Source of the DNA: Escherichia phage ECD7
Direction: 5' to 3' (one strand)
Sequence record: NC_041936.1
Length of the DNA: 64,000 nt
Shown: positions 1 through 64,000 of the stretch, piece after piece
Numbering within the stretch: the first letter of the stretch is position 1
Layout: each line of letters opens with the position of its first letter
The notes under the pieces: generated by a model
The model's database searches: none
What the model saw: the letters and a program-made list of their open reading frames with translations, nothing else
What the model was told of the DNA's origin: nothing
Program-made: the position numbers and the translations under genes

Positions 1-386
1 ATAACGTGATGGGTAAAGCCCGTGTTATTGAAGGGGATAAAGGCGCAGGTGATAAACTTGCTGCACTGATTCGCGCTGGCTGGATTCCTGGCGTTTCATC
101 CCGTGGATTGGGTCGTTTGAAAGACTCAGGTCGCGGATACAATATTGTACAGGAAGGTTTTGTGTTGACGGTTGGTGTTGATGTTGTATGGGGTCCGAGC
201 GCACCAGATGCGTGGGTAACTCCGGTGGTTGAGTCAACGGATAGCGATTCTAGCGCGTCAGACGCACCAGAAAGCGATAAAACCGAAAAAGTGACTAACC
301 CTACAGCCTCACAACAAAACATCGTAGAATCGAATAATAGCGCGTTTATGGCGCTCGCAGAAGCGTTATCTAAACGCTATAAATAA
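1..386 (+). CDS. 21: prohead core protease gp21, C-terminal part (5' end outside window)
   Basis: ORF runs to window edge; motifs VSSRGLG and SAPDAWV resemble T4 gp21 C-terminus; followed by 22 and 23 as in T4. Confidence 0.6.
   Translation, partial: NVMGKARVIEGDKGAGDKLAALIRAGWIPGVSSRGLGRLKDSGRGYNIVQEGFVLTVGVDVVWGPSAPDAWVTPVVESTDSDSSASDAPESDKTEKVTNPTASQQNIVESNNSAFMALAEALSKRYK
378..385 (+). promoter_or_regulatory. T4-type late promoter motif TATAAATA upstream of gene 22
   Basis: exact TATAAATA about 33 nt before the ATG at 418. Confidence 0.5.
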
Positions 387-417
387 TAACGTCGTTATCA
401 ACAAGAAGGTTATAACC

Positions 418-1212
418 ATGCTTAAAGAAATGCTGCTCGAAGAAGCAAAACAGATCACCGTAGACGTTGCTCTCGATGACCTGTTTGAATCCGTCGAACT
501 GTCGCCGGAAGTAAAAGAAAATTTTGGTACTATCTACGCTCAGGCGGTAAAAGCTAATGCTGTTGCACTGGCAGAAAGCCACATTGAAAAAATCGCCGCT
601 AAAGCCGATGAACTGGTAGAATCAAAGGTCGAAGAAGCACGCACCGAGATTGAAACCAAACTGTACGAAGATGCAGATAAATTCCTGAATCACTTAGGCG
701 CTAAATGGCTGGCGGAAAATAAAGAAGCCGTTACCCGTAATATTAAAGCGGATCTGTGCGAATCCCTGATTGGTTCTCTGAAAGATGTTTTCGTTACTCA
801 CAATGTTGTAGTACCGGAAGAATCTGTAGACGTTGTTTCTGAACTTGACGAAGCACTCAAAGAAGAAAAAGAAAAAACCTCCGAACTCTTTGATGCCAAA
901 CTGCAACTTGAAAGCGAAATTCGTGGCATGAAGCGCGAACAAGCGATCAATGAAAGCACTCGTGATCTTTCCGATACTCAGAAAGAAAAAGTAACCGCGC
1001 TGATTGAAGGTCTGGAATATAGCGAAACTTTCGATAAGAAATTAACTGCAATTGTCGAAATGGTTGCTAAGAAAGAAGACAAACCAGCGAAGATTGAAGA
1101 ATCACTAAATACTGATGCCGACAAGCTGAATGTTATTGCAGAAGCTGTCGAAGAATCAGAGAAAAAGGCAACTGTAGATTCCGGCGTATCCCGCTACCTG
1201 AATTTCATCTAA
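418..1212 (+). CDS. 22: prohead core scaffold protein gp22
   Basis: 264 aa acidic coiled-coil-like protein between gp21 and gp23; size and position match T4 gp22. Confidence 0.8.
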   Translation: MLKEMLLEEAKQITVDVALDDLFESVELSPEVKENFGTIYAQAVKANAVALAESHIEKIAAKADELVESKVEEARTEIETKLYEDADKFLNHLGAKWLAENKEAVTRNIKADLCESLIGSLKDVFVTHNVVVPEESVDVVSELDEALKEEKEKTSELFDAKLQLESEIRGMKREQAINESTRDLSDTQKEKVTALIEGLEYSETFDKKLTAIVEMVAKKEDKPAKIEESLNTDADKLNVIAEAVEESEKKATVDSGVSRYLNFI

Positions 1213-1230
1213 TGTAATTCAAATCTACTT

Positions 1231-1238
1231 TATAAATA
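1231..1238 (+). promoter_or_regulatory. T4-type late promoter TATAAATA upstream of gene 23
   Basis: exact TATAAATA 34 nt upstream of the gp23 ATG. Confidence 0.6.
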
Positions 1239-1271
1239 CTTTAGGTTAACAACAAACAAGGTTTAAAGAAC

Positions 1272-2858
1272 ATGAAAACTACCAAAGAACTGATGGAAAA
1301 ATGGTCCCCGCTGCTGGAGAACGAAAAACTGCCGGAAATCGCAACTGCGTCTAAGCAGAAACTGGTTGCTAAAATTCTGGAATCTCAGGAAGCGGATTTT
1401 GCTGTAGACCCGATCTATAAGGATGAAAAAGTTGTTGAAGCATTTGGTGGCTTTATCACCGAAGCAGAAGTTGCTGGCGACCACGGTTATGACGCATCTC
1501 AGATCGCGGCTGGTCAGACTACTGGTGCAATCACCAACGTAGGTCCGGCTGTTATCGGTATGGTTCGCCGTGCTATCCCTAACCTGATCGCATTTGATAT
1601 TTGTGGTGTTCAGCCGATGAGCACTCCGACTAGCCAGATCTTTGCAATCCGTTCTGTATACGGTCCTAACCCGCTGGCATCTCAGGCGAAAGAAGCATTC
1701 CATCCGATGTATGCGCCTGATGTGTTCCATAGCTCTCTGGCTGCTAAAGGTGCAACCACTGGTTCCCCGACTGGTACTCCGTTTGCTAAACTGGAAATCG
1801 GTACTCAGATTGCATCTGGTGATATTGTTCACCACACCTTCGCAGAAACTGGTATTGCATATCTGCAAAACGTTACCGCAGACGCAGTAACCCCTACCAA
1901 AGCAGGTCAAGAAACCGCAGACGAAACTGTTATGAAGCTGATGGAAGAAGGTAAATTGGCTGAAATCGCTTATGGTATGGCTACTTCCATTGCCGAAATT
2001 CAGGAAGGCTTTAACGGTTCCAGCAATAACCCGTGGGCTGAAATGTCAATGCGTATTGACAAACAGGTTGTTGAAGCGAAATCTCGCCAACTGAAAGCCC
2101 GTTACTCTATCGAAGTTGCGCAGGATCTGCGTGCTGTACACGGTATGGATGCTGACGCTGAACTGAATGCTATCCTGGCTAACGAAGTTCTGCTTGAAAT
2201 CAACCGTGAAATCGTTGACGTCATCAACTTTACCGCTCAGGTTGGTAAGACTGGTATGACTCAGACCGTTGGTTCTAAAGCTGGTGTATTTGACCTGCAA
2301 GACCCGATCGATACTCGCGGTGCTCGTTGGGCTGGTGAATCCTTCAAATCTCTGATCTACCAGATCGACAAAGAAGCTGCTGAAATCGCTCGTCAGACTG
2401 GTCGCGGTGCGGGTAACTTTGTTATCGCTTCCCGTAACGTTGTAAACATTCTGGCTTCTGCTGATCAGGGTATCAGTCTTGCTATGCAGGGTGCTGCAAA
2501 AGGTCTGAATACCGACACCACTAAAGCTGTTTTCGCTGGTGTTCTGGCTGGTAAGTACAAAGTGTTCATCGACCAGTATGCTCGTCAAGACTACTTCACC
2601 GTAGGTTACAAAGGCGACAACGAAATGGATGCTGGTATCTACTATGCTCCGTATGTTGCTCTGACTCCGCTGCGTGCAACTGACCCGCAGTCTTTCCACC
2701 CGGTTCTGGGCTTCAAGACTCGCTATGGCATCGGCATTAACCCGTTTGCAGACAGCAAATCCCAGGCACCGTCCGCTCGCATCACCTCCGGTATGTTGAG
2801 CAAAGACAGCGTAGGTAAAAACGCATACTTCCGTCGTGTATGGGTTAAAGGTTGCTAA
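1272..2858 (+). CDS. 23: major capsid protein gp23
   Basis: 528 aa; long colinear similarity to recalled T4 gp23 (e.g. GPAVIGMVRRAIPNLIAFDICGVQPM, DAGIYYAPYVALTPLR, KNAYFRRV). Confidence 0.95.
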   Translation: MKTTKELMEKWSPLLENEKLPEIATASKQKLVAKILESQEADFAVDPIYKDEKVVEAFGGFITEAEVAGDHGYDASQIAAGQTTGAITNVGPAVIGMVRRAIPNLIAFDICGVQPMSTPTSQIFAIRSVYGPNPLASQAKEAFHPMYAPDVFHSSLAAKGATTGSPTGTPFAKLEIGTQIASGDIVHHTFAETGIAYLQNVTADAVTPTKAGQETADETVMKLMEEGKLAEIAYGMATSIAEIQEGFNGSSNNPWAEMSMRIDKQVVEAKSRQLKARYSIEVAQDLRAVHGMDADAELNAILANEVLLEINREIVDVINFTAQVGKTGMTQTVGSKAGVFDLQDPIDTRGARWAGESFKSLIYQIDKEAAEIARQTGRGAGNFVIASRNVVNILASADQGISLAMQGAAKGLNTDTTKAVFAGVLAGKYKVFIDQYARQDYFTVGYKGDNEMDAGIYYAPYVALTPLRATDPQSFHPVLGFKTRYGIGINPFADSKSQAPSARITSGMLSKDSVGKNAYFRRVWVKGC

Positions 2859-2943
2859 TATAAGCCATTCCTGAAAAACTCCGGTCGGGTGCAATACCCG
2901 ACTTATCATAAACCTTATGACAGTGTAAAGTGTTAATTCCAAA

Positions 2944-2973
2944 GGGAAGACTCGAAAGGGTCTTCCCTTTTTG
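2944..2973 (+). terminator. rho-independent terminator after gene 23
   Basis: GGGAAGAC/GTCTTCCC stem followed by TTTTT; a second weaker hairpin lies at 2884-2903. Confidence 0.7.
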
Positions 2974-3356
2974 CGTATTATATCCCGTTATAAATAGGGT
3001 TGCAAGCTATATTCTATTGGGAGCGAAAATAGATACACACAACAAAGACAGGAAGATGCAGAACATCGGGGGTCGCGAGCCTAAATCCGGTGGCTATGAT
3101 ATGTGTAATTGCTTTTGATGCTGGATTTATTAAAACACAACAAACAATTCCACCAATTTTCGTAGTAACTGCATGGCAAAGGACCAATGAATGAAATGAG
3201 CGTTCATGTTGATATTGGGTCGGATAGATTTGGTAGATATACAGATCTGGTGTATGTCGACCTTGTTATGGCATTCCAGCGTGACGCTAGCGGTAATTTT
3301 TGGTTTTGGTACGCTGTTCCCTGAATTAACCCAAAATTCTCCATAAGGAGGAATGC

Positions 3357-3509
3357 ATGAGTAAGAAAGAAAACAGCTATGTTATGACTCGTAAGGAATA
3401 CAACGAATTGATGTTAGCATTAGCTTATGCAATTATTCGTTCTGATCATGCAATTAATCTGGTAAACAAAGTTAACCGTAGCGTTGATAATGTTTCTAGG
3501 AAGAAGTAA
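3357..3509 (+). CDS. small hypothetical protein (50 aa)
   Basis: ATG preceded by AAGGAGG RBS; below the ORF-track size cutoff; followed by a terminator. Confidence 0.35.
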   Translation: MSKKENSYVMTRKEYNELMLALAYAIIRSDHAINLVNKVNRSVDNVSRKK

Positions 3510-3518
3510 GTTTATTTT

Positions 3519-3548
3519 GGAATCCTTCGGATTCCTTTTTCTTTTTTT
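3519..3548 (+). terminator. rho-independent terminator
   Basis: GGAATCC-TTCG-GGATTCC hairpin followed by a T-run. Confidence 0.55.
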
Positions 3549-3549
3549 G

Positions 3550-3557
3550 TATAAATA
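3550..3557 (+). promoter_or_regulatory. T4-type late promoter TATAAATA upstream of gene 24
   Basis: exact TATAAATA 38 nt upstream of the ATG at 3595. Confidence 0.55.
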
Positions 3558-3594
3558 TGATATATCCATTAAGGCAAATACAGGATTCATAAAC

Positions 3595-4836
3595 ATGACT
3601 CATATTTTTACTGAACTGTTGCGGGAATCTACTTCCTCAGTAGCTAACCAGACAGCGCGACCGCAACTATTATCATTAACTCGCGCGGTAAACAACCTGA
3701 TTTTCTCTGATCTGGTAGCAATCCAGCCAACGGATCAACCAGTATCTGCATTGTACGGCCTACGTTATCTTAATCGTGATGGTCAGATGACTTTCCGAAC
3801 TGCTGCGACCTACGGTGGCGCGGCTGGTGATCGCACAGAGATTGAAGAGTTTTCAAAAGAAAAATCTTATGACGAAGGCGCACTGTTCAAATCAGGCGAT
3901 GTTGTATACGAAGTTGTGACCGCTGGTACAGTCGGTGAAGATGCCGAAACTCCAGAATCTGCAATCTTTAAAGGCGTAATGACAAACAAAATTCGTTTCT
4001 ATAGCGATTGTGCATCGGTAGAATACTTTGAAGATAAAAACACCGAAATTTCGTCTACCTCTATGCAGTTTGATAAATGGCAGGTTAATGTAGGTTCCCG
4101 TAAACTGAAAACCTCGTTCACCACTGAATTAATGCAGGATCTTGAGGCAAGCCAAATCAACTCTGAAAACTCTGTAATTGATCTTCTGGCTACTGTTGCT
4201 TCCGAAGAGATCAACAAAGATATTATTCAGAAGTTGATCACTGTATCATCTCGCTATAAAATTAAAGGGATCACCCCTGATGGCGTACTTTCTCTCGTTA
4301 GCGTTCAGGATGCACCAACACAAGCGCGTGAACTTTACCGCTATGCTTGCGAGATGAGCAATCAAATGTTGCGGACTTCCTCCTTTGCTGGTACATACGT
4401 TTTGGCGTCTTCTCGCGTGGTTGGCCTCCTGCAATCTACCGGATGGATGGAAGAAACCGACAATGCTCTAAGCGAAGGTCGTCTACGTTGCGGTCTGGAA
4501 GTGTACGCAGACACGACAACACCTTTCGATTATATGCTCGTTGGTTGTAAGCACATGATCGGTGATATGGAGAGTGTAGGTTCTTTGTTCTACTCCCCAT
4601 ATACAGAAGCCGACGGCGCTGGCGCGTATAAGAGTGTAATTGACCCTAATAGCTTCCAGCATCATGTAGCTATTATGAATCGTTATTCACTCTCTGTCAA
4701 CCCATACACATCAAAAGTTGATCAGGAAGAACACCAGGTCATCAAGGGTGACGATTGGGGTAAAATGGCTGGACGTTCAGAAATGTCCTACATTTTAGGA
4801 ATCGAACTGCCACCGCTTGAGATTGACAACGCTTAA
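3595..4836 (+). CDS. 24: capsid vertex protein gp24
   Basis: 413 aa from Met at 3595; colinear with recalled T4 gp24 (ELLRES..., GITPDG, FYSPYTE, ANPYT); the track ORF begins upstream at 3484. Confidence 0.9.
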   Translation: MTHIFTELLRESTSSVANQTARPQLLSLTRAVNNLIFSDLVAIQPTDQPVSALYGLRYLNRDGQMTFRTAATYGGAAGDRTEIEEFSKEKSYDEGALFKSGDVVYEVVTAGTVGEDAETPESAIFKGVMTNKIRFYSDCASVEYFEDKNTEISSTSMQFDKWQVNVGSRKLKTSFTTELMQDLEASQINSENSVIDLLATVASEEINKDIIQKLITVSSRYKIKGITPDGVLSLVSVQDAPTQARELYRYACEMSNQMLRTSSFAGTYVLASSRVVGLLQSTGWMEETDNALSEGRLRCGLEVYADTTTPFDYMLVGCKHMIGDMESVGSLFYSPYTEADGAGAYKSVIDPNSFQHHVAIMNRYSLSVNPYTSKVDQEEHQVIKGDDWGKMAGRSEMSYILGIELPPLEIDNA

Positions 4837-5424
4837 CTAAATATCTAACCAAGACAAGTCAGATCCGCCCAAGATTTTTTCGACGGCGGATCTATTTTCT
4901 TGATGATATAAGTTAAAACATGGTATCCCATGTCTACGGGCAACATAAACAGCAATTCGAGTTCCTCCCGAAACGATTCCATTAACTTCTTTCGCCCAAA
5001 ATATCACACAATCTACAGGGTCATCAAGTGTCTCACCTAAGACTTGAGCAACATTTCTAGAAAACAGATTTTGCATGTATAACGGTATAGAACGAGGATT
5101 ATCATAAACGTGTTCTAATTCATCCATCGCCAGATTTTTTTGTTCTAAGGTTTGCCATGCAATCACATCATGACCGTTATGCTTGTGGTCATAAAACTTC
5201 CAATTTGGAATGAAAATTTTTCTATAATCTGGATCGTAATACTTCATGAAAGCATTGTCCATACCGTAAGCCCCTCCAGAATGCGCTACAACGCGATTTT
5301 CTGACAATACCCTCCCAATGGTACTAGCCATTATCAAAATGTCGCTAGGCGCTTTTCTAGAGCCGATTAAAGCACATCTACGAAGTGGTTTTACTCCAAA
5401 TAGATCTTGTAACTGGTCAAACAT
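4837..5424 (-). CDS. DprA/Smf-like (SLOG Rossmann-fold) protein
   Basis: 195 aa; IGSRKAPS...VAHSGGAYGMDNA and later SRNVAQVLG...VSGGTRIAVYVARRHG resemble the DprA Rossmann domain; occupies the T4 rnlB slot. Confidence 0.5.
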   Translation of the reverse strand: MFDQLQDLFGVKPLRRCALIGSRKAPSDILIMASTIGRVLSENRVVAHSGGAYGMDNAFMKYYDPDYRKIFIPNWKFYDHKHNGHDVIAWQTLEQKNLAMDELEHVYDNPRSIPLYMQNLFSRNVAQVLGETLDDPVDCVIFWAKEVNGIVSGGTRIAVYVARRHGIPCFNLYHQENRSAVEKILGGSDLSWLDI

Positions 5425-5576
5425 AATATTTCCTCCATAGAAAGCAATATCATACTACAAGTTAATAACAAATACAAGTATCCGCGTAGCGGAAGCGAGC
5501 ACAGCGAGCAATAAAACACTTCCAGTAATTGATTAATAAATGTTCGAAACAAATTTTTATTATTCTATAAGATAAG

Positions 5577-5602
5577 TCTTCGTTTTGATCATAATTTAAT
5601 CA
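5577..5602. repeat. direct repeat copy 1 (TCTTCGTTTTGATCATAATTTAATCA)
   Basis: identical 26-mer recurs at 5726-5751 in a ~410 bp ORF-free AT-rich interval. Confidence 0.8.
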
Positions 5603-5725
5603 TACATGTAAAAACTACACAAAAGGATATCGCTTCGCGAACTCCTACGGAGTATAACATTTGTGTTACAATATGTAGTGATTAATAATTAACCAAAGAT
5701 ACATTTTCTATGTTCTAAAGATCTT

Positions 5726-5751
5726 TCTTCGTTTTGATCATAATTTAATCA
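5726..5751. repeat. direct repeat copy 2 (TCTTCGTTTTGATCATAATTTAATCA)
   Basis: identical to 5577-5602; flanking bases also similar. Confidence 0.8.
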
Positions 5752-5804
5752 AACAGTATTAATATTGTGCACATGTAAACTAAAATTATGTTAATAACAG
5801 ATAC

Positions 5805-5828
5805 AAAAAAGCCGCCCCAAAGGACGGC
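5805..5828 (-). terminator. rho-independent terminator (minus strand)
   Basis: GC hairpin GCCGCCCC..GGACGGC with A-run on plus (U-run on minus), just downstream of the 5838-6275 gene. Confidence 0.55.
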
Positions 5829-5837
5829 TAATGTTAA

Positions 5838-6275
5838 TTATTTGTTGATAACGATCTGATTTCGGCGAATGGTAACATTACTCTTAGAGATGATCAGATC
5901 ATCCGGCACTACGTTAGTTTTGTATGGTTGGAAGCGAACAAGCATCTGATTGCGTTTAGACCCTTCCTTAATCTTGATTTCCATCTGGATATTGTTGCCT
6001 ACGTGAGCAACCGCAATTTCACCTTTATTCTCATAGACCCACTTGCTGGTAACGTCTCCAGCAAAAGCCTTAATAACTTGCAATGCTTCGTCGTATGCGG
6101 TAGAGCTGTGAACTTTCAGAAGGCCAGCCGTAGCAAGACGTGAGCAGGTGATCGCCGGAGATTGCCAAACATCAACATTAATTTGCTCAATCAGAGTAAC
6201 ACCGCCCTGATCAACTGCTTTGAATGCTTCGAACATTGCCTTTTTCATTGCTACGTGGTTTTTACGGAATTTCAT
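5838..6275 (-). CDS. hypothetical protein (145 aa)
   Basis: ORF followed by a terminator; no recognisable motif. Confidence 0.5.
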   Translation of the reverse strand: MKFRKNHVAMKKAMFEAFKAVDQGGVTLIEQINVDVWQSPAITCSRLATAGLLKVHSSTAYDEALQVIKAFAGDVTSKWVYENKGEIAVAHVGNNIQMEIKIKEGSKRNQMLVRFQPYKTNVVPDDLIISKSNVTIRRNQIVINK

Positions 6276-6321
6276 AATTAGTCACCTCTATTGATTAGTT
6301 ATTCAGAATATTAATTACAAA

Positions 6322-6597
6322 TCAGGACATTGCCCGTTTGAATGCGTCCATTATAACAGTGTTATTTGGCATGTCAACACGTTTTTGAACTTTATTTTTA
6401 AATTTTTTGTTGATGTGGTGTTTACGATAAACAACCTTTTCACGGTTGGCGTAAGCCTCGCGTGCGTCTTTTACCATCAACCATGCCTTAGCCGCATCTT
6501 GTCCGCTGATCCCGCCAATCTTCTTAGCAATATCAACAAAATTAAGACCGTGGTCTTCGCGTAGCATGTAAACCATTAACGCTGTTTTCTTGTCCAT
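6322..6597 (-). CDS. hypothetical protein (91 aa), start chosen at internal Met
   Basis: ATG overlaps the stop of the upstream gene (TGATG coupling); the track ORF extends further 5'. Confidence 0.4.
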   Translation of the reverse strand: MDKKTALMVYMLREDHGLNFVDIAKKIGGISGQDAAKAWLMVKDAREAYANREKVVYRKHHINKKFKNKVQKRVDMPNNTVIMDAFKRAMS

Positions 6598-6794
6598 CAC
6601 TTCGCCCCATTGACGATTAACAGGATAGTGATTAGCACCGGAAACTGGATCATGATAGTGCCAATAAACCGGATAAATGCATTTTCTGACTTCCACACAT
6701 GACATGCGACTAGCTGATAGACCATTGTTGAAACCAGAACTAGGATATAAACCGAAAGCGGTGTAACTTCGATTAGTCGGGAAATCTCATTCAT
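6597..6794 (-). CDS. small hydrophobic protein (65 aa)
   Basis: hydrophobic, membrane-like sequence; GAGGTGA RBS upstream of the ATG. Confidence 0.4.
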   Translation of the reverse strand: MNEISRLIEVTPLSVYILVLVSTMVYQLVACHVWKSENAFIRFIGTIMIQFPVLITILLIVNGAK

Positions 6795-6954
6795 ACTTCA
6801 CCTCATACATTCATAAACACAACAACGAATAATACAGTAACAGTTATCAACGCCATTTTCAACCCCATATTCATAATATGTTCTTCGCCTCACTATGGAC
6901 AGTAGCATGTCGATGCGTGCCATTATAGACATCTAAATCGCTCTGTCAAGCACA

Positions 6955-6984
6955 AAAACAAAAAAGCCACCCCGAAGGATGGCT
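6955..6984 (-). terminator. rho-independent terminator downstream of hoc
   Basis: AGCCACCCC-GAAG-GATGGCT hairpin with A-run on plus. Confidence 0.6.
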
Positions 6985-6995
6985 GATAGATTTCA

Positions 6996-8210
6996 TTAAG
7001 CAGGATGCGTTTCACGAATGCGTAGAACTCGCTCTAACGTATCTCGGTCCAGTTTATGTAACTCTTTGGAATGATACATGAAACCATTGCGAGATTCCAT
7101 GCAAGTGCAATCACTATATTTTTCTTCCGCTGCCGCGATTGTCTCCAGATCTTTGGCGTACTTGCTGGTTGAATAAACTTCTCGATCACGCCACTCTAAC
7201 CCAGACTCATTGAATTTAACAATCTCGTCAAATACCCACCATCCAATGTAGATAAATGAAGTTTTGCGCCACGGGATCGGGTGTACGTAACGAAACATTT
7301 TAACAACTTCCATTGAACATTTTCGGCTTGTACTTGCTGCAACTTCTACTGTTTCATCTTCGATCTGTTGATATAGTTTAGCAACACACCAGAATTTGGC
7401 TGTGTCATCGTAAGTAGCACTCTCTTTGAACAGATGACCGTCTGGAGTGATAGAAAATCCTTCCAGTGCTTCGCCGACCTCACTACCGATCAGAGTCGGT
7501 GACATTTGCCCTTCGCGCTGCAAATACCAGTTATATTTGATCGTCAAATTAGGCATACCGCTAGAATCGCCTACAATGTCCTCTGACACAACATAATTAA
7601 GTGATATCTCATTACCTAGTGCCACGGTCTTTGATTCCACCACATCCTGATCTACGTTCATTGTTGCCAGCATTATTTTAGTCGATGCGCTAGCGGCTGA
7701 ATCTTCCGACTCGCCCCACACTTTTACAGTATACACGCCGTTTTTATCTGCTGTAAATTCTTGGATCGTAATATCCTTTTTTGTGTCTATAACGTCATCG
7801 CCCTTACTCCAACTATAATGTAGTTCATAGTTGTCTGCTGGAGTCTTCCCACCAGAAAAATTTACTGTTGCATGTAATTCTACGTCTTTTTGTGATGATA
7901 CGTAGAAATGCTGCGGTTCGGTGATATTTACGATTAATTCAGCTTCTTCCATGAGGAAAACTTCAGATTCTACTGATGTCATCGTATCGGTATCTTGTAC
8001 CGTTACTTTATAGCTACCCGCATTTTCACTTGTTGCGTCTGCTACAGTTAGCGTAGCTGTGCTATTTTCATGCGGTTGGTCGTCTTTTGTCCATGTATAT
8101 GTCAAATTGCTGGGTAATGGTTCGTCACCCGCTACAGTCGCCGTTAAGGTGAAACCATCTCCAGCAAGAAAACATCTTTTGTTAGATTGTATTGATACTG
8201 TGAAAGCCAT
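6996..8210 (-). CDS. hoc: highly immunogenic outer capsid protein Hoc
   Basis: 404 aa; Ig-like N-terminal repeats; C-terminus YVHPIPWRKTSFIYIGWWVFDEI...ESRNGFMYHSKEL matches recalled T4 Hoc capsid-binding domain. Confidence 0.85.
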   Translation of the reverse strand: MAFTVSIQSNKRCFLAGDGFTLTATVAGDEPLPSNLTYTWTKDDQPHENSTATLTVADATSENAGSYKVTVQDTDTMTSVESEVFLMEEAELIVNITEPQHFYVSSQKDVELHATVNFSGGKTPADNYELHYSWSKGDDVIDTKKDITIQEFTADKNGVYTVKVWGESEDSAASASTKIMLATMNVDQDVVESKTVALGNEISLNYVVSEDIVGDSSGMPNLTIKYNWYLQREGQMSPTLIGSEVGEALEGFSITPDGHLFKESATYDDTAKFWCVAKLYQQIEDETVEVAASTSRKCSMEVVKMFRYVHPIPWRKTSFIYIGWWVFDEIVKFNESGLEWRDREVYSTSKYAKDLETIAAAEEKYSDCTCMESRNGFMYHSKELHKLDRDTLERVLRIRETHPA

Positions 8211-8305
8211 ATAAAGCCACTCCCATCGAAAATCCGAATTTAATTAATTGAAATAGTTGATTGTCATCAACCAGATAACCATTGCGAGATTCCAATACAT
8301 GAGTA

Positions 8306-8470
8306 TTAGAATAGTGATGCAACGAGGCCGAAATAATATCGATCTCGTCTGGGTATTTGTTCTGCTATAAAGTCTGCTGTACTAACAACAATCTTTAACA
8401 GAAGTGGATGACCAACGGAGCCATAAACCGGACCTTCTGTTTGATGTAATACATTGATTTTGTTAGACAT
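8306..8470 (-). CDS. small hypothetical protein (54 aa)
   Basis: ATG preceded by GGGAGA RBS; below the ORF-track cutoff. Confidence 0.3.
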   Translation of the reverse strand: MSNKINVLHQTEGPVYGSVGHPLLLKIVVSTADFIAEQIPRRDRYYFGLVASLF

Positions 8471-8549
8471 GTAGTCTCCCTTTTTAATTGCATAACGGAA
8501 CTACAATTAAAATTATAACAAATATTTCACAACTTTTATCACCCAAAAA

Positions 8550-9275
8550 TTACTTGAGTGTGTGGAATTGGCTATGTTTAGTCTCTCGCACCTTGACAGA
8601 CCCATCGCGTTTGATATAATAGATCAGTGACTTGAGGGTGTCGTGTACATACGCGTGCGGGAAACGCTCTGGATACTTCTTCCAATCTGGAGTATTAACG
8701 ATCCAGTCGAAAATCCACCACGGGCAGGAGTAGTAACCACGACCGCCACCGATCAAGCAAATGGTCGGACGGAAGCCAGTAAGATCGCAAAATGAATCAG
8801 TGTCATTTGCTGGGGAACGATGTTCTGCTTCGTCAGAGAAAATGTTTGCTACCGGAGATTCCACTTTAACTTCCGGTGCTTCTTCAACATCTGACTTAAC
8901 TTCTTCGACCACTGGTTCAACTGCTGGAGATTCTTCTTTTGTTTCTTCAATGACGATCTCAGGTTCTTTCATTGCTTCAACCAGAGACGGGTCAACTTCG
9001 TCGAATACCACTTTATCATCTGCGGTGTCTGCTGCCAGAATAAGATCGTTAATACTGGTTCCTTCTGCCGGAGTTTCTTCTTCCATTTCGGAAGCCAGTT
9101 TAGTTAATTCGGTTTCTACGAACTCGATCATGTTCTCTAGTGATAAAGTCTTTTTGACCTTAATATCAAATTGTTTTGCGTAGTCAGCTAATTCTGTTTT
9201 AGCTGTTTTCTGTGCTTCTTTGTCGTCGGACGCCGCAATAGCGCGGAGTTCTTCGAAATATTCTTTATCAAACAT
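8550..9275 (-). CDS. inh: Inh-like protein (candidate prohead protease inhibitor)
   Basis: 241 aa between hoc and uvsW as in T4; acidic low-complexity middle and Cys/Trp-rich C-terminus; assigned by position and size only. Confidence 0.4.
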   Translation of the reverse strand: MFDKEYFEELRAIAASDDKEAQKTAKTELADYAKQFDIKVKKTLSLENMIEFVETELTKLASEMEEETPAEGTSINDLILAADTADDKVVFDEVDPSLVEAMKEPEIVIEETKEESPAVEPVVEEVKSDVEEAPEVKVESPVANIFSDEAEHRSPANDTDSFCDLTGFRPTICLIGGGRGYYSCPWWIFDWIVNTPDWKKYPERFPHAYVHDTLKSLIYYIKRDGSVKVRETKHSQFHTLK

Positions 9276-9301
9276 GTTATTCTCCTGATTGGGGGTGTTT
9301 G

Positions 9302-9309
9302 TATAAATA
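9302..9309 (+). promoter_or_regulatory. T4-type late promoter TATAAATA upstream of uvsW
   Basis: exact TATAAATA 37 nt before the uvsW ATG. Confidence 0.45.
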
Positions 9310-9345
9310 TTTGTATACTGTATTTATTGAGTGAGGCTATTCGCT

Positions 9346-10848
9346 ATGCAAGATATTAAAATTCACTTTCTGAACTATTCCCATGTTCAAATTGAATGTA
9401 GCGATTCAATTTTATTAGAAATGCGAGATTATTTTAGTTTTGAAGTCGAGGGAGCGCGGTTTCAAAAAAGATTTAAGTATGGTGGATGGGATGGGCGTAT
9501 TCGTCTTTTAGATTACAACGGAAAGCTGCCAATCGGCCTAACTAAAACCGTGGGAATCTTCGCTAAAAATATGGGCTATAGCGTATGGGTAGATCCTCGC
9601 TTATTCGAAAAAGAACAAGTTACAGAAGAAGAAATTACAAAATGGTGTAATGACTTAGAATTATATTCCGGTGCTAACAGGATCACCCCGCATTGGTATC
9701 AATCAAAGGCTGTCTTTGAAGGTATTCATCATAAACGCCGTATGTTAGTTTTGCCTACGTCCGCTGGTAAATCTGCGATTGCTTGTATGTTGTCTCGCTG
9801 GTACTTAGAGAACTACGAAGGGAAAGTGTTGATCATCGTTCCTACCACGTCGCTAGTGCTGCAAATGCGTGATGATTTTGTTGATTATCGCCAGTTTCCT
9901 TATGAAGCAATTCATACTATCATGAGCGGTACTAGTAAACACGTAGGTGATCGCCTGATCGTTGTTAGTACGTGGCAATCTGCATGTAAACAACCTCGTG
10001 AGTGGTTCCAGCAATTTGGGATGGTTATTGTTGACGAATGTCACAAAGCCACTGCTAAAAACCTGCTAAACATCGTTACTGATATGGATCATTGCCAATT
10101 TAAGATCGGCATGACTGGTTCCCCTCGTGACGGGAAAGCTAACATGATGCAGTATGTCGGGCTTTTCGGTGACATTTCCAAGATCGTGAGTATTGACCGC
10201 CTGATGGAAGAAGGCCAGGTGACAAAACTGAAAATTAACTGTCTTTTCCTTCGTTATACCGATGAGGAATGTAGCGCGGTTAAGGGTAGAGAATATGCGG
10301 AAGAGATCAAGTATATTACGTCTAACCCACGACGTAATAAGTTTGCTTGTAATTTGGCGCTAAAACTCGCTAAGAAGGGCGAAAACGTATTCCTGATGTT
10401 CCGCAATACTAAGCACGGAAAACTTATGTATGACGCGTTACAGAAGGTACACGACAAGGTTTATTATATTGACGGTGGAGTTAAGACAGAAGAACGTGAT
10501 GAATTTAAGAAATTAGCGGAAGGGGAAACCGGGATCATTTGTGTTGCGTCTTATGGTGTGTTCTCTACTGGTGTTTCAATTAAGAATTTGCACCATGTTA
10601 TTTTCGGTCATCCAGTGAAGGAATCAACTATCGTTCGTCAGAGTATCGGTCGTGCATTGCGTAAACATGGTTCGAAAGACATTGCAACGGTCTGGGATCT
10701 TATAGATCATCTGGCGGTGAAGACAAAGAGCAAGAATGCTAAGAAACAGTTTAGTCACCTTAATTATGCTCTTAAACATGCCCTTGAAAGAATAAAAATT
10801 TACAACACCGACCGATTCGAATATGTCACGAAAACCATCGAGATTTAA
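9346..10848 (+). CDS. uvsW: UvsW DNA/RNA helicase (SF2)
   Basis: 500 aa from ATG at 9346 (the track ORF starts at an upstream GTG); N-terminus DIKIHFLNYSHVQIEC...GWDGRIRLLDY and Walker A PTSAGKS match recalled T4 UvsW. Confidence 0.9.
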   Translation: MQDIKIHFLNYSHVQIECSDSILLEMRDYFSFEVEGARFQKRFKYGGWDGRIRLLDYNGKLPIGLTKTVGIFAKNMGYSVWVDPRLFEKEQVTEEEITKWCNDLELYSGANRITPHWYQSKAVFEGIHHKRRMLVLPTSAGKSAIACMLSRWYLENYEGKVLIIVPTTSLVLQMRDDFVDYRQFPYEAIHTIMSGTSKHVGDRLIVVSTWQSACKQPREWFQQFGMVIVDECHKATAKNLLNIVTDMDHCQFKIGMTGSPRDGKANMMQYVGLFGDISKIVSIDRLMEEGQVTKLKINCLFLRYTDEECSAVKGREYAEEIKYITSNPRRNKFACNLALKLAKKGENVFLMFRNTKHGKLMYDALQKVHDKVYYIDGGVKTEERDEFKKLAEGETGIICVASYGVFSTGVSIKNLHHVIFGHPVKESTIVRQSIGRALRKHGSKDIATVWDLIDHLAVKTKSKNAKKQFSHLNYALKHALERIKIYNTDRFEYVTKTIEI

Positions 10849-10853
10849 TAAAT

Positions 10854-10878
10854 AGGGGCTTTAATGCCCCTTTATTTC
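10854..10878 (+). terminator. putative terminator after uvsW
   Basis: GGGGC-TTTAAT-GCCCC hairpin followed by TTTATTT. Confidence 0.5.
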
Positions 10879-10892
10879 TACGGAGATTAAAA

Positions 10893-11129
10893 ATGATTAG
10901 CTTTAAACGTTTTTTGGTTGAGGCCGCTATTGACGGTTTCATGCGTAAGATTTATTCTTGTAATACTATCGAGGGATTAAATGAACTTGAGGAATATTAT
11001 GAGAAGCGCAAGAAAGAAACAGAATTGAAACCTGCTGATGATATTTCGATCCGTGATGCCATCGCTGGACGCCGTAAGCAATTGGAAGCGGACAACGAGC
11101 CAGAAGAGGAGCCGGAAGAGGATTTTTAA
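10893..11129 (+). CDS. uvsW.1: UvsW.1-like small acidic protein
   Basis: 78 aa ORF directly after uvsW, as in T4. Confidence 0.6.
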   Translation: MISFKRFLVEAAIDGFMRKIYSCNTIEGLNELEEYYEKRKKETELKPADDISIRDAIAGRRKQLEADNEPEEEPEEDF

Positions 11130-11134
11130 GATAT

Positions 11135-11159
11135 AAAAAAGCCCCATCAATGATGGGGC
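11135..11159 (-). terminator. rho-independent terminator (minus strand) downstream of the uvsY cluster
   Basis: GCCCCATCA/TGATGGGGC hairpin with A-run on plus. Confidence 0.55.
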
Positions 11160-11192
11160 AAAATAAACCAATTAAAATCGGTTATCAACAAA

Positions 11193-11369
11193 TTACATTA
11201 ACAGCATTGTTTGCTCTACGAGTTGTTCTTGTTCTTCGCCGTTCGCATCTTCACTAATCGAACGTTCTGTTACTAGCTGTAAGCAGTAGCCAGTGTGAAC
11301 AACGCCGTTTTCTGTCTGGACTGCTAACGCATCCTCGACAGGTTGTTTACAACAAATACAGATTTTCAT
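11193..11369 (-). CDS. small Cys-rich protein (58 aa, MKICICCKQP...)
   Basis: ORF below the track cutoff, directly downstream of uvsY; position matches the T4 uvsY.-1/-2 small genes. Confidence 0.4.
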   Translation of the reverse strand: MKICICCKQPVEDALAVQTENGVVHTGYCLQLVTERSISEDANGEEQEQLVEQTMLLM

Positions 11370-11390
11370 AAAAATTCCTCCTGCATGTAT

Positions 11391-11798
11391 TTAGCGACCA
11401 GATTCCAGCATACGCAATTCTATAGCATTCTTGATCGCAAATCCACGAGATTTAACGATATCAAGTGCGCGACCAGCAAAATCCATTACCATCTGGTAAT
11501 ATGCAATTTTCGTATCAAGCGGTAAGATCTCGTCGTCTGCTGCCATGACAACTTTCAATTCTGATTTCTCATATTCAGCACGACACCAGTCATCACTACG
11601 GTTAGTGTAAAAGTCAAGACGATTTTTCATAGCCTTTTTCTTTTTAGCCTCAAGAGCAATCGTCTCTCTTTTCGCCTCGCTGTAAATCCTTAACCACTTT
11701 GAGTATACTACCGGATTATTCAGCGCCTCCCATTGCAACTTAGTCGCATCGATCTTCATGTCAGCTTCTAATTGTTCTTTCAAATCGTTTAGGTCCAT
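11391..11798 (-). CDS. uvsY: UvsY recombination mediator
   Basis: 135 aa; KLQWEALNNPVVYSKWL...KSRGFAIKN resembles recalled T4 UvsY. Confidence 0.9.
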   Translation of the reverse strand: MDLNDLKEQLEADMKIDATKLQWEALNNPVVYSKWLRIYSEAKRETIALEAKKKKAMKNRLDFYTNRSDDWCRAEYEKSELKVVMAADDEILPLDTKIAYYQMVMDFAGRALDIVKSRGFAIKNAIELRMLESGR

Positions 11799-11845
11799 AA
11801 TATCCCCTTATTCACACTAAGACCTATATCATATCACACACAAAA

Positions 11846-12232
11846 TCACTTTGCAAGTCTTATGCGTAGTTGTTCAAGATCATCTGGGTTATCTATTACT
11901 GAAAAGTAGATTGATACTATGATTGAGTTATCGTCGTACTGCGGAGTTACTTCTACTGTCAGGTTTCGGACCCGTGGTTCATAGTTTCGGATCGCCTCAT
12001 TGATGTTTTTTGATAAGGTATCCACTGTCAGTGGGTTCATGTTCTCAAACAGTGATTTATTGAGATCGCATCCAAACAGTGGATCAAATGGACGAGATCC
12101 CTTGCGAGTAGTCACGATCAGTAGAATAGAATCCTTAACCGCTTTAATCCCTATGTTCTTTTTAACGTCGTTATTCCACGATCTGGATATATTGAGATCC
12201 AAATCAGTATACATCTGATTAATAGTTGCCAT
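11846..12232 (-). CDS. 25: baseplate wedge protein gp25
   Basis: TTRKGSRPFDPLFGCDL...RNYEPR...FSVIDNPDD matches recalled T4 gp25; start set at MATINQ. Confidence 0.9.
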   Translation of the reverse strand: MATINQMYTDLDLNISRSWNNDVKKNIGIKAVKDSILLIVTTRKGSRPFDPLFGCDLNKSLFENMNPLTVDTLSKNINEAIRNYEPRVRNLTVEVTPQYDDNSIIVSIYFSVIDNPDDLEQLRIRLAK

Positions 12233-12240
12233 GTTATACC

Positions 12241-12870
12241 TCAAAGAATTTTAAGGAAACTGGATAGACCTGATAATGAATATACACCAGATTCCCCGCA
12301 TTCGCACTTGATCGGTACTGCCAGCGTGATTTGATTTCTTGTTAGCTCGTCGATCACTTCTTCCACTTTATCCGTGGTAAGCATATCCAGCACGCGGTCA
12401 AAGTCCTGTGCGTTCAGGTCGTCTATATTGAATTGCTGATCGCCGATCACGATATATTCGATACATGCAATTACCATCTGCATAATATCAACATCTTCTG
12501 TAAACTTAGGTTGACGAAATTTTATTTTTACTTGCCCTAAGTCCAGAATATACGGTTCAACTTCTGGTATCTGTGTGCGTGAAACATCAAGAGAGTATAC
12601 TTTCTCTTTATTGCATACACCACACACCCAAGTAGCATCAATTTTCATCTTATTGAGGCTGTGACACCATAAGAGAAGAAAAATATATTCTGCTTCGCAT
12701 TTCTCTAGCTCTAATGCATTGATCCCCGTACATTCATGTATGATCTCTATAACAACCTCTGACAGCTTGCCAGTCTCTTTTGCTGCTACCAGTTTTTGAA
12801 ATTCGCCGAAGGTGAAAGCACGGGCGTGTATCAACTTTTCGCCTAATTGGATCTTGAAAAAGTATTGCAT
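12241..12870 (-). CDS. 26: baseplate hub subunit gp26
   Basis: 209 aa between gp25 and the divergent gene 51, as in T4. Confidence 0.75.
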   Translation of the reverse strand: MQYFFKIQLGEKLIHARAFTFGEFQKLVAAKETGKLSEVVIEIIHECTGINALELEKCEAEYIFLLLWCHSLNKMKIDATWVCGVCNKEKVYSLDVSRTQIPEVEPYILDLGQVKIKFRQPKFTEDVDIMQMVIACIEYIVIGDQQFNIDDLNAQDFDRVLDMLTTDKVEEVIDELTRNQITLAVPIKCECGESGVYSLSGLSSFLKIL

Positions 12871-12912
12871 AATAAAACACCCTTTATAAACACATAGAAT
12901 TATTTAGTATTT

Positions 12913-12920
12913 TATAAATA
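12913..12920 (+). promoter_or_regulatory. T4-type late promoter TATAAATA upstream of gene 51
   Basis: exact TATAAATA 21 nt upstream of the ATG. Confidence 0.5.
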
Positions 12921-12940
12921 CCCGAAAGGGGGATTATACC

Positions 12941-13711
12941 ATGAATATTATCAGAATAAAACTACCGGAAGGTGTGCAGAGATTTAAACCATTCACGGTA
13001 AAAGATTATAGAGATTTCCTTCTGGTGTCAACTGAAATTAAGATGAATCCAGAAGAAGAACAAACGATTCTTGATGAGCTATTAGAAGAAATATATCCAG
13101 AAGTAGATCCGGCATTTCGTGAATATATTTTCCTGAATGTCTTTACTAGTTCAATTGGTAAAACTAAAATACCGCTTTGTTTTACTTGCCCGACTTGCAA
13201 CAAAGAAAGAAAAATGTTGCTTAACTTACAGGTTGAAGCACTAAAACCAATCGTTCTAGAGGCCGCAGGGCTTAAAATAACTTTCCGGTATGTTAAACCA
13301 TCAACCGACTATGCAAAAACGTTTCTGGATGCGATAGAGCGTGTATCTGATGGTATTAATGATTATCTATGGACTGAATTACCGGAAGAAGTTAGAGAAC
13401 AGGTTATCGATTCAATCTCATTTGCTGAATTTGAAGAAGTTGTTAAGCAGATGCACACAATCAAGATCGAACAAAAGATATCTTGTTGTGAAAGTCATGA
13501 CCTGAAATACATAGGTCTTCTTCCATTATTCAAATTGTTGTTGAATCCAGATGAGTTATTCATCTTTTATCGAATAAACCATCTATTGGCAAAATCAAAT
13601 TATTCTATCAGTGATCTTATGGATATGTTACCGGTCGAGAGAAACATTGCACTGACACTGGTCGAGAAAGACGTAAAAGAGGCAAATAATGCAAAGAACG
13701 GGGTTTCCTAA
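12941..13711 (+). CDS. 51: baseplate hub assembly protein gp51
   Basis: 256 aa, first gene of the 51-27-28-29-48-54 array in T4 order. Confidence 0.75.
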   Translation: MNIIRIKLPEGVQRFKPFTVKDYRDFLLVSTEIKMNPEEEQTILDELLEEIYPEVDPAFREYIFLNVFTSSIGKTKIPLCFTCPTCNKERKMLLNLQVEALKPIVLEAAGLKITFRYVKPSTDYAKTFLDAIERVSDGINDYLWTELPEEVREQVIDSISFAEFEEVVKQMHTIKIEQKISCCESHDLKYIGLLPLFKLLLNPDELFIFYRINHLLAKSNYSISDLMDMLPVERNIALTLVEKDVKEANNAKNGVS

Positions 13712-14798
13712 TGTCTCAATAAAACTTTATCAGGATTATGAGGCATTTCTAAATCATCGCTTTATAGAATTGGGTGCTACCTTTGTTACAATGACTCTGC
13801 GTGATTCTATTCGTGGGGTGAACGAAGGATTGTTGCAATTCTATGATAATAAGGCGATGCATACAAAATTAAACGGGAGAGAGATCATTCAGATTTCGCT
13901 ATCAACTGCTAATACAGATGAAGTGTTTAACCGAATCTATGGGATCTCTCATAGTAATGTAACAATTGACCAAAAATCCGACAACATTTTAACATTCCAG
14001 TTAAAGAGCTATCACGAAACACTAAACCTTAAATTTTCCCGCTCATTGACAAATAACGCTGTTAATAACGTAACTAGCATGATTGATGCCATCTATAAGG
14101 AAGTTCCTTTATGGAAACCTACTATAAAGGGTGATAACGTTGTTATTCCTCGTTGTCCGTGGGTTAGTACCATAAATGACTATATGGATTTTGTGAGGGC
14201 ATACGGGCAAAGCGTAGAAACCGAGTCTTTCGTGTATTGCTGGGAAGATTTTGATGGTATAACGATCGCTGGACACGATACAATATTAAAAAATGAGCCA
14301 ATACCAGCTATAATCTGTGAGCCTAGACTCATGGGGCAATTTATTGATATGTCGCCTAATCTGATGGTTTTTAATTTCGAGTGGCAGACTAAGAGCAATG
14401 CTAAAGTTAAAAATTCATTTAGCAATGTGACATACACAACTATTGATTTTGTTACTAAGCAGTATAATAAAATTATTGTTGGTAATGGGGATAATATTGC
14501 ACACTTTGCTCATGGTGGAGCTTATGGTGATTTAACTTATAAGAATGCGTTTTTGGAAGGGTCTAAACTCGCCACAATAGAACAATATGATTCATATGCT
14601 ACCGCCGTGTGTCACGGTAATTTTTCGTTGCGCCCCGGTATGGTTATTCGATTCTTTGATGAGAAGCAACAAGCACGCAATGATTTTATTGTTGACGAAG
14701 TGGTGCATGAAATTAGCCGAGAGCAATCATTAACTCACCTGTATATGATCGGTAACAGCGAAGAATTACAGGAAGTCAAATTTGAAGGTAAGATATAA
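13689..14798 (+). CDS. 27: baseplate hub subunit gp27
   Basis: 369 aa; N-terminus resembles recalled T4 gp27 (PNVSIKLY...MTLRDS...EGLLQFYD). Confidence 0.85.
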   Translation: MQRTGFPNVSIKLYQDYEAFLNHRFIELGATFVTMTLRDSIRGVNEGLLQFYDNKAMHTKLNGREIIQISLSTANTDEVFNRIYGISHSNVTIDQKSDNILTFQLKSYHETLNLKFSRSLTNNAVNNVTSMIDAIYKEVPLWKPTIKGDNVVIPRCPWVSTINDYMDFVRAYGQSVETESFVYCWEDFDGITIAGHDTILKNEPIPAIICEPRLMGQFIDMSPNLMVFNFEWQTKSNAKVKNSFSNVTYTTIDFVTKQYNKIIVGNGDNIAHFAHGGAYGDLTYKNAFLEGSKLATIEQYDSYATAVCHGNFSLRPGMVIRFFDEKQQARNDFIVDEVVHEISREQSLTHLYMIGNSEELQEVKFEGKI

Positions 14799-15316
14799 TG
14801 ACAGAAACTAAACCTATGTTAAAATTTGTTGTTCCTGTAAAAAAATTAGAGATAAACGGGAAACATATCAAGATCCCAAAAATGGGGATTAAGCAACATC
14901 GATTATTAAAAGATGTTCGTAGCTGTGATGAAACATTAAAGATTCTTCTTGATTCAATCTGTCCTGGGTTAAACGCTGCCGAGTCTGAATTGGTTATGCT
15001 TAACCTTTGTGCGTTTAATGGTAAGTGTCTGGAAGAAAAAGACGGTCTTAAGCTGTCTGATGTGTATATTTGTACAGAGACTGAATTTACTTTAAATGGT
15101 AAAGTCTTTAAATTTAAAAATCCAATGTATACTTCTGACCCCATTATCGATGACGCTGATTTCTTGAGTCATCATTATCACGATCCTAGTGTAGACTTCC
15201 ATGATTTCCCAGCTTTTATTATGGATTGGGCTACAGGATTAAGAAAAACTATTGCACTGGATACACCGGAAGGTACTATCTATGGTGGAATTAACATATT
15301 GGATCGCCTATCATGA
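14798..15316 (+). CDS. 28: baseplate distal hub subunit gp28
   Basis: 172 aa, coupled to gp27 and gp29; size and position match T4. Confidence 0.75.
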   Translation: MTETKPMLKFVVPVKKLEINGKHIKIPKMGIKQHRLLKDVRSCDETLKILLDSICPGLNAAESELVMLNLCAFNGKCLEEKDGLKLSDVYICTETEFTLNGKVFKFKNPMYTSDPIIDDADFLSHHYHDPSVDFHDFPAFIMDWATGLRKTIALDTPEGTIYGGINILDRLS

Positions 15317-17046
15317 ATGACGCATTAACATCATTTCGCGGGATGCGCAAGGAAGCGGAAGAAAACCCGATTGATAAACTTAACAAATTAGATAAACTTG
15401 ATTCTATTGATAATTTGCAAGCCGCTACCGAATTGGTGGCGGAGACAGTAGAACAAAAATCTAATGAAGTTGTTGGTGCGGTAGAGGATAACACCGCAGC
15501 CAATGAATTGACGGCAGAAAATACACAATCTACCGCTGGCAATACCAAAAAAACTTATGAAGAATTGCAAAAACTCAATAATTTCTCTTCTCAGATGAAT
15601 GAGAAATTACGTGGTTTTGGTGTTATGATGGAACGTAGATTTGGTGTTGTCAGTAAAATGGCTAGCGGTATTGGTGCGATTGAAGAAGCACTGAAAAAAC
15701 CGGAACAACCGCAAACAATGCCATCACCTCAGCCAGTTTTGCCTACTGTACCGGAACAGCCTAATAATGACAACTATCAAGGTCTTCCAAAGAAAAAACC
15801 AGATGTTGAGGAACGGAAGAAAAAGAACGCCACAGATAAGCGTAATGCCGATTCTATGGAAAATCTTCTTAAAGTTGTTCGTGGAGGATTTAAAGAAACC
15901 ATAGGTATCTCTAATAAGGTCTTAGGGATGTTATTTAAGATCACCTTGACCGCTATGGCAGAAGCCGCAAAATGGGGTGCTATTTTGATGGGTATTGTTT
16001 TTGTCATTGATACCCTGATGGTTCATTTCAGATATTGGAGCGATTTATTCGAGACAAAATTCAGTGAATTTATGGATAAAGCCGGAGAATGGGCTGGACC
16101 AATTAGTGATATTCTAACAACTATTCGTCAAGTTCGAGATTATTGGTCTAAAGGCGAATATGGAGAGTTAATTAAATCTCTTGTTATGGGTATTGGTGAT
16201 GCATTCTATAAAACCTTTATCCAACTTGATCGAATTATCACTACTGGTATTGCTAAAATTCTTCGCATGATCCCTGGTATGGGTGATTATGCCGATAAGT
16301 TAGAATACGGTGCTTTAAAGTCTGCTGTCGCTCAAGGCTATACGCCAAATGAAAGAGAACTCGAATTAATGGATAAGGTCGAGTCTGAACATGAAGAAGA
16401 CAAATATGGAGAGCGTACTGGTTGGACCGGAAAAGCCCGTGATATTGGCGAAGCTATTGGGGATTCTATTAAGGATAAAGTTAACGAAGGTCTTGTTAGT
16501 CTGGGCTGGCGAGATCAAAAGGATGTTGACGCAGAGAAACGACAAGAAGAATTAAAACGCGGGGAATATAAGTCTGTTTCTGCTGAACAACGATCTGCTA
16601 GTCGTAAACTTAGAATTAAAAGCGAGGGCGCGATCAATAATATTAATGAAGTTATGGAGAATTTGAGCGGTGACTATGACAAAGAAAGAATGGGAGAGTT
16701 GAAAAAGGATATTGATGTTTACCGTGAGCAAGTTCAAGATCCTACATTAGTTGAAAGTGATCGTTCTCAGTTAGAGCGTCTTATTGAAAAATTTGATGAG
16801 ATGTATGCTGATAAAACTAAGGGTGCGGTTCCAGCTAATCCTGTTCCTGCAACTGAAACGGAAACAGCAAAACAAGCGGAACGTACTGAACAAATGCAGA
16901 AACAAGCTGCAATCCAGCAACAAACGACAAATCAGACCTCAAACGTAAATAATACACAAATTGTAACAAACAATAGAACTGTTAAACAGGGTGCACCAAC
17001 AACTAGAATTGATGCCCCCGGTACAATTAATATGGGGAACTTTTAA
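15313..17046 (+). CDS. 29: baseplate hub / tail length determinator gp29
   Basis: 577 aa, size and position match T4 gp29. Confidence 0.8.
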   Translation: MNDALTSFRGMRKEAEENPIDKLNKLDKLDSIDNLQAATELVAETVEQKSNEVVGAVEDNTAANELTAENTQSTAGNTKKTYEELQKLNNFSSQMNEKLRGFGVMMERRFGVVSKMASGIGAIEEALKKPEQPQTMPSPQPVLPTVPEQPNNDNYQGLPKKKPDVEERKKKNATDKRNADSMENLLKVVRGGFKETIGISNKVLGMLFKITLTAMAEAAKWGAILMGIVFVIDTLMVHFRYWSDLFETKFSEFMDKAGEWAGPISDILTTIRQVRDYWSKGEYGELIKSLVMGIGDAFYKTFIQLDRIITTGIAKILRMIPGMGDYADKLEYGALKSAVAQGYTPNERELELMDKVESEHEEDKYGERTGWTGKARDIGEAIGDSIKDKVNEGLVSLGWRDQKDVDAEKRQEELKRGEYKSVSAEQRSASRKLRIKSEGAINNINEVMENLSGDYDKERMGELKKDIDVYREQVQDPTLVESDRSQLERLIEKFDEMYADKTKGAVPANPVPATETETAKQAERTEQMQKQAAIQQQTTNQTSNVNNTQIVTNNRTVKQGAPTTRIDAPGTINMGNF

Positions 17047-18104
17047 TGAAAATTAGTGTTATCAATGATGCCGTTGATAGCTTTAAAGCGGGGGTTAAAA
17101 CCTCCGCTGGTTTTACCTCAAAAAATAAAGGGAAAACATTAACCGCTCAATTCCCCGCTGAACGTGCTAGCGGTAATGATGCTAGCGGTTATTATATCAA
17201 CGACTTATATAATAATGGTCTGTTATTCACTGCATACGATTATACATCTCGTACTACTGGATCGTTGCGTGATTTCAGGAAAAAGAAAAATGTTGCTAGC
17301 GGTTTTGGCGGTAGCGTTAATATCGCTGGTTTTGATTTAAATTTGGGAGGGAGAAATGCTGCATTTGACCGCGAGGCAATTGCTAATATTCTTCTTCCTC
17401 GTAGTCAATCTGACGTTGACGCTGCTAGCCATAAGTTTAATGATGTTGGTGAATCTGTCATTTCTCGCGGCGGTGGTACTTTAGGCGGTGCTCTTTCTAA
17501 TATGGCATCTACTGCCGTTTTTGGTGGTATCGAAAGTATTACTGGTGGATACCTTGCCGATCACGGTGAACAGATTTATAATACTGCGCGAAGCATGTAT
17601 GCTGGTGCTGACGCACGAACTAAAAACTACGTATGGCATTTAACCCCACGTAGTATTGAAGACCTTCGCAATATTCTGATCATATACGAAACGTTTTTAG
17701 AATTGTCTTATGGATCTAGTGGTATTTCCAGCACCGCAAAAGAATTAAAAGCGGAAGTTGATGCGTGGTATAAAAATACACTATTGAGAAAATCCACCCC
17801 AGAGGAAGCGAAGAGAAATGATACTCTGTTTGAAGGGATCACCGATTTTCTATCAAACGCAATTACTGTATCTAACCCGACAATATGGATGATCTCTAAC
17901 TTCGGTAAGCGTACATCGTTTGAAGGGCGTAGCGATGCATTTGGTCCCGCTCAGATCTCAAGTGTACGTCTGGACAAGTCGCCGGATGGTAAGTTTAATG
18001 GCCTTGCTATTTCTCCTAACTTGCCGAGTACCTTTGTTCTGGAAGTATCATTTAGAGAGATCTTGACACTTTCCCGTGGTACTATATTTGGGAGTGCGGT
18101 ATAA
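17046..18104 (+). CDS. 48: baseplate tail tube cap gp48
   Basis: 352 aa, position and size as T4 gp48. Confidence 0.8.
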   Translation: MKISVINDAVDSFKAGVKTSAGFTSKNKGKTLTAQFPAERASGNDASGYYINDLYNNGLLFTAYDYTSRTTGSLRDFRKKKNVASGFGGSVNIAGFDLNLGGRNAAFDREAIANILLPRSQSDVDAASHKFNDVGESVISRGGGTLGGALSNMASTAVFGGIESITGGYLADHGEQIYNTARSMYAGADARTKNYVWHLTPRSIEDLRNILIIYETFLELSYGSSGISSTAKELKAEVDAWYKNTLLRKSTPEEAKRNDTLFEGITDFLSNAITVSNPTIWMISNFGKRTSFEGRSDAFGPAQISSVRLDKSPDGKFNGLAISPNLPSTFVLEVSFREILTLSRGTIFGSAV

Positions 18105-19036
18105 TGTTTGATTTAAATGATTTTAACGAACAAGCCGCTAACCTTGACTTTCAGCGATCCAACTTATTCAGCGTGGCATTTGCCACCACTCCAAGTAATA
18201 AGACACAAGCGATCCTAGAAAGTATGGGCGGTGCGGTATATGATATTATACCAAATGCATTAAATGACTATTTCGGGATTACTCGTGGTGATTATACTGA
18301 CGCATTAACAAATCTTGCTGTACAGGGTGTTAGGCGTGCTGTTGATTCATCCGGTGTCAAAAAGTATCTTTTAGGTGCAATGTCATCCCGCGTAGTTCAA
18401 TCTCTTCTGGGGCAATTTGATGTTGGTACATATGCGCTTGACTGGTTCAATATGGCATATAAGACAAGCGGTCTTCTGGTGTATGCTGTTAAGGTTCCAG
18501 AAAACAGATTGAATTATGAAATGGACCGTAACCACAATGCACCAAACATTCGAATTACCGGACGTGATTTTGATCCGCTTGTGTTGAGCTTTAGAATGGA
18601 CTCTAGCGCATCAAACTATAGAGCAATGCAAGATTGGGTTAACTCAGTAGAAGACCCCGTCACAGGGCTTCGTGCGCTTCCTGTTGACGTTGAAGCGGAT
18701 ATTCAGGTCAACTTACATAACCGAATGGGAGTCCCTCACACGATCATGATGTTTAATGGTTGTGTTCCTGTTGGTGTGAGTGCACCGGAATTAACCTATG
18801 AAAACAACAACGAAATTACAACATTCGATGTTACTTTTGCGTATAGGACTATGCAAACTGGTGCTGTAGGAGAGCAAGCCGCGCGAGAATGGATTGAGGA
18901 TAAGGCAATAAACGCAATAACAAACACTTTCGGCAATAATTTACTTGATAGTGGGTTATCTGCTGCTGGTAATGCTTTATCGCGTCTAAATGGCGTTGGT
19001 GGGCGTGTGGTGAATACTGTCACCAACTGGTTCTAA
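18104..19036 (+). CDS. 54: baseplate tail tube initiator gp54
   Basis: 310 aa, position and size as T4 gp54. Confidence 0.8.
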   Translation: MFDLNDFNEQAANLDFQRSNLFSVAFATTPSNKTQAILESMGGAVYDIIPNALNDYFGITRGDYTDALTNLAVQGVRRAVDSSGVKKYLLGAMSSRVVQSLLGQFDVGTYALDWFNMAYKTSGLLVYAVKVPENRLNYEMDRNHNAPNIRITGRDFDPLVLSFRMDSSASNYRAMQDWVNSVEDPVTGLRALPVDVEADIQVNLHNRMGVPHTIMMFNGCVPVGVSAPELTYENNNEITTFDVTFAYRTMQTGAVGEQAAREWIEDKAINAITNTFGNNLLDSGLSAAGNALSRLNGVGGRVVNTVTNWF

Positions 19037-19043
19037 TAAGCGA

Positions 19044-19076
19044 AAGGCGGGGATAATCCCCGCCTTTTTATTTTGC
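19044..19076 (+). terminator. rho-independent terminator after gene 54
   Basis: AAAGGCGGGGA/TCCCCGCCTTT hairpin followed by a T-run. Confidence 0.65.
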
Positions 19077-19553
19077 TAAATCATTGCAATATTTTAGTGC
19101 CTTAGTTTGAAATTCTGCGCTGTTAAGTTCTTCATAACGGTCATAATCACCGTTTAATGCTGCCTTTCTTGCTTCTTGCTCTATCTGCATGTCAGACATG
19201 ATAATACAGCGATCCCGCGCTTTCATCTTCTCAAGTTGTATAGACTCTTCTTTCTGCTTGCGCAATTCTTCTTGACGCTTCTTTTCTTCTTGTGCTTTCT
19301 CTTCCCGCGCTTCTTTGATTGCATCCTTGAACATCTGCGTTTGTGGTGCTAAACCAACTTTAACGCGATCCACGTCTCGACGTTCCATTTTAGAAATAAA
19401 GCATGATTCGATCTGATCATCACTTGCATATGCTGCTTTACATTCACGAAGCAAGAAAACCGGATCTGATTTAGCATTCATCATAGCTTCCATGTTGGCA
19501 CAACCAGTAAGCATGAATGCAGCCGCAAGACCAATCAGTTTAATCATTTTCAT
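19068..19553 (-). CDS. putative lipoprotein (161 aa)
   Basis: signal peptide with lipobox LTGC; charged coiled-coil middle; translationally coupled to the upstream ADP-ribosyltransferase. Confidence 0.6.
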   Translation of the reverse strand: MKMIKLIGLAAAFMLTGCANMEAMMNAKSDPVFLLRECKAAYASDDQIESCFISKMERRDVDRVKVGLAPQTQMFKDAIKEAREEKAQEEKKRQEELRKQKEESIQLEKMKARDRCIIMSDMQIEQEARKAALNGDYDRYEELNSAEFQTKALKYCNDLAK

Positions 19554-20374
19554 TTAGTCACCTCACCGAAAATTGTAAATTGTCTACGATTCTCATCGCC
19601 GAAAGATTCTACTACGTCGTTTACCTTGACGCAAGTCCCGCGCGGTAAAATTACTTCACATTCGCAAGGGTTCCATGCAATTGACCCAACAACAAAACCT
19701 TTATGATCTTTTACGTCAATTACCCATGATACATTACAAGAATGTTGCATCTTTCCGGTCATTGATTCATATCGATTCTCGCAATAAAGGCTAGTGCTGT
19801 TTGATAGCCATCCTCCAAAGATGATTGGTGTCATGCTGGTTGACACAAAGTTTTTAAAGGTAAATTCCTTATCTTCAATAATACGCTCTATTGTCTGAAT
19901 GTCAAGATGTTGACCGCGATAAAGAGTACCGTTTAACTTTTCGGTTTTATCCATGACACAATCCATCAAATCAACAATCTCTGATATCTCATCGGTCATG
20001 TCTTCTTCCCCTAAGAGAGCACCATTTACCCATTCGTATTGTTCGGACACATAATCACAGATTGCATTATATTCTGCTGGGGTTATGTTGTTATGTTTGT
20101 AATGTTTGAATACATTATCTCCAAAGTCTTCGGAGTGTACTTCATACATCACATTAATGATTTTCTTGACAAATCCATAATCTTGTGTCTCACGCTCAAG
20201 GAAGCGGATAACCTTCACATAATCATCAAAGTTAATCTGATCGCTGATCATCTCAGTGATCATGTAACCATTAATCCCCTCAATGTCATATGTTTCGATG
20301 TAATTATCCATACGTTCCATCATTGATTCGCGTGATTCTTCTGAAAGACGAAAATCCTGTAATTTCTTGAACAT
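19550..20374 (-). CDS. ADP-ribosyltransferase (Alt/Mod-like, 274 aa)
   Basis: R-S-E triad: LYRG, FVSTS, CECE; same motifs as the Alt C-terminus (ILYRG, YVSTS, KECE). Confidence 0.7.
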   Translation of the reverse strand: MFKKLQDFRLSEESRESMMERMDNYIETYDIEGINGYMITEMISDQINFDDYVKVIRFLERETQDYGFVKKIINVMYEVHSEDFGDNVFKHYKHNNITPAEYNAICDYVSEQYEWVNGALLGEEDMTDEISEIVDLMDCVMDKTEKLNGTLYRGQHLDIQTIERIIEDKEFTFKNFVSTSMTPIIFGGWLSNSTSLYCENRYESMTGKMQHSCNVSWVIDVKDHKGFVVGSIAWNPCECEVILPRGTCVKVNDVVESFGDENRRQFTIFGEVTK

Positions 20375-20390
20375 TTTAAACCTCCCATAT

Positions 20391-20428
20391 AACAGAAAAC
20401 GGGGCTAGTATAAAACTAGTCCCCGTTT
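20391..20428 (-). terminator. stem-loop, putative terminator downstream of alt
   Basis: AACGGGGCTAGT/ACTAGTCCCCGTT hairpin with a U-rich tail on minus. Confidence 0.45.
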
Positions 20429-20452
20429 GAGTCAACCATTATTTCTTAAAAA

Positions 20453-22504
20453 TTACATTTTAAATTTATCTGGCATTGCGTCTACAGATACCAGATCAGC
20501 GATAAGCTGACGTAGAGTTGCCTTATCTGCTTTCTTACGTTCGGTTTTAGCTTCGCTAATGAAGCTGGAGAAAGACAGGTCAGAAGCAGGTTTAACAACA
20601 CCCTCACGGATGAATGCATCACCGTCCGCGATCATCTCACCAGATTCTTGTAATGCTGCCAGTTCACTTTTGTTCATAATATGTGCCTCAATGTAATAAG
20701 TTTCTTGTGAATCCGTCGATGCCGTAGCACGAGTTACCGTATCAAAGGATAACACAACACCGCGAGGAAGTAAAATCTCGCATTCTTTGTAAGCAAATGC
20801 TTTGTTACCTACTGGCAATACAGGGATGTTTTCCGCGCCAGCGATAGAGAAAGCAACATTAGCGCCACCTTCACCGCGAGAGCCAGCCATAGAATCAACA
20901 CCAGCAACGGCACTAGCCACGTTTGCATTCCAGCCACCAAAAATATTAGGCGCAAGGGAAGTGCTCACATAGTTTTTAAAGTAAAACGCTTTTTGCTTAC
21001 GTGCAGTTTCCCACATTTGCGACCGGAAGTCCATACCACGATACAGAATAGTACCCGGATCAAGTTTAACACCATAGTTAGAGAAGGCATTATCCAGTGC
21101 ATCGCACATCTTGACCAATTCTTCTGGATCTGCGATTCCCTCAAACTCTTCCAGCTTGCGATCAGTTAGGAAGTTGTTCATATTGATGTATGCTGCATCG
21201 GCATATTCGCTCAACACAAAACCTTCCGCGCCCGGCAGATCAAGATCAATATCTGCCATCATTTCACCCATGTTGCTAGCAATTGCTTCAAACATACCGG
21301 ACGCAACATTACGAAGGGCATCGGTTTTAATCTGGGTGATATGACTACGCAGCATTTCAGCTTTTACATCTGCTGGCATAGACTGGTCTACTCGATCCAT
21401 TGCCAGGGCGGTGATCTTGTTTTCGAATACTTCCTCGCTCATGATTTCTTTTAAGCGTTTGATTGAGGCTGCGATAACTTCCGCAGACAACGGATCATAT
21501 TGATCCTGAACTTTTACCAGTTCGCTTACTGCGTATTTTGCATCGGCTTCGCTTTCAAAAATAGTACGCATGAAACCATAGCGAGTGATAATATCACTTG
21601 TCCAGTCATTCAGAGAACGGGCGGTTGAACGTTCTAAGGCTTGACGGTCAATCAGAGTATTAAACTGTTTCTTAGGTTCGGCTTCGGTGATATCTTCTTC
21701 CGGTTTAAGATTAATTTTTTCTGGATGATTCACGTAGTCGCTGTTATAGGTCGCTTGAGTTTTCAGCATTTCTTCTTTAGTCAAACGAGATTTAGCCGCT
21801 ACGCGTTGTTCTGCTTCCGCGTTTCGTTCTTCTTCTGACACAAGACTAGCCGCATACGCCTCATCTTTAGTCAGAGATTCACCAGTAGCCTTAGATACCC
21901 AGCGATCACCTAAATCACTTTCTACTTTAGTGAACAAGGATTCATCAAGTTTAATCCCTTTAATCTTATCAATCGCCATCCCGCGACGTTTGACAACAAC
22001 TAAAGCGATCTTTTTGCTGGTCATTACTTCCTGCTGGAATACTTCAAACTTCGGTGTACGACGCACCAAACGCTCTATAACGCGCTTAACCAGTTCGGTC
22101 TTACCTTTCATGCGGGATACGTTAAAACGGAACATAACAGCGTCTAATTGCGCTTTACGGGCTGTTTCCATAACCACATCAAAAGCACTTGCCATAACTG
22201 CAATCGGGTTATCACCTAGACCATTTTTAAGCTGTACAATACGACCGCTTTTGTTCATTTCACACAGTACAACGTGTGCGGTCTTGTCACCCATACGAAT
22301 AATTTTAGGTGTTTTGTTGGTGAAGTTGCAAAGACGGACAATCACATCTTTATCGCGTGTCTGTACTGCAAAAAGCTGTTTAGGATTCTGCTTAGGCTTT
22401 AAGCATTGTACCGGAGCAATACTGCCAAAGTTTTCTTCCTCTTCCGTCAACAGCCATTTCTCGAAAGATTCAATCATTAGATCGTCGATTTCTAAGTTAA
22501 ACAT
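20453..22504 (-). CDS. alt: Alt ADP-ribosyltransferase (packaged internal head protein)
   Basis: 683 aa (T4 Alt is 682); C-terminal ART motifs; position after gene 54 as in T4. Confidence 0.85.
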   Translation of the reverse strand: MFNLEIDDLMIESFEKWLLTEEEENFGSIAPVQCLKPKQNPKQLFAVQTRDKDVIVRLCNFTNKTPKIIRMGDKTAHVVLCEMNKSGRIVQLKNGLGDNPIAVMASAFDVVMETARKAQLDAVMFRFNVSRMKGKTELVKRVIERLVRRTPKFEVFQQEVMTSKKIALVVVKRRGMAIDKIKGIKLDESLFTKVESDLGDRWVSKATGESLTKDEAYAASLVSEEERNAEAEQRVAAKSRLTKEEMLKTQATYNSDYVNHPEKINLKPEEDITEAEPKKQFNTLIDRQALERSTARSLNDWTSDIITRYGFMRTIFESEADAKYAVSELVKVQDQYDPLSAEVIAASIKRLKEIMSEEVFENKITALAMDRVDQSMPADVKAEMLRSHITQIKTDALRNVASGMFEAIASNMGEMMADIDLDLPGAEGFVLSEYADAAYINMNNFLTDRKLEEFEGIADPEELVKMCDALDNAFSNYGVKLDPGTILYRGMDFRSQMWETARKQKAFYFKNYVSTSLAPNIFGGWNANVASAVAGVDSMAGSRGEGGANVAFSIAGAENIPVLPVGNKAFAYKECEILLPRGVVLSFDTVTRATASTDSQETYYIEAHIMNKSELAALQESGEMIADGDAFIREGVVKPASDLSFSSFISEAKTERKKADKATLRQLIADLVSVDAMPDKFKM

Positions 22505-22545
22505 TTTATATCCTCTAGTTGATAACCTATAAACCTATATTTATG

Positions 22546-22570
22546 AAAAAGGGGCTTAACGCCCCCTTTT
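22546..22570 (-). terminator. symmetric GC hairpin terminator
   Basis: AAAAGGGGC-TTAA-CGCCCCCTTTT. Confidence 0.55.
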
Positions 22571-22571
22571 A

Positions 22572-22784
22572 TTATAATGCACCATCAAGCAATTGCTCTA
22601 AGGTGTATCCTGAATAGTCTTTTTCAATCAGGATATATTTTCCTACTCGTTTAATCCAACCGCGCATTTCAACGTATTCTGCGTAGTTGATGGTGCGAGT
22701 TGTTCCATCTTCCAGTAATGCAGTACCGATTTCGTTGATGCGGTCATAAGTTACGTCGGTAATGATGATTTCGATGTTAGCCAT
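22572..22784 (-). CDS. small hypothetical protein (70 aa, MANIEIII...)
   Basis: start set at the internal Met downstream of its own promoter; the track ORF runs into the promoter. Confidence 0.4.
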   Translation of the reverse strand: MANIEIIITDVTYDRINEIGTALLEDGTTRTINYAEYVEMRGWIKRVGKYILIEKDYSGYTLEQLLDGAL

Positions 22785-22820
22785 TTGATACTCATTAGTA
22801 GTTCGTTTCGGTATGTGTGC

Positions 22821-22849
22821 ATTATAGGGGATCACCGATCCCTTGTCAA
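22821..22849 (-). promoter_or_regulatory. sigma70-like early promoter with palindromic spacer (PeSL-type)
   Basis: minus strand TTGACA - 17 nt GGGGATC..GATCCCC spacer - TATAAT. Confidence 0.6.
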
Positions 22850-22857
22850 CAACTTTT

Positions 22858-23376
22858 TTAGTTATTTTTTAATTGCTCATCTTGCAATAGGGCAATCACA
22901 TGCTGGCGATGTTCTTCCGATTGAGGCACACCGAAAAAGTTTGTTTTGTAGAAATACTCTAATCGGTCTTCTCGTGTGCTCTCTTCCATCATGATCGCGG
23001 GTAGTCCGAGATTTCGGAAACGTCGCTTTTCTGCTGGCGTAAAATCACTGTAATACAGCATATAATCATCATTACCAGCAATGCTAAACTCATCCTTCAT
23101 GAAAGAGAATATTGCGTTTAAACGCTGTTTACCGTCCACGATTTCGATTTCATAGCGAGAGCCATCATCAATCTTAGCCATTGCGATAGCACCAACCGGA
23201 AAATCATTAATCAGGTTTTCGATAAACATACGTTTGTTTTCTGTGTCCCATACCAAAGGACGCTGATAATCTGGGTTCATGTTGATATAGCCATCTTCTA
23301 ACCATGCTTCGTAAACAGAGATGACAAAGTTTTTAGTATTGGTATAGTAACGGCGTTTAGGCGTTAAACGGTTCAT
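22858..23376 (-). CDS. DUF262 (ParB-like / GmrSD N-terminal domain) protein
   Basis: DYQRPLVW and IVDGKQRL motifs typical of DUF262; start at internal Met with AGGAG RBS. Confidence 0.55.
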   Translation of the reverse strand: MNRLTPKRRYYTNTKNFVISVYEAWLEDGYINMNPDYQRPLVWDTENKRMFIENLINDFPVGAIAMAKIDDGSRYEIEIVDGKQRLNAIFSFMKDEFSIAGNDDYMLYYSDFTPAEKRRFRNLGLPAIMMEESTREDRLEYFYKTNFFGVPQSEEHRQHVIALLQDEQLKNN

Positions 23377-23377
23377 A

Positions 23378-23707
23378 TTATAGTCTCCTGAATGGATCAT
23401 CACGTAAATCAATATCTTTTAAGAACTCATCCCATGAATGGCGGATATTGTTCTTAATTCTCCAGATAAGCGCAGGGATTGAACGCTCTCCCATCTGGAA
23501 GTAAGGATCATATGATCCGTATGCCCAATATGCTACTACAATTCCACAATCAGCGCAATAGTATTCTATTTCACTTGCTGGCGACCAAAGTCCATCAATA
23601 TGATCAGTGATCTTGCTTTCGATGTTATGGCTATGACAATCAGGGCAACGGATGCAATGACCTTGTTTATCGTAATTTGACGTTAGAGAATACTTAAACA
23701 ATCTCAT
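23378..23707 (-). CDS. zinc-ribbon protein (109 aa)
   Basis: CxxC...CxxC (CIRCPDC ... CADCG); TAATG coupling to the methyltransferase-like gene. Confidence 0.5.
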   Translation of the reverse strand: MRLFKYSLTSNYDKQGHCIRCPDCHSHNIESKITDHIDGLWSPASEIEYYCADCGIVVAYWAYGSYDPYFQMGERSIPALIWRIKNNIRHSWDEFLKDIDLRDDPFRRL

Positions 23708-24423
23708 TATAGATCCTTATTGGCTTCAAATACTGCCTTTGCGAATCCTCGCGGCGTAAGTGACCTGATAGTCTTTGTTCTGGTTCCTTTCCCGCCTAGC
23801 TTAGAATGCTGTTTGCTGTACCCTTTATTAATCTGCAACGGTTTCTTTTCTGGCATTATAAAGCCTTGTCCGGTCCATAAGCAAGTCTTTTTCGGGTACA
23901 TATCACGGGCGGCAATATACTCAGGAAACGTAGGATGCTTATCATCTTCCGGCAAATAACCGCCATATTCCCACGGATGGAACATGTAATCAGGCTTACG
24001 CCACATACTAGAGATAACGCTTACAGGATTCTCTATCATATAGGGAACTCCTAGCCATTCACCCAAATAAGCGGTTATTTTAGCTGCCCGTACATCATGA
24101 ACTTGAATCAATGGTCCTTGTTCTCGTTTCTTTCGTTCAAAGTGTGCAGCGCCACTAACAGCTAAATTGGTGCACGGTGGGAATGCAAATATAATATCCG
24201 GTTTCCCCCATTCAAGGTCCATTGCTCTTTCCAGCCAGTTCAAATCAATCCAGGTGTTTACATAGGTAATGTTTGGATGTTCAAATCTGGTATTATACTT
24301 TTTGTATGTACCGTGGTCGGCGTCATCCGCATTAAAGCAGACTACCTTATGACCTGCTTTAGCCCATTCTAGCCCCATTATCCCCGATCCGTCAAAGTTG
24401 CAGAATATTAATTTTTGTTTCAT
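23707..24423 (-). CDS. cytosine-5 methyltransferase-like protein (238 aa)
   Basis: N-terminal FxGxG (FCNFDGSGIMG), catalytic-type FPPC, and ENP motif in the order of C5-MTase motifs I, IV, VI; short for a DNA MTase. Confidence 0.45.
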   Translation of the reverse strand: MKQKLIFCNFDGSGIMGLEWAKAGHKVVCFNADDADHGTYKKYNTRFEHPNITYVNTWIDLNWLERAMDLEWGKPDIIFAFPPCTNLAVSGAAHFERKKREQGPLIQVHDVRAAKITAYLGEWLGVPYMIENPVSVISSMWRKPDYMFHPWEYGGYLPEDDKHPTFPEYIAARDMYPKKTCLWTGQGFIMPEKKPLQINKGYSKQHSKLGGKGTRTKTIRSLTPRGFAKAVFEANKDL

Positions 24424-24665
24424 ATACGACCCTTTAACCCAGCACAGATTTTAGTCGGTTCTTTACCGTGCCACATTAAGTAAAGTCCGTTAGTGCGGCC
24501 TTGTTTTGTATATGATTCTTTTCTGATCTTCTTATAGTATCGTGCTTCCTCAGCCGATTGTTTAGAATGCCGATCATAAAGGAAGAGGAACAAAGGCCAA
24601 CCATTAGCGGCCTTAATGCAGTTATTAAGAAATTCCTTATTGCGTTTAATTAATTTTCTTTTCAC
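24420..24665 (-). CDS. small basic hypothetical protein (81 aa)
   Basis: ATGA-coupled within the operon. Confidence 0.45.
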   Translation of the reverse strand: MKRKLIKRNKEFLNNCIKAANGWPLFLFLYDRHSKQSAEEARYYKKIRKESYTKQGRTNGLYLMWHGKEPTKICAGLKGRI

Positions 24666-24913
24666 GCTGCCCCCATTGGTTTGATAGTAACAGAATCTAA
24701 AAGACCTTTGTTAGCCAGTTCGCGGCAAGTTTTCAGATCCGTAACTTCCCAGCCAGCCGCAATCAGGTTATCAATGAGGCTGTTAGCAACTTCCTCGCTC
24801 ATGAAAGAGCACTGTTTGCCGATGGTGTAGCGCACACGCTGTAATTTCAGTTTACGGAAGCCTTTAACGTTCAGGTCTTTAGCGATTTTCTTTGCGGTTT
24901 CGATGTTAGCCAT
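24662..24913 (-). CDS. small hypothetical protein (83 aa)
   Basis: first ORF behind the promoter at 24954-24982. Confidence 0.5.
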   Translation of the reverse strand: MANIETAKKIAKDLNVKGFRKLKLQRVRYTIGKQCSFMSEEVANSLIDNLIAAGWEVTDLKTCRELANKGLLDSVTIKPMGAA

Positions 24914-24953
24914 TGTTTGATTCTCCTAAGTGGTATCTCGTCTTGATGGTTGT

Positions 24954-24982
24954 ATTGTAGGGGAGTTATCCTCCCCTGTCAA
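24954..24982 (-). promoter_or_regulatory. sigma70-like early promoter with palindromic spacer
   Basis: minus TTGACA - 17 nt (GGGGAGGATAACTCCCC) - TACAAT. Confidence 0.55.
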
Positions 24983-24996
24983 CACTTTTTATAAAA

Positions 24997-25164
24997 TTAT
25001 TTGTTAATTTCTGGTGCGTTGCTCGGATAGTAACCTTCTTTAACGCCCAGGTATTTCGCAACCATCCCTACAATCTTCTGTGCTACTACAATGTCAAATT
25101 TCAGATAATCTTCGCCGTGGGTTTCAATGATATATGCTTCACATGCTGCTTTAGTCTCGAACAT
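24997..25164 (-). CDS. small protein (55 aa), paralog of 28255-28422
   Basis: MFETKAACEAYIIETHGEDYLKFDIVVAQKI...; 50/55 residues identical to the second copy. Confidence 0.5.
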   Translation of the reverse strand: MFETKAACEAYIIETHGEDYLKFDIVVAQKIVGMVAKYLGVKEGYYPSNAPEINK

Positions 25165-25197
25165 TTTGATTCTCCTATTTCGTTTCGGTATGGGTGT

Positions 25198-25227
25198 ATT
25201 ATAGGGGATCTCCCGATCCCCGTCAAC
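25198..25227 (-). promoter_or_regulatory. sigma70-like early promoter with palindromic spacer
   Basis: minus TTGACG - GGGATCGGGAGATCCCC - TATAAT. Confidence 0.6.
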
Positions 25228-25240
25228 AACTTTTTTAAAA

Positions 25241-25522
25241 TTATTCGTGATTAGTTTCGATGTTGTGCATTTTGCACCAGTTCAGCCAATCGCCCAGATC
25301 TTGATAGTTGATGCTTTTATCTGCTGCCATCGTTTTTGTCTTGATACCCATATGTGCGTTATGAGTAAGCATTTTTACAGTGAACTCAATTTTATCGCCT
25401 TTAGCTTTAACATCAACCAGTTTGGTCCACTGGCTACCAGCGCCGCGAATGTTCATGCCAACGATGTTTCCGATGTATGCTTCTTTGTTTTTCAGGATTT
25501 CGGTTGCTTTGATGAATTTCAT
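25241..25522 (-). CDS. small hypothetical protein (93 aa)
   Basis: ORF with its own promoter. Confidence 0.5.
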   Translation of the reverse strand: MKFIKATEILKNKEAYIGNIVGMNIRGAGSQWTKLVDVKAKGDKIEFTVKMLTHNAHMGIKTKTMAADKSINYQDLGDWLNWCKMHNIETNHE

Positions 25523-25555
25523 TTTTGATTCTCCAGTTCGTTTCGGTATGGGTGT

Positions 25556-25584
25556 ATTATGCTATGTTCTTACTTTGGTGTCAA
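25556..25584 (-). promoter_or_regulatory. sigma70-like early promoter (no palindrome)
   Basis: minus TTGACA - 17 nt - CATAAT. Confidence 0.5.
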
Positions 25585-25591
25585 CAACTTT

Positions 25592-25861
25592 TTAGATATT
25601 TTCAGAAATAAATTTTAAAACTTGACGTAAATGTTTCTCATCTTTGATAGTCGCCGGAAGTTCTTCTTTTACTTCCTGTGCAAGATAGATATTTCCGTTC
25701 CAAGTGAAAGATCCGTCTTCGTTTACGCGATAGCTGAACATCCACTCGCAATCATTTTCGATTTCATATACACACAGAAGGGTGTAATCGTTAAAGCTAT
25801 TGATTTCAAGGTCGAAGCCGTGACGTTTTGCAAAGTTGGTAGTGGTTTTAGTCAGTGCCAT
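25592..25861 (-). CDS. small hypothetical protein (89 aa)
   Basis: ORF with its own promoter. Confidence 0.5.
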   Translation of the reverse strand: MALTKTTTNFAKRHGFDLEINSFNDYTLLCVYEIENDCEWMFSYRVNEDGSFTWNGNIYLAQEVKEELPATIKDEKHLRQVLKFISENI

Positions 25862-25901
25862 TGTTTGATTCTCCTAAGTGGTATCTAGTTTCGATGGGTG
25901 T

Positions 25902-25930
25902 ATTATGCTATACACAGGATCTGGTGTCAA
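25902..25930 (-). promoter_or_regulatory. sigma70-like early promoter
   Basis: minus TTGACA - 17 nt - CATAAT. Confidence 0.5.
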
Positions 25931-25954
25931 TGCCTTTTTTAAAATTTTATGCAA

Positions 25955-25980
25955 TAAAAAAGCCGACGCTATGGTCGGCT
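25955..25980 (-). terminator. rho-independent terminator
   Basis: AGCCGAC/GTCGGCT hairpin with A-run on plus. Confidence 0.55.
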
Positions 25981-25987
25981 AATAAAA

Positions 25988-26296
25988 TCATTTAGACAAA
26001 TAATCATTCTGTGCAATCCGGTCGGCGTATGCTGGTGTTATGTCAATCGCCAGCACTTTAACGCGTGCTTTCTTGCGACCTGGGTTTTCTCGTAACCAGT
26101 GCTCATGACCGTGAATATTTTTATACTGCGATGCTTCTTCGAAGGTACGGATCGGACCTGGGTAATCAGCGTAAAGGATCTCTAGATCTTCGGTGATGTA
26201 AAAATATACATCGTAATTGCTGTTCTCTAGCTTAAGCAGAGACTTTCGGAACATTGGGAGATTTTCGCGGGTAAATTCAAAGATATTATCTTTCAT
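25988..26296 (-). CDS. HxHW-family small protein, member 1 (102 aa)
   Basis: YDVYFYITEDLEI...HGHEHWL...KVLAIDI; shares the family motif with five paralogs. Confidence 0.55.
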   Translation of the reverse strand: MKDNIFEFTRENLPMFRKSLLKLENSNYDVYFYITEDLEILYADYPGPIRTFEEASQYKNIHGHEHWLRENPGRKKARVKVLAIDITPAYADRIAQNDYLSK

Positions 26297-26319
26297 AGTA
26301 TTATCCTCAATAGTTGGAT

Positions 26320-26340
26320 GAAAAGGGGCGTTAACGCCCC
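26320..26340 (-). terminator. GC hairpin (terminator or attenuator)
   Basis: GGGGCG-TTAA-CGCCCC between two same-strand genes. Confidence 0.4.
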
Positions 26341-26346
26341 CATATA

Positions 26347-26634
26347 TTAAAACAGTCCTTCCTGTACACCGTAGTAGAGTTCGTCGCTGATAATTTCATT
26401 AATGCGACGGTGTGCATATTCCTGATTTGCGAAGTTGTCAGCAAGTTCTACTTTAGTTTCGCCGTCATGAGTCCATTTAGTGATAACTTTACCATCTGCA
26501 AATTTGAAGTTGAACTCTTTAGCTACTGCATCGCGTACCAGACGTGCAAACTTATTGTTGCGGATTGCATTGTCGGTTTCGTGTGCAGCGTGAGCAAATT
26601 TGTTAACTTTCAGAGTGATAGTGATGTATGCCAT
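26347..26634 (-). CDS. small hypothetical protein (95 aa), paralog of 29640-29951
   Basis: shared segment AKEFNxK. Confidence 0.5.
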   Translation of the reverse strand: MAYITITLKVNKFAHAAHETDNAIRNNKFARLVRDAVAKEFNFKFADGKVITKWTHDGETKVELADNFANQEYAHRRINEIISDELYYGVQEGLF

Positions 26635-26680
26635 AATTTGATTCTCCTAGTTAGAAAGTGTATCTCGTTTCGATGGGGAT

Positions 26681-26709
26681 ATTATGCTATACCCCCGATC
26701 TGGTGTCAA
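26681..26709 (-). promoter_or_regulatory. sigma70-like early promoter
   Basis: minus TTGACA - 17 nt - CATAAT. Confidence 0.5.
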
Positions 26710-26715
26710 CACTTT

Positions 26716-26994
26716 TTATAAAATAATTTTTTGATATTTTTCTATGATGTTCGTGTAAGTCACATCAACCGCTAGCACCGTTGCTTCGAATCCACCGTTT
26801 AGCCAATGGCTATGATCATGGTCGTGAAAGAAACCTAGTCCAGTACGAAGACCTTCTTTATATTCTGCGCGTACATTCAGTTTGTCGTCGATAAACAGAT
26901 AAAACCATGAATTTTTACTAGGATTGATGATACAACCTTTCAGATTAGGGAGAATATCACGACTAAGAATAAATTTATCACCTACTTTGAACAT
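26716..26994 (-). CDS. HxHW-family small protein, member 2
   Basis: WFYLFIDDKLNV...HDHDHSHWL...VLAVDV; start set at ATG with RBS (the track start is GTG). Confidence 0.55.
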   Translation of the reverse strand: MFKVGDKFILSRDILPNLKGCIINPSKNSWFYLFIDDKLNVRAEYKEGLRTGLGFFHDHDHSHWLNGGFEATVLAVDVTYTNIIEKYQKIIL

Positions 26995-26998
26995 AATA

Positions 26999-27319
26999 TT
27001 AGTCCTCACTTATAAGGTCAAACCAATTGTTTTTCGCATAATGCTTAATGCGTGCTTGATCTGCTTCCGCTGGTGATAGATTCCATGCAACCACTACAAC
27101 TTCTGACGCATCGTCATCAGTTTCTGATACCCAATGATTGTGATTCATACAGTTATTTGCTATCGAGTGAGCAAATGATTTCATCACTGGAGACGTATAA
27201 TCATAGTAACGGATTTTCAGATTTTCATCAACATACAAATAGATCGTATAAGGTTTATATTCAGTAACCAGTAACAGACAGTTACGCAATTCTGGGAAAA
27301 TCTTTTTAGTTAATTTCAT
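26999..27319 (-). CDS. HxHW-family small protein, member 3 (106 aa)
   Basis: YTIYLYVDENLKI...NHNHWV...VVVAWNL. Confidence 0.5.
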   Translation of the reverse strand: MKLTKKIFPELRNCLLLVTEYKPYTIYLYVDENLKIRYYDYTSPVMKSFAHSIANNCMNHNHWVSETDDDASEVVVVAWNLSPAEADQARIKHYAKNNWFDLISED

Positions 27320-27521
27320 ATTCTAGTTCTCCGTAATACACAGTAATCCATTTTTCTTCATACTTTGTATCTTTCCAGCACACAACCCCGTTTACTGTGC
27401 AATCTTTGGAATTGACGAATGATTCATATTGTTCTGCATCTTCCATCATTTCATGAGCGGTCTTTTCATCGAATATATCGCAGATCGCTTTATATGCTCG
27501 ATAATCTTTAAATTTGCTCAT
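27306..27521 (-). CDS. small protein MSKFKDY..., tandem paralog a
   Basis: N-terminus MSKFKDYRAY shared with the adjacent gene. Confidence 0.45.
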   Translation of the reverse strand: MSKFKDYRAYKAICDIFDEKTAHEMMEDAEQYESFVNSKDCTVNGVVCWKDTKYEEKWITVYYGELEYEIN

Positions 27522-27523
27522 AA

Positions 27524-27733
27524 TTAACACCACTCAAGAGTTTTTGAAAACACATCTATCCATTGTTGAGTATATGCGGTTTCTTTCCATGATACAATAC
27601 CAGTCGAATAATGGTTTTTGTTTCCAGAAAAGGACGGGCATTTTGATGCATCTTCCATCATCTTTTCGGCGAACTCTGGTGCGTATACTCGCAAGATCTG
27701 TTGATATGCTTTGTAGTCTTTAAATTTGCTCAT
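27524..27733 (-). CDS. small protein MSKFKDY..., tandem paralog b (69 aa)
   Basis: N-terminus MSKFKDYKAY; W...W.....W pattern shared. Confidence 0.45.
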   Translation of the reverse strand: MSKFKDYKAYQQILRVYAPEFAEKMMEDASKCPSFSGNKNHYSTGIVSWKETAYTQQWIDVFSKTLEWC

Positions 27734-27998
27734 AATCGTTAACTACCTTATCAGCTTCTTTTATTGTTTTTACATCAACTGCGATAATACGTAAAGGTTC
27801 GTCGAAGGTCCACCAATGATCGTGAATATCAGCTTGTGATTTATCACCAAAGGAATCACGAATATCATTTTTACATTTATAGCTAATGTGACCGTTATAG
27901 TCAACATAAAGGTAATTATCGAAAATCGGCGTTTTTAAGATCATACCGAAAAATCTTTCTTTGTGTGTCTTATCCAGCGTTGCAGTAATTCGCATCAT
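27720..27998 (-). CDS. HxHW-family small protein, member 4 (92 aa)
   Basis: NYLYVDYNGHI...HDHWW...IIAVDV. Confidence 0.55.
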   Translation of the reverse strand: MMRITATLDKTHKERFFGMILKTPIFDNYLYVDYNGHISYKCKNDIRDSFGDKSQADIHDHWWTFDEPLRIIAVDVKTIKEADKVVNDYEQI

Positions 27999-28010
27999 AA
28001 TATATTCCTC

Positions 28011-28190
28011 TTAGAAAGGGATGGTCATTTCTTGAGCTTGTACATTCTCGTTAGGATTAAACTTCATCCAACCGATATTGTCTACCAGCATATACACATT
28101 TTTATCATATCCTACGTGAGTAGTCAACACTAAATGTGCTTTACCTTCAACGATGATTTCCATGTACTTCTGAACTTCGATAGCTTTCAT
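28011..28190 (-). CDS. small hypothetical protein (59 aa)
   Basis: ATG with GGAGA RBS; below the track cutoff. Confidence 0.35.
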   Translation of the reverse strand: MKAIEVQKYMEIIVEGKAHLVLTTHVGYDKNVYMLVDNIGWMKFNPNENVQAQEMTIPF

Positions 28191-28222
28191 TTTGATTCTC
28201 CGTTTGTTGTCTTGATGGGAGT

Positions 28223-28251
28223 ATCTTACTACTCCCTTTAATCATTGTCAA
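28223..28251 (-). promoter_or_regulatory. promoter-like element with conserved stem-loop (weak -10 TAAGAT)
   Basis: minus TTGACA - 17 nt - TAAGAT overlapping the GGGAGTAGTAAGATACTCCC palindrome; 30 bp identical to 63911-63940. Confidence 0.4.
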
Positions 28252-28254
28252 CGA

Positions 28255-28422
28255 TTATTTGTTAATTTCCGGTGCGTTGCTTGGATAGTAACCTTCTTTA
28301 ACACCCAGATATTTTGCAACCATTCCGGTGATCTTCTGTGCCACTACGATATCGAATTTCAGGTAGTCTTCACCGTGGGTTGCTACAATGTATGCTTCGC
28401 ATTCTGCTTTAGTCTGGAACAT
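28255..28422 (-). CDS. small protein (55 aa), paralog of 24997-25164
   Basis: MFQTKAECEAYIVATHGEDYLKFDIVVAQKI... Confidence 0.5.
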   Translation of the reverse strand: MFQTKAECEAYIVATHGEDYLKFDIVVAQKITGMVAKYLGVKEGYYPSNAPEINK

Positions 28423-28455
28423 TTTGATTCTCCTTTATCTCGTTGGTATGTGTGC

Positions 28456-28484
28456 ATTATAGGGGATCACCGATCCCCTGTCAA
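28456..28484 (-). promoter_or_regulatory. sigma70-like early promoter with palindromic spacer
   Basis: minus TTGACA - GGGGATCGGTGATCCCC - TATAAT. Confidence 0.6.
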
Positions 28485-28489
28485 CAACT

Positions 28490-28783
28490 TTATAATGCTT
28501 TATATGCGTATTTCATAAATTTGTCTGCCACTTCATTGGCATGTTCAGATTCTACGCCTGATTCGAGAACAATAGCTAGGTCGGTTTCGTCATTCCCGCC
28601 GTACCAATGATTTGATGTTCGATTTTTTTCAATTGGAAATTGGTCACTTTTATCTGTGCGACAAAATACATCTAAATGCTCGTCGATGTAAAAGATCCAA
28701 TCTTCATAAAGAATAACGGTATTAGCCAGATTTTTATTGCCTTCAACGAAAGGTTCGGCTACAAACAAATTAGTATGTTCCAT
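28490..28783 (-). CDS. HxHW-family small protein, member 5
   Basis: WIFYIDEHLDV...SNHWY...LAIVLE; start at internal Met with GAGGA RBS. Confidence 0.45.
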   Translation of the reverse strand: MEHTNLFVAEPFVEGNKNLANTVILYEDWIFYIDEHLDVFCRTDKSDQFPIEKNRTSNHWYGGNDETDLAIVLESGVESEHANEVADKFMKYAYKAL

Positions 28784-28799
28784 AGTAATTTCCTCAAAA

Positions 28800-28991
28800 T
28801 TATACAGCTTCGTAAACTTCCCAATGTCCAACACCAGCACGCTTAACGAAAAGGTTTTCTTTGATGTTATTCATAAACGTCTGGATGGATTTAATGCGGT
28901 TTGAAGGTTTCCATTCTTCGTTGGCATTGCGTCGATACATCATAACATTACCAGTTCGCTTATATTCAGCAACCATTTTAAGACCACACAT
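28800..28991 (-). CDS. small hypothetical protein (63 aa)
   Basis: ORF in the early cluster. Confidence 0.4.
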   Translation of the reverse strand: MCGLKMVAEYKRTGNVMMYRRNANEEWKPSNRIKSIQTFMNNIKENLFVKRAGVGHWEVYEAV

Positions 28992-29048
28992 AATATTATC
29001 CTCAATTTGCGGGAGAGTATTACCCCTCCCAATGATTGTTATGTTATA

Positions 29049-29369
29049 TCACACAAAATGGCGTGTCAATGCTTCTTTTGCGGTTCCGCTAAGACTTTCG
29101 ATCTCGCCTGGCATAACATCAACCGCCAGAACTTCTACAACATCCTCGGACCCTAACCAGTGAGTATGGCCTTTGTAGAACTTGATAACCAGACTACCTT
29201 CCTCGTCCCATTTAACGCTATCGCTAGCCCACCACACATCACCGTCGATAAAGTTGATGTAAAGCACACTACGCAACATTGAATTAATTACTTTCAATAC
29301 TGCGCCTTTCATCTCTTCCACGGTATGGTCTTCCATTTTGAAGACCATACCTACCTGAACTTTTGCCAT
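29049..29369 (-). CDS. HxHW-family small protein, member 6 (106 aa)
   Basis: VLYINFIDGDV...GHTHWL...VLAVDV. Confidence 0.55.
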   Translation of the reverse strand: MAKVQVGMVFKMEDHTVEEMKGAVLKVINSMLRSVLYINFIDGDVWWASDSVKWDEEGSLVIKFYKGHTHWLGSEDVVEVLAVDVMPGEIESLSGTAKEALTRHFV

Positions 29370-29386
29370 TTAGTCACCTCTCTTTA

Positions 29387-29566
29387 TTACATAACAATCA
29401 CGCCAGCCGTTGAAAGTTGATGTTTCAACTGAGCATTTTCTGCTACCGTCAAATCAATGATTTCTTGTGACGCTGCAATCATATATCCATTGGTGATATT
29501 GTTTTGCATCAGTTCAATGGTTTCTTCGTTGTAGCGGATTTTAGCGATGATTTCGTTGAAGTTCAT
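29387..29566 (-). CDS. small hypothetical protein (59 aa)
   Basis: ATG with GGAGAATC RBS-like context; below the track cutoff. Confidence 0.35.
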   Translation of the reverse strand: MNFNEIIAKIRYNEETIELMQNNITNGYMIAASQEIIDLTVAENAQLKHQLSTAGVIVM

Positions 29567-29600
29567 GATTGATTCTCCTAGTTCGTTTCGGTATGTGTGT

Positions 29601-29630
29601 AGTATAGGGGATCTCCCGATCCCCTGTCAA
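29601..29630 (-). promoter_or_regulatory. sigma70-like early promoter with palindromic spacer
   Basis: minus TTGACA - GGGGATCGGGAGATCCCC - TATACT. Confidence 0.55.
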
Positions 29631-29639
29631 CAACTTTTT

Positions 29640-29951
29640 TTAAAGTTTTTCCATGATAACGGTCATAATTACATCTTCTGCGCGAGCGGTCAGATTATCA
29701 GCGTCAGCATGTGGGCGGTTGGTTGTTACAGAGATAACACCGTTGCGCACTGGTTTGATATTGATATCAAGATGATCCGCGAAACGTTCGCCAGTTACAG
29801 AATGAATTTTGGTGTTAAATTCTTTTGCCAGTGCCTTGCGAACTTCACGAATCAGGGTAGCGTTTTTCAGTTGGTTCTCCGCGCTCATGGTCTTCTGGGT
29901 GTTCATGGTTCCGTCGAAGTCAATCATTGGCAGCGTTACGATGTATTTCAT
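29640..29951 (-). CDS. small hypothetical protein (103 aa), paralog of 26347-26634
   Basis: shared AKEFNTK segment. Confidence 0.5.
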   Translation of the reverse strand: MKYIVTLPMIDFDGTMNTQKTMSAENQLKNATLIREVRKALAKEFNTKIHSVTGERFADHLDINIKPVRNGVISVTTNRPHADADNLTARAEDVIMTVIMEKL

Positions 29952-29996
29952 TTTTGATTCTCCGTTTAAGAAAGTGTGTTTCGTTTTGATGTGTGT

Positions 29997-30025
29997 AGTA
30001 TAGGGGATACGTGATCCCCTGTCAA
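29997..30025 (-). promoter_or_regulatory. sigma70-like early promoter with palindromic spacer
   Basis: minus TTGACA - GGGGATCACGTATCCCC - TATACT. Confidence 0.55.
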
Positions 30026-30038
30026 CAACTTTTTTGAA

Positions 30039-30515
30039 TTATTTTTCTTGATGCTCGCGCTCGTACTTTTCGAAATAAAATTCTACTGGCTGGTCATGAA
30101 TTGACAGCAAGCCAAAGCGTTTAGCCGCTCGCAATCCCATATTGCGCTGAATGTACTTCTGGAAGTTCTCGCGTATACACTTACGCCAGTATTCTAAGCC
30201 CATACAGCTTTTATAAAGATTGCATTGTACACACGCCGGATTCATGTTATCAAGTATATCATGTTCCGGTTTATGCATTCCTACAACCTTATACTTCCAC
30301 GACCCATCATCATTACGGGCAATTCGTCCATTTTCATCATAGACTACCTTTGAGCGTCGCAATACTGGTTTGATATGGTCTGCGTGCCAGCGATCCCCTA
30401 GTTCCTCGCCACAATAGGCACAACGCCCACCGTATTTCATTTTCAGGATCTGGCGTTGCTCTTTCTTTGACAATTTTTTAGGTTTAGGGGCTTTCGCCCC
30501 TTCATTATCACACAT
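30039..30515 (-). CDS. HNH endonuclease (158 aa)
   Basis: CAYCGEELGDRWHADHIKP ... CVQCNLYK HNH zinc-finger nuclease motif; overlaps the 3' end of ligase by 8 nt. Confidence 0.65.
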   Translation of the reverse strand: MCDNEGAKAPKPKKLSKKEQRQILKMKYGGRCAYCGEELGDRWHADHIKPVLRRSKVVYDENGRIARNDDGSWKYKVVGMHKPEHDILDNMNPACVQCNLYKSCMGLEYWRKCIRENFQKYIQRNMGLRAAKRFGLLSIHDQPVEFYFEKYEREHQEK

Positions 30516-32010
30516 CGAATACCTCTTTTACTGTATTTGCAGTGGTCTTGTCGTAGCGAATACGTTTGATGATTGGGAGAAATAAAGAGAACTCCGGTTC
30601 ATCTTCTTTACGTGATTTGCTGCGGATATACCCGTTGCATGTCATCTCAATGACTTTTCCAATCAGGTTATGACGGTCAGTCCATAACATTTCTCGGTCG
30701 AGTTCATTTCGACGATCGAACGGAATTACACGTTCAGTACCATCATCACCTTTTTCGGTTGTAGTGTCGGTTAATCCCGATCCGGTGTTAGTCATCATTC
30801 GTCCGCACGCACTACGGACAGTAAAACCGCCTACCTTATTGGGGTCTTTACTATGCGGATATACATCAACAATTTCCGCGTCGAAGTCAATCACTTCTTT
30901 AAATTTAACCTGATCTTTACTACGGCGATCTTCAAATACACCATGTAAATTTTTAAGGATAATACCTTCTAAGCCCATGTTTACATAGCGATGATATACT
31001 TCGCGAGCTTCATCGATATTGTTAACTACAGTGTTTTCGATTATCTGAACACGAGGATCGTTAAGTTCTTCAACAATCTGTTTTAGCTCTTCGAATCGAT
31101 CTTTATATTGCTTCGTTGCTTTCTCGTTTCCGTAATACACATCACGGTCGATAACATCCCAGACAGTGTAAACAATACATTGGGCTTCTTCTTTTGGAAT
31201 AGTTCCTTTCAGTGATTTGTTGAGGATACCATTTCCGGTCTGACGATCTGCAACAACGGATTCTTTCACCGCTTCCGCTACTGGCGTTAATGGCATTTCC
31301 TCTTCTTCAAATATCCATGACAGAGTACCATCATAAACGCTCTCAACGAAGTTCTGCGCTGGTGTTTGCGAAAGGGTAGGCATATATACCAATTCGCCAT
31401 CTAGAACAATTCCACGGCCTCGTAGACTCTCTAAAACCGCAAACAAATCATCAAGCCCTTGATAGGTATTACCTGAACGGGTATAGATTGCTAATGTTTC
31501 CCCGTCAATATCAGCCATACCACGAGCGCCATCGCTTTTAAGTTGTGCATACGCCGGATATTTGATATTGGCAATGGTCTTATCAGAACATGACGATGCA
31601 AGGTGGCACGGCTGCTGGGGGATCAGTTTCTTCCATACCTTGTTTGCAGTGGTAGCGGAACAACCGCATTCCAGGTCACGATTCAGGACCATCATTGCAA
31701 CTTTAGCATCATCTTCTGACAAGCAAGTCAGAGTATCGGTAACTAGCTGTAATGCTGCATTACCAGTTACTTGACGTGTGGCAAGTTTATTTTTAAAGAC
31801 TTGTAATGCACCGGATAAAGACAATACAGACGAATAGCGCGATGGTTTATCGTATTTCTTTACGCCAAACGTAACCTGTTTGCAATATGCCAGATAAAAG
31901 CATTCTTTCAGTGTTTCATTGCTTGCAGATTCTTTCAGGATCTTTTCTTTCAGCGATGTTTTGTCTGTTGCTGCAAGCTGATTAATGATATTAAGAATTG
32001 ACATTTTCAC
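30508..32010 (-). CDS. 30: ATP-dependent DNA ligase gp30
   Basis: 500 aa; GLEGIILKN, KGTIPKEEAQC, FKEVIDFDAEIVDVYPH colinear with recalled T4 DNA ligase. Confidence 0.9.
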   Translation of the reverse strand: MKMSILNIINQLAATDKTSLKEKILKESASNETLKECFYLAYCKQVTFGVKKYDKPSRYSSVLSLSGALQVFKNKLATRQVTGNAALQLVTDTLTCLSEDDAKVAMMVLNRDLECGCSATTANKVWKKLIPQQPCHLASSCSDKTIANIKYPAYAQLKSDGARGMADIDGETLAIYTRSGNTYQGLDDLFAVLESLRGRGIVLDGELVYMPTLSQTPAQNFVESVYDGTLSWIFEEEEMPLTPVAEAVKESVVADRQTGNGILNKSLKGTIPKEEAQCIVYTVWDVIDRDVYYGNEKATKQYKDRFEELKQIVEELNDPRVQIIENTVVNNIDEAREVYHRYVNMGLEGIILKNLHGVFEDRRSKDQVKFKEVIDFDAEIVDVYPHSKDPNKVGGFTVRSACGRMMTNTGSGLTDTTTEKGDDGTERVIPFDRRNELDREMLWTDRHNLIGKVIEMTCNGYIRSKSRKEDEPEFSLFLPIIKRIRYDKTTANTVKEVFDV

Positions 32011-32470
32011 CTCGTTTTGTTAAACGTTCACGAATATCATTGAGGATACTACAAAATTCTGATTCGGTCAATATGGTCTTTAACGGATCAGTTCCACCTA
32101 TACTATGACGTAATTTCTTATTTCCGGTAGCGAGTAATGCTTTACAAAATTCTGGGTTATTCCGTGCCATCGTAACAAATGCCAGGTGCACCAGTCTGTA
32201 ATAATGCTCACTCATTCGATGAATCGGGCGACCCTGAAAATATAGCATGTGATTCTCAATCTTTTCAGTCCTTCCGGTTCTTTTTGCCTTGCCACCGTGC
32301 ATCAAAAAGATTTCTCTTTGCTTTTCTGGATTCTTGAATCTTAATCCCTGTAAAAATCCTTCTGTGCTGTTAATATCGCAACCAAATAGACGGAATGGTC
32401 TTTTATTGAAGTTGCTCAATTCACCCGATGGATAAGGTCCACCCGCATAGATATCAATTTCAGAAGTCAT
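31991..32470 (-). CDS. NADAR (YbiA/DUF1768)-like protein
   Basis: ELSNFNKRPFRLFGCDINSTEGFLQGLRF and ALLATGNKKL resemble NADAR-family signatures. Confidence 0.5.
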   Translation of the reverse strand: MTSEIDIYAGGPYPSGELSNFNKRPFRLFGCDINSTEGFLQGLRFKNPEKQREIFLMHGGKAKRTGRTEKIENHMLYFQGRPIHRMSEHYYRLVHLAFVTMARNNPEFCKALLATGNKKLRHSIGGTDPLKTILTESEFCSILNDIRERLTKRGENVNS

Positions 32471-32624
32471 TGAAACTAATCTCGCTAATCATAGAGAACG
32501 GATCATAATCGTCATGAGGAATATCGATAGTAATCGAATGAGGATTTACCCATACACCAAACTGGTCTTCTTCGGTGAATACTTCGGTATGGATTTCTTG
32601 GATGTTTACATTCATAGTTTTCAT
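32460..32624 (-). CDS. small hypothetical protein (54 aa)
   Basis: ORF below the track cutoff, overlapping the NADAR gene start. Confidence 0.3.
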   Translation of the reverse strand: MKTMNVNIQEIHTEVFTEEDQFGVWVNPHSITIDIPHDDYDPFSMISEISFNDF

Positions 32625-32706
32625 AATAAAAATTCCTTAATAATCAATAACTTACAAAATCATATAGCCAAAATATAGCGGGATTATTACCCGCCGTTTA
32701 AAATCA

Positions 32707-33030
32707 TTAACCGTAAACTACCACAATATTCTGTTTGTGCGTTACAGTCCATTTCAGGTCGATCTCTTCTTCCTTCTTAACGCCGTTAATAACGTCTGGA
32801 TGAGGAACTTTATTAAGTTTCCCATGAGGAAGCAATACAGTCTTGCCCAGCAATTCTTTATCAACGTTATCACCGATATCAATAATCTTACCGACTAAAG
32901 GAATCTCTCCCATAGTTCGTTTTTGCTCGATGATAATACCAAAATCGCTCTTTACTTCGGTCCCTGCGCTTTCCGCTTTAGCTTCAATGATCACATAGTC
33001 ACCAAGTGCTTTAGGAGTTTTAACGGTCAT
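32707..33030 (-). CDS. 31: co-chaperonin GroES analogue gp31
   Basis: 107 aa; GDYVIIEA...IIIEQKRTMGEIP...KVPHPDV pattern parallels recalled T4 gp31. Confidence 0.75.
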   Translation of the reverse strand: MTVKTPKALGDYVIIEAKAESAGTEVKSDFGIIIEQKRTMGEIPLVGKIIDIGDNVDKELLGKTVLLPHGKLNKVPHPDVINGVKKEEEIDLKWTVTHKQNIVVVYG

Positions 33031-33066
33031 AATTTTCTTACCTCTTCAATTCATCTCAATAGTAAA

Positions 33067-33684
33067 TTATTTATATTTCGCGACCTTTGGATTTCGCCGC
33101 AGACCGGAATGTATTTGCGCTATACAACAATAAGAAACATTAAACATATCAGCTATAATTTGCTTCTTAACTTTTCCTTTAAGCCGCATTATTTCTTCGA
33201 CTTGCGCATTTGTCAGTTTTGCCCGTGAGTGGTTTTCACCGACATTGTTATTGAGTCCAGTTCTAAATGAATGTCTCATATTTTCTAGTAAGGTTACTAT
33301 TTCTAGATTCCACACATAATTGCAGGTTTTTACACCATTGATGTGATTAACCTCAAGTCCGGTAACGTCTCCTAGAAATGCATTTGCTACAAGTCGATGT
33401 ATCTTTTCGGCTTTAACTGAGATTTTACCATTGTCTTTTTGTTTTGACAATGTTGAATAATAATATCCATATCGGTCTAAAATTGGTTTTATTATTTTAC
33501 CAGCCCGTTTTTGTTTTACGAGCTTAATATTACCGGGAGAAACTTCTCTATAAAATTCGATACTTCGGTCAATAGATCTCAATCTACCATAATTAGAGAT
33601 TTCATACCACGGATAACCTACAGCTTGTCTCCATTCTTCCGGCGCTGGTAATACGATATTATCATCTTTTGTTTCCATTGTCAA
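33067..33684 (-). CDS. HNH homing endonuclease (NUMOD4 + HNH_3 type)
   Basis: WYEISNYGRLRS and EVNHINGVK...NLE motifs; freestanding between 31 and cd. Confidence 0.65.
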   Translation of the reverse strand: MTMETKDDNIVLPAPEEWRQAVGYPWYEISNYGRLRSIDRSIEFYREVSPGNIKLVKQKRAGKIIKPILDRYGYYYSTLSKQKDNGKISVKAEKIHRLVANAFLGDVTGLEVNHINGVKTCNYVWNLEIVTLLENMRHSFRTGLNNNVGENHSRAKLTNAQVEEIMRLKGKVKKQIIADMFNVSYCCIAQIHSGLRRNPKVAKYK

Positions 33685-34007
33685 CTGCCACCGTAAATTT
33701 CAACGATCTGCGCTGGAGTCAGCCCGTCTACATTAATCAGACTATCAAGCCCAATACTACGGAAACCTTCAACTGCAATTTCATATACTGGCAAAGATGT
33801 TTCTGATTCTTTACGCGGTTTTTCAACATTAGGAACTAACCACTTTTCGTATGTTTCGAAAGGCATCAGTGCCGGATCTCGCGTAGCGATCATATCTCGG
33901 ACAGTACCATCTTTCTTAGTAAACTGCAAAGAGTGAGTACCGACAGAAAACATTTTCTTTAGTGCTTCACGAAGTGCGATATTATCAATTTGTTCAGTCA
34001 TTATCAA
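33681..34007 (-). CDS. hypothetical protein (108 aa)
   Basis: ORF coupled to the cd operon. Confidence 0.45.
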   Translation of the reverse strand: MIMTEQIDNIALREALKKMFSVGTHSLQFTKKDGTVRDMIATRDPALMPFETYEKWLVPNVEKPRKESETSLPVYEIAVEGFRSIGLDSLINVDGLTPAQIVEIYGGS

Positions 34008-34500
34008 TACCCTTCAAATCAGTCAATAATGCTTTTGGAATACGCGTAACCGTAATGTCGGCTTTATCCAAAATATCAGCCCAATCACACCCACCATTTC
34101 GATCATATGTGTCGCAATAGTATAGATGTTTAATTCCACTGTTTGCAATTGCTTTAGCGCAATCTGGACACGGTGAAGCAGTACACCACATACTAGCGCC
34201 TTCAATCGATACACCGCTACGGGCAGCAAACAAAATAGCATTTAATTCAGCATGGATCTCGTTTTTCTGTGACCATGCACTATGTTCTGGTCGTTTTTCT
34301 GGGATCATTTTGCCGTCATCATCCAGCCAACCGCTTTTATGTGCATGACAGCTACAATTTACTTGCCCTGCTGGAGTGCCGTTAAATCCAGTAGAAATGA
34401 TTCGCCCGTCTTTTTCGATCAGTGCGCCTACCTTCCACGAAACGCATTTAGAGTTCTTTGCGATTAGATAGGCGATCTGCATGTAAGTTTGTGACAACAT
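33994..34500 (-). CDS. cd: dCMP deaminase
   Basis: HAELNAI ... PCPDC zinc-binding deaminase motifs; 168 aa. Confidence 0.85.
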   Translation of the reverse strand: MLSQTYMQIAYLIAKNSKCVSWKVGALIEKDGRIISTGFNGTPAGQVNCSCHAHKSGWLDDDGKMIPEKRPEHSAWSQKNEIHAELNAILFAARSGVSIEGASMWCTASPCPDCAKAIANSGIKHLYYCDTYDRNGGCDWADILDKADITVTRIPKALLTDLKGIDND

Positions 34501-34521
34501 AATATAATCCTCACATATTAA

Positions 34522-34725
34522 TTAACCGTATACGCGAAAGTATTCTACCGATCCGTCACTATACTGTTTTACATTGAATGTATTCACACCATGATCATTG
34601 CTCATAATGACATATACACTGCGACGCTCATCACCAAACGGGTTAACTGGTGCGGGTTCAATTTCAACATTAAAACCACGTTTAGCAAGTGCTTCGCCTA
34701 ATTGCTTGAGTTTATCGGTAAACAT
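34522..34725 (-). CDS. small hypothetical protein (67 aa)
   Basis: ORF between pseT and cd. Confidence 0.4.
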   Translation of the reverse strand: MFTDKLKQLGEALAKRGFNVEIEPAPVNPFGDERRSVYVIMSNDHGVNTFNVKQYSDGSVEYFRVYG

Positions 34726-35624
34726 TAAAAGTCTCCGTAGTTAACCTGAAAACATTCTACACCAATTGAGCGGTACATGTCAACCACTTGATCACGGTCA
34801 TCTACTGCCAAAACAACATGATAACGCGGTGCAATTTCAGAGAAGAAAATCTCTTTCTTTACTTCATGATCAGGACGACGATCATTAGTTTCACGTTGAA
34901 AGTGATCACTAGGTTCGATACCTTGTTCACGCAACCATTGCAGAGTATCTTCTTCGCAAACATCCTCACGTCCTGAGCATGTAATGATACGATAACCATT
35001 ATCACGATACAGTTTAAGCATTTCGATCACTTGCGGACGCGGTTTATCTTCTTTGACCTTTGTCCAGTCAAACGGATGACGACCGCCCTTATCCGCTAAT
35101 GTCCCATCAATATCAAAGATCACTGCCTTTGGCAGCATGGTATTCGGTTTGTATACTTCTTGACCCATATATTCCTGCATCAGATAAAATTGGTTACGCA
35201 AATGAGATAGCGGAATTGCTTTCTCTCCGCGATAGAAATTACGTTTCTTTAGTGTCTCAAATGATTCATTGAACACTTGCTCAGTATACACCGCGTTAAA
35301 TTCTTTTGCAAGTTCTTTATAGAATACACGATGTTTTTCTTTCAGGTTAGTATCAGAGATAATGATACTTAATCCGCGTGATAGAGTCTCGCGAGCAATC
35401 ATTCTCTGAATAGACTCTACCAGCTTTTCTTTTTCCTTAGTATACTTGTATTTCAAAAGTGAGTCAACACCAAACAACATAAGACGAAGATCATCACGAT
35501 TCACATTACGATAATTACTAAACCGTTTACATGTTTCCATAGCCCATGTAGTTTTACCGGACCCAGAACAACCAACGGTTAAAATCACTTCACATTTCGG
35601 CATTATTTCTCCTTCGGTTTGCAC
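34725..35624 (-). CDS. pseT: polynucleotide 5'-kinase / 3'-phosphatase
   Basis: Walker A GCSGSGKTT; HAD-type DIDGTL; C-terminus VECFQV..GDF colinear with recalled T4 Pnk. Confidence 0.9.
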   Translation of the reverse strand: MQTEGEIMPKCEVILTVGCSGSGKTTWAMETCKRFSNYRNVNRDDLRLMLFGVDSLLKYKYTKEKEKLVESIQRMIARETLSRGLSIIISDTNLKEKHRVFYKELAKEFNAVYTEQVFNESFETLKKRNFYRGEKAIPLSHLRNQFYLMQEYMGQEVYKPNTMLPKAVIFDIDGTLADKGGRHPFDWTKVKEDKPRPQVIEMLKLYRDNGYRIITCSGREDVCEEDTLQWLREQGIEPSDHFQRETNDRRPDHEVKKEIFFSEIAPRYHVVLAVDDRDQVVDMYRSIGVECFQVNYGDF

Positions 35625-36055
35625 CGTTCCTCATTAAGTTCTTTGCGATAATAACACATGATCAACTTACTTTCAAGTGTATATCTCTTAATATCCGCAA
35701 GCCAGACTCTGAATTTTTGGGAGTCCTCCCACGACATAGAAACTCTAGGTTTACCGTCTATTGTATCCACTTTCAGGTCAATGTCAACTTTTTCTATTGG
35801 TGCTGGTAGTGGAGGATGTAATTTCGGTTCCTGTGAATAATGGTCCATTGTACACGAAGAAAGAGCAAATACAATAGGTACAGCGAAGACATGGATTATG
35901 GCGGTCTGAAAATTCTTATGTGCTTTCTTAAACATCCAGTGTATCACGAAAATTGAAAACACCATCAGGATAATAATGCTTGCACCTATCCCCAGATAAT
36001 CAACCAGATTAAAATTGCTTATCTGCTCTTGCGTAGGCAATATTTCTATGCTCAT
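35603..36055 (-). CDS. membrane protein (150 aa)
   Basis: N-terminal transmembrane helix. Confidence 0.45.
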   Translation of the reverse strand: MSIEILPTQEQISNFNLVDYLGIGASIIILMVFSIFVIHWMFKKAHKNFQTAIIHVFAVPIVFALSSCTMDHYSQEPKLHPPLPAPIEKVDIDLKVDTIDGKPRVSMSWEDSQKFRVWLADIKRYTLESKLIMCYYRKELNEERCKPKEK

Positions 36056-36375
36056 TTAGTAGCCTCCTTTAATTCTTCGGTAAACTCCTTAAATGAATCA
36101 TTAAGCTGTTTCTCTACCAACTTGGGTTTTTGTGCTACTACATAGCCTCGTGTAGCGTCTTTCATTGCTTTGTTTTGTTCTTCTGCAAACTTAGTTCTTA
36201 TTCCGTACATCTCCTTTTGTAGTGAGTCTACAACCTTCATCTTTTCATCTGTCTTTTTCTTATACTCTGTAAATTCCTGATTCAGTCGATCTACCTCCTT
36301 TTTATTTTCCCACCACATATTGCCACCTACCCCCAGCAACACAGATATGATAACAATGTATATCAGCTTTGACAT
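36052..36375 (-). CDS. membrane-anchored coiled-coil protein
   Basis: start set at MSKLIYIV; the track ORF N-terminus overlaps the terminator. Confidence 0.4.
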   Translation of the reverse strand: MSKLIYIVIISVLLGVGGNMWWENKKEVDRLNQEFTEYKKKTDEKMKVVDSLQKEMYGIRTKFAEEQNKAMKDATRGYVVAQKPKLVEKQLNDSFKEFTEELKEATK

Positions 36376-36389
36376 ATTACCCCCAACGA

Positions 36390-36413
36390 CAAAAGGCGGG
36401 GAACTAGCCCCGC
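36390..36413 (-). terminator. rho-independent terminator downstream of rnlA
   Basis: GCGGGG/CCCCGC hairpin with A-run on plus. Confidence 0.55.
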
Positions 36414-36419
36414 TTATTA

Positions 36420-37589
36420 TTACCAATCAATCTTATCAGCCGGAATCAGTTTCTTATAATTCCGTAGATAGTAAGTTTTCATTGAAGCCAGAATACGGTC
36501 ATAATCAAGACCATCAAATGCAATCATCAGACACATGAAAATATATGATTGTGCATCACCATGTTTACGTGATTCGATAGTCGCATTGGATGCATATGTC
36601 TTTCTGTCTTCTCCCGCGTGTGCGTTATAAAATTCTGTTGCTGTCGTAAAGGCATTGCGAAGAATGGACCTGAATGCTTCCTCGAATAGCTCGATTCGTT
36701 CCAGTGCTTCCGGTTCGCCTTCATATGCAGCACGCAAATCATCGGTTTCGCTTTCTACGACATAGTAGATCAGGTTATTAGGAAACATCGATGTGTTTTT
36801 AATGTTATGCACACCAATATACCATTCACTCTTCACCTTGAACATTTGACCGTCTTTAGTGCGTGCAACAATTCCTTCGATACCTTCTGCGGTCCGAACT
36901 TCATCAAGAATATTGCTAAAACGCGCTGAATCAACCTGTAACGCATTTACCAGATGAGGACGTAGGATTGCGTCAGAAAATAGCATTTGATGCGGTACGT
37001 ACTCTCCTGTGACGTTATGGCGTACATTCAGAAGTGTTAGCGACGGTTCAGAATATTCTACAACAATTCGGTTGCTGGGTGCTGTATATTCAAAGTTGAA
37101 AGTATAATCAGATCCAATATCGGCGATCTTAGCGCGTAGATCCGCATACTTCTCTGAATACAGAAGACCGTTTGCTCTCTCTGCCTGGCTTGAGTACAAG
37201 GCCGCTTTAGACTTCAACTGAACATAGCCGTTATCAATGTATGTGCTTACTAGACTACCGTCCATTTTGTCCATGACCATTTCCACATCTTCCGGCTTAA
37301 AGCGAGCGCGATCATTCTCACCTAAATTAAAAAACTTCTCCATAGGACGAGATGCAATGCGGACAGGTCGGTCTTTATCATCGATTTCAAACATGATCCC
37401 GCGACACTCTAACGCATCTGGTTTATTCCACATTTCCGGTTTGCTCAAGTACAGATAACTAAAAATGCGCATACGGGTTTGCATCGCCGTAATTTCATCT
37501 TTGTAATAGAACGTATCAGATCCGTCACATAGTGTCATCAGATTTTTGAACAATGCTAAAACTTTTTTGTTGTTTTCTTTTGTTGACAT
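36420..37589 (-). CDS. rnlA: RNA ligase 1
   Basis: adenylylation motif KMDGSLVS; LECRGIMFE...PVRIASRPMEKFFNL colinear with recalled T4 RnlA. Confidence 0.9.
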   Translation of the reverse strand: MSTKENNKKVLALFKNLMTLCDGSDTFYYKDEITAMQTRMRIFSYLYLSKPEMWNKPDALECRGIMFEIDDKDRPVRIASRPMEKFFNLGENDRARFKPEDVEMVMDKMDGSLVSTYIDNGYVQLKSKAALYSSQAERANGLLYSEKYADLRAKIADIGSDYTFNFEYTAPSNRIVVEYSEPSLTLLNVRHNVTGEYVPHQMLFSDAILRPHLVNALQVDSARFSNILDEVRTAEGIEGIVARTKDGQMFKVKSEWYIGVHNIKNTSMFPNNLIYYVVESETDDLRAAYEGEPEALERIELFEEAFRSILRNAFTTATEFYNAHAGEDRKTYASNATIESRKHGDAQSYIFMCLMIAFDGLDYDRILASMKTYYLRNYKKLIPADKIDW

Positions 37590-37986
37590 AATTTGTGTTC
37601 CACTCTGGTTTAAATTTGGTGATCAAAACAGGTTCTTCGATATCGGCAGTGCTTATAATATCCTTACCTGTTGGATTTTCTATGTACAACTCAAAGCACT
37701 GGCGGTAATAGAATGTTACTGTCTTCCCTTCCTCTAGCGCCTTATGAATATTCTTACTCTTGCGAGTATCCGCCGTTGGTGTCTGTCTGTTAATGCTAGT
37801 CCGGTAATAATTGATCCGCTTTCTGAGATTAACAGTCTGACCAATGTATACCAGTTCATCATCAACCGCAATAGCGTAAAGAACATTTAAACGGTTCTTC
37901 TGAGGCGGTAGAATCACATCACCATCTTTACACTCTAAACATGAATATTTAACGAATCCATAGTTTTCTATTAGCTCATTAATCAT
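37525..37986 (-). CDS. denA: endonuclease II (GIY-YIG)
   Basis: VLYAIAVDDELVYIGQTVNLRKRINYYRT nearly identical to recalled T4 DenA; C-terminal extension overlaps the rnlA start. Confidence 0.85.
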   Translation of the reverse strand: MINELIENYGFVKYSCLECKDGDVILPPQKNRLNVLYAIAVDDELVYIGQTVNLRKRINYYRTSINRQTPTADTRKSKNIHKALEEGKTVTFYYRQCFELYIENPTGKDIISTADIEEPVLITKFKPEWNTNYVNKRKQQKSFSIVQKSDDTM

Positions 37987-38003
37987 TATCCTTTCCTCAC
38001 GTC

Positions 38004-38030
38004 ACAACAAAGGCGGGATTTCTCCCGCCC
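38004..38030 (-). terminator. rho-independent terminator
   Basis: GGCGGGA/TCCCGCC hairpin with A-rich run on plus. Confidence 0.5.
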
Positions 38031-38036
38031 ACCTTA

Positions 38037-38435
38037 TTAACTTTCCAGAATATCGCGAGCTTCGTTACGCTCCTTGATGATTTTCAGGACAAATTCCAGT
38101 TTTTCTTTGTTCAGTGTTCCGTTTTCCATTGCTTCTTTGACGGTAAACACTCCGCCACCTTGCCCGTATACAGTGACAGTGATTTCACCTAACATCGTGG
38201 TATGAAAACCGCCAATTTTCGGTGATTCGAACGAAACAATCACCTCGCGGACAGTATTACCGTCGTTGATTTCTGAGAGGGTAATGTCGTTTTTGTAGGC
38301 GGTTGCCTTAACCATACGGATCAGCATAGTCTGATCTGGGGAGATGGTCATTTTGTCCATTGCATGTTGCAATGCAGCGTAACCGAAAACTTTAACGAAG
38401 TCCAGAACGTCTTTGCGAGTTTGAAATTTAATCAT
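38037..38435 (-). CDS. hypothetical protein (132 aa)
   Basis: ORF behind a palindromic promoter-like element. Confidence 0.5.
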   Translation of the reverse strand: MIKFQTRKDVLDFVKVFGYAALQHAMDKMTISPDQTMLIRMVKATAYKNDITLSEINDGNTVREVIVSFESPKIGGFHTTMLGEITVTVYGQGGGVFTVKEAMENGTLNKEKLEFVLKIIKERNEARDILES

Positions 38436-38476
38436 CTTGATACTCCTTAGTAAGTTAGTTTCGTTTCGATGGGGGT

Positions 38477-38505
38477 ATATTACTACCCCCGTTCCATGCT
38501 GTCAA
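38477..38505 (-). promoter_or_regulatory. promoter-like element with stem-loop
   Basis: minus TTGACA then GGGGGTAGTAATATACCCCC palindrome; -10 approximate. Confidence 0.4.
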
Positions 38506-38724
38506 CTACTTTTTAATGACAAGTTCGAATTTTGCTACCTTGCGTCCTCGTTTATTGAAAGCAACCCACGGACGGGTTTCAATGTAGAACAATTCTTCAC
38601 CAATAATGAATACTGGCTGATTGTAAAGGCGACCCATCAGGTCACGCTGGCGAATGGTAGTAGATTCGTATACTTCGCCTACTACAAAGTGTTTGCTGAT
38701 AGAGTCGGTGCAGATAAATTTCAT
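38506..38724 (-). CDS. small hypothetical protein (72 aa)
   Basis: ORF behind the promoter at 38758-38786. Confidence 0.45.
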   Translation of the reverse strand: MKFICTDSISKHFVVGEVYESTTIRQRDLMGRLYNQPVFIIGEELFYIETRPWVAFNKRGRKVAKFELVIKK

Positions 38725-38757
38725 TTTGATTCTCCTTTGTTTCGTTTCGATGGGAGT

Positions 38758-38786
38758 ATCTTACTACCCCCGTTATTCAGTGTCAA
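38758..38786 (-). promoter_or_regulatory. promoter-like element with conserved stem-loop
   Basis: minus TTGACA - 17 nt - TAAGAT within a GGGGGTAGTAAGATACTCCC-type palindrome. Confidence 0.4.
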
Positions 38787-38794
38787 CTACTTTT

Positions 38795-39013
38795 TTACTT
38801 GTTGTATTCATTCCACCATTGGGTGAGCTTATCAATTATTTTTGTGTTTCTATCCAACTTATCCCACCGTTTTCGAGGGTTTATCAACCGGAATAGGTAA
38901 GGTGTACTTGTTAAGTGGACTCGGTCAATATAGTGATTGATGTACTGTTTTTCGATTCTAAGTTTCATCTTTTTACGATGAAAATATGCAATAACTTGTT
39001 CTTCTGTTTCCAT
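38795..39013 (-). CDS. small hypothetical protein (72 aa)
   Basis: ORF behind the promoter at 39038-39066. Confidence 0.45.
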   Translation of the reverse strand: METEEQVIAYFHRKKMKLRIEKQYINHYIDRVHLTSTPYLFRLINPRKRWDKLDRNTKIIDKLTQWWNEYNK

Positions 39014-39037
39014 ATGTTCCTCCGTTTCGATGTGCGT

Positions 39038-39066
39038 ATTATGCTATGGCAAGATCCGATTGTCAA
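39038..39066 (-). promoter_or_regulatory. sigma70-like early promoter
   Basis: minus TTGACA - 17 nt - CATAAT. Confidence 0.5.
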
Positions 39067-39075
39067 CGCCCAATA

Positions 39076-39102
39076 ACAAAAAAGTCGCCACTATGGGCGA
39101 CT
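39076..39102 (-). terminator. rho-independent terminator
   Basis: AGTCGCC/GGCGACT hairpin with A-run on plus. Confidence 0.55.
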
Positions 39103-39113
39103 TTGAACAAACA

Positions 39114-39590
39114 TTAATCATGACCGTGATTGGCAATGTCCGCGCGTGTCTTATCTTTGTGATTTCCTACGTCAAAGACACGATAGCCGTTTTCTCTAAG
39201 AACTTTAATCACTTCTGGGTTATCCTCAAAGACTCCGACAACTTCATCTTTATCAAAGGATTTAATTACCTCTAATTTGATGTGATAGTCTTTACGGGAA
39301 TCATTGCGACCTCTCATAAAGATTTTATCGAAACACACATCATTAGCGATCAGCCATTCCACCGTTTCTATGTAAGCATGTGAACTTCGTCCGGTGAGGA
39401 TGTAAATCAAATGCCCGTTGTCGGAAAGAGCATTAATAACACGGATTACATCGTAAATGGGGGAATCTCCCCCACATGCCTTGTTATATTCGATCCATGA
39501 CTCGACTTTATCAAGATTTTCGGTTGGCATCTTTGCTAGTCGATGTGTTGGATCTGTGATCGTAAAATCTAAATCGACAAAATATATCAT
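39114..39590 (-). CDS. HAD-superfamily phosphatase-like protein
   Basis: N-terminal DLDFTIT (DxDxT) HAD motif; coupled downstream of nrdB. Confidence 0.45.
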   Translation of the reverse strand: MIYFVDLDFTITDPTHRLAKMPTENLDKVESWIEYNKACGGDSPIYDVIRVINALSDNGHLIYILTGRSSHAYIETVEWLIANDVCFDKIFMRGRNDSRKDYHIKLEVIKSFDKDEVVGVFEDNPEVIKVLRENGYRVFDVGNHKDKTRADIANHGHD

Positions 39591-40747
39591 AGATATTTCC
39601 CGAATCGGTTGTAGTCATCGTCTGTTAAATCGGTATTAACCTGAGATACCAGATACATAATCTCTACTTCTTGCGCCGCGTTTTGAACTTCGTCAGAGTT
39701 TAACCACTTACGCATCCACGGTAAAGGATGACGACGAACACTAAACGGGCTTTTCAGTCCGGCAGCACGCATACGGGAATCTGCCAGGTATTCTACATAG
39801 GTTTTCAGAATTTCCGGTGACAGGTTAGGAATTGCCCCCATTGCGAATAAGTGGTCTACCCATTCTTTTTCTTGCTCGACAACATCCAGAAAGATTTTCG
39901 TTGCTTCGTCTTCAAGTTCTTCCGCAATCTGTTTCCACTCATCACCGTCAGCCCCCGTTTGCCATTGACGAATAATGTATTGTGTGCCTTTTAAGTGAAG
40001 TTGTTCATCACGCGCAATAAATTTCATGATCTTCGCGTTACCTTCAAGTAAACCACGTTCGGCAAAGCTGAAAGTACATGCAAAGGAAACATAGAAACGG
40101 ATTGCTTCCAGTGCATTAACGCAGTGTGCACACAGATAAATCGAAGCCATCAGATCTCGTTTTGTATCTTCAAAAAATCTTCTTGCATCATCTAATGCTG
40201 TCTGGTCGTCTCGTTCTTCCCAATAGCGGAGATCTTCTTTTGCATTCTCATACTTACGAATCCAATAAAGAACATCGTCATAGTATTGCCCGATAGATTC
40301 CGCTCGCTTCATGATAGCAGGGTTATCGATGATCTGGTCAAACTCACTAGCCGGATCAATAAAACAGTTACGCATAATGTGAGTATAACTGCGGCTATGA
40401 ATTGTCTCGCTGAATGTCCATGTTTGCAACCATGTATCGAGAGTCGGATCAGATACAATTGGACCAAATGCTGCGGACGGTGCGCGACCTTGAATAGAAT
40501 CAAGCAATGTCTGATACTTCAAGTTTTCTGTAAAGAAACGTTTTTCAACATCGCCCATATTCAGATATTGAATGCGGTCGGTTGCAAGTGAAATCTCTTC
40601 TGGACGCCAGAAAAATGACAATTGCTTTTCGATCAGTTCTTCAAATACTTGATGACGCTGAATATCATAGCGAGCGATACCCAACCCACTACCCAGAAAC
40701 ATCGGTTCGTTCATAATATCAACATGTTCGCGGTTAAATACGCTCAT
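39587..40747 (-). CDS. nrdB: ribonucleotide reductase small subunit
   Basis: 386 aa (T4 NrdB about 388); diiron-ligand style E..H pattern; position after nrdA; no intron-sized interruption. Confidence 0.85.
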   Translation of the reverse strand: MSVFNREHVDIMNEPMFLGSGLGIARYDIQRHQVFEELIEKQLSFFWRPEEISLATDRIQYLNMGDVEKRFFTENLKYQTLLDSIQGRAPSAAFGPIVSDPTLDTWLQTWTFSETIHSRSYTHIMRNCFIDPASEFDQIIDNPAIMKRAESIGQYYDDVLYWIRKYENAKEDLRYWEERDDQTALDDARRFFEDTKRDLMASIYLCAHCVNALEAIRFYVSFACTFSFAERGLLEGNAKIMKFIARDEQLHLKGTQYIIRQWQTGADGDEWKQIAEELEDEATKIFLDVVEQEKEWVDHLFAMGAIPNLSPEILKTYVEYLADSRMRAAGLKSPFSVRRHPLPWMRKWLNSDEVQNAAQEVEIMYLVSQVNTDLTDDDYNRFGKYL

Positions 40748-40762
40748 TAATTCACCTCACTA

Positions 40763-40930
40763 TCACTTTTTAACACAAAAGAACTTAGTATTTCTGTTTA
40801 TTTCGATATCCTGTTGCAACTCCTGCACGGCTTCAAAACAACTTTGATGTGATGAAAACTCTACGCTGGTAACAGTTCCTTTATTATATGACCCGACACT
40901 AACGGAAAGCAATAACCATAATGTAGCCAT
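40763..40930 (-). CDS. small protein MATLWLL... (55 aa), tandem paralog
   Basis: shares MAT(L/V)WLL...SS(V/I)EF...Q.C...F.C with the adjacent ORF; TAATG coupling. Confidence 0.4.
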   Translation of the reverse strand: MATLWLLLSVSVGSYNKGTVTSVEFSSHQSCFEAVQELQQDIEINRNTKFFCVKK

Positions 40931-41103
40931 TAGTTCACCTTCTGCTTTTCAATGCAATACAGATTCATAAAGCGTTTATTGTCTTCGCGTATAATCTCGC
41001 GAGCTTTAACGCAATCCTGCTTTGTTGCAAATTCAATGCTTGACATATTTCCGTAATTATACATTGAATTGCTTATTGCAATCAATAACCATACAGTAGC
41101 CAT
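40930..41103 (-). CDS. small protein MATVWLL... (57 aa), tandem paralog
   Basis: see paralog; hydrophobic N-terminus. Confidence 0.4.
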   Translation of the reverse strand: MATVWLLIAISNSMYNYGNMSSIEFATKQDCVKAREIIREDNKRFMNLYCIEKQKVN

Positions 41104-41270
41104 TATCCGACAACCTCAAAACATTTATCATCAGGAAGAATAGCCCATTCTACGCCGTATTCATCCTTAACGTAGTAGCAAGTCCCATCATGTCGAGCAT
41201 CATATTCATCACCGACAACAAAGCTATCAGCTAGTTCAAAATCTACAGCAACACATTTTAATTTGGTCAT
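41103..41270 (-). CDS. small hypothetical protein (55 aa)
   Basis: start at internal Met downstream of the promoter at 41303-41330. Confidence 0.4.
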   Translation of the reverse strand: MTKLKCVAVDFELADSFVVGDEYDARHDGTCYYVKDEYGVEWAILPDDKCFEVVG

Positions 41271-41302
41271 AATAAAATCCTCACTTGTTTTTGATGGTTG
41301 TA

Positions 41303-41330
41303 TTATAGCGGGGATTTCTCCCCGCGTCAA
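41303..41330 (-). promoter_or_regulatory. sigma70-like promoter with palindromic spacer
   Basis: minus TTGACG - GCGGGGAGAAATCCCCGC - TATAAT. Confidence 0.55.
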
Positions 41331-41338
41331 CACTTATT

Positions 41339-43582
41339 TTACAGCTTGCAAGATGAGCACTCGCTAGCGTCTTCCGTACCATCAGCACCATCACGCACGT
41401 TAGCGTAATACAGTGTCTTGAGGCCGTAATATTGAGCAAACAACATATCATCTAATACATCAGCAATATCGACTTTACCAGTCTTATAAGTGCTTGGATC
41501 GTAGGATGTGTTGGAACTAATCGCCTGATCTACAAACTTCTGCATGATCGCTGCCAGTGTCAGATAAGGCTTGTTACCTTTCTTGATCAGTGTCCAAAGC
41601 AGGTCAATAACATCAGCATTATTCTCTACGTTCGGAATAACCTGATTAAATTGCCCTTCTTTCGATCCTTTAACCGATACAATCCCGCGAGGCGGTTCAA
41701 TACCGTTTGTGCTGTTAGACACCTGAGAGGACGACTCACAAGGCATCAGCGCCGAAAGCGTACTGTTACGAATGCCATATTTTTTCAGGTCTTCGCGAAG
41801 TTCTTCCCAATCCATCTCATACACAGGATCAACCAGTTCATCTACTGTCTTTTTGTACCAGTCGATAGGCAGTTCACCGCGACCATAACGTGTTTCGTGC
41901 ATCAGTTCGCAAGCACCCTTCTCTTTAGCCAGTTGTACACTAGCCTTAATCAGAGCATATTGCAAGCGTTCAAACGTTTTATGCGTAAACTCGTTAGCGT
42001 CTTCATATGTGAAGAAATTATCCGCCAGATATGATGCAAAGTTAGTCACACCAACACCCAGAGAGCGACGTTTTTTGGCTGTCAGAGCTTGTTCTACAGG
42101 ATAATCCTGGTAATCTAACAGGTTGTCAAGTGCACGCACCATAACCATAGCAATGCGTTCTACTTCTTCCATATTTTCGATATCAAAGTTTCCTAAAACA
42201 TATGCTGCCAAAGTACATAGGCTGATCTCTGAATCATCACGACCCATCGGTTTTGTTGGCAGAGCAATTTCACAACACAGGTTAGATTGTTTAATCGGTG
42301 CTACATTACGAATAAACGCCCCGTGATTGTTCATGTTGTCTGTGAACGCTGGATAGATTCGACCAGTGTTAAAACGTTCAATTGCCACCGCTAAAAACAG
42401 GTCTTCGGCTTTAACACGAGTTTTACGAACACTCGGATCTTTTTCCAGTTTTTCGTAAAGCTGGCGGAAACCTTCCTCATCTCGGAAGTACAGATCCCAC
42501 AACAAGCCACCTGCAACATCTGGACTAAACAGAGTAATGTAATCCCGTTTGAGGAATCGCTCTACCATCAGGTTATTAATCTGTACGCCGTAATCAAGAT
42601 GACGAATGCGGTTATCTTCTACCCCTTTGTTGTTCTTCAACACAATCAGACTTTCAAACTCTAAATGCCACATTGGGTAATAGAGAGTCGCCGCCCCGCC
42701 ACGAATACCGCCTTGTGAACATGACTTAACGGCAGTCTGAAAATGTTTCCAGAATGGGATAACGCCAGTATGACGAACTTCACCATGCCCGATCTTAGAT
42801 CCTTCCGCACGAATCATGCCAGCGTTGATACCGATGCCAGCACGCTTGCTAATATACTTGATGATTGCATTTGCGGTTTCATTAATACCCTGCAATGAAT
42901 CATCAGATTCGATCACCACACACGAACTAAATTGGCGTGTTGGGGTACGCACACCAGCCATAATCGGAGTAGGCAGAGAAATTTGCTTATTAGCAACAGC
43001 ATTATAAAAATCAATCACATGTTCAAGTCGATTTTCTGTCTCTTCTTGATGTAAGCACATACCGATCAGCATATACGCAAATTGCGGTGTTTCAATGATT
43101 TTCTTAGTGCTGCGATCCTGAACAAGATATTTCTCTTTTAACTGCATCGCACCAGCATAGGTCATTTTAAAATCAAGTTTATGGTCGATGAATTTCTCCA
43201 GATATTCCACTTCTTCACGGGAATACTTTTGCAGAATTTCGCGATCATATTTTCCGGTTGCAATATTACGCTCAATATGGCTATAAAAATCAATAGGTTG
43301 GAATTGACCGTATACTGATTTACGAAGCGCGAACATTGCAAGGTTACTTGCTACATATTGATAATCAGGTGTTTCTACAGTAATGTTATCTGCGGCGACC
43401 TTAATCAATACTTTCTGGATATCATTGGTAGACATACCTTCTGTCAGAAGTGGTTCAACCATATCAAATAATTCATATGGGTCAACGTTATGACCTTCGG
43501 CTGCCGCTTCCAGAATTTTCATTACTTTTTCTTTTTCAAACGGAACAGTCAGACCGGAAGACTTAACAACATTTTTAATCAT
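41339..43582 (-). CDS. nrdA: ribonucleotide reductase large subunit
   Basis: 747 aa; ATP-cone N-terminus; catalytic region NLCCEIALP; C-terminal CSSCKL-type redox tail. Confidence 0.9.
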   Translation of the reverse strand: MIKNVVKSSGLTVPFEKEKVMKILEAAAEGHNVDPYELFDMVEPLLTEGMSTNDIQKVLIKVAADNITVETPDYQYVASNLAMFALRKSVYGQFQPIDFYSHIERNIATGKYDREILQKYSREEVEYLEKFIDHKLDFKMTYAGAMQLKEKYLVQDRSTKKIIETPQFAYMLIGMCLHQEETENRLEHVIDFYNAVANKQISLPTPIMAGVRTPTRQFSSCVVIESDDSLQGINETANAIIKYISKRAGIGINAGMIRAEGSKIGHGEVRHTGVIPFWKHFQTAVKSCSQGGIRGGAATLYYPMWHLEFESLIVLKNNKGVEDNRIRHLDYGVQINNLMVERFLKRDYITLFSPDVAGGLLWDLYFRDEEGFRQLYEKLEKDPSVRKTRVKAEDLFLAVAIERFNTGRIYPAFTDNMNNHGAFIRNVAPIKQSNLCCEIALPTKPMGRDDSEISLCTLAAYVLGNFDIENMEEVERIAMVMVRALDNLLDYQDYPVEQALTAKKRRSLGVGVTNFASYLADNFFTYEDANEFTHKTFERLQYALIKASVQLAKEKGACELMHETRYGRGELPIDWYKKTVDELVDPVYEMDWEELREDLKKYGIRNSTLSALMPCESSSQVSNSTNGIEPPRGIVSVKGSKEGQFNQVIPNVENNADVIDLLWTLIKKGNKPYLTLAAIMQKFVDQAISSNTSYDPSTYKTGKVDIADVLDDMLFAQYYGLKTLYYANVRDGADGTEDASECSSCKL

Positions 43583-43649
43583 ATTACCTCACTTCATATT
43601 TTAGCAGGAACAAGTTTATCCTCCATAACGGGGCTTTCGCCCCCTTTGT

Positions 43650-44882
43650 TTATACTGCCATTTGAGCGGTGATCGCTGGATGGCTTTGATAGTTGTGAAT
43701 TTTAAAGTCTTTCGGAGTCTTTGTCAATACCTCATCTAAAGATTTAAATTCCGGCAACTCAATTGTTGGTTTATCAAACGGAACACGGTTTAACTGTTCC
43801 ATAACTTGATCAAAATGGTTTTTGTAAATGTGAGTATCTCCGCCGGAGAAAATCAGTTCACCAACTTCAAGGTCGCACATTTTCGCTATGATGTGAGTTA
43901 ACAGCGCATAGCTGGCGACGTTAAAGGGCAAGCCCAAAAAGCTGTCTACGCTTCTCTGAAACCACATGCAAGATAGTTTACCTTCATTGACGTAGAATTG
44001 CACGAAAGGATGACATACACCTAATACAGCATTATGTGTTCCTTGTACGTTCCATGAGTCAATAATGATCCGGCGATCCGTTGGATTGTTTTTAATTTGT
44101 TCAATCACGTTTTGTAACTGGTCTTCCCAAATCTTCGGGCGATAGACATATTCTTCATCGTCTTTAGTGCTCGATGTGTCTACGTCCATACTAGCAAAGA
44201 TCGTGGTATCTGGTGCTAAAATATCCCCACCCAGATAATCACTATCAAGCAGATAACCGAAATAACCATCATCTACCCATTCCTGGAATCCCCACAAGCA
44301 ATATGCATCATTAACAAAATTAGATTGAGTCTTCCAGTGGTCTGCTACTAAGAATAGATTATATTCAGAATCAAACTCTTCATAACGCATACCACGCCAG
44401 ATAGCACATAAACGGTCTTCTGTTTCATTGGTTGGCGTAAAGTCTTCTACCCACGGGTGCTTAAATGTATGTGTATATTTGCTCTTAACGCGCTTAATTT
44501 TGACTTCCCCGTGTGGATGAATCGGTTTGCGTCGCCACGCCATACCATACATATTGCCAACATTATAGCCGTTGAATCGTAGCGGATTCTTTTCTTTCAT
44601 ATCAAGACAGTTGCCGCGCCAAATGTCGAAGGCTTCTTCGTCAAACCGACCGCGTGTAATTTCCTGTAAGCGACGGCGGTCAAGTGATCCCTCCATAAAC
44701 CATAGCAACTCGCCAATTACAGAGGCTGTAGCCATCTTTTTAGTGGTCAGTAATGGGAAACCCTTGCTTAAATCAATTCGCATCTCTGCGCCGAATTTAG
44801 AGAGCGTACCTACCCCCGTGCGGTCTTCACGAGGCCAGCCATTATCAAGAACATCACGCAACAGTTTCAAATATTCTTTCAT
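43650..44882 (-). CDS. td: thymidylate synthase with large internal insertion
   Basis: DRTGVGT, LLWF, RRIIIDSWN, VCHPF, QRSVDSFLGLPFNVASYALLTH and C-terminus PKDF..NY.SHP....MAV match TS/T4 Td; about 120 extra residues between MAWRRK and DQLQN. Confidence 0.85.
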   Translation of the reverse strand: MKEYLKLLRDVLDNGWPREDRTGVGTLSKFGAEMRIDLSKGFPLLTTKKMATASVIGELLWFMEGSLDRRRLQEITRGRFDEEAFDIWRGNCLDMKEKNPLRFNGYNVGNMYGMAWRRKPIHPHGEVKIKRVKSKYTHTFKHPWVEDFTPTNETEDRLCAIWRGMRYEEFDSEYNLFLVADHWKTQSNFVNDAYCLWGFQEWVDDGYFGYLLDSDYLGGDILAPDTTIFASMDVDTSSTKDDEEYVYRPKIWEDQLQNVIEQIKNNPTDRRIIIDSWNVQGTHNAVLGVCHPFVQFYVNEGKLSCMWFQRSVDSFLGLPFNVASYALLTHIIAKMCDLEVGELIFSGGDTHIYKNHFDQVMEQLNRVPFDKPTIELPEFKSLDEVLTKTPKDFKIHNYQSHPAITAQMAV

Positions 44883-45123
44883 CCCACATCACCTTTTTCT
44901 TGTTGATTGCTTTCTTACGCAGTTTTGCTACTGTCTCGTCAATATTGATAAAGACAACGCCCGGATCGAATACAGTAACAGGTCTTGAAATATCGCTATT
45001 TTCCTGTACTGGAAGCCATGATGCTTTAGCTTCATCATAGAGATATTGTAAACCGTAATAATCTACGGCTACTGCGTAGTTTTCACTGGTAGCCGTCCAT
45101 AATTGAATAATACCGACTTTCAT
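44854..45123 (-). CDS. hypothetical protein (89 aa)
   Basis: ORF between frd and td; start at internal Met. Confidence 0.4.
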   Translation of the reverse strand: MKVGIIQLWTATSENYAVAVDYYGLQYLYDEAKASWLPVQENSDISRPVTVFDPGVVFINIDETVAKLRKKAINKKKVMWDERIFETVA

Positions 45124-45216
45124 TATTGTTCCCGTCCGCAATGTAAACACCGACTACCAGCAAACATCAAAGATTCACCACAATGTTTGCACTCATAATC
45201 TGTCAGAATTTTCATG

Positions 45217-45798
45217 TTACGCCTTCTTACGTTCTAAAATTTGTTCGCTGATCAGGTAATTATCAAGGAAGTAATTATGTTCTTCTTTTGTTGCAAAGTC
45301 AAAATATAATTCCTGAATCATTTCCTTAGAGATACCAACATCATATTCAAATGGATCGTTGACCCCTGAACGTTGAACATACGTTAACACAATACGGTCC
45401 GCAAAGTCAACTGCTTTTTCAATCAGGGAAGGTCCACCGATAACACTTACCAAACCTTGCGTTTTCTCCAGGACTTTTAACAGATCCTTTAATTCGTCAT
45501 CATTAGTAATTGCGGTATACACATCTGGTTGGTCGCCGTTTTTTGTTTTCGGTTCTGGCTTGCTGGTATCGGTGCTAACAACCACATTCAAACGTCCCCA
45601 AAGTGCTTTAGGCAGACTTTCAAAGGTGTTACGTCCCATTACTACCGCAGCAAAATCAACATCGCCAATAGTGCGGATTTTAAAGTTTTCCATATCCTTT
45701 TTGATTGGACGATCCCACGGTAAACCGCCTTTAAAACCAAACGCCCAATTTTCATCTGACATTTTAGTGTTGCCAATCGCAAATACACATTGAATCAT
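45217..45798 (-). CDS. frd: dihydrofolate reductase
   Basis: FGFKGGLPW...MGRNTFESLP DHFR-like N-terminal motifs; position upstream of td as in T4. Confidence 0.8.
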   Translation of the reverse strand: MIQCVFAIGNTKMSDENWAFGFKGGLPWDRPIKKDMENFKIRTIGDVDFAAVVMGRNTFESLPKALWGRLNVVVSTDTSKPEPKTKNGDQPDVYTAITNDDELKDLLKVLEKTQGLVSVIGGPSLIEKAVDFADRIVLTYVQRSGVNDPFEYDVGISKEMIQELYFDFATKEEHNYFLDNYLISEQILERKKA

Positions 45799-45812
45799 AA
45801 TATAATCTCCTA

Positions 45813-46142
45813 TCAAATCAGTTTGAAATAGTTGTCTTGCACGTTTTCTTCTGTGATTGCCGTTTTAAATTCTTGACCGTTATCCGGTGTTATGACATAG
45901 CGGTCTGAATAATCACGCCATCTTTTCAGCATACTGACGCCAACATTAACACCATTTTCCCAGAAACGGAAGGTAATCATTTTTGTTTCATATCGGTAAT
46001 CACTTTGAATCAAGCTACCATCACCGCGACGTGATTCATAAACCGTAATACATTCACGGTTAGCGGCTTTAAGGCATTCTTCAATAGTGCCACACGAGAC
46101 AATTTCTGTTGAGTCATCTACGATTTGTTCTACAGTCCACAT
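45813..46142 (-). CDS. hypothetical protein (109 aa)
   Basis: ORF behind the promoter at 46174-46201. Confidence 0.45.
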   Translation of the reverse strand: MWTVEQIVDDSTEIVSCGTIEECLKAANRECITVYESRRGDGSLIQSDYRYETKMITFRFWENGVNVGVSMLKRWRDYSDRYVITPDNGQEFKTAITEENVQDNYFKLI

Positions 46143-46173
46143 AATATAATTCTCTCTTCGTTTCGATGTTTGT

Positions 46174-46201
46174 ATTATACATCATCTGTATTCGGTGTCA
46201 A
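46174..46201 (-). promoter_or_regulatory. sigma70-like promoter
   Basis: minus TTGACA - 16 nt - TATAAT. Confidence 0.5.
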
Positions 46202-46527
46202 CCTTTTTGTTCCATGAAAAGCGGTGCTGTTTCTTCTTTCAGTTTAATAACTAGCGCGGAAACTTCATCAAGAAAATCTTTTTCCATATGAGCAAGCATT
46301 GATTTAGAATCTTTGATGACTTTCAAAGAATATTCACTTAGATTTCCTTTTCCTAACAATAATGCAGGATACACACTATGTGGGATCTCGATTTCATGAT
46401 ATTCGCTCATAGTATAATATTTGTGAATTTTTAAATCTATATTTCTTCGTTGTACGTCTACATCAGCAATGACATACAGAAGTTCAATTTTATCACTTTT
46501 CTGGGAAAGGGTAGCATTCAAAAACAT
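46198..46527 (-). CDS. hypothetical protein (109 aa)
   Basis: ORF behind the promoter at 46557-46584. Confidence 0.45.
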   Translation of the reverse strand: MFLNATLSQKSDKIELLYVIADVDVQRRNIDLKIHKYYTMSEYHEIEIPHSVYPALLLGKGNLSEYSLKVIKDSKSMLAHMEKDFLDEVSALVIKLKEETAPLFMEQKG

Positions 46528-46556
46528 TGTTAATCCTCCGTTGTTTCGATGCTTGT

Positions 46557-46584
46557 ATTATACAACCTCATCTCAGCATGTCAA
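46557..46584 (-). promoter_or_regulatory. sigma70-like promoter
   Basis: minus TTGACA - 16 nt - TATAAT. Confidence 0.5.
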
Positions 46585-46610
46585 CACCTTTTTCATAAAA
46601 TTTTAGGCAA

Positions 46611-46636
46611 TAAAAAAGCCTCCCCGAAGGGAGGCT
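46611..46636 (-). terminator. rho-independent terminator downstream of gene 32
   Basis: AGCCTCCC-TTCG-GGGAGGCT hairpin followed by a U-run on minus. Confidence 0.7.
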
Positions 46637-46646
46637 GTAAAATTCA

Positions 46647-47593
46647 TTACATCGCTAACAGAGAGTCCAGGTCATCCAGATCAGAAGCGGAGGAAGTACC
46701 GCCACCCAGGTCCAGAGATGCCATCAGATCATCAGCGGAAGAATCTGACGCTGTGCTAGTTGCGGTAGTACCAGCGTCGAATGCATTCATCTGTGCATCG
46801 AAATCATCAAGCTGGCTGTTAATCGCTGCCGCAGCACCAGAAGCCGCAGTACCAGCTACCAGCTTACGCCTTTAACTTTCTTAAATTTAGCATCCAGTTC
46901 CTCGAAAGATTTAAACTGGTCTTTTGCTACGATAACATCAATATCTACCATGTTTTCGAACAGATATTTCTGGAATGCTTCATCTTCGATGTTCGGAATC
47001 GCTGATTGCTGCATGAAACGTGAATCATCGTAGTTCAGGAATTTATCTACTTTCTTAGCTTTCAGAAGGAAGTTAGCGCCTTCGAACGGACATACGATGT
47101 TTACAGGTTTTTCGCCCAATTCCGTGTTTACGTTGCTCATTGCCAGAATCTTGTCATAAATTTTCTTACCGAAGCGGAATTTAAATACTTTACCTTCGTT
47201 TTCCGGCGCTTTCGGATCTTTCATGACCAGAATGTTTGCGAAGTAAGAAGATTTACGCTTAACATCTTGATATTCTTTATTGTTGGTGTTGTACAGGTCA
47301 TTTTCGCTAATGTATTTGCACACAGGGCAAGAATCAAAATCACCGTGGGTGCTAGGGCAGTTTTCCCAATAATACTTACCATTTACTTTGAAAGAATGGT
47401 TTACAAGGTTGATGATCGGTAAACCGTCTTCGGTGCGTGCCGGAAGAAAACGAATCACCGCTTCACCGTTACCCGCCGCGTCAGTTTTAATCTTCCACTC
47501 TTTCGGATCTTCTTTGGAGAAGCCGTTGCTACCTTTCAGTGCTGCCAGTTGAGCTTGCAGTTTGGAAGAATCTTGACGACGAAAAATGTTCAT
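46647..47593 (-). CDS. 32: ssDNA-binding protein gp32; reading frame interrupted near 46856-46871 (apparent frameshift)
   Basis: N-terminal/core part (47593-46856) matches recalled T4 gp32 ([53 protein letters not shown]); the acidic C-terminal tail is encoded in the -1 frame down to 46647; start placed at the second Met with AAAGAGG RBS. Confidence 0.8.
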
Positions 47594-47635
47594 AATTATA
47601 CCTCTTTTATACATTAACTATTAATTTGCTAGATT

Positions 47636-47663
47636 ATTATACAGATTTAAATTTACTTGTCAA
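47636..47663 (-). promoter_or_regulatory. sigma70-like promoter upstream of gene 32
   Basis: minus TTGACA - 16 nt - TATAAT, overlapping the 3' end of gene 59. Confidence 0.5.
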
Positions 47664-48340
47664 CTATTTGTTTCGGCTTTTAATTGAGATATTTCTTTAC
47701 ACTCTTTAACTACTTTAACAAATAATGCTCTTGCTTTTGCGGCGTCAATAACAAGTAGTTTCTTGTACGCCTTCATTTTAACACTATAAGTTTGCCAAAT
47801 CAAGTCTTTGGCTACCTTGTCGTGTTCGTCGATTATATTTAGAAAGCTATCTAACAACATAAACGACTCAAACGATATAATCCGATTTTGCAGTAGTTTA
47901 AAAATACCGCTTGTTTCGGTTGCGGGATTATATGTAATTAGCTCTTTAAGAGTAACCCCGCGTTTCTCTGAGAAGTATACCAGACTTTTAATGTCATCGT
48001 CAAATCGTGTTGCAGCATCAGTGATCTTACCGATATACTCCATGTAAAATCCGTATGCGTCAACATCAGTGATTTCACCTACCCATGCATCGGTATTAGC
48101 TACCAGATTGCTTAGGAATAGGAAGTATAATTCTCTTAGATTGTACTTTTCCGCTAATTTTGCGAAATAATACTTATCTCTGCGTTTATTGAATGCGGCA
48201 TCAGACAACCGCATCCTCCAATTGTATTTTACGCAATCATAACGCCCGTTCATGTGAGCTTTCATCATGCAATATAACATATACACAGATTTAGCATTAA
48301 TTCGCATATCTGGATCTGGAGGAAGACGGTTTCTGATCAT
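47660..48340 (-). CDS. 59: helicase loader gp59
   Basis: 226 aa; KSVYMLYCMMKAHMNGRYDCVKYNWRMRLSDAAFNKRRDKYYF colinear with recalled T4 gp59. Confidence 0.85.
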   Translation of the reverse strand: MIRNRLPPDPDMRINAKSVYMLYCMMKAHMNGRYDCVKYNWRMRLSDAAFNKRRDKYYFAKLAEKYNLRELYFLFLSNLVANTDAWVGEITDVDAYGFYMEYIGKITDAATRFDDDIKSLVYFSEKRGVTLKELITYNPATETSGIFKLLQNRIISFESFMLLDSFLNIIDEHDKVAKDLIWQTYSVKMKAYKKLLVIDAAKARALFVKVVKECKEISQLKAETNS

Positions 48341-48349
48341 ACATACCCC

Positions 48350-48619
48350 TTAAATATCGAGAGTGTTGGTCGGTTCGTCGATCACTCCCTTCCTGAGCGT
48401 TCTATTTACTATACATTCTTGTGTGATCTTGTCAATAATGGACACAGGAATATACTTCTGATAGTGACCATATTCGATAGAGTTTTCCTCTACAAACTGC
48501 GTTGTCGCTTCAAGATAAGTCAATCCCTCTTCAACAACCAGTTTTTCGATTGCAAGACCGTTTGCTGTTTTGTTCGCGGCTTTTACCGCATGTTCATTAA
48601 GCATTGAACACCCGATCAT
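48350..48619 (-). CDS. 33: late transcription accessory protein gp33
   Basis: LTYLEATTQFVEENSI resembles recalled T4 gp33; position between 59 and dsbA. Confidence 0.7.
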   Translation of the reverse strand: MIGCSMLNEHAVKAANKTANGLAIEKLVVEEGLTYLEATTQFVEENSIEYGHYQKYIPVSIIDKITQECIVNRTLRKGVIDEPTNTLDI

Positions 48620-48872
48620 AGAGTTCTACCGCTTCGTCGCGTTCTGCTTCGAAGGTTTCGCGCTGTTGCTGGTGATACAGTTTAAACAGAATGCCCCACA
48701 TTTTACCATCTACGCCTAATTCTTCTTTAGCACGCTGCTTGATCTCTTTGATCTTATCGCCATATGCTTCTTGAATGGTTTTCTGATCGCTGGCTTCTTT
48801 AATCAGTTGTGCCAGGGTATTTCCGTGCACTGCTTCGTCGAATACTACTTTTTCTTTTTTCTGTTCAGTCAT
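48597..48872 (-). CDS. dsbA: dsDNA-binding protein DsbA
   Basis: VFDEAVHG..LAQLIKEASD ... ELGVDGKM ... ETFEAE..E.VELYD parallels recalled T4 DsbA. Confidence 0.75.
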   Translation of the reverse strand: MTEQKKEKVVFDEAVHGNTLAQLIKEASDQKTIQEAYGDKIKEIKQRAKEELGVDGKMWGILFKLYHQQQRETFEAERDEAVELYDRVFNA

Positions 48873-48876
48873 AATA

Positions 48877-49482
48877 TTAACCCTCTTTCGTCATTAATTG
48901 AAAACCACGTTCAGCTTTTGAGATTTCGCTAGGACGTAAATCGTCACCCACATATTCTAGCATCATTTCTCGGATAATGTCAAGTGCTTTTTCATCACCT
49001 GATTTTAACTCGAACTCAAGTTCATAATGAGCAGTGTCGCCCATTCCTTCGCCTACTTTGCCATAATAGAAAGTGTCTTTGCACATTTCCACTATACCGC
49101 AACCCAGATCTAGAGTCAATGACTTGCGATATGTCATTACTTGCATTATTGTAGTGATATAGTCTGAGTTTACCCCTAGACTATCAATAAAATGGACGAA
49201 CTCATCCCAATTTGAAAATGTCATTTCCTCGCGGTTGAATAGTCCAGATTCATTATCACCCATTTTGACCATGATCTCTGATTTTCTACAGTCAAGTCGT
49301 GCATAAATTCCTTTTTGACGTAGCGCATGGTCTTCGGTATCATAATAAAATTCGTGTTTTAATATGTTATCTCGGTCTACGATATTATAACCGTCATACA
49401 TTGCTACCCACAAATCACAGATGGTTTCGACGCCAATTTGTGAGTGTGCATAGTATTTTAATTCAAGTTCTTTCATAGTCAA
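48877..49482 (-). CDS. CYTH-like (triphosphate tunnel metalloenzyme / class IV adenylate cyclase-like) protein
   Basis: N-terminal ExExK (KELELKY) and C-terminal acidic strand YELEFELK typical of the CYTH fold; 201 aa; no gene recalled at this position in T4. Confidence 0.45.
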   Translation of the reverse strand: MTMKELELKYYAHSQIGVETICDLWVAMYDGYNIVDRDNILKHEFYYDTEDHALRQKGIYARLDCRKSEIMVKMGDNESGLFNREEMTFSNWDEFVHFIDSLGVNSDYITTIMQVMTYRKSLTLDLGCGIVEMCKDTFYYGKVGEGMGDTAHYELEFELKSGDEKALDIIREMMLEYVGDDLRPSEISKAERGFQLMTKEG

Positions 49483-49485
49483 CCC

Positions 49486-50433
49486 TTAGAACTCACCAAT
49501 TTTCTGCAACATTTTAACTAACGCATTTGTTACAAAATAATTATAAATTTTACCGCGTGGTGCTGGTTTAGATTTCTCCCATGCCAACAAAATTTCATAT
49601 TCGATGTTATCAGGAATAAATTCAAAATCAATAAGTTCGCGGTTTTCGTCAAAGCGTCGTGCTTCTTCCTCTGTCATCAAAGACTTTGGATCTTCGGCAT
49701 CGAAAATTTGCTCTAACCATTTGGTTGCAATTGGTTTAGCTCGTTCCCCTTCCAGTCGTGAGATAATGAAATCACTACGGCACTTGATAGAAGCTACACC
49801 GTCTTTTGCGTCACCCTTAACACATTTTACCATAAGGTCTTTGTAAGGGCTACCATATTTGCATTTCTTCCATGCTTTCTGTACTGGCGCCCACTGTTTC
49901 ACATTTTTGTATTTGTGCAACTGTGTGTAGTCACCATCGCCGGAGTTGATTAGCACCTGGCGACCTTCTACAGAAAACTTTTTAGTTAACACAGCTATTA
50001 TATCATCCGCTTCAACTTTGTCAACCTTAATAACGTGATAAGGCATATTCTCTTTAAACTCTTCGGTGATCTTATTGATCGCAGCAAAGATCATCTCCCA
50101 ATCACGCGGATCTGCGTCTCGTTTTTCCTTACGGTTGCGTTTATAGTAAGGGGCGATATCACGTCGCCAGTAACCTTTGCTTGAATCAAAAGCAAGTACC
50201 GTAATAGGGTATTGCTCTTTGAATTTTGTCATATTATAACGCATGGTGTCAAGAATAAGATGACGGATCATGCCTTCATTAATAGGATCTTCCGGTTTAA
50301 AGGTATGCGAGATAGTAGCAATCATAAGCTGCGACATATCAATCAAATGCACACCCTCCGGCAGTTTATCTTCTGGATCATCGAAGAAATCATTAAGTGT
50401 AGCGGTAGTTTTTGTAAACGGGTTATACGTCAT
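49486..50433 (-). CDS. rnh: RNase H / FEN-type 5'-3' exonuclease
   Basis: GYWRRD, YYKRNR, EADDIIAVL, GDGDYTQLHKYKNVKQW colinear with recalled T4 RNase H. Confidence 0.9.
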   Translation of the reverse strand: MTYNPFTKTTATLNDFFDDPEDKLPEGVHLIDMSQLMIATISHTFKPEDPINEGMIRHLILDTMRYNMTKFKEQYPITVLAFDSSKGYWRRDIAPYYKRNRKEKRDADPRDWEMIFAAINKITEEFKENMPYHVIKVDKVEADDIIAVLTKKFSVEGRQVLINSGDGDYTQLHKYKNVKQWAPVQKAWKKCKYGSPYKDLMVKCVKGDAKDGVASIKCRSDFIISRLEGERAKPIATKWLEQIFDAEDPKSLMTEEEARRFDENRELIDFEFIPDNIEYEILLAWEKSKPAPRGKIYNYFVTNALVKMLQKIGEF

Positions 50434-50435
50434 AA

Positions 50436-50621
50436 TTAAGTTCTCTCCACTCTCACAACAACATATTCGCCAAACGAGTTAGATACTTCACGATCATACC
50501 CATATTTCTCCATAACTCGCAGAATTGCATTGTTTAATTCGGCGCGGAAATAATTGTAATCCTTATCAGGGATTCTGTCAACTACCCATTTTGCACCTTC
50601 TGACAAATCAACTTTAACCAT
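50436..50621 (-). CDS. small hypothetical protein (61 aa)
   Basis: ORF immediately upstream of rnh. Confidence 0.4.
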   Translation of the reverse strand: MVKVDLSEGAKWVVDRIPDKDYNYFRAELNNAILRVMEKYGYDREVSNSFGEYVVVRVERT

Positions 50622-50659
50622 AATATATCATCCTCTTTTGTTTCTATCAAGCCTCATTT

Positions 50660-50667
50660 TATAAATA
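50660..50667 (+). promoter_or_regulatory. T4-type late promoter TATAAATA upstream of gene 34
   Basis: exact TATAAATA 29 nt upstream of the ATG. Confidence 0.55.
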
Positions 50668-50695
50668 TGAACATACTATAAAAGGAGACCCAATA

Positions 50696-53600
50696 ATGGC
50701 AGATTTTTCTCAACATTTCAAGGCCACATTTGGCTTTGACGCTGGTAATGAAAAGGTCGTCAATGTAGCATTGGCTGATAAGAATGTCAACACCGATGCG
50801 GTCAACGTTGAATTTTTCAATTACCATAATGGTATTACTCAGTATGACACAACTCGCGGTTATGATCAATACGGAACTACAATCTATCAAAACCGTCCGT
50901 ATTATGCAAAAGAAGATATCACAAAGCCAGCAGGTGATTTTGACCCGACTAAATGGCAAGCACTGCGCACGGACCCACGTTGGGATTATATTGCAGCAAC
51001 TTCCGGTGATACTCCTTTACAGTCTGGTGATTATATCGCAGCAGATGGTCAATTTGCAAACTTGACTTTCTCTATGCCAACTAAACCAGCAGAGGGAGAC
51101 ACTATAACAGTAAAAGATATCGGTGGCAAGTGTGGTGTTAACGAATTATCGTTCTTGAGTTCAGGACATGAGTTTTACCATAACGGTAATGTGTATAACC
51201 GAAAATGGTATTGCACTACCCCGTATGCAATGAACTATTTCATCTTTGTTCGTAATCGTTGGCATGTTTATCAGACAGGAACAGAGCCACGCGGGGTGTA
51301 CGCACAGCCAGCGATTGATGCTATTCAAATGCAGAATGGTGATCAGGTCTTTCGTCGTAGTTCGTTGGGTAATATTACCTTAGTGCTTCCTAAGTTTGCC
51401 AACAATGGCGACATGATCCAGACTACAGACCTTGACGGATTAACCGCAACCAACCACGTTACGGTTAAAGTTCATGAGCACGCAGAAGAACAATCAATTG
51501 GCACGTCCGGTCTAAAAGAGATTATCGGTAAGCGTAGCGGTCATGGTGTATTCATCTTTGACAAGACGGAAAACTTATGGCGTTTGTGGGATGGTGATCA
51601 GTCTGTTCGTCTTAAACCGATCATCGATGACACTCGCTTGCAACCTAATAGCTATGTTGCCGTATTTGGTGATCGTGATGTTACTCTGACGCTGCCGACC
51701 AATGTCGAGCCGGGTGATCGTATTCAAGTTTCTATGCAGTATATGCACGGAAACCAGACTTGCCGAATCATTACCTCAGAAGAGGATACAAAAATCCTTA
51801 TGCAGAAAAACATGGTTCAGTTTCCTAAGCGTAGCGAGTACCCATTCAATGGGACCGATACATGGACGGGAGTTTCTGAATTGTCTTTCAACGCTGCAAA
51901 TGATTATGTACCTTATCTGGAGTTCTCTTATTCAGAAGGTGATGATGGTAAGAAATACTGGTTGGTGGCACATGCTCACCCGATTGTAGAACGAGTAGAT
52001 CCGACTCGTAAAGACCGTGTTGGTGTAATTGCACTGGCTACCCAGACTGAAACGAATAAAAACCATGAAGAGAATCCTAGCGACGAAGTTGCAGTAACAC
52101 CAAAAATGCTGGCTAATAAAACCGCCAACGAAACTCGACGCGGTATTGCTCGAATTGCAACTCAAGCGGAAACGCATCAAGATACTGGTTCCAACTTCCT
52201 GGATGATGTTATCGTTACGCCTAAAAAGTTAAATGACTGTGTTGCTACCGAAGCCCGTCGTGGTGTGATGGAAATTGCAACCCAGCACGAAACCAATGAA
52301 GGTTTAGACGATACCCGCGCTATTACTCCTAAGAAATTAGAAGAACGTCGCGCTTCCGAAGATCTCGCTGGTATTGCTGAAATTGTTCAGGTTGGCGGTA
52401 GTGCTGCCGCTCGACGTGGCGAAGCTGGTACAGGGATCTATAACATCAACGACCATGCTAAAATTGTTACGCCAAAAAACATCAACGAGGTCAAGGCGAC
52501 CGAAACTTCCCGTGGTGTTGGCTATCTGGCAACTGACGCGGAAGTGCAAGGGGCTACAGAATCAACCCCGCAAGATGCTTTACTAATCACGACTCGCACG
52601 CTAACGAAACGTACTGCTACCGAATCGCGCACTGGTATCGCTGAAATTGCAACACAGGAAGAAACAAACTTAGGTCAAAGTGATAACCATATCATCACGC
52701 CTAAAAAGCTGCATACTCGCCGCGCAACGGAAACTTTACACGGTTTAGCAGAAATTGCAACTCAGCCGGAATTTGACGCAGGTCTTGACGATGCTCGCAT
52801 TTCTACCCCATTGAAGATTAAAACCTTCTTTGAGAATGCACAGCGTTTGAAAGTAGATCCGACTCAGGGGCTTAACCTTACTGGTGATTTGTGGCAAGGT
52901 ATCATGATCCGCGGTCTGGACGCAACCGAAGACACAAAAGGTGTCGCTAAAGTTGCTACTACTCAGCTTACGGATGCTGGTCAAGATGATACTACAATCA
53001 TCACGCCTAAAAAGCTGCAAGGCAAAAAGGCCACAGAAGGTAAAGAAGGTATTATCCGAGTTGGTACTCAAGCCGAAACCGTGGCTGGTACACTGGCTAA
53101 TGTAGCAATTTCTCCGAAGAACTTCAAATATGTTGTTCAGACAGAGGATACATGGAAAGCAACCGAAGCGCGTCGTGGTTTCTTGAAAGTTGCCACTCAG
53201 GAAAACTGTTTTGTTGGTGATAATCTGCAAGGTTCTACTCAAGAACTAGGAAACTACCAGCATGACGGAATTGCTGTTACCCCGAAAGGATTAAACTACG
53301 CACTTGCTAATTTCTTACCTAAGATGGCAACCGCTCAGAATAGTTTGAAATTAGGTAACGTAGAGGCCGCTAAATGGGCGCGTAGAGACATTGACCAGAC
53401 CATAGAGAGCAATTACACGTTTAATAAAAACGTTAACGTGAAGGGCGATTTAGAGTGCTTAAAATCAGGTTCCTTTGAAACTCTGTATGTGACTAAGAAC
53501 TCTACTGATGATCCGAGTAATGGTCATCTGGTGTTGGGTGAGCGTGGAGTTGACGGTCACACCGGAATTACTCTGCATGGCACAACCGCATCGGAAGGCA

Positions 53601-54436
53601 TGAAAAACTCCTGGTCTATTATCGTTGGTGGTACTGGAACGGCGCAAGCAGTTAATAGTGGCGCTATCGCTTTCGGTCAAATCAATGATGGTGGAGTCGT
53701 CGAGCATTACGCCTTTGCTATGGAACACACTGGCGACGCGACAGCATATAGAAACTTAATGGCAGGTCGTAACCTGTATGCAAAACAAGGCGGTTTATAC
53801 ATTGTTGACCTGTCTAATCCGGCAATGACTCGTTCCTCAGATGGTATGCTGAATATCGGTCACGGTGGAAGTGTTAACATCAAGGCAGGTCATCAAACGT
53901 TAACTACAGAGATCGCCGGACAGAAATATCAGATCGTACACGCAGGAAACGCCGACGAAGTTCTTAACCGTCGGTTTGTTAAGAATGCTGGCGATACAAT
54001 GGTCGGTAAGCTGACTATGGATAATGCGCCTATTGTTTCTGTTAAGCATGAAGCTAGCGCGGCAACCGCTCCGGCAATCGGTAACATCGGTTTCTGGAAT
54101 ATGCGAGTTACTACCCAGAACATCAAAGAAACTTATCCAGAGAAGAAAAACGGTACTCTGATGCAATGGGGTACTGACGCGGACGGGCTTACCCAGCTTT
54201 GGTCCCCTGATGGTACTCATAAACATTATATCCGTTCCGGTACTGGTGGTCAATGGACCGCATGGGGTGAAATTTACACCAAACAGAATAAGCCTACCGC
54301 TCAGGAAATCGGGGCAGTTGTTGCAGAAGGTGGTTTAATGAACTCTATGACGGTTCGTGATTGGATCAAAGTTGGTAATGTTAAAATCATCGCCAATAAT
54401 CTGACTCGTACCGTAGACTTTATCTGGGAAGACTAA
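50696..54436 (+). CDS. 34: long tail fibre proximal subunit gp34
   Basis: 1246 aa; GDTITVKDIGGKCGVNEL, FPKRSEYP, RRGIARIATQAET, ISTPLKIKT and C-terminus NVKIIANNLTRTVDFIWED colinear with recalled T4 gp34. Confidence 0.9.
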   Translation: MADFSQHFKATFGFDAGNEKVVNVALADKNVNTDAVNVEFFNYHNGITQYDTTRGYDQYGTTIYQNRPYYAKEDITKPAGDFDPTKWQALRTDPRWDYIAATSGDTPLQSGDYIAADGQFANLTFSMPTKPAEGDTITVKDIGGKCGVNELSFLSSGHEFYHNGNVYNRKWYCTTPYAMNYFIFVRNRWHVYQTGTEPRGVYAQPAIDAIQMQNGDQVFRRSSLGNITLVLPKFANNGDMIQTTDLDGLTATNHVTVKVHEHAEEQSIGTSGLKEIIGKRSGHGVFIFDKTENLWRLWDGDQSVRLKPIIDDTRLQPNSYVAVFGDRDVTLTLPTNVEPGDRIQVSMQYMHGNQTCRIITSEEDTKILMQKNMVQFPKRSEYPFNGTDTWTGVSELSFNAANDYVPYLEFSYSEGDDGKKYWLVAHAHPIVERVDPTRKDRVGVIALATQTETNKNHEENPSDEVAVTPKMLANKTANETRRGIARIATQAETHQDTGSNFLDDVIVTPKKLNDCVATEARRGVMEIATQHETNEGLDDTRAITPKKLEERRASEDLAGIAEIVQVGGSAAARRGEAGTGIYNINDHAKIVTPKNINEVKATETSRGVGYLATDAEVQGATESTPQDALLITTRTLTKRTATESRTGIAEIATQEETNLGQSDNHIITPKKLHTRRATETLHGLAEIATQPEFDAGLDDARISTPLKIKTFFENAQRLKVDPTQGLNLTGDLWQGIMIRGLDATEDTKGVAKVATTQLTDAGQDDTTIITPKKLQGKKATEGKEGIIRVGTQAETVAGTLANVAISPKNFKYVVQTEDTWKATEARRGFLKVATQENCFVGDNLQGSTQELGNYQHDGIAVTPKGLNYALANFLPKMATAQNSLKLGNVEAAKWARRDIDQTIESNYTFNKNVNVKGDLECLKSGSFETLYVTKNSTDDPSNGHLVLGERGVDGHTGITLHGTTASEGMKNSWSIIVGGTGTAQAVNSGAIAFGQINDGGVVEHYAFAMEHTGDATAYRNLMAGRNLYAKQGGLYIVDLSNPAMTRSSDGMLNIGHGGSVNIKAGHQTLTTEIAGQKYQIVHAGNADEVLNRRFVKNAGDTMVGKLTMDNAPIVSVKHEASAATAPAIGNIGFWNMRVTTQNIKETYPEKKNGTLMQWGTDADGLTQLWSPDGTHKHYIRSGTGGQWTAWGEIYTKQNKPTAQEIGAVVAEGGLMNSMTVRDWIKVGNVKIIANNLTRTVDFIWED

Positions 54437-54468
54437 TTAAAGGGGGCGAAAGCCCCTATGGGGTTATT

Positions 54469-55608
54469 ATGACACAAGATATAGAATTACGCAATACTGG
54501 AATTAGGTTTGCGCATTTCGACGAAGACTCTGCGACATTTACCAGCATTTCAGAAAATAACTCTGTGATGTATAAGCTGGAAGTGCGCGGATCTAATGCG
54601 GATTCTACCAAACCAGCAAGGATTAGATTTAATGGAGTGGAGATCGTTGGCACTGGCTATGAAAATGGCCTAAATTTTAAAGTTCTTACTCCAACTGGAC
54701 AACTACACGAAGAAAAGGTATTCTATGGTCGCGGTGCTGTTTTGGCAATGCGTGATTATCTTTCTTTGCTGAAAGGTGACTATATCATTGCGATGGCAAC
54801 GCATGGAGAATTGTTTGCAGATCCGATAAGTGATGATGTATTTTCTAAGCTGGGATCTGTATCATTCCCGAATCACATTTTGTTACAGCAAATGCCTCGT
54901 GTATCATATGCAGCAATTTATTCTACTAAAATGGGTAAAATTGTGTGCGAAGGTATGCAAGCGACCCACGGGGAAGGACAAGATTCATCTATACAAATTG
55001 AGAAAGTCTATGATACTATAGATGATCTTGCTATAACAGGAACACCACAACGATTTTTAGATTATCCGGTTGAGTATGTTAGCGAAGATGCCGAACATTT
55101 CGAGCTAATACAATGGCCTCACGATGAGATCAGCGCCCCACTTGAGGATTTTAACATAAAGGCAGGTGACAAACTATCAATATCCTTTGAATTGTTCCGT
55201 GATAGTGCCGCAGCCGCAGCCAACGTAACAGCGCGTTTCTATCACAACTACTTCACCGATGGACAATATCAAACTGGTGTTCGATACAATGCCAGCAAAA
55301 AAGACCAATGGGAAAAGTTTGAAGCCGTCTATACCGTACCGGAAGGAGTTGATAGTGTAGTAACTGGTTGTATCAGATATCCAACCAACTCAAGTGAAGG
55401 TATTGTTAAAATTAGAAACATACTAATAACGCCGATCAGTGGAGTCGTCAAAACTACTGGTCCTACTTCATTTGGTGTTAATGGTGTTAGAACAACTCAT
55501 ATTCAGGATAACGGTGATTTTACTAACCCTGTAATGAGTCTTCTTAAACTGCCTAGAGATAATAAACACATCACATCCAACAACTTTAAAGAGTTCGATG
55601 TTGATTAA
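54469..55608 (+). CDS. 35: long tail fibre hinge connector gp35
   Basis: 379 aa directly after gp34 (T4 gp35 is 372 aa). Confidence 0.7.
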   Translation: MTQDIELRNTGIRFAHFDEDSATFTSISENNSVMYKLEVRGSNADSTKPARIRFNGVEIVGTGYENGLNFKVLTPTGQLHEEKVFYGRGAVLAMRDYLSLLKGDYIIAMATHGELFADPISDDVFSKLGSVSFPNHILLQQMPRVSYAAIYSTKMGKIVCEGMQATHGEGQDSSIQIEKVYDTIDDLAITGTPQRFLDYPVEYVSEDAEHFELIQWPHDEISAPLEDFNIKAGDKLSISFELFRDSAAAAANVTARFYHNYFTDGQYQTGVRYNASKKDQWEKFEAVYTVPEGVDSVVTGCIRYPTNSSEGIVKIRNILITPISGVVKTTGPTSFGVNGVRTTHIQDNGDFTNPVMSLLKLPRDNKHITSNNFKEFDVD

Positions 55609-55619
55609 CATTTTTAACA

Positions 55620-55650
55620 AGCCGATCCTCGTGGTCGGCTTTATTTTTAT
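55620..55650 (+). terminator. rho-independent terminator after gene 35
   Basis: GCCGATC..GGTCGGC hairpin followed by a T-run. Confidence 0.6.
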
Positions 55651-55769
55651 ACAGTTGGTTAAATTATAACCAAAACGAAGAAAGATCTTTAGAATATAGA
55701 AAAGTTTGTTTCGGTTAAAAATTAGTCAGTGCCTACGGCACGTCGCGAAGCGATATTTTGTTAACATTC

Positions 55770-55777
55770 TATAAATA
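55770..55777 (+). promoter_or_regulatory. T4-type late promoter TATAAATA upstream of gene 36
   Basis: exact TATAAATA 34 nt upstream of the ATG. Confidence 0.55.
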
Positions 55778-55810
55778 CTCGGAACTATAACTAATTTTTG
55801 AGGTTACTTT

Positions 55811-57301
55811 ATGGCAGATTTGAAATATGGATCTACTGTAGGTGGATCTCCCATTTGGACGCAAGGAAACTTGACGATCCAGCCAGCGGGGGATCAGCTT
55901 TTCTACAAAGGTCATAAAATCTATACCGCTTTTGATAGACCTTCGGCTACCGATTTTGATGCTGTTAGTGCATCCGAAGGTGGAACATTTCAAAAGCAAG
56001 TTCATTTCGAGGAAGGTTTAAGCGTAGGTAGCGCATCGGCTGGAGAAACCAAAAAGAATGGTATCTTTAAAGGTCAGAGTGACGCTGCTAATTTTGACGG
56101 CGTAAGCTGGGGTTTGCATTCATGGAAGTCAATCGGCTTTGTTAATGCCCGTGATGGCGTTATTATGGCGTATATTGACACCACAACGGGCGAATTTAAG
56201 TCTAAAGGGACTATCGAAGGGACAACCATTAAAGACACAGGTCAACGCGTCTATAGCCCTGTTAATAAACCAACGAATAATGATTTAGATTTGGTGTCTC
56301 GTCGCGGTGATACTCTCACAGGAACATATAATTTAAACACTGTCACTGTTAAACTATCGGTTGATTCGAAATTAATTGCAAGGGAACGTGATTTAATTAA
56401 TTTTGATGCGACTAAGATCTATTATGGTAACGTTCTTGATACGTTGGTCTTCCGAAGTAAAGATGAGCCTACCATTTTTGTTAATGGCAAAGAAGGTCGT
56501 TTTTATCACACCAACAATAAACCAACTAAAGCCGATGTTGGACTAGGAAATGTCACCAATGATGCACAGGTTAAACGTGCTGGTGATATTATGGAAGGTA
56601 ACTTGCAAGCGCCTAGAATGTTGGCGACAAACGATCCTGCTGGTCCTAATGAATTGGTTCGTTTGAGCTACTTTGAGAGAAAATCAATGGTAGCAAATCC
56701 AACCATCATAGGAAACGTTGATTGGAACACTCTTATTAATCGCGGTATCTATCGTGTGGAAAATGCTGGGTCGGGTACTAATAAACCGTCTGATAGCTAT
56801 TATAACGGCGTTTTGATGGTATATCGCCCAGAAGATGCGGTCGGCACTCGTCGAATTGTTCAGGTGTATTATCCTGAATCTATTGACCATCCGATGTGCT
56901 GGCGTTCTTGTTCTAATGAATCATGGACTGCATGGAACTATGTAGATCACCGTAAATTAGCCGATATTCGCTATGTTAACGTAACTGGCGATACCATGAC
57001 AGGACCGTTAACTGTTCCGGCTGCAAACGGTGTTAGAACGGCTAAAACTAACTATAACGGGGATAACTGTTATGCGGCGTTAAGCGGTGCTGATGGTACT
57101 GCTATGATTCACCGCATTAGTGATATTAAAGGGACCGAAAAGCTGGGGATCACCCACGACTCAAAGGTCGTGTTTTTCCGTTCTAGAAACAATACTCAAA
57201 CCGTGGACCGCTATCAGCTTTATCATGAAGGCAATAAGCCTACTCCGGCTGATGTTGGAGCGGTTCCACTTAATGCGGTGATTGATTTTGGTACTTTCTA
57301 A
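55811..57301 (+). CDS. 36: long tail fibre distal-half subunit gp36 (enlarged)
   Basis: 496 aa; repeated NKPT..D(V/L)G fibre motifs; position between 35 and 37. Confidence 0.65.
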   Translation: MADLKYGSTVGGSPIWTQGNLTIQPAGDQLFYKGHKIYTAFDRPSATDFDAVSASEGGTFQKQVHFEEGLSVGSASAGETKKNGIFKGQSDAANFDGVSWGLHSWKSIGFVNARDGVIMAYIDTTTGEFKSKGTIEGTTIKDTGQRVYSPVNKPTNNDLDLVSRRGDTLTGTYNLNTVTVKLSVDSKLIARERDLINFDATKIYYGNVLDTLVFRSKDEPTIFVNGKEGRFYHTNNKPTKADVGLGNVTNDAQVKRAGDIMEGNLQAPRMLATNDPAGPNELVRLSYFERKSMVANPTIIGNVDWNTLINRGIYRVENAGSGTNKPSDSYYNGVLMVYRPEDAVGTRRIVQVYYPESIDHPMCWRSCSNESWTAWNYVDHRKLADIRYVNVTGDTMTGPLTVPAANGVRTAKTNYNGDNCYAALSGADGTAMIHRISDIKGTEKLGITHDSKVVFFRSRNNTQTVDRYQLYHEGNKPTPADVGAVPLNAVIDFGTF

Positions 57302-57305
57302 TTTT

Positions 57306-57330
57306 AGCGGGGATTATCTCCCCGCTTTTC
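57306..57330 (+). terminator. rho-independent terminator after gene 36
   Basis: AGCGGGGA/TCCCCGCT hairpin followed by TTTT. Confidence 0.6.
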
Positions 57331-57371
57331 TAAATAATATTATTCTAATAACCGTTTAAGGATTTTATAAA

Positions 57372-60314
57372 ATGGCAGATTTAAGCAGAATCCAATTTAA
57401 ACGCACTAGCACTAAAGGTCGTAAACCTGATGCTAGTACGATGAATCCGGGGGAATTGGCAATCAACCTTGCGGATCAATATCTTCTTACTAAAAATGAT
57501 TCCGGTGCTATTATCAATTTAAGTTGTCCTCCGGTGTATGACCGCGATGTTACAATGGCGGGTAAGGTTAAAGGTAATAATTATATCTTAAGTAAAACCG
57601 CCAACTATTTGGAAGACCAGACAGCGAGAGATCTTAACTACTTTGGCGCTTTCTGTACCAATGGTCTTGATGGTCTTCTCGAACTCACGCTAAACGTTCC
57701 TCACTCTTCCGGTGTCCAACATGGTCGAGGATTTACTTTCCAGTATGGGCACACTGGATCGCGCGTAGAAACTTATGGATATAATGCACAAGGACAAAAA
57801 GCATTTAGCTATAAAATGTATCACGAAGGTGATAAACCAACTCCAGGAGAATTGAACGTTTATAGCAAACAAGAAGTTGACCGTATGTTTGTTAAAACCG
57901 TTAAACTTGCTACAGTTCCTGTTGATATAGTTGACGGTTATTTTAAATTAGCGACTGCGATGATTCCGCAAAACGGTCGTAGCGTATTTTTCCGTATTCA
58001 TGGTGGTAACGGATATAACGTTACTGCATACGATCAAGTTGATATTGTAGAAATTGTTATTCGCAGTGGAAATAATCGTCCTAAAGGTGTTAACGTTATT
58101 GCATACCGCCGAAATACAAACAAAGCATTTGATGTTTTGGCTGTTAATACTTCTGGTGATAACTATGATATCTACGTGAAATATCAGCGTTACACTGATA
58201 ACGTTATTGTTGAATTTGGTAAAAGTGTTGATGTTGATCTGGTAGTCCATGACGTTCCAGATTTTGTTGTTGATCGTCCTGTTGGCGATAATGTTATTGG
58301 CGGTCGCGCGGTAACTCTTTTCAACACCGAAAACAAACGAGGTGTGTTGAGTTTTGACGACAACACACAAAATAGTTATGATATTGTTCACTTGAGTAAT
58401 GATAGGGGTACTGGACGGAAATATATTCGTAAATTCCGTAGCAACTATAACGAAATGATCTGGCATGAGACGGTTCAAGGTTCTACTTATCGACTCGCCA
58501 CGGGTAGTACAGATGCCCAGGAGATTCTATCCGTTGAATCTAGTAGCTCTATTGCTGGGACTCATAAAGGTAATATTCTTTCTGGTCGAATGATGTTGGG
58601 TGGCGGTAGTAATGTTATTACCTTGCGGCGTCCTGCTGGTCAATCCAACCATATTACGTTTCAAGATAATCGGACTGGATCTATTACCCGTCAAGGGTGG
58701 ATCGGTTATGGTAATGCTGATACTAACGTTTTTGAATGGTATAGTGATGTAGGTGGTACTTCTATTCGTCACCACATCGACGGACAGATCGAACTTGCAA
58801 CCGGTAACACAAAACGAGTTTATACTAACGCTCAATTCATCTCAATGAATAGCAACGCCTACCGTATGCTATACGGTAATTATGGTGCATTCTGGCGTAA
58901 TGACGGCGTTAAAGTTTATCTTCTTTCTACTGCCGAAAATGATAAATTGGGTGGATGGAATAGCTATCGTCCATTCATTTATGATTTAACTTCCGGTAAC
59001 GTTCAATTAGGCGGTGATGGTAACGAAGATGCATTAACGTTAGAACTTGCTTCTCGTGCCGCTCGCTTTAGTAATGACGTTTACATTAAGAAAGGGCATT
59101 TGACTTTCGACGCTGGGCGCTCTGGATCTCGCGATTACTTCCGGTTTAACCATTGGGGTGATAGCAATAATGCCCGTGATAACATTCTATATCTAGAAGA
59201 CAGTAAAGGTCGACATTTTAGCACCGAGCGTAATATGGCAACGGGTGCATTAAAAGCCGACTTCTTAGGCGATCTTGAAGTTGGTGGTAAGTTGACATGG
59301 GGTAAAAATACAGCTACATCTAGCTTTAATATTCGTGCATGGGGTAGTGATTCTCGTAAGCAAGTATTAGAATGCGCGGATGAAAGTGGTTGGCATTGGT
59401 ATACCCAACGTGCTGGCGGTCCAGGTACTGAATTAATCGATTTTGCCATTAATGGTACTGTTAAGCCTAAAGCAATTCACACTGGCGGTAATATTACCCT
59501 GAACGGTCCTGATATTGAGTTTAAACGCGCTGGCAATAAGCACATCTGGTTTAGAGATCCAGACGGTTTAGAGTTAGGCTTGATGTACTGCGATGATGCT
59601 GGTGCTATTCGATTCCGTGGTCAGAAACAAGCCCAAGCGTGGAAATTTGCAGATAAAATGATCCAGTTGGAATCTGGTACTGTAACCGGTGGCGGTAATG
59701 GCCTGATTCGTGGTGAAGTTGCTGGCGGTAGTTGGGCTAGCTGGCGTGACCGTGCTGCTGGCCTTATGGTTGGGTGTCCTCAATCCACCAACTCGGCACA
59801 TAACGTATGGAAAGCGACGCATTGGGGTAAATATCACATTGCAGCAATGGCTGTACATGTTCCTGATGGTACTATTACCAATGCTTTAGCTCGCCTAAAC
59901 GTTCATGACGCCAACTTTGACTTTAGCGCATCCGGTGACTTGTCGGCAGGTCGTAACGGTTCGTTTAACGATGTGTATATTCGTTCTGATGCTCGCCTTA
60001 AAATCAATAAGGAAGAGTATAAGGAGAATGCCACCGATAAAGTTAATCGCTTGACGGTATACACCTATGACAAGGTTAAATCTTTAACCGACCGTACTGT
60101 CATTGCTCATGAAGTTGGTATTATTGCTCAGGATCTTGAAAAAGAATTGCCGGAAGCCGTAACAACTTCTAAGATCGGCGACCCAGATAATCCAGAAGAG
60201 ATCTTAACAATTTCTAACTCTGCTGTCAACGCTCTTTTAATTAAGGCGTTTCAGGAAATGAGCAAAGAATTGAAAGCCGTTAAAGCTGAACTAGCAGAAC
60301 TTAAAAAGAATTAA
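57372..60314 (+). CDS. 37: long tail fibre distal subunit gp37 with C-terminal intramolecular chaperone domain
   Basis: 980 aa; N-terminal MADL and fibre repeat motifs; C-terminal domain begins at SDARLK. Confidence 0.75.
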   Translation: MADLSRIQFKRTSTKGRKPDASTMNPGELAINLADQYLLTKNDSGAIINLSCPPVYDRDVTMAGKVKGNNYILSKTANYLEDQTARDLNYFGAFCTNGLDGLLELTLNVPHSSGVQHGRGFTFQYGHTGSRVETYGYNAQGQKAFSYKMYHEGDKPTPGELNVYSKQEVDRMFVKTVKLATVPVDIVDGYFKLATAMIPQNGRSVFFRIHGGNGYNVTAYDQVDIVEIVIRSGNNRPKGVNVIAYRRNTNKAFDVLAVNTSGDNYDIYVKYQRYTDNVIVEFGKSVDVDLVVHDVPDFVVDRPVGDNVIGGRAVTLFNTENKRGVLSFDDNTQNSYDIVHLSNDRGTGRKYIRKFRSNYNEMIWHETVQGSTYRLATGSTDAQEILSVESSSSIAGTHKGNILSGRMMLGGGSNVITLRRPAGQSNHITFQDNRTGSITRQGWIGYGNADTNVFEWYSDVGGTSIRHHIDGQIELATGNTKRVYTNAQFISMNSNAYRMLYGNYGAFWRNDGVKVYLLSTAENDKLGGWNSYRPFIYDLTSGNVQLGGDGNEDALTLELASRAARFSNDVYIKKGHLTFDAGRSGSRDYFRFNHWGDSNNARDNILYLEDSKGRHFSTERNMATGALKADFLGDLEVGGKLTWGKNTATSSFNIRAWGSDSRKQVLECADESGWHWYTQRAGGPGTELIDFAINGTVKPKAIHTGGNITLNGPDIEFKRAGNKHIWFRDPDGLELGLMYCDDAGAIRFRGQKQAQAWKFADKMIQLESGTVTGGGNGLIRGEVAGGSWASWRDRAAGLMVGCPQSTNSAHNVWKATHWGKYHIAAMAVHVPDGTITNALARLNVHDANFDFSASGDLSAGRNGSFNDVYIRSDARLKINKEEYKENATDKVNRLTVYTYDKVKSLTDRTVIAHEVGIIAQDLEKELPEAVTTSKIGDPDNPEEILTISNSAVNALLIKAFQEMSKELKAVKAELAELKKN
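59985..60311 (+). other. intramolecular chaperone (peptidase S74-like) autoproteolytic domain at the gp37 C-terminus
   Basis: SDARLKINKE ... VGIIAQDLEKELPEAV ... LLIKAFQEM ... coiled-coil tail; pattern recalled from endosialidase/T5 fibre chaperone domains. Confidence 0.6.
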
Positions 60315-60356
60315 GGAAAATTCCCAGGGAAGGGAAACTACTAAGGAGAAACGGCT

Positions 60357-60596
60357 GTGGTCTATAATATCATCATTGGTGCTTTGTCTAATTTCGGAAT
60401 GAAATTATTGTCAAAGTTAATTAGTGAAAAGATGCTCACTAAAATTTTCTTCTACTGCGCTCGTCGTCTTGCGGCTTATACCAATACGCCAATTGATGAT
60501 CGTTTTGTGGAAGAACTTTATAAGGAGTTTAATAAAGATCAGTCAGAAGATAGTAACGAGCAAGATAAACCTAGTGATAGTCAAGTACCTAAATAA
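60357..60596 (+). CDS. small hypothetical protein (79 aa, GTG start) in the gp38 slot
   Basis: AAGGAG RBS upstream of GTG; hydrophobic N-terminus, acidic C-terminus; not gp38-like. Confidence 0.4.
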   Translation: MVYNIIIGALSNFGMKLLSKLISEKMLTKIFFYCARRLAAYTNTPIDDRFVEELYKEFNKDQSEDSNEQDKPSDSQVPK

Positions 60597-60629
60597 GAGT
60601 ACACTGTCATAGTTATCTTAGGGCATTAT

Positions 60630-61286
60630 ATGCAAGTTTCTGAAAAAGAGAAAGACTTTGCTATCTCAAATGTCCTGCGCGCTATTTTCACAACTAAAAG
60701 CACGGAGTTGCTCGTACTTCGTGTTTTTGCTGCCGTCGTGTTGTCCATATTGGCATTTGTCGTTTATAGTAAAAACGAGTTATTTGCGCTTTATAAAGAG
60801 ACTCGTTATGAGACTTATGCTCACATTCTCCAGGTAGAGAAAGACCGCAATTTTGATAATGCAGCACAGGAGCAGTTACAGATAGTTCATGTGTCGGCTG
60901 ATGCCGATTTTTCTGCTGTTTTTAGTTTTCGTCCGAAAAACCTAAACTATTTTGTTGATTTGGTGGCATATGAAGGAAAGCTACCGCACACAATCGATGA
61001 AAAAAATTTAGGCGGATTCCCTATCAATAAAACGAGTGAAGAATATCGTAGGCATCTTTTAGGTAAATCATATTTTACCGATAAAGATTTCCAGTATATT
61101 CCATCAAGAGAAAAGAAATTAGAGAATATCGATATAGGTTTCATGTATTCTTGTCCTATATTCAATCTCGATAATGTCTATTCTGGTAGTATCGCCATTT
61201 CATGGAAGAATAAACCGGATATTGACATTGAGAATTTAGATACTCTTTGCAATCAATCTGCCAGAATCCTCGGAAGGATTAGATAA
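60630..61286 (+). CDS. t: holin T
   Basis: 218 aa; YETY, LQIVHVSADADFSAVFSFRPKNLNYFVDLVAYEGKLP, YSCPIFNLDNVYSG, ARILGR colinear with recalled T4 holin. Confidence 0.9.
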   Translation: MQVSEKEKDFAISNVLRAIFTTKSTELLVLRVFAAVVLSILAFVVYSKNELFALYKETRYETYAHILQVEKDRNFDNAAQEQLQIVHVSADADFSAVFSFRPKNLNYFVDLVAYEGKLPHTIDEKNLGGFPINKTSEEYRRHLLGKSYFTDKDFQYIPSREKKLENIDIGFMYSCPIFNLDNVYSGSIAISWKNKPDIDIENLDTLCNQSARILGRIR

Positions 61287-61292
61287 CTTAAA

Positions 61293-61323
61293 GGGGAAGC
61301 CTTTCGGCCTCCCCTTCTTTTTA
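61293..61323 (+). terminator. rho-independent terminator after t
   Basis: GGGGAAGCC-TTTC-GGCCTCCCC hairpin followed by a T-run. Confidence 0.6.
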
Positions 61324-61569
61324 TTGGCGCATAGAAGCCCCTGAATCACATTTTGACGCTGTATGATGAAAACAGGTAGCGTACCAGTCATCGGCTTGTT
61401 TGTCTTCGTCAGAAAACGCGTAATTGCGTTGTATGCCGTTTTCTACTTTGACCAGTGCAATAGCTGTTTCTGGAAGATCAATCAATCGGACAAAATCGCC
61501 ATCTTCCCATTCTACACGAGCAATATCATAACCCATCTCAAAGTATACAATCGCTTGTTCTAATTTCAT
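61321..61569 (-). CDS. hypothetical protein (82 aa)
   Basis: ORF in the coupled minus-strand array. Confidence 0.4.
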   Translation of the reverse strand: MKLEQAIVYFEMGYDIARVEWEDGDFVRLIDLPETAIALVKVENGIQRNYAFSDEDKQADDWYATCFHHTASKCDSGASMRQ

Positions 61570-61898
61570 TCTGGAAACTTCCCGTAAATGTTCTCTGCCA
61601 ACATACGCGCATCGCTAATGATATCTTTCATGCTATGACCGTAGTGTTCAGCCATTGAGTTGACACAATCAACAAAGAAATTATAACGGCGACGGTTTAA
61701 GATTTCTTCTCTGCTATAGTTTTCATATTTGACGGTCGAGTGTGCTTTCTCGATTGCCTTGATTGCTATATTGACTTCATTGATAATGGTTTTAGCATTG
61801 TATGCGCCACGACGGATCAGGATATTTGTCAATTCTCTTGCAATATCTTGCAATTCTTCATATTCATGTTCAAACATAATCAACCTCTCAAAATACAA
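61566..61898 (-). CDS. hypothetical protein (110 aa)
   Basis: ORF in the coupled minus-strand array. Confidence 0.45.
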   Translation of the reverse strand: MYFERLIMFEHEYEELQDIARELTNILIRRGAYNAKTIINEVNIAIKAIEKAHSTVKYENYSREEILNRRRYNFFVDCVNSMAEHYGHSMKDIISDARMLAENIYGKFPE

Positions 61899-61901
61899 TC
61901 C

Positions 61902-62246
61902 TTACAGATGAAAACCTGTTACGATCACCGCATCGATCTTACCGCTAGGAATAAACGGTTCGCCCTCTTTTATTTCAACTTTGAATTGATGCCATTTCGC
62001 TAATACTTCTTCCGGTACACCCAGCGATTCGGCGTCTGCTTTAGTTTCATCCATAATCCAACTAGGCTGCATGAGAGCATAGTTTACATAGTCCATTTCT
62101 GGGGTCATGTCATCAATGTTAATATATTTGCAGTTGACGCGTTTCAGAATTTCAAATTCTTTATTGTCAACCTGTACCATGTATAATTCAGTAGTTTCTG
62201 GAATCAGTTCCCACACAATCAGTACATTTTTCATAGTTCGCCTCAC
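61902..62246 (-). CDS. hypothetical protein (114 aa)
   Basis: ORF in the coupled minus-strand array. Confidence 0.45.
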   Translation of the reverse strand: MRRTMKNVLIVWELIPETTELYMVQVDNKEFEILKRVNCKYINIDDMTPEMDYVNYALMQPSWIMDETKADAESLGVPEEVLAKWHQFKVEIKEGEPFIPSGKIDAVIVTGFHL

Positions 62247-62611
62247 TTAACAAACATTTTCTTTAATGCTTTCAGGATCGTTGCTTCCGGCGCTTCTTCC
62301 GGTGGAGGAAGCAATTCTACCACTTCCTCTTCCAACTCGATATAGTCTACCAGATATTCTACATAGAATGCAAGTGCTTCCATGAAATTAAATGCTACAT
62401 CCGATTCACCACAAGCGCCTACATGCATTGTATAAACATCACTGCGATCAAGTTTGTGGATGCTTCCCAGATAGTTTCGGTTATACCAGACTTCCCACAC
62501 TTTCAGCTTTCCGGTTTTGGTTGCTGTTTTATAATCGGTTTCGTAATGATGCAATTGACGTTGCAAATCATTGATAATAACACATTTTTCGTAATTGTTT
62601 TGAATTTCCAT
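62243..62611 (-). CDS. hypothetical protein (122 aa)
   Basis: ORF in the coupled minus-strand array. Confidence 0.45.
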   Translation of the reverse strand: MEIQNNYEKCVIINDLQRQLHHYETDYKTATKTGKLKVWEVWYNRNYLGSIHKLDRSDVYTMHVGACGESDVAFNFMEALAFYVEYLVDYIELEEEVVELLPPPEEAPEATILKALKKMFVK

Positions 62612-62621
62612 GATGTAATCC

Positions 62622-62813
62622 TCACTTATCGTTAAGAAGTTCTAAAACTTTCTGTCGTACTTTGTCAATATTAGTTGATTCAAAAACTGTACGGTATCCC
62701 CAGCTTTGACCGTATGAGCGGTTGCAATCTCCATATCCCCATTGTTCAACCTGGTAGTATTCAAGGAATGGATGCTGCCGAACTATGATACCATCGCGAT
62801 TAAAAATTACCAT
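62622..62813 (-). CDS. small hypothetical protein (63 aa)
   Basis: ORF in the minus-strand array. Confidence 0.4.
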   Translation of the reverse strand: MVIFNRDGIIVRQHPFLEYYQVEQWGYGDCNRSYGQSWGYRTVFESTNIDKVRQKVLELLNDK

Positions 62814-62836
62814 AATATAATCCTCACGTCAACAAC

Positions 62837-63124
62837 TTATTTTCGGTTGTGGTCACGATATGTTTTAAAATATCCCTCGTACCACGGTAAAATATCTGGA
62901 TTTTTACCACTATACAGACTTTTAACCATCATGTCAATAAGGCCATCTGGTGTTTGATAGTTTCCAGCTTTTATAAGCTCTCTGATTAAAATCTCTCTGT
63001 ATATGTCTTTCGGATCTTCGTAATCAACTTGTATTGTGGTTGTGGTCTCATTCAATTTTGTTTCTGGAGTATCTCGCATTGCATCCCACCAATCTTTTGT
63101 GACCTTAATGTTATTGAATTGCAT
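62837..63124 (-). CDS. hypothetical protein (95 aa)
   Basis: ORF in the minus-strand array. Confidence 0.45.
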   Translation of the reverse strand: MQFNNIKVTKDWWDAMRDTPETKLNETTTTIQVDYEDPKDIYREILIRELIKAGNYQTPDGLIDMMVKSLYSGKNPDILPWYEGYFKTYRDHNRK

Positions 63125-63135
63125 AATTTAACCTC

Positions 63136-63894
63136 TTACTTGCAAACGTATTGATCTACATCAATTGCGCCACCGAATGTGGGATGACGTTTTTCAAATC
63201 GAATAGTTCCGTCGTTTGGTTCGAAAACGGAGTATTCATATAGATCTTTCTTGCCAACATTCTTATAAAACCCACCTTTAGTCATAACGGTTTCTTGTAC
63301 GTTTGCTTTGTGTACGTTGTATTCGTCAATGTATACAAAATCAACCATCTTCCCATTTTTAATGGTTACTTTAAGATCTCCTGGCTGGTTTCCATATTTT
63401 GCATACAGTGGAGCCTCTTTAATTTTTGTGGAAATTCCATCTTTCATACTCCACTCATAACGAACGGTGCATTGATAGGTAAAAGTTTCGACCTTCGGTT
63501 CTTCTACCACTTTTGCTTCCTGTTTCGGTTGTTCTTCTTCAACCTTCGCAGAAGTCTCTGAATCTCTCTCTGACTCGGTTTCTTCTTTAGGTAATACATT
63601 CATCAAGTTTTGGATTTGAGCGTTATATACAACCTCCAGTGGCTGAATCTGCCCGATATTGATCATTGTATCACGAACAGTTTTATTCCAGTTGCGTTGC
63701 TCTTGTTTAAGAGACGGATCAATCTTAACAGCCTTAACATATACCTCATGAAGTTTCGAATCCAGTGCGGAGATTGACTCATTAGCACAAATAAACTTCT
63801 CTGATTTGGTAGTGGCTTTAGCGCAATCAAAGGACGCAGCATTAGCACCGAAAGCAGTAGCGGAAAGAACGATAGCAGCGATAATGTTTTTCAT
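63136..63894 (-). CDS. secreted DUF1311 (LprI-like) domain protein
   Basis: signal peptide MKNIIAAIVLSATAFGANA; FDCAKATTKSEKFIC...LDSKLHEVY resembles the DUF1311 N-terminal signature. Confidence 0.5.
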   Translation of the reverse strand: MKNIIAAIVLSATAFGANAASFDCAKATTKSEKFICANESISALDSKLHEVYVKAVKIDPSLKQEQRNWNKTVRDTMINIGQIQPLEVVYNAQIQNLMNVLPKEETESERDSETSAKVEEEQPKQEAKVVEEPKVETFTYQCTVRYEWSMKDGISTKIKEAPLYAKYGNQPGDLKVTIKNGKMVDFVYIDEYNVHKANVQETVMTKGGFYKNVGKKDLYEYSVFEPNDGTIRFEKRHPTFGGAIDVDQYVCK

Positions 63895-63928
63895 AATATA
63901 TTCCTCAATGTTTTGTCTTGATGGGAGT

Positions 63929-63957
63929 ATCTTACTACTCCCTTAATCCGGTGTCAA
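63929..63957 (-). promoter_or_regulatory. promoter-like element with conserved stem-loop (TTGACA / TAAGAT)
   Basis: 30 bp identical to the element at 28206-28236. Confidence 0.4.
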
Positions 63958-64000
63958 CTACTTTTTAAATTTCTTCTACAGTAAAGTCTTCAATGTTGTT

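What the first reader, a model, noticed from the sequence alone, without database searches (positions are those of the whole stretch)
4837..5424. DprA/Smf-like protein in the position of T4 rnlB
Immediately after gene 24, T4 encodes RNA ligase 2. Here the first gene is a 195 aa protein whose GSRKAPS...SGGAYGMDNA and RNVAQVLG...VSGGTRIAVYVARRHG segments resemble the Rossmann domain of DprA, a RecA-loading protein. A phage DprA-like factor could take part in recombination-dependent replication, or act as a nucleotide-processing SLOG enzyme.
Basis: partly seen in the sequence, partly recalled or inferred. Interest (0 to 1): 0.45.

Follow-up and report, generated by a model that had tools for sequence, protein, structure and literature searches.

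The report
Phage stand-alone DprA-like SLOG protein
The gene next to capsid gene 24 encodes a small nucleotide- or single-strand-binding protein related to bacterial DprA; it is already annotated in this phage group and common in large phages, but nobody has tested what it does.

Summary
A 195-aa ORF lies at 4837-5424 on the minus strand, tail to tail with gene 24, and contains the quoted motifs.

The window is a Krischvirus (RB49/Phi1/GEC-3S, 99% identity). RefSeq already names this protein "DprA-like DNA recombination-mediator protein" (PHROG 768, E = 1e-60).

In other T4-like genera the gene lies downstream of rnlB, adjacent or two small genes away, and next to gene 24. T4 lacks it and Krischvirus lacks rnlB.

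Across the family I found fusions or operons with NADAR (the AdfN-type ADP-ribosyl-DNA hydrolase), DUF4326 and RecJ, and neighbourhoods with Macro and NAMPT. No recombination genes were seen nearby.

My best reading, at moderate confidence, is a base-pocket binder of single-stranded nucleic acid or ADP-ribose adducts that acts in NAD/ADP-ribose counter-defence, not a RecA loader. Already known; modest interest.

The parts
4837..5424 (-). CDS of 195 aa: stand-alone SLOG-superfamily (DprA-like, PHROG 768) protein, identical to RB49p164 / NP_891735
5431..5436 (-). Shine-Dalgarno GGAGGA, 6 nt upstream of the ATG
   Evidence: Read directly from the minus-strand sequence.
5356..5364 (-). Codons for G21-S22-R23, DprA ssDNA-pocket motif 1 ('G-S/T/A-R'; H. 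pylori DprA Arg52)
   Evidence: Present in 88-99% of 137 family representatives. Motif defined in PMC3950713. Aligned to IGTRR of HpDprA.
5257..5280 (-). Codons for S49-G-G-A-Y-G-M-D56, the glycine-rich SLOG/DprA nucleotide loop (SGxAxGxD)
   Evidence: G50 and D56 are invariant; S49, A52 and G54 are at 96% or more. The spacing from the GSR motif (26 aa) equals that in E. coli Smf.
5044..5067 (-). Codons for L120-F-S-R123-N124-V-A-Q127, DprA ssDNA-pocket motif 2 ('F/L/Y-x-x-R-N/D'; HpDprA F140..R143-N144) plus the family-specific Q127
   Evidence: R123 99%, N124 96%, Q127 96%, L120 82%. Motif definition. Lies in helix 115-129 of the model.
4960..4968 (-). Codons for G153-G154-T155, corresponding to the SGSxxT of DprA and the GxGT of LOG; the LOG catalytic Glu position is A158
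   Evidence: 99% conserved. A158 is 95% Ala. LOG motif PGGxGTxxE is quoted in PMC3950713.
4861..4893 (+). Strong hairpin followed by AUUUUCUU, inside the 3' end of the CDS; probable terminator of the convergent gene-24 late transcript
   Evidence: Fold of 4837-4910: -26.1 kcal/mol, z = -5.8, and 0 of 200 shuffles fold as well.
5810..5829 (-). Intrinsic terminator after the upstream 145-aa gene; it separates the SLOG gene from the upstream early transcription unit
   Evidence: Terminator scan: 8-bp stem with 6 GC pairs and a T6 tail. Annotated as a terminator in GEC-3S.
5425..5809 (-). Gene-free upstream region with repeated modules; the promoter of the SLOG gene was not identified
   Evidence: No CDS annotated here in RB49 or GEC-3S. 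Direct repeats of 38 nt and 17 nt. No sigma-70 consensus and no late TATAAATA on the minus strand. No credible Rfam match; four weak matches lie far below gathering thresholds.

Best explanation
The ORF encodes a single-domain SLOG-superfamily Rossmannoid protein. It belongs to a large, mostly phage-borne family (PHROG 768) that is the closest sister of the Rossmann domain of bacterial DprA/Smf. Fold, family and conservation are shown here. The protein keeps the whole DprA base-binding pocket: R23, F77, L120/F121, R123, N124 and G153-G154 correspond to H. pylori DprA R52, Y108, F140, R143, N144 and G164. I therefore infer that it grips single-stranded nucleic acid by inserting one base, or an ADP-ribose-bearing nucleotide, into that pocket. 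Family members are repeatedly fused or translationally coupled to NADAR, the enzyme class to which T4 AdfN/gp30.3 belongs; AdfN removes ADP-ribose from guanine in phage DNA to defeat DarTG1. Members are also fused to DUF4326 and RecJ, and they sit in Macro-NAMPT-PRPP-synthetase clusters. From this I infer that the most likely role is an accessory factor in the NAD+/ADP-ribose conflict with host defence. It would recognise, and possibly help remove or shield, ADP-ribosylated bases on single-stranded DNA or RNA, or bind ADP-ribose-derived nucleotides. Loading a recombinase is less likely. In T4-like phages it is a syntenic gene downstream of rnlB (adjacent or two small genes away); Krischvirus kept it and lost rnlB. 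My confidence in the fold and family assignment is about 0.95. My confidence in the ADP-ribose/nucleic-acid counter-defence role is about 0.35-0.4.

For: Pocket: both DprA ssDNA motifs defined by mutagenesis and a crystal structure (PMC3950713) are near-invariant in 137 representatives. Their spacing matches E. coli Smf.

Context: among the best 150 representatives, three are NADAR fusions and two are 1475/1488-aa polyproteins that carry this domain with YAcAr and NADAR. There is also one DUF4326 fusion and one RecJ fusion. All of these keep the four motifs.

In 80 IMG/VR loci (60 lineages at 60% identity), NAMPT is nearby in 5 lineages, Macro in 4 and NADAR in 3. In L081 the NADAR stop overlaps the SLOG start, and L055 is a DUF4326 fusion.

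Pakpunavirus has PRPP synthetase, NAMPT, Macro, two small genes and then SLOG. ER45 has NAMPT four genes downstream.

The same genome type also has gp30.3/AdfN (window 31994-32470), the Macro protein Tk.4 and the ART ModB.

Literature: NADAR/AdfN is an experimentally shown anti-DarTG1 ADP-ribosyl-DNA hydrolase in T-even phages (PMC11825919). A published survey of viral SLOG domains reaches a similar contextual prediction (PMC9503650).
Against: There is no universal partner. Only 10 of 60 lineages have a detectable NAD/ADP-ribose gene within 5 kb, and I had no random-window background control. PhoH, ThyA, ClpP-like and capsid genes are equally frequent neighbours. In the window itself the neighbours are uninformative: gp24, a 145-aa protein with no Pfam hit, and a DUF2774 protein. 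No catalytic residue can be named, because the conserved residues largely mirror those of non-enzymatic DprA. The gene's promoter and expression class were not identified. No experiment on any member was found in the literature library.
Confidence: 0.4

Rival explanations
1. It is a true DprA-like recombination mediator. It binds phage ssDNA and loads or stabilises UvsX (or host RecA), or protects ssDNA, during recombination-dependent replication.
For: DprA is the closest family by sequence and fold. Both ssDNA-binding motifs are intact. One family member is fused to a RecJ ssDNA exonuclease. A helicase gene lies two genes downstream in two related Vibrio-phage-type loci. The ShosA DprA-like protein binds ssDNA and RecA (PMC12961424). 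Iyer et al. suggested an extra ssDNA-binding role in jumbo phages (PMC7824862).
Against: It lacks the SAM and C-terminal domains of DprA and fails the curated thresholds (22.3 vs 29.6 bits; 14.4 vs 191 bits). No neighbourhood or fusion with recombinase, mediator or SSB genes appears in the roughly 15 annotated contexts or among the commonest neighbour families of the 80 loci. The phage has UvsX; a UvsY mediator is expected from T4 knowledge but was not checked. T4 itself does without this gene. The DprA residues that contact RecA could not be mapped.
Confidence: 0.2
2. It is an accessory of RNA ligase 2 in an RNA repair pathway, for example binding the single-stranded RNA end or a modified nucleotide at a break.
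For: The gene starts at the stop codon of rnlB in Karamvirus and Jiaodavirus, and probably in Gelderlandvirus, where an unnamed rnlB-sized gene overlaps its start. It lies two small genes downstream of an RNA ligase gene in Gualtarvirus and Muldoonvirus. In a Slopekvirus-like phage the Rnl2-(HNH)-SLOG pair sits together at a different genome position, away from gene 24. Rnl2 lies within 5 kb in 2 of 60 metagenomic lineages.
Against: The RB49-type genome has no Rnl2 anywhere yet keeps the gene under conservation (tblastn; 57 records at 95% identity or more). Aeromonas phage Ah1 also lacks an RNA ligase gene at the locus. Outside Straboviridae the association is rare, so it may be inherited synteny and not function.
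Confidence: 0.1
3. It is a small-molecule binder or enzyme. One option is a sponge for ADP-ribose-derived immune signals such as 3'cADPR, as bound by the ThsA SLOG domain. The other is a LOG/PpnN-like nucleotide N-glycosidase that feeds ribose-5-phosphate into PRPP and NAD salvage.
Against: The LOG motif PGGxGTxxE lacks its Glu (A158). No Pfam LOG, YpsA or YAcAr hit occurs in 66 members. The conserved residues are those of the DprA nucleic-acid pocket. No phage SLOG sponge is reported in the library.
Confidence: 0.15
4. It is an antitoxin mimic that neutralises host ShosTA or PsyrTA defence systems, whose antitoxins are DprA-like.
Against: The PADLOC hits cover only the N-terminal 45 residues that all DprA-like proteins share. 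ShosA does not appear in the profile-versus-PDB sequence search, whereas DprA does. ShosA needs its SAM domain and C-terminal helix for stability, and it does not bind ShosT directly.
Confidence: 0.05

Closest known systems
Bacterial DprA/Smf, Rossmann-fold (DNA_processg_A, PF02481) domain
   Different: It is a single 195-aa domain with no SAM or C-terminal DML1/winged-helix domain. It scores below the Pfam and TIGRFAM cut-offs, and only residues 15-60 align. Family-specific invariants are Q127, T155 and N171, plus an LPWxxFN segment. It is phage-borne, with NAD/ADP-ribose rather than competence or recombination context.
PHROG 768 / the phage 'DprA-like' proteins surveyed as viral SLOG domains (Iyer, Burroughs, Anantharaman, Aravind 2021 and 2022; phi92 gp47-like)
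   Same: It is a full-length member (E = 1e-60). It shares the fusions to NADAR and DUF4326 and the Macro neighbourhoods that those surveys describe.
LOG / PpnN (YgdH) nucleotide N-glycosidases (PF03641)
   Different: The catalytic Glu of PGGxGTxxE is replaced by a conserved Ala. No Pfam hit.
ShosA / PsyrA DprA-like antitoxins of anti-phage toxin-antitoxin systems
   Different: No SAM domain, no C-terminal helix and no adjacent PRTase toxin. The similarity is limited to the shared N-terminal motifs.
ThsA SLOG domain (Thoeris effector sensor of 3'cADPR)
   Different: No SIR2 or TIR partner. More distant than DprA by every measure. Ligand binding is untested.

Membership tests
DprA/Smf (PF02481, TIGR00732) | Score above the curated family cut-offs | tested here: not met
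   PF02481 scores 22.3 bits against a gathering score of 29.6, and only aa 15-60 align. TIGR00732 scores 14.4 bits against 191. Of 66 family members, 48 hit PF02481; the best E-value is 1.4e-6.
DprA/Smf (PF02481, TIGR00732) | ssDNA-pocket motif 1, G-S/T/A-R (HpDprA Arg52) | tested here: met
   G21-S22-R23 is present in 88-99% of 137 representatives, aligns to IGTRR of HpDprA, and matches the motif definition.
DprA/Smf (PF02481, TIGR00732) | ssDNA-pocket motif 2, F/L/Y-x-x-R-N/D (HpDprA Phe140-Asn144) | tested here: met
DprA/Smf (PF02481, TIGR00732) | Rossmann fold superposable on solved DprA structures | tested here: met
DprA/Smf (PF02481, TIGR00732) | Accessory domains (N-terminal SAM and/or C-terminal DML1/winged helix) | tested here: not met
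   The 195-aa protein is a single domain. Family members are mostly 160-220 aa.
DprA/Smf (PF02481, TIGR00732) | ssDNA binding, dimerisation, and RecA interaction and loading | not testable with these tools
   This needs biochemistry or complex prediction. No recombination-gene context was seen.
SLOG superfamily (SMF/DprA-LOG; Pfam clan CL0349) | Three-layer alpha/beta Rossmannoid fold with glycine-rich nucleotide loops; top structural neighbours are all SLOG proteins | tested here: met
PHROG 768 (phage DprA-like) | Full-length profile match | tested here: met
   E = 1.2e-60, 205 bits, aa 15-187 against profile positions 4-181 of 191.
LOG / lysine-decarboxylase-like (PF03641) | Motif PGGxGTxxE with the catalytic Glu | tested here: not met
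   The sequence is V-S-G-G-T-R-I-A158; position 158 is Ala in 95% of the family. No Pfam hit.
YpsA / YAcAr (YspA) SLOG families | Profile match to PF06908 or PF10686 | tested here: not met
   No hit in the query or in any of 66 members. YAcAr occurs only as a separate domain in the polyproteins P0017 and P0019.
ShosA / PsyrA antitoxins | Full-length match to the defence-system model and an adjacent PRTase-type toxin | tested here: not met
   PADLOC hits of 18-21 bits cover only aa 15-61. The neighbours are gp24 and small phage genes.
ThsA-type signal-sensing SLOG | Binding of cADPR isomers; association with SIR2 or TIR | not testable with these tools

The most novel reading that the evidence does not exclude
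The stand-alone DprA-like SLOG protein is a previously unrecognised counter-defence factor against toxins that ADP-ribosylate nucleic acid, such as DarT or CmdT. It would flip an ADP-ribosylated base of single-stranded DNA or RNA into its DprA-type pocket. It would then either hydrolyse the ribosyl-base bond itself, which would be a new catalytic use of the DprA branch of SLOG, or hand the lesion to the phage NADAR (gp30.3/AdfN) or Macro (Tk.4) hydrolase. That would explain the recurrent NADAR-SLOG fusions and operons.
Probability: 0.15. Interest if true: 0.7.

Novelty: already known. Interest (0 to 1): 0.3.

Why it matters
The family is large: 1353 of 50,697 phage records and 4319 clusters at 50% identity, found in T4-like phages, Pakpunavirus, Vequintavirus-like phages and jumbo phages, many of them therapy candidates. 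Databases call it a 'DNA recombination-mediator', yet I found no experiment behind that name, and the gene context points to NAD/ADP-ribose conflict instead. Showing what it binds would correct a widely propagated annotation. It could also add a component to the phage toolkit against ADP-ribosylating defences, next to AdfN. For this window specifically the finding is ordinary: the gene and its DprA-like nature are already recorded.

Tried and rejected
1. 'Replacement of rnlB': rejected as stated. In seven T4-like genera the gene lies next to or near gene 24. Four of them have an annotated RNA ligase gene upstream of it, and a fifth has an unnamed rnlB-sized gene there. The RB49-type genome simply has no Rnl2.

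2. ShosA/PsyrA antitoxin mimicry: only weak N-terminal PADLOC hits.

3. LOG-type enzyme: the catalytic Glu is absent.

4. The search for related loci with the broad alignment A2 failed because no stretch was conserved enough. With the close alignment A1 it gave only 5 loci. A motif-selected subset (A3) gave 80 loci.

5. Search for one conserved neighbour: none exists.

6. Promoter of the gene: no sigma-70 consensus and no late TATAAATA on the minus strand in the 413-nt upstream gap, so the expression class is undetermined.

7. Rfam on 4700-7000: no credible match; four weak matches lie far below gathering thresholds.

8. hhalign of the family against a single E. coli Smf sequence: E = 0.002 over 62 columns, probability only 14%. 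This is consistent with the relationship but not decisive.

9. Isoelectric point as a test of DNA binding: family median 8.55, this protein 6.4, so not discriminating.

10. Literature searches for an experimentally characterised phage DprA-like or SLOG protein, or a SLOG sponge: none found.

Full report
**Observation**

It runs from ATG at 5424 to TAG at 4839-4837 on the minus strand and encodes 195 aa. A GGAGGA ribosome-binding site lies 6 nt upstream. All quoted peptide segments are present.

It converges on gene 24 with no intergenic base; the gp24 stop is TAA at 4834-4836. The window is a Krischvirus: 3.6 kb around the gene is 98-99.4% identical to GEC-3S, Phi1 and RB49. The protein is 100% identical to the RB49 and AV108 copies. 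In RB49 it is RB49p164 / NP_891735.

**It is already annotated**

RefSeq records of RB49, Phi1 and GEC-3S, and many Pharokka-type annotations, call it "DprA-like DNA recombination-mediator protein". That is the name of PHROG 768, which it matches over its full length at E = 1e-60. One record calls a homologue "YspA SLOG family protein". Another calls the same protein "putative RNA ligase", apparently transferred from the position of T4 rnlB.

**Fold and family**

- Pfam returns only DNA_processg_A (PF02481), at 22.3 bits. This is below the gathering score of 29.6 and covers residues 15-60 only.
- TIGR00732 (dprA) is far below its cut-off.
- An AlphaFold2 model built on seven close homologues has pLDDT 83.8 and pTM 0.84, with a Rossmann-like strand/helix order.
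- The lead is narrow. MoCo-carrier protein scores 12.1, TM1055 11.7, YpsA 11.6, ShosA 11.1, LOG enzymes about 10-11, and the ThsA SLOG domain 10.0.
- A profile of 66 diverse members against PDB sequences gives H. pylori DprA E = 1.4e-5 and the LOG-like YgdH 0.026.
- Of those 66 members, 48 hit PF02481, 7 hit LDcluster4, and none hit the YpsA, YAcAr or LOG models.

So the protein belongs to the SLOG superfamily, in a family of its own whose nearest characterised relative is the DprA Rossmann domain.

**Size of the family**

tblastn finds homologues in 1353 of 50,697 phage records. Hosts include Klebsiella, Pseudomonas, Escherichia, Aeromonas, Vibrio and Acinetobacter. A profile search of 1.84 billion cluster representatives finds 4319 at E < 1e-3 and 2731 at E < 1e-10. 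Almost all are stand-alone proteins of 160-220 aa. BFVD structural neighbours are phage proteins named DprA-like or phi92 gp47-like.

**Conserved residues**

Across 137 representatives the near-invariant positions are:

- G21-S22-R23 and P26
- S49-G50-G51-A52-x-G54-x-D56
- P73
- L120-(H/F)-x-R123-N124-x-x-Q127 and G130
- G153-G154-T155, A158, A162 and N171

Wang et al. solved H. pylori DprA with ssDNA. They showed that one thymine inserts into a pocket made by Arg52, Tyr108, Phe140, Arg143, Asn144 and Gly164. They defined two DprA motifs, G-S/T/A-R and F/L/Y-x-x-R-N/D (PMC3950713). Both are present and near-invariant here.

The spacing from GSR to SGxAxGxD is 26 residues in both this protein and E. 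coli Smf.

**Synteny in T4-like phages**

| Genus (phage) | Arrangement |
|---|---|
| Karamvirus (fGh-Ecl04) | Gene starts at the stop codon of rnlB and ends next to gene 24 |
| Jiaodavirus (Mineola) | Gene starts at the stop codon of rnlB; one 270-aa hypothetical gene lies between it and gene 24 |
| Gelderlandvirus (STML-198) | An unnamed rnlB-sized gene overlaps its start; gene ends next to the capsid-vertex gene |
| Gualtarvirus, Muldoonvirus | RNA ligase gene, two small genes, this gene, gene 24 |
| Cinqassovirus (Aeromonas Ah1) | No RNA ligase gene; this gene, then two small genes, then gene 24 |
| Slopekvirus-like (ER45) | Rnl2, an HNH insertion, then this gene, together elsewhere in the genome |

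A tblastn of three Rnl2 proteins against the complete RB49-type genome finds nothing. I assembled that genome from RB49 1-92,000, the window, and RB49 150,001-164,018.

So the gene is not a substitute for rnlB. It is the conserved gene downstream of rnlB. T4 lacks it and Krischvirus lacks rnlB. Its retention without Rnl2 argues against an obligate Rnl2 partnership.

**Fusions and neighbourhoods across the family**

Among the best 150 representatives:

- three are NADAR + this domain (about 320-330 aa);
- two are polyproteins of 1475 and 1488 aa that carry this domain, a YAcAr SLOG domain and NADAR;
- one is DUF4326 + this domain;
- one is RecJ (DHH-DHHA1-OB) + this domain.

All of them keep the four motifs.

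In Pakpunavirus the gene order is PRPP synthetase, NAMPT-like, small gene, Macro, two small genes, then this gene.

In 80 IMG/VR loci, which form 60 lineages at 60% identity, genes within 5 kb were as follows:

| Neighbour | Lineages (of 60) |
|---|---|
| PhoH | 8 |
| Capsid genes | 6 |
| ClpP-like protease | 6 |
| NAMPT | 5 |
| Thymidylate synthase | 5 |
| Macro | 4 |
| NADAR | 3 |
| Rnl2 | 2 |
| DUF4326 (fused) | 1 |

In L081 the NADAR stop overlaps the start of this gene. In all, 10 of 60 lineages have at least one NAD/ADP-ribose gene nearby.

There is no universal partner, and I saw no recombinase, mediator or SSB gene among the neighbours I examined. I had no random-window control, so the enrichment is an inference. 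It agrees with the statistical co-occurrence reported by Iyer et al. 2022 (PMC9503650).

**Bearing of the literature**

- T4 gp30.3 is AdfN, a NADAR ADP-ribosyl-glycohydrolase that counters the DarTG1 defence, in which DarT1 ADP-ribosylates guanine in phage DNA (PMC11825919). DarT toxins modify single-stranded DNA.
- The window encodes a gp30.3 homologue at 31994-32470 on the minus strand (Pfam Phage_30_3, 135 bits). The RB49 genome also has the Macro protein Tk.4 and the ADP-ribosyltransferase ModB.
- Iyer et al. 2021 noted DprA/Smf in jumbo phages as a possible extra ssDNA-binding protein. Their 2022 survey predicted that viral SLOG domains sense or process ADP-ribose derivatives, and said they were experimentally uncharacterised.
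- ShosA, the DprA-like antitoxin of the ShosTA system, binds ssDNA and RecA. PADLOC models of ShosA and PsyrA match the phage protein only weakly, and only over the N-terminal motifs shared by all DprA-like proteins.
- I found no experimental study of any member of this phage family.

**Most likely mechanism**

Shown here:
- A conserved, widely distributed, stand-alone SLOG domain.
- It is nearest to DprA.
- It has the DprA base-pocket motifs and lacks the LOG catalytic Glu.

Inferred:
- It binds single-stranded nucleic acid or a nucleotide adduct through that pocket.
- It is fused or coupled to NADAR, DUF4326 and RecJ, and it lies near Macro and NAMPT. An ssDNA-gripping module is what an ADP-ribosyl-DNA hydrolase would need.
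- So the best single account is an accessory role in the NAD/ADP-ribose conflict: recognising, shielding or helping to remove ADP-ribose adducts on single strands, or binding related nucleotides. I give this about 0.35-0.4.

Rivals:
- Genuine recombination mediator, about 0.2.
- Small-molecule sponge or nucleotide glycosidase, about 0.15.
- Rnl2 accessory, about 0.1.
- Antitoxin mimic, about 0.05.

**Novelty and score**

The gene, its family and its DprA/SLOG nature are already in public annotation and in two comparative-genomics papers. For this window the finding is correct but ordinary.

The residual interest is that a family present in about 2.7% of sequenced phages carries a functional name that nothing supports. 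The NADAR linkage also gives a concrete, testable alternative.

Noticed in passing
window 4861-4893 (+), inside the 3' end of the CDS 4837-5424 (-): A strong hairpin (fold of 4837-4910: -26.1 kcal/mol, z = -5.8) is followed by AUUUUCUU and begins 25 nt after the gp24 stop codon. It is probably the terminator of the gene-24 late transcript, embedded in the coding sequence of the convergent gene. The two genes have zero intergenic bases, so late transcription should run antisense into the SLOG gene.
   Followed up: partly
window 5425-5837: A 413-nt gene-free gap lies upstream of the SLOG gene; no CDS is annotated there in RB49 or GEC-3S. It opens with an intrinsic terminator (5829-5810, minus strand). 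It contains a 38-nt direct repeat (5569-5606 and 5718-5755, 89% identical) and a 17-nt repeat after each hairpin (5461-5477 and 5790-5806). No credible Rfam match, and no consensus early or late promoter was found, so how the gene is transcribed is unexplained.
   Followed up: partly
window 6949-6922 (-) and 6377-6350 (-): Two perfect 12-of-12 sigma-70 promoters (TTGACA, 16 nt, TATAAT) lie on the minus strand upstream of the small genes between hoc and the SLOG gene. They look like strong early promoters.
   Followed up: no
window 31994-32470 (-): Homologue of T4 gp30.3 (Pfam Phage_30_3, 135 bits), which is AdfN, the NADAR ADP-ribosyl-DNA hydrolase shown to counter the DarTG1 defence in T-even phages (PMC11825919). 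Members of the SLOG family are fused to NADAR domains in other phages.
   Followed up: partly
RB49 genome (L009, L010, L011) plus the window: The RB49-type genome has no RNA ligase 2 homologue anywhere (tblastn). The RB49 gene 57B is labelled 'RNA ligase' in RefSeq although it encodes only about 154 aa; that label looks doubtful.
   Followed up: partly
GenBank MW748999 (Escherichia phage vB_EcoM_Skers), 25264-25848: The same protein (99.5% identical) is annotated 'putative RNA ligase', apparently transferred from the position of T4 rnlB and not from homology.
   Followed up: no
window 6322-6705 (-) and 5838-6275 (-): The upstream neighbours are a DUF2774 protein (the gp24.3-like gene; the RB49 record starts it later, giving 91 aa) and a 145-aa protein with no Pfam match. 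DUF2774 genes also sit in the same block in Karamvirus and Jiaodavirus.
   Followed up: no
proteins P0017 and P0019 (metagenomic, 1475 and 1488 aa): Giant polyproteins combine two or three copies of this SLOG family with a YAcAr SLOG domain and a C-terminal NADAR domain. They resemble the 'polyvalent' injected counter-defence proteins described for phages and conjugative elements.
   Followed up: partly

What the first reader, a model, noticed from the sequence alone, without database searches (positions are those of the whole stretch)
5425..5837. ORF-free AT-rich interval with two pairs of direct repeats
A ~410 bp interval between the DprA-like gene and the 5838-6275 gene has no ORF of note. 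It contains an exact 26 bp direct repeat (5577-5602 and 5726-5751) and a second imperfect repeat GTTAATAACA(A/G)ATACAA (about 5455 and 5790). No tRNA-like structure was recognised. Candidate roles are a regulatory region, a small RNA, a replication origin-like element, or the scar of a lost mobile element.
Basis: seen in the sequence. Interest (0 to 1): 0.45.

Follow-up and report, generated by a model that had tools for sequence, protein, structure and literature searches.

The report
Conserved hairpin repeat family in Krischvirus
The gap between two genes of this T4-like coliphage is not empty spacer: it holds a terminator, two tandem copies of a conserved hairpin-forming non-coding element found four times per genome (and once in an E. 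coli prophage), and the next gene's promoter, but the element's function is still unproven.

Summary
The window is a Krischvirus (RB49/Phi1 group). Read on the minus strand, 5425-5837 contains the terminator of the upstream gene, two tandem diverged copies (149-nt period) of a ~125-nt non-coding unit, then a sigma70-like promoter, SD and start of the DprA-like gene. The 26-nt repeat is the 5' arm of a long AT-rich hairpin in each unit. The 17-nt repeat brackets the tandem pair.

The unit occurs four times per Krischvirus genome (also upstream of g3 and between g35 and g36, window 55652-55754), always pointing the same way as the gene downstream. A homologue sits in an E. coli prophage beside an iteron array. 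Uncultured relatives (flanking protein 50-87% identical) keep the same locus plan. Hairpin arms change sequence but stay complementary (89.7% of cells paired versus 21-47% in controls; 22/22 small-hairpin pairs kept, 3 compensatory).

It matches no Rfam family or tRNA, has no conserved ORF, and is not a PeSL.

Best reading (about 0.4): a small hairpin-terminated non-coding RNA cassette. Rivals are a DNA-level palindromic repeat (origin, enhancer or protein site) and a passively spread repeat. Transcription, strand and function are unshown.

The parts
5810..5829 (-). Intrinsic terminator of the upstream gene (5838-6275): AGCCGTCC-TTTG-GGGCGGCT followed by TTTTTTG
   Evidence: 8 pairs, 6 GC, T tail. 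Annotated as a terminator in GEC-3S and G37-3. The orthologue in L295 keeps it through a compensatory G-C to A-T change.
5790..5806 (-). Left copy of the 17-nt repeat (TTGTATCTGTTATTAAC), directly after the terminator; left bracket of the tandem pair
5630..5755 (-). Repeat unit K2. Long AT-rich hairpin 5751-5679: box TGATTAA 5751-5745, box TGATCA 5740-5735, CAAAACGAAGA, TAGAAC 5717-5712, box TTAATCA 5685-5679. Then a linker, hairpin ACTCC-GTA-GGAGT (5653-5641) and hairpin TCGC-GAA-GCGA (5640-5630), followed by a T-rich tail.
   Evidence: Covariance model R1 hit at 5677-5755, 75 bits. Folds. Hairpin covariation against L295.
5726..5751 (-). It forms the 5' arm of the long hairpin.
5481..5606 (-). 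Repeat unit K1. Long hairpin 5602-5530: TGATTAA 5602-5596, TGATCA 5591-5586, TAGAAT 5567-5562, TTAATCA 5536-5530. Then the conserved block GCTCGCTGTGCTCGC (5509-5495) and the terminator-like hairpin TCCGC-TAC-GCGGA (5493-5481) with tail TACTTGTATTTG.
   Evidence: R1 hit at 5528-5606, 70 bits. Terminator-like site. L295 has TCGGC-GTA-GCCGA at the aligned place, a compensatory change.
5577..5602 (-).
5449..5477 (-). Sigma70-like promoter of the DprA-like gene: TTGTAT (5477-5472), 17 nt, TATGAT (5454-5449). The right copy of the 17-nt repeat (5477-5461) supplies its -35 and half of the spacer.
   Evidence: Read from the sequence. It scores 8/12, below the scan's threshold, but is conserved as TTGTTT-17-TATGAT in L295, and TTGATT-17-TATAGT occupies the same place in L300.
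5422..5436 (-). SD GGAGG (5436-5432) and ATG (5424-5422) of the DprA-like gene 4837-5424
55652..55754 (+). Third copy in the window (K3), between g35 and g36. Long hairpin 55656-55728: TGGTTAA, TAACCA 55667-55672, TAGAAT 55690-55695, TTAGTCA 55722-55728. Then hairpins GTGCC-TAC-GGCAC (55729-55741) and (G)TCGC-GAA-GCGA(T) (55742-55754). Preceded by the g35 terminator (55619-55641) and followed by the late promoter TATAAATA (55770-55777).
   Evidence: R1 hit of 89 bits. Terminator-like sites. Gene names from Phi1.

Best explanation
SHOWN. The interval is a conserved non-coding control region. On the minus strand it consists of (1) the intrinsic terminator of the upstream gene, (2) two tandem diverged copies of a ~125-150-nt unit, and (3) the sigma70-like promoter, SD and start codon of the DprA-like gene. 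Each unit has a conserved box TGRTTAAA, a box TNNNCA followed by AAA(A)CG, and a 70-85-nt AT-rich imperfect palindrome closed by TGRTTAA/TTARTCA. The unit ends in one or two 4-7-bp G+C hairpins with 3-nt loops and a T-rich tail. The unit belongs to a family with four co-oriented copies per Krischvirus genome. Related units occupy the same locus in more distant relatives, and one copy lies in an E. coli prophage. INFERRED (about 0.4). The unit works as RNA in the gene-sense orientation, as a compact non-coding cassette between one gene's terminator and the next gene's promoter. Either a weak host-type promoter inside the palindrome drives a ~55-95-nt RNA that ends at the G+C hairpins, or read-through transcripts fold into the long hairpin plus terminal hairpins, which would stop or insulate transcription and shape RNA stability. 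The candidate internal promoter is the TNNNCA box, 16-18 nt, then TAKAAT in the apical region. The 26-nt repeat is the 5' arm of the long hairpin in both units. The 17-nt repeat is the tail and -35 region that follows a hairpin at each end of the tandem pair.
For: Family and conservation: three copies in the window and four in Phi1 at 70-89 bits, with nothing else above noise. Nearly all of the 57 Krischvirus records hold four places. The interval is 95-100% identical in all 57. Syntenic gaps of 326-575 nt with a terminator, 2-3 tandem units and a promoter occur in L295, L299, L300, L302 and L303, where the DprA-like protein is 87-50% identical. Structure: an unguided RNAalifold run on 12 units from 6 lineages returns the long hairpin, 17 pairs, 6 of them with compensatory double changes. 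On that alignment 89.7% of cells are paired, against 21-47% when partners are slid; 22 cells have double changes against 9.9 +/- 2.5 in shuffles (0/500). The long hairpin is the minimum-free-energy fold in 12 of 16 units, with z-scores down to -6.6. In the structure-blind alignment of the window against L295, all 22 stem pairs of the four G+C hairpins stay paired, 3 through compensatory double changes, none breaks, and the three loops that differ from GAA all change. RNA and sense-strand indications: the last hairpin of K1, K3, K4, L295-B, L300-B and L302-B is a terminator-like site in the unit's own orientation, in regions where shuffles give 0.1-0.6 sites. All copies point the same way as the downstream gene. 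At paired columns G.U outnumbers A.C by 43:11 and 22:4. Internal promoter: TAKAAT with T1, A2 and T6 lies 16-18 nt after the TNNNCA box in 10 of 16 units (read), and L303-A passes the scan at 10/12. This sequence is conserved although it sits in the unpaired apical region. Non-coding status: no conserved ORF, no tRNA, no Rfam family.
Against: No transcript data exist. No promoter upstream of or inside the Krischvirus copies passes the sigma70 scan. Promoter-like hits in these AT-rich gaps are no more frequent than in shuffles, and they also occur on the antisense strand using the same boxes. K2 has TAGAAC, which lacks the critical final T. The palindrome folds about as well on the antisense strand, and the G.U excess is partly biased because the structures were derived on the sense strand. 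Several terminal hairpins are short (4-5 bp) and some lack a T run (K4, prophage). In L295 the interior of the palindrome is replaced and the outer helix is not kept column for column. The boxes TGRTTAAA and TTAATCA keep their sequence across lineages, which suggests recognition by a protein rather than pairing alone. K3 and K2 lie just downstream of strong terminators, so read-through RNA would be scarce.
Confidence: 0.4

Rival explanations
1. DNA-level element. The units are dispersed, tandemly repeated AT-rich palindromes flanked by inverted boxes (TGRTTAA ... TTARTCA). A phage or host protein recognises them, or they extrude as hairpins or cruciforms. They would serve as replication origins or unwinding elements, transcriptional enhancers, or recombination hot spots, comparable in layout to baculovirus hr regions or to the T4 'promoter plus DNA-unwinding element' origins.
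For: The box sequences are conserved across lineages in which the rest of the unit has changed. There are 1-3 tandem units at three dispersed loci. GC is 27-32%. The palindrome folds equally well on both strands. The prophage homologue lies ~350 nt from at least 7 AGTGTAGGTTT iterons and an AT-rich stretch. The motif GCGAAGC forms an unusually stable DNA mini-hairpin (own knowledge, Hirao et al.). The three Krischvirus loci lie within a few kb of the positions of T4 oriE, oriF and oriG (own knowledge; a post-hoc observation and weak).
Against: There are no origin or protein-binding data. No replication initiator gene was recognised beside the prophage iterons. The inner arms differ between lineages but stay complementary, which points to pairing rather than a shared protein-recognition sequence. 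The T-rich tails and the strict co-orientation with transcription have no role in this model. G.U exceeds A.C.
Confidence: 0.28
2. Passive or selfish repeat. The unit would be a PeSL-like or MITE-like cassette (an AT-rich palindrome plus terminator hairpins) that spread by recombination or mini-circle insertion and persists as a linker for modular shuffling. In this view its only working parts are back-up terminators and neighbouring promoters.
For: The copies lie in unrelated intergenic sites and in an unrelated prophage of the same host. The same prophage region shares a gene with Phi1 at 94.8% DNA identity, which shows recent exchange. A 17-nt direct repeat brackets the K2+K1 pair. In one Krischvirus contig a different gene starts immediately after K4's last hairpin. 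Tandem units resemble each other more than they resemble their orthologues, indicating concerted evolution. PeSLs are documented recombination linkers in this phage group (PMC2839356).
Against: All four copies are fixed at the same sites in nearly all 57 genomes. The locus architecture survives to 50% identity of the flanking protein. The palindrome arms and the unpaired apical TAKAAT are maintained by selection. No target-site duplication is seen at K3 or K4, and there is no transposase.
Confidence: 0.17
3. The units are promoter cassettes that fire on the opposite strand. On the antisense strand the TNNNCA box reads TTGATC, TTGGTT or TTGACC (a better -35), and a -10-like hexamer lies just beyond box a, with the 5' hairpin in the spacer, as in a PeSL subclass.
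For: The scan flags such antisense sites in L295-B (TTGATT-16-TATAAT, 10/12), L299-A (TTGATG-17-TATAAT, 10/12), L300-A and L302. At K4 the antisense TTGGTT-17-TATATT points at the divergent ORF130.
Against: The hits are not enriched over shuffles. In the window's own copies the -10 candidates lack the final T (TATTAA, TATAAA). At K2 and K3 such transcripts would only run antisense into the 3' end of the upstream gene. The model does not explain the distal G+C hairpins.
Confidence: 0.08
4. The interval hides a small protein-coding gene, or the repeats are chance features of AT-rich spacer.
For: Some GenBank records annotate 32- or 53-aa ORFs here.
Against: The ORF has no counterpart in L295. 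Alignments contain indels that are not multiples of three. The short ATG ORF in the 26-mer is lost in K3 and K4. Both repeats have a chance expectation of 0.00.
Confidence: 0.02

Closest known systems
PeSL (promoter-early stem-loop) cassettes of RB49/phi1 (Arbiol et al. 2010, PMC2839356; Comeau et al. 2014, PMC4122927)
   Same: Same phage group. Both are repeated intergenic motifs that combine an AT-rich tract, stem-loops and promoters, and both lie at gene boundaries in plastic regions. The proximal part of the interval (hairpin 5493-5481, TTGTAT-17-TATGAT, SD, ATG) resembles the PeSL subclass with the stem-loop upstream of the -35. Bracketing direct repeats fit insertion by recombination.
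   Different: PeSLs are short cassettes, ~50 per genome, with a near-perfect TTGACA-N17-TATAAT and a G(n)-loop-C(n) stem. The unit here is 105-150 nt with four copies per genome and has no consensus promoter. It carries a 70-85-nt AT-rich palindrome and triloop hairpins, and two of its copies precede late promoters. Neither PeSL paper mentions it.
Intergenic palindromic repeats that act in RNA: ERIC/IRU, REP/BIME, Neisseria Correia elements (own knowledge)
   Same: These are ~100-150-nt non-coding imperfect palindromes found in several copies in transcribed intergenic regions. Structure is conserved more than sequence, and they can carry promoters or affect mRNA processing.
   Different: There is no sequence similarity. 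The copy number is very low. The element occurs in phage genomes. It is asymmetric (a palindrome plus distal G+C hairpins) and is always co-oriented with transcription. No terminal target duplications are seen at K3 or K4.
Small hairpin-terminated bacterial or phage sRNA genes
   Same: The placement is terminator of the upstream gene, then the element, then the promoter of the downstream gene. The unit has a -35/-10-like pair, a U-rich 5' segment, terminal hairpins and a T tail.
   Different: The promoter is weak and unproven, the terminal stems are short, and no transcript is known. A review (PMC3014915) states that no trans-acting sRNA had been functionally characterised in T4-type phages.
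Baculovirus hr regions and T4 oriF/oriG-type origins (own knowledge)
   Same: Tandem units, each with an imperfect palindrome, are repeated at several dispersed loci. They are AT-rich and lie next to promoters.
   Different: There is no homology, no origin or enhancer data, and no MotA-type middle promoter (RB49 lacks that mode). The inner arms co-vary rather than keeping a protein-binding sequence.
d(GCGAAGC) mini-hairpin (own knowledge, Hirao et al.)
   Same: The exact heptamer lies in hairpin HpB of K2, K3, L295-A and prophage type P2. GAA triloops closed by C-G recur in the family.
   Different: It is a structural motif, not a functional family. K4 has an AAA loop, and other copies have GTA, TAC or TTC loops.

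Membership tests
PeSL (RB49/phi1) | Near-perfect sigma70 promoter TTGACA-N17-TATAAT | tested here: not met
   No site in or upstream of K1, K2, K3 or K4 passes the scan. The best internal candidates have 3/6 in the -35. The ORF164 promoter scores 8/12.
PeSL (RB49/phi1) | Stem-loop of the G(n)-loop-C(n) type within or next to the promoter | tested here: inconclusive
   The ORF165 terminator (GGGGCGGC) is of this kind. The unit's own hairpins are mixed-sequence 4-7-bp stems with triloops.
PeSL (RB49/phi1) | Short cassette ending in the SD and start codon of an ORFan, ~50 copies per genome | tested here: not met
   There are four copies of 105-150 nt per genome. K2 is followed by K1, not by a gene. 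K3 and K4 precede late structural genes.
Any Rfam 15 family | Covariance-model score at or above the gathering threshold | tested here: not met
   The best hit scores 24 bits against 95 and is driven by the terminator.
tRNA / tmRNA | ARAGORN detection | tested here: not met
   none in the 64-kb window.
Independent sRNA gene | Own promoter | tested here: inconclusive
   A TNNNCA box, 16-18 nt, then TAKAAT occurs in 10 of 16 units. Only L303-A passes the scan, and hits are not enriched over shuffles.
Independent sRNA gene | Intrinsic terminator at the 3' end | tested here: met
   Terminator-like hairpin in the sense orientation at the end of K1, K3, K4, L295-B, L300-B and L302-B. These are weak (5-8 bp). 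K2 and the prophage copy are not flagged.
Independent sRNA gene | Detectable transcript | not testable with these tools
   No expression data are available, and the literature search found none.
Structured RNA or single-strand element | Base pairs maintained by compensatory change | tested here: met
   Only about 7 independent lineages were available, and the strand is unresolved.
MITE / IS-derived element | Terminal inverted repeats plus target-site duplication; presence/absence polymorphism | tested here: inconclusive
   The inverted boxes a and a' exist. A 17-nt direct repeat flanks K2+K1 only. There is no duplication at K3 or K4, and no empty site among the 57 genomes.
T4-type origin (promoter + DNA-unwinding element) or iteron origin | Origin activity; initiator binding sites | not testable with these tools
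   Only circumstantial: AT-richness, and iterons near the prophage copy. The Krischvirus copies contain no iterons.
Type III toxin-antitoxin (ToxI-like) RNA repeats | Tandem ~35-45-nt repeats next to an endoribonuclease toxin gene | tested here: not met
   The period is 125-170 nt, and no toxin gene is adjacent.

The most novel reading that the evidence does not exclude
The units encode, or act as, a small structured RNA (or an RNA/DNA decoy) shared between virulent Krischvirus phages and a temperate E. coli prophage, where it heads the non-coding control region beside an iteron array. The virulent phage would carry four copies to interfere with, or exploit, the replication or regulation machinery of the prophage or the host. 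That would make it the first trans-acting non-coding RNA family in T4-type phages and a case of phage-phage conflict mediated by RNA.
Probability: 0.07. Interest if true: 0.8.

Novelty: new variant of a known kind. Interest (0 to 1): 0.5.

Why it matters
T4-type phages are among the best-studied viruses, yet no trans-acting small RNA or riboswitch has been functionally characterised in them (PMC3014915). Origins of replication are also unknown for the RB49 group, which lacks the middle-promoter origins of T4. This work defines a conserved non-coding family with clear evidence of selection on its structure. It sits at fixed gene boundaries, one copy immediately ahead of a canonical late promoter (g36) and one ahead of a late-promoter-like AATAAATA (g3). 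It is unannotated in every Krischvirus record I inspected, apart from terminator features and spurious small ORFs. It gives a concrete, small target of four loci for RNA-seq, deletion and origin-mapping experiments. Its presence in an E. coli prophage, together with a gene shared at 95% identity, also documents exchange of non-coding modules between virulent and temperate coliphages. If it proves to be only a terminator or linker cassette, it still extends the PeSL picture of how T4-type genomes shuffle modules.

Tried and rejected
- **Known RNA families.** Rfam with permissive thresholds on all three contexts gave only terminator-driven noise. ARAGORN found nothing.
- **Coding potential.** Small ORFs are not conserved. 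The 8-10-aa ORF that starts inside the 26-mer loses its ATG in K3 and K4.
- **PeSL membership.** The defining promoter and stem type are not met.
- **Promoter upstream of the unit.** TTTACA is 15 nt from TACTGT in K2, and the spacing of the conserved TTTAC and ATACTG motifs differs between the window and L295. Rejected.
- **Late promoter inside the units.** None is present; TATAAATA lies downstream of K3.
- **Long hairpin within the Krischvirus and prophage set alone.** RNAalifold did not recover it, and it is not kept column for column in L295. It became convincing only with the additional lineages.
- **Strand assignment from folding energy.** Inconclusive.
- **Motifs read by eye and dismissed.** A dif/XerD-like 9-mer (TTATGTTAA) near 5790, a near-LexA box upstream of K4, a resemblance of TGATCA to the P1 pac hexamers, and IHF and DnaA boxes. 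Each is a single weak match in AT-rich DNA or is absent from K3 and K4.
- **Wasted scans.** A 16-base pattern scan of bacterial genomes, and most hits of a looser viral scan, were chance matches; the covariance model rejected them.
- **Co-transferred genes next to the prophage copy.** None, apart from the LprI-family gene 4 kb away.
- **Function of the prophage's neighbouring genes.** Pfam and PHROGs found only an Ant/Rha-like regulator.
- **Other genera.** In RB43 and Morganella phage vB_Mm5 the DprA-like gene abuts an RNA-ligase gene with no gap.

Full report
**What the window is.** The 1.5 kb around the finding is 95-99.9% identical to 57 Krischvirus records (RB49, Phi1, JSE, GEC-3S and others). 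The interval itself is 95.2-100% identical in all 57 and 100% identical to Phi1 98765-99177. Both flanking genes are on the minus strand: a DprA-like gene (4837-5424, Phi1 ORF164) and a hypothetical gene (5838-6275, ORF165). They lie in the g24-hoc region. The interval therefore has to be read on the minus strand.

**Check of the observation.**
- The exact 26-mer (5577-5602 / 5726-5751) and the 17-mer with one mismatch (5461-5477 / 5790-5806) are real, each with a chance expectation of 0.00.
- The 26-mer is the core of a 38-nt, 89%-identical pair. A further 10-mer pair has the same 149-nt spacing, so this is a tandem duplication.
- GC is 29.8% against 40.7% for the window.
- There is no tRNA and no Rfam family.
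- The only ORFs are a 53-aa TTG ORF and two 23-aa ORFs. Some records annotate the 53-aa ORF or a 32-aa piece of it. It crosses the hairpin, promoter and SD, and has no counterpart in a relative.

**Anatomy, minus strand.**
- Terminator 5829-5810 with a T run.
- 17-mer copy 1 (5806-5790).
- Unit K2 (5755-5630).
- Unit K1 (5606-5481), ending in a terminator-like hairpin (5493-5481).
- 17-mer copy 2 (5477-5461), which supplies the -35 (TTGTAT) of a TTGTAT-17-TATGAT promoter.
- SD GGAGG, then ATG at 5424.

The 17-mer therefore brackets the two-unit block. Both copies directly follow a hairpin.

**A dispersed family.**
- BLAST and a covariance model find a third copy in the window at 55652-55754 on the plus strand. 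It lies between the g35 terminator and the late promoter TATAAATA of g36.
- The whole Phi1 genome has exactly four copies. The fourth is upstream of g3, in the divergent gap between g3 and ORF130.
- Nearly all 57 records show four places.
- All copies point the same way as the gene downstream.
- Paralogue identities over the long-hairpin segment are 63-91%.

**A homologue in a prophage.** About 25 IMG/VR contigs and 58 of 5,426 complete E. coli chromosomes carry a 75-120-nt homologue, 75-82% identical by BLAST. No other cultured phage and no plasmid carries it. In E. coli it belongs to a ~35-kb prophage inserted in hicB. There it opens a 1.2-kb unannotated ORF-free region that also holds further triloop mini-hairpins, at least 7 AGTGTAGGTTT iterons and an AT-rich stretch. 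The same prophage region shares an LprI-family gene with Phi1 ORF262 at 94.8% DNA identity, so the two phage types have exchanged DNA.

**Orthologous loci in more distant relatives.** Relatives of the DprA-like protein at 87, 70, 59, 57 and 50% identity lie on contigs L295, L299, L302, L300 and L303. These contigs show the same gene order and a 326-575-nt gap of 27-32% GC. Wherever the whole gap is held, it contains a terminator, 2-3 tandem units (period 125-170 nt) and a promoter-like site; the L302 contig ends inside the gap. In other genera (RB43, Morganella phage vB_Mm5) the DprA-like gene abuts an RNA-ligase gene with no gap. The element is therefore specific to the Krischvirus-related clade, plus the prophage.

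**Structure of the unit.**
- Each unit starts with the box TGRTTAAA, followed by TNNNCA and AAA(A)CG.
- A 70-85-nt AT-rich imperfect palindrome follows. Its outer helix is TGRTTAA/TTARTCA. Its inner arms differ between lineages but stay complementary: CAAAACGAAG with UUUGUUUCG or UCUUUCUUUUG; AUCAAACGUCAU with AUGACGUUUGAU; UACGUUUUCUCUAUA with UAUAGAAAAAACGUA.
- Within Krischvirus plus prophage alone the support was modest: 79% of cells paired against 32-52% in slid controls, and RNAalifold did not recover the hairpin.
- With 12 units from 6 lineages, unguided RNAalifold returns it, 17 pairs with 6 compensatory. On that alignment 89.7% of cells are paired against 21-47% in slid controls, and 22 cells have double changes against 9.9 +/- 2.5 in shuffles, 0/500.
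- The long hairpin is the minimum-free-energy fold in 12 of 16 units. A competing local hairpin (box a with the TNNNCA box) also shows one compensatory pair.
- The small distal G+C hairpins are the firmest feature. In the structure-blind alignment of the window against L295, which BLAST puts at about 65-69% identity, 22/22 stem pairs are kept, 3 of them through double changes, none breaks, and the loops change. Between paralogues whole stems are replaced while the 4-7-bp stem and 3-nt loop geometry is kept.
- L295 is an exception: the interior of its palindrome is replaced by two small hairpins, and the outer helix is not kept column for column.

**RNA or DNA, and which strand.** This is not settled.
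- For sense-strand RNA: every copy is co-oriented with transcription. Terminal hairpins with T-rich tails score as terminator-like in the sense direction in six units, where shuffles give 0.1-0.6 sites. G.U exceeds A.C at paired columns by 43:11 and 22:4, a count partly biased by how the structures were derived.
- For a DNA-level role: both strands fold about equally well. The box sequences are conserved beyond what pairing requires. The prophage copy lies near iterons.

**Promoters.** No sigma70 site passes the scan in or upstream of the Krischvirus copies. In the relatives' AT-rich gaps, hits are at chance frequency and fall on both strands. Even so, the unpaired apical region keeps TAKAAT 16-18 nt after the TNNNCA box in 10 of 16 units, and L303-A (TTGAAC-17-TATAAT) passes the scan. 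That would give ~55-95-nt RNAs made of the 3' arm, the linker and the G+C hairpins. K2 has TAGAAC and would be defective. An antisense promoter reading (TTGATC or TTGGTT as the -35) is also possible, and at K4 it would serve ORF130.

**Comparison with what is known.** PeSLs, the repeated promoter-stem-loop cassettes described for RB49 and phi1, are defined by near-consensus promoters and G(n)-loop-C(n) stems, with ~50 copies per genome. The unit meets none of these features, and neither paper mentions it. Only the proximal hairpin, promoter and SD resemble a PeSL subclass. The closest analogues in layout are intergenic palindromic repeats that act in RNA (ERIC, Correia elements), small hairpin-terminated sRNA genes, and dispersed tandem palindromes such as baculovirus hr regions; these comparisons rest on my own knowledge. 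A T4 review notes that no trans-acting sRNA or riboswitch has been functionally characterised in this phage family.

**Verdict.** It is a conserved, structured, four-copy non-coding family, unannotated apart from terminator features and spurious small ORFs in every record I inspected. My best reading is a compact hairpin-terminated non-coding RNA cassette (about 0.4). A DNA-level palindromic element is next (about 0.28), then a passively spread repeat (about 0.17). Transcription, strand and function remain to be shown.

Noticed in passing
L036 9317-10535 (= L200 8917-10192, E. coli O55:H7 DEC5A prophage in hicB): A 1.2-kb ORF-free, unannotated region in a ~35-kb prophage. It contains the element homologue, a run of triloop mini-hairpins (9630-9735), at least 7 AGTGTAGGTTT iterons (9860-9985), an AT-rich stretch and a near-consensus promoter TTGACA-17-TATACT (10180-10208) overlapped by the inverted repeat TTGACAACTGTCAA. 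It looks like an origin or control hub of an uncharacterised phage type.
   Followed up: partly
L200 13355-13739 versus Phi1 158312-158696 (ORF262): An LprI-family (lysozyme-inhibitor) gene at the edge of the same E. coli prophage is 94.8% identical in DNA to part of Krischvirus ORF262. This indicates recent gene exchange between a temperate and a virulent coliphage.
   Followed up: no
window 6350-6377 (minus strand): A perfect sigma70 promoter (TTGACA-16-TATAAT, 12/12, preceded by TG) lies upstream of the 5838-6275 gene. It is a canonical PeSL-type early promoter and contrasts with the weak sites inside the repeat units.
   Followed up: no
L007 (IMG/VR Krischvirus contig), just downstream of the K4 copy: The sequence diverges from Phi1 immediately after the last hairpin of K4 (after GCGACAATTG), and a different gene start follows instead of g3. 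The element's 3' edge therefore coincides with a recombination junction.
   Followed up: no
L036 7392-7415 versus Phi1 58420-58443: A 24-nt exact match between the prophage (just downstream of its Ant/Rha-like gene) and a 279-nt intergenic gap of Phi1 (between ORF117 and ORF118). It may be another shared non-coding module or terminator.
   Followed up: no
Phi1 62590-62640 (L004 12590-12640), antisense to the K4 copy: On the strand of the divergent gene ORF130, the K4 5' hairpin reads TTGGTT-17-TATATT about 45 nt upstream of the ORF130 start. The element may double as that gene's promoter.
   Followed up: partly
L304 (Morganella phage vB_Mm5) and L305 (RB43): In other T4-like genera the DprA-like (YspA/SLOG-type) gene overlaps the end of an RNA-ligase gene. 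In the Krischvirus clade the upstream neighbour is instead the ORF165-like gene followed by the repeat-bearing gap.
   Followed up: partly
window 5495-5509 (minus strand): The direct repeat GCTCGC-TGT-GCTCGC in K1 is conserved in L295-B (GCTCGCTTTGCTCGC), with related forms in L299 (GCTCGCTTCGCTCAC) and in L300 and L302 (GCTCACTGCGTTCGC). It is not explained by any of the hairpins.
   Followed up: no
window 3484-4836 (plus strand): The mechanical ORF for the gp24 vertex protein starts at a TTG (450 aa), whereas GenBank records annotate a 1242-nt gene. The true start is probably an internal ATG about 110 nt downstream.
   Followed up: no

Follow-up and report, generated by a model that had tools for sequence, protein, structure and literature searches.

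The window analysed here, a 64,000-nucleotide stretch of Escherichia phage ECD7 (NC_041936.1), derives from a Krischvirus (an RB49/Phi1-type T-even coliphage; 99.4% identity to phage Phi1). Its alt gene, the product of which is 100% identical to the Alt proteins of Phi1 and GEC-3S, is followed on the minus strand by a gene for a short Alt-like ADP-ribosyltransferase (ART) and a gene for a lipoprotein precursor, referred to below by their Phi1 names, ORF183 and ORF182. The features of the locus, with the regulatory elements and the processing of the lipoprotein given as predictions, are as follows:

22551-22565, minus strand: stem-loop terminator upstream of alt, putative
22545-22538, minus strand: late-promoter-like octamer CATAAATA, following the terminator upstream of alt, putative
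20453..22504, minus strand: alt, full-length Alt ADP-ribosyltransferase, 683 aa (phrog_802, E 6e-180)
20375..20452, minus strand: cassette between alt and the short ART, a putative early promoter embedded in a terminator stem-loop (PeSL)
20435-20430 and 20412-20407, minus strand: -35 (TTGACT) and -10 (TATACT) of the PeSL, with a 17-nt spacer
20397-20428, minus strand: stem-loop of the PeSL, overlapping the -10 and with a U-rich tail
20386-20381, minus strand: Shine-Dalgarno sequence GGGAGG of the short ART
19550..20374, minus strand: short Alt-like ADP-ribosyltransferase, 274 aa (Phi1 ORF183, RB49p183)
19916-19918, minus strand: predicted catalytic R153 (LYR153G) of ORF183
19835-19843, minus strand: S178-T-S180 of ORF183
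19655-19663, minus strand: E238-C-E240 (ExE) of ORF183
19550..19553, minus strand: ATGA, the 4-base stop/start overlap of ORF183 and ORF182
19068..19553, minus strand: lipoprotein precursor, 161 aa (Phi1 ORF182, RB49p182; phrog_16112)
19500-19502, minus strand: predicted acylated Cys18 of ORF182, after a signal peptide of residues 1-17
19042..19068, both directions: bidirectional intrinsic terminator, 12-bp stem with 7 G-C pairs

The initial annotation of this locus described a second ART with an intact R-S-ExE triad directly downstream of alt, a stop codon overlapping the start of the next gene, and a 161-aa product of that gene with a lipobox (LTGC) signal peptide; each of these is present (R153, S178-T-S180 and E238-C-E240; ATGA at 19550-19553; C18). 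Its statement that T4 has only alt.-1, alt.-2 and alt.-3 at this position was also correct, as T4 lacks the ART and lipoprotein genes at the site. The sense of novelty it conveyed is not warranted, since a 2006 paper (PMC1524935) had already listed the ART as a paralogue and predicted the signal peptide. Both genes were already annotated, ORF183 in RefSeq as well, and have been in the databases since 2003-2006. What is added here is the truncation, the PeSL, the synteny, the allelic cassettes, and the inventory of ART, Imm and Spackle genes. A literature search found no Krischvirus transcript, proteome or enzyme data for ORF183 or ORF182, and no function for the lipoprotein.

In 57 of 57 Krischvirus genomes, and likewise in five metagenomic lineages of greater divergence, alt is followed by the short ART gene, the lipoprotein gene and then gene 54. 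In each of the eight lineages compared, the ART and lipoprotein genes abut closely, at most 1 nt apart and overlapping by up to 8 nt, and the Shine-Dalgarno sequence of the lipoprotein gene (GAGGTGA) sits inside the last ART codons. Gene 54 converges on the ART-lipoprotein operon, and the terminator at 19042..19068 is shared by the two; it is also annotated in phage TB34 and was listed by Nolan et al. 2006 (PMC1524935) as ‘54-><-RB49ORF182c’.

The 274-aa product of ORF183 matches PF03496 (ADPrib_exo_Tox; 59.3 bits, E 4e-16, cut-off 23.4) over residues 82-266, corresponding to model positions 2-187 of 196, and also matches phrog_15144 ‘ADP-ribosyltransferase’. The comparison of the ART domains proposed in the initial annotation supports this assignment, as the catalytic R, STS and ExE of both the window Alt and T4 Alt have their aligned counterparts in LYR153G, S178-T-S180 and E238-C-E240. 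All three motifs are invariant throughout the short-ART family and Alt, and in a joint alignment the R and the ExE are invariant also in T4 ModA, T4 ModB and Phi1 ModB. An AF2 model of ORF183 (pLDDT 83) puts R153 and STS within strands and ExE where a strand begins, and Foldseek matched this model to Certhrax, Vis, C3bot, CDTa and iota Ia (E 1e-10 to 1e-8, probability 1.0). By family model, motifs and predicted ART fold, ORF183 is assigned to the R-S-E clade of ADP-ribosyltransferases. No signal peptide was found in the ORF183 ART. Compared with a diverged relative, dN/dS was 0.04 for the ART gene and 0.10 for the lipoprotein gene, values that indicate purifying selection and hence genuine genes rather than chance open reading frames.

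On the Alt profile of 674 positions, residues 8-268 of ORF183 correspond to positions 330-602, such that the ‘different N-terminal targeting region’ attributed to it in the initial annotation is better described as a truncation. The N-terminal domain PF26846 (Tevenvirinae_ADPRT) is recorded on no short ART, while the neighbouring Alts carry both PF26846 and PF03496, among them the Alt of contig L024 (99% identical to the window Alt); the conserved C-terminal tail of Alt (~75 aa, ending ...MPxKF..) is absent from all short ARTs aligned. What ORF183 keeps is the helical lead-in of Alt and the arginine-type (R-S-ExE) catalytic domain. By these alignments, ORF183 is an old truncated alt paralogue that has neither the N-terminal half nor the C-terminal tail of Alt. 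An old duplication is indicated because ORF183 is nearer to T4 Alt (88 bits) than to its own neighbouring Alt (67 bits) and because the short ARTs form a separate monophyletic clade (bootstrap 100, NJ tree). The same tree, with deep-node support of 1-37%, does not settle whether the short ARTs originated from the Krischvirus alt or elsewhere.

Nolan et al. 2006 (PMC1524935) grouped ORF183 with other alt paralogues, and alt duplicates likewise lie between alt and gene 54 in SH7, Aeromonas phage Riv-10, T4 (alt.-1/alt.-2) and 44RR (ORF187/188). Judging from the NJ tree, alt duplications among the T-even phages look lineage-specific and not the product of one common event. The second copy is full-length and in tandem in SH7 and Riv-10, is split in contig L016 (273 + 415 aa), and in T4 is reduced to the N-terminal remnants alt.-1 and alt.-2. 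Unlike these copies, ORF183 keeps only the catalytic C-terminal part, and has its own promoter and strong purifying selection.

That promoter lies in the cassette at 20375..20452, which also includes an AT-rich stretch and in which the stem-loop has a predicted folding energy of -20.6 kcal/mol (z = -3.8). Promoter patterns of this type occur eight times in the window against 0.22 expected, all on the minus (early-gene) strand, and the promoter and stem-loop at this site are conserved in eight lineages with compensatory changes in the stem (CTAG/CTAG to TCAG/CTGA). As in the PeSLs of RB49 and Phi1 (Arbiol 2010; Comeau et al. 2014), an intergenic AT-rich leader with consensus-like -35 and -10 sequences is combined with a G/C-rich stem-loop overlapping the -10 and then a Shine-Dalgarno sequence. 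The cassette thus corresponds in sequence to the PeSL definition and is a putative promoter/terminator; other PeSLs have been shown to work as both (Arbiol 2010). PeSLs are usually tied to shuffled ORFans, whereas every member of the clade has the present cassette at this place. An early promoter, Pe:112388, was predicted at this place by Nolan et al. 2006 (PMC1524935), with a score of 9.3 compared to ~30-39 for neighbouring early promoters.

The only minus-strand match within one mismatch to TATAAATA across the RB49 alt-ORF182 stretch is the octamer CATAAATA upstream of alt, and no TATAAATA-like late site (≤1 mismatch) occurs between alt and ORF182. A high-scoring late promoter, Pl:112065, was listed inside ORF183 by Nolan et al. 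2006 (PMC1524935), but no late-promoter sequence is seen at the listed site in the RB49 sequence. Read-through from the alt late promoter could yield some late expression of ORF183.

T4 Alt is carried in the virion, and by analogy the Krischvirus Alt, presumably transcribed from a late-type promoter, would be virion-borne as well. The sigma-70-type early promoter predicted for ORF183 suggests that the short ART is most likely synthesised within the newly infected cell, without being packaged, and there would transfer single ADP-ribose units from NAD+ to arginines of host proteins. On balance, we consider it probable that ORF183 and ORF182 form a two-gene early operon in which the ART is made early in the cell and the lipoprotein acts separately at the envelope.

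The possibility that ORF183 is instead packaged and injected like Alt, having been made late through read-through from the alt promoter, would fit its position next after alt on the same strand, the late promoter listed inside the gene in 2006, and the general view (Iyer et al. 2022) that Alt/VIP2-type ARTs of phages, where the context is T4-like, are packaged in the head. The initial annotation proposed a search for a prohead-protease motif, and four of five short-ART lineages do have, within the first 12 residues, an [LI]-x-E tripeptide like those that the T4 prohead protease cleaves; the tripeptide is short, however, and expected by chance in Glu-rich N-termini. ORF183 also lacks the whole PF26846 half and the conserved C-terminal tail of Alt, is set apart from alt by a stable stem-loop and its U-tail, is preceded by a conserved sigma-70-type promoter of its own, and has no TATAAATA-like sequence at the late site listed by Nolan et al. 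Virion packaging, as known for T4 Alt, is considered unlikely for ORF183.

The second product of the proposed operon, ORF182, begins with a basic n-region and a hydrophobic core that lead to the lipobox LTGC with Ala at +2 (MKMIKLIGLAAAFMLTG-C18). The lipobox, MKMIKLIGLAAAFM-LTGC18, agrees with the pattern [LVI][ASTVI][GAS]C and with a Cys at about residues 15-35; a signal peptide of residues 1-20 was predicted by Nolan et al. 2006 (PMC1524935). The lipobox Cys is invariant in every homologue, though some alleles have atypical lipoboxes (LNGC, LFGC, MTGC), including alleles B and C with the non-canonical LNGC, and the +2 residue is Ala or Ser, never Asp, in all members of the family. The mature protein is predicted to be all-helical (AF2 pLDDT 88; residues 1-15 low, the remainder confident helix), and its four Cys (38, 51, 116, 156) are, together with the lipobox Cys, invariant across alleles of only 22-44% identity. 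ORF182 would be translated from the same message as ORF183, exported through Sec, lipid-modified at Cys18 and, in view of the Ala at +2, directed to the outer membrane, where an elongated helical domain, probably held by two predicted disulfides (C38-C51, C116-C156), would face the periplasm.

By the searches made, ORF182 belongs to an orphan family with very few members. Only 9 matches came from a HMMER profile search through 1.84 billion representative proteins, a word-indexed search returned 41, all on Krischvirus-like phage contigs, and IMG/VR contained a single locus; Pfam, NCBIfam and PHROGs gave nothing beyond signal-peptide-level or sub-threshold matches. Positive selection on the lipoprotein was considered and rejected (dN/dS 0.10). 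Its divergence is instead due to high dS (0.98 compared to 0.23-0.29 for alt and the ART), indicative of recombination mosaicism and not of adaptive change.

An envelope-acting role for ORF182 is plausible from its sequence, and our best guess is protection or exclusion, directed against other phages or envelope damage. No homologues of Imm or Spackle were detected in the phage genome by tblastn, leaving the envelope-exclusion role unfilled by any recognised gene. The more specific proposal, that ORF182 is a new T-even envelope-protection or superinfection-exclusion factor that replaces Imm and Spackle, is allele-specific and is co-expressed with the early ART, has in our view a low probability. 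If the exclusion reading is true, the ~30%-identical cassettes would define specificity groups among co-circulating Krischviruses, and cytoplasmic takeover and envelope sealing would start together. More speculative still, ORF182 could form a rod in the outer membrane, similar to Lpp, and change the periplasm; the long ER/K-rich helix, the C-terminal Lys of most alleles and a sub-threshold Lpp/OprI match of one allele are thin hints of this.

Two other candidates were set aside. A spanin role is not compatible with ORF182, which has no C-terminal transmembrane segment, and Rz-like pseT.2 and pseT.3 are found elsewhere in the genome; T4 Alt.-3, considered as a positional analogue, has no signal peptide.

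ORF182 could alternatively block the outer-membrane receptor of the phage itself, as T5 Llp or Cor do, which would prevent superinfection and keep progeny from being lost on cell debris. T5 Llp is an early-expressed outer-membrane lipoprotein with disulfides, as is predicted for ORF182; the ORF182 alleles are polymorphic, and there are weak PHROG matches to Cor (E 0.003-0.007). These matches, however, span the signal peptide only (residues 1-25 or 1-45), and, generic helices apart, searches that included PDB and viral structure libraries turned up no resemblance of ORF182 to Cor, Llp or Spackle, or to any other viral or solved fold. Further, the lipoprotein gene is not adjacent to the fibre genes and its allele shows no correlation with the identity of the gp37 receptor-binding tip: phage Whisky has a lipoprotein allele ~29% identical to that of the window, yet the closest gp37 tip (95.8%), while among allele-A phages gp37 tip identity ranges from 64 to 94%. 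Receptor blocking is considered unlikely.

The initial annotation suggested that the lipoprotein may be an immunity factor, a chaperone or an envelope-acting partner of the ART, and took the gene overlap as a sign of coupling. A two-component module of this kind, with ORF182 as immunity factor, chaperone or obligatory envelope partner, is in keeping with the fact that the pair is never seen apart: both genes occur in all 57 Krischvirus records, the divergent lipoprotein homologues with an identifiable upstream gene (contigs L010, L012, L019, L021, L022, L024 and L026) all lie directly downstream of a short ART, and the stop/start abutment and internal Shine-Dalgarno sequence are conserved. All of these cases, however, come from a single phage clade and the same syntenic position, so that vertical inheritance alone would account for the linkage, and stop codons commonly overlap the next start in this genome, where about half of the adjacent gene pairs examined overlap. 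The compartments are also predicted to differ, given export of the lipoprotein and the lack of a signal peptide in the ART, and a periplasmic NAD+ pool is not known. The mature lipoprotein occurs as ~30%-identical allelic cassettes (26-30%) next to ARTs of 98-100% identity (E26: ART 100%, lipoprotein 30%; JK32: ART 98%, lipoprotein 26%). This exchange of alleles beside a near-constant ART, without co-variation, argues against a direct immunity or chaperone pairing, and we consider such a module improbable, though the linkage could still reflect some functional connection. ORF182 most likely acts alone at the envelope and not as an ART-binding partner.

That ORF183 is a functionless, decaying remnant of a duplicated alt, as the non-functional N-terminal remnants alt.-1/alt.-2 at the same place in T4 and the split second copy of L016 might suggest, is very improbable and already contradicted by the sequence evidence for selection and conservation, namely the dN/dS of 0.04, the retention of length and of all catalytic residues in five lineages down to 31% identity, and the dedicated, conserved promoter.

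The preferred reading, an early ART and an independent envelope lipoprotein, can be set against the ART complement of the whole genome. By whole-genome tblastn, Alt was matched twice and ModB once, with no match to ModA, so that ORF183 is an ‘extra’ ART, as the initial annotation had it, at the alt locus but not in the genome, where the total is three (Alt, ORF183 and one ModB-like enzyme), as in T4 (Alt, ModA and ModB). In sequence ORF183 is outside the Mod family: its best PHROG matches are Alt-like families, its identity to T4 ModA and ModB in the joint alignment is 13-19%, and tblastn with T4 ModA and ModB found phi1p014 or nothing, and not ORF183. With one Mod-like gene and no detectable ModA, ORF183 may cover a ModA-type role. 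RNA polymerase alpha is a known target of Alt and, solely on that basis, a candidate target of ORF183.

The three ADP-ribosyltransferases of T4 are a classic model of host takeover and have gained renewed attention through ModB-catalysed RNAylation. The Krischviruses may offer an alternative arrangement, in which Alt is accompanied by a single Mod-like enzyme and by a catalytic domain of Alt that appears to have been put to new use as an early gene, and a comparison of the targets of ORF183 with those of Alt and ModA would provide a window on the evolution of both substrate choice and delivery route (injected or cell-made). The ancient lipoprotein cassettes, in a genus without recognisable Imm or Spackle, are a cheap candidate for phage-phage exclusion, a process of relevance to the design of cocktails from therapy-type phages. 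Current understanding is unchanged by these predictions unless experiments confirm them.

Amongst known systems, ORF182 has no sequence or fold similarity to Llp, Cor, Rz1, Spackle or Imm, but is, like T5 Llp, Cor of phi80/N15 and the o-spanin Rz1, a small exported protein with a predicted lipobox anchor. Spackle and Imm are its possible functional analogues; T4 Spackle is helical, disulfide-containing and periplasm-facing, traits that are shared with ORF182 as predicted. T4 Alt and ORF183 have homologous catalytic domains (31% identity over 181 aa) with the R-S-ExE arginine-type signature and the shared motifs FxNFVSTS, PxIFGxW and E-x-EVILPRG, and the alt and ORF183 loci are adjacent. The two differ in length (274 aa compared to about 683 aa, ORF183 being without the PF26846 half and the ~75-aa C-terminal tail), in promoter (a sigma-70/PeSL early promoter compared to a late-type promoter, both predicted) and in clade. 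T4 ModA and ModB, encoded at a different locus, resemble ORF183 in being small R-S-E ARTs that are probably made early and act inside the infected cell.

In Krischvirus (T-even coliphages of the RB49/Phi1 type), alt is followed by a short ADP-ribosyltransferase (ART) gene, ORF183, which is a truncated alt paralogue, and by the lipoprotein precursor gene ORF182.

19550–20374, (-) strand, ORF183, short ART, 274 aa
19068–19553, (-) strand, ORF182, lipoprotein precursor, 161 aa

The ART and lipoprotein reading of the initial annotation was borne out, with both ORFs present, a PF03496 match for ORF183 well over threshold, and a lipoprotein signal on ORF182; the claimed stop/start overlap is an ATGA shared by both ORFs. 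The intact R-S-E catalytic triad ascribed to this second ART also held, as R153, STS, and E238/E240 align with Alt, and R153 and E238/E240 proved invariant when ORF183, the window's Alt, T4 Alt, T4 ModA, T4 ModB, and Phi1 ModB were aligned together. The suggested alignment of both ART domains showed the STS motif and its flanks to be common to the Alts (FKNFVSTS, PxIFGGW, and EVILPRG in ORF183, the window's Alt, and T4 Alt). An AlphaFold model of ORF183 (pLDDT 83, pTM 0.80) placed R153, STS, and the ExE residues on the expected strands, with structure matches to Certhrax, Vis, C3, CDTa, and iota-toxin Ia (E about 1e-10). Compared to one relative (synonymous divergence 0.3–1.0), dN/dS was 0.04 for ORF183 and 0.10 for ORF182, indicating that both are working genes.

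The 1.6-kb locus region matched 57 records at 95–99% identity (Phi1, 99.4%), all Krischvirus and all carrying alt together with the short ART and lipoprotein genes. ORF183 is the founding type of phrog_15144 and is labelled "ADP-ribosyltransferase" in RefSeq (Phi1), while the RB49 record notes its likeness to the C-terminal part of T4 Alt. ORF182 is a "hypothetical protein" in RefSeq, a "putative lipoprotein" in one genome, and a "Lipoprotein" in UniProt for another. RB49ORF183c, 44RRORF188c, and T4 alt.-1/alt.-2 have been described as paralogous alt duplications (Nolan et al. 2006, PMC1524935); both the ART paralogue and the ORF182 signal peptide were previously published.

Along the Alt profile (674 positions), ORF183 residues 8–268 cover positions 330–602. 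The Alt N-terminal half (PF26846, Tevenvirinae_ADPRT), recorded on adjacent Alts but never on short ARTs, is absent, as is the conserved C-terminal tail. T4, as claimed, has only the small ORFs alt.-1, alt.-2, and alt.-3 at this site, and in other T-even phages the interval from alt to gene 54 holds second alt copies in differing states.

Shigella phage SH7, full-length
Aeromonas phage Riv-10, full-length
Metagenomic Tequatrovirus-like contig L016, split, 273 aa + 415 aa
T4 alt.-1 and alt.-2, N-terminal remnants

Two metagenomic T4-like contigs carry split alt-like genes, in which an N-terminal and a C-terminal catalytic ORF overlap by a few bases (L016, 4183–6248, 273 and 415 aa; L015, 2366–4386, 356 and 316 aa). 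These could be intermediates between a full second alt and a short ART, or frameshifted genes. The duplication behind ORF183 is old, since ORF183 matches T4 Alt with more bits (88) than the Alt beside it (67) and the short ARTs of five lineages group as a separate clade (bootstrap 100). Their branching order mirrors that of the full-length Alts found with them (window, L010, and L021, for which both sets were sampled), in a tree that resolves the shallower relationships.

On the upstream side of alt, a stem-loop terminator comes first and then CATAAATA, which differs from the T4 late consensus TATAAATA at a single position. The 78-bp alt–ORF183 spacer has an AT-rich tract and then a promoter (TTGACT, 17-nt spacer, TATACT). 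The -10 of this promoter is overlapped by a stem-loop (-20.6 kcal/mol, z = -3.8; none of 200 shuffled sequences was as stable), after which come a U-rich tail, GGGAGG, and ATG. This architecture matches that named PeSL (promoter-early/stem-loop), other copies of which act as a strong early promoter and terminator (Arbiol et al. 2010, PMC2839356), and an early promoter, Pe:112388, was predicted exactly at this spacer with a low score of 9.3 (Nolan et al. 2006, PMC1524935). The pattern TTGACW-N17-TAHAMT occurred eight times in the window (0.22 expected), always on the minus (early-gene) strand.

20407–20435, (-) strand, promoter-pattern match
22821–22849, (-) strand, promoter-pattern match
24954–24982, (-) strand, promoter-pattern match
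28456–28484, (-) strand, promoter-pattern match
29997–30025, (-) strand, promoter-pattern match
35439–35467, (-) strand, promoter-pattern match
43699–43727, (-) strand, promoter-pattern match
50553–50581, (-) strand, promoter-pattern match

All eight belong to the PeSL family of early promoters/terminators in RB49-type phages, and the spacer of several contains a GGGGA..TCCCC hairpin. The cassette upstream of the short ART was retained in 8/8 lineages examined, and its stem carries two compensatory base-pair substitutions, from CTAG/CTAG to TCAG/CTGA. No late-type octamer was found between alt and ORF182, and a bidirectional terminator lies at the operon end, between ORF182 and gene 54. From this arrangement, alt would be late and ORF183 and ORF182 an early bicistronic unit. 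The best-scoring RB49 late promoter, Pl:112065 (-) (15.9), was placed inside ORF183 (Nolan et al. 2006, PMC1524935). Its site (RB49 112023–112065 (-); window about 20084–20126) holds nothing like TATAAATA in the RB49 or window sequence, reflecting either a table coordinate error or an HMM match to something else.

The best-supported model pairs an early ART made in the cell with an independent outer-membrane lipoprotein. ORF183 would provide the Alt catalytic domain early, in the infected cell, as a predicted arginine-specific ART, and ORF182, which is polymorphic in the genus, would have an envelope function of its own. There are two main rivals: an ART packaged in the virion and a true ART–lipoprotein partnership.

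Other genes upstream of alt include a 184-aa ORF (22858–23412 (-)) with only a GmrSD_N (DUF262-type) domain (PF03235, E 6e-20), also present 5′ of alt in metagenomic relatives (L024); this half of a modified-DNA restriction enzyme could be a decoy or anti-defence factor. A 109-aa ORF (23378–23707 (-)) with a weak zinc-ribbon match adjoins a 238-aa ORF (23707–24423 (-)), a DNA methyltransferase by Phi1 annotation (ORF189) for which a Pfam search returned nothing at E ≤ 0.01.

ORF182 begins MKMIKLIGLAAAFM-LTG-C18-A, a textbook lipoprotein signal that confirms the claimed lipobox. Its AlphaFold model is a confident (pLDDT 88), all-helical rod in which a single helix spans about 63 residues and only the signal peptide is disordered. 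The lipobox Cys and four further cysteines (38, 51, 116, 156) are invariant in every homologue, which in an exported protein suggests two disulfides. The family is very small. A word search gave 41 matches, each from a Krischvirus-like phage contig, a profile run against 1.84 billion representatives gave nine proteins (103–170 aa, eight of 155–170 aa), and IMG/VR has one locus. Fold and family searches with ORF182 gave no informative match. Homologues of T4 Imm and Spackle were undetectable in the Krischvirus genome (Phi1 pieces plus window), which has spanin genes elsewhere. The allele of Shigella phage JK32 (L004, 2501–3013) scored below threshold against the Lpp/OprI alanine-zipper model NF040598 (E 2.5e-4; 21.5 bits, cut-off 43; residues 2–99), and the C-terminal residue of alleles is mostly Lys, as in Lpp, or Asn in some.

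A partnership is favoured by the complete linkage of the two genes: divergent lipoprotein homologues lie directly 3′ of a 264–282-aa short ART and before gene 54 (L010, L012, L019, L021, L022, L024, and L026, contigs with an identifiable upstream gene). The ART stop and lipoprotein start range from 1 nt apart to an 8-nt overlap across lineages, with the lipoprotein's Shine-Dalgarno within the last ART codons, though gene overlaps are the norm in this genome. The proteins, however, do not co-evolve: compared to the window, phage E26 is 100% identical in the ART and 30% identical in the mature lipoprotein, and JK32 98% and 26%. DNA identity extends through the ART and roughly 30 nt into the signal-peptide coding region, collapses over the mature region, and returns at the last codons and terminator, as expected of a clean cassette replacement; certain metagenomic alleles join the window's signal peptide to other mature types. 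Selection within an allele class is purifying and the extra divergence mostly synonymous (dS 0.98 for lipoprotein, 0.29 for ART), so the alleles are old ones that recombination has moved and not the product of an adaptive burst. Given alleles that swap beside 98–100% identical ARTs and predicted compartments that differ (ART cytoplasmic, lipoprotein exported), the proposed immunity or chaperone role is unlikely.

An Llp-like model, with the lipoprotein blocking the phage's own receptor, is weakened because the lipoprotein allele shows no correlation with the receptor-binding tip of gp37. That long-tail-fibre tip (C-terminal 301 aa; 59409–60311 (+)) is at most 95.8% identical to any database phage and 91% to Phi1, for which Alt is 100%, the usual mosaicism of host-range determinants.

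Overall, the locus offers a neat evolutionary example and two inexpensive experimental leads, and is not a new kind of system. By tblastn against a whole Krischvirus genome (assembled from Phi1 pieces and the window), T4 Alt matched alt and ORF183, T4 ModB had one match, and T4 ModA had none; the single modB-like gene of Phi1 adjoins srd. T4 and Krischvirus thus each have three ARTs, but the composition of the set differs, with ORF183 proposed to be ModA-like in timing.
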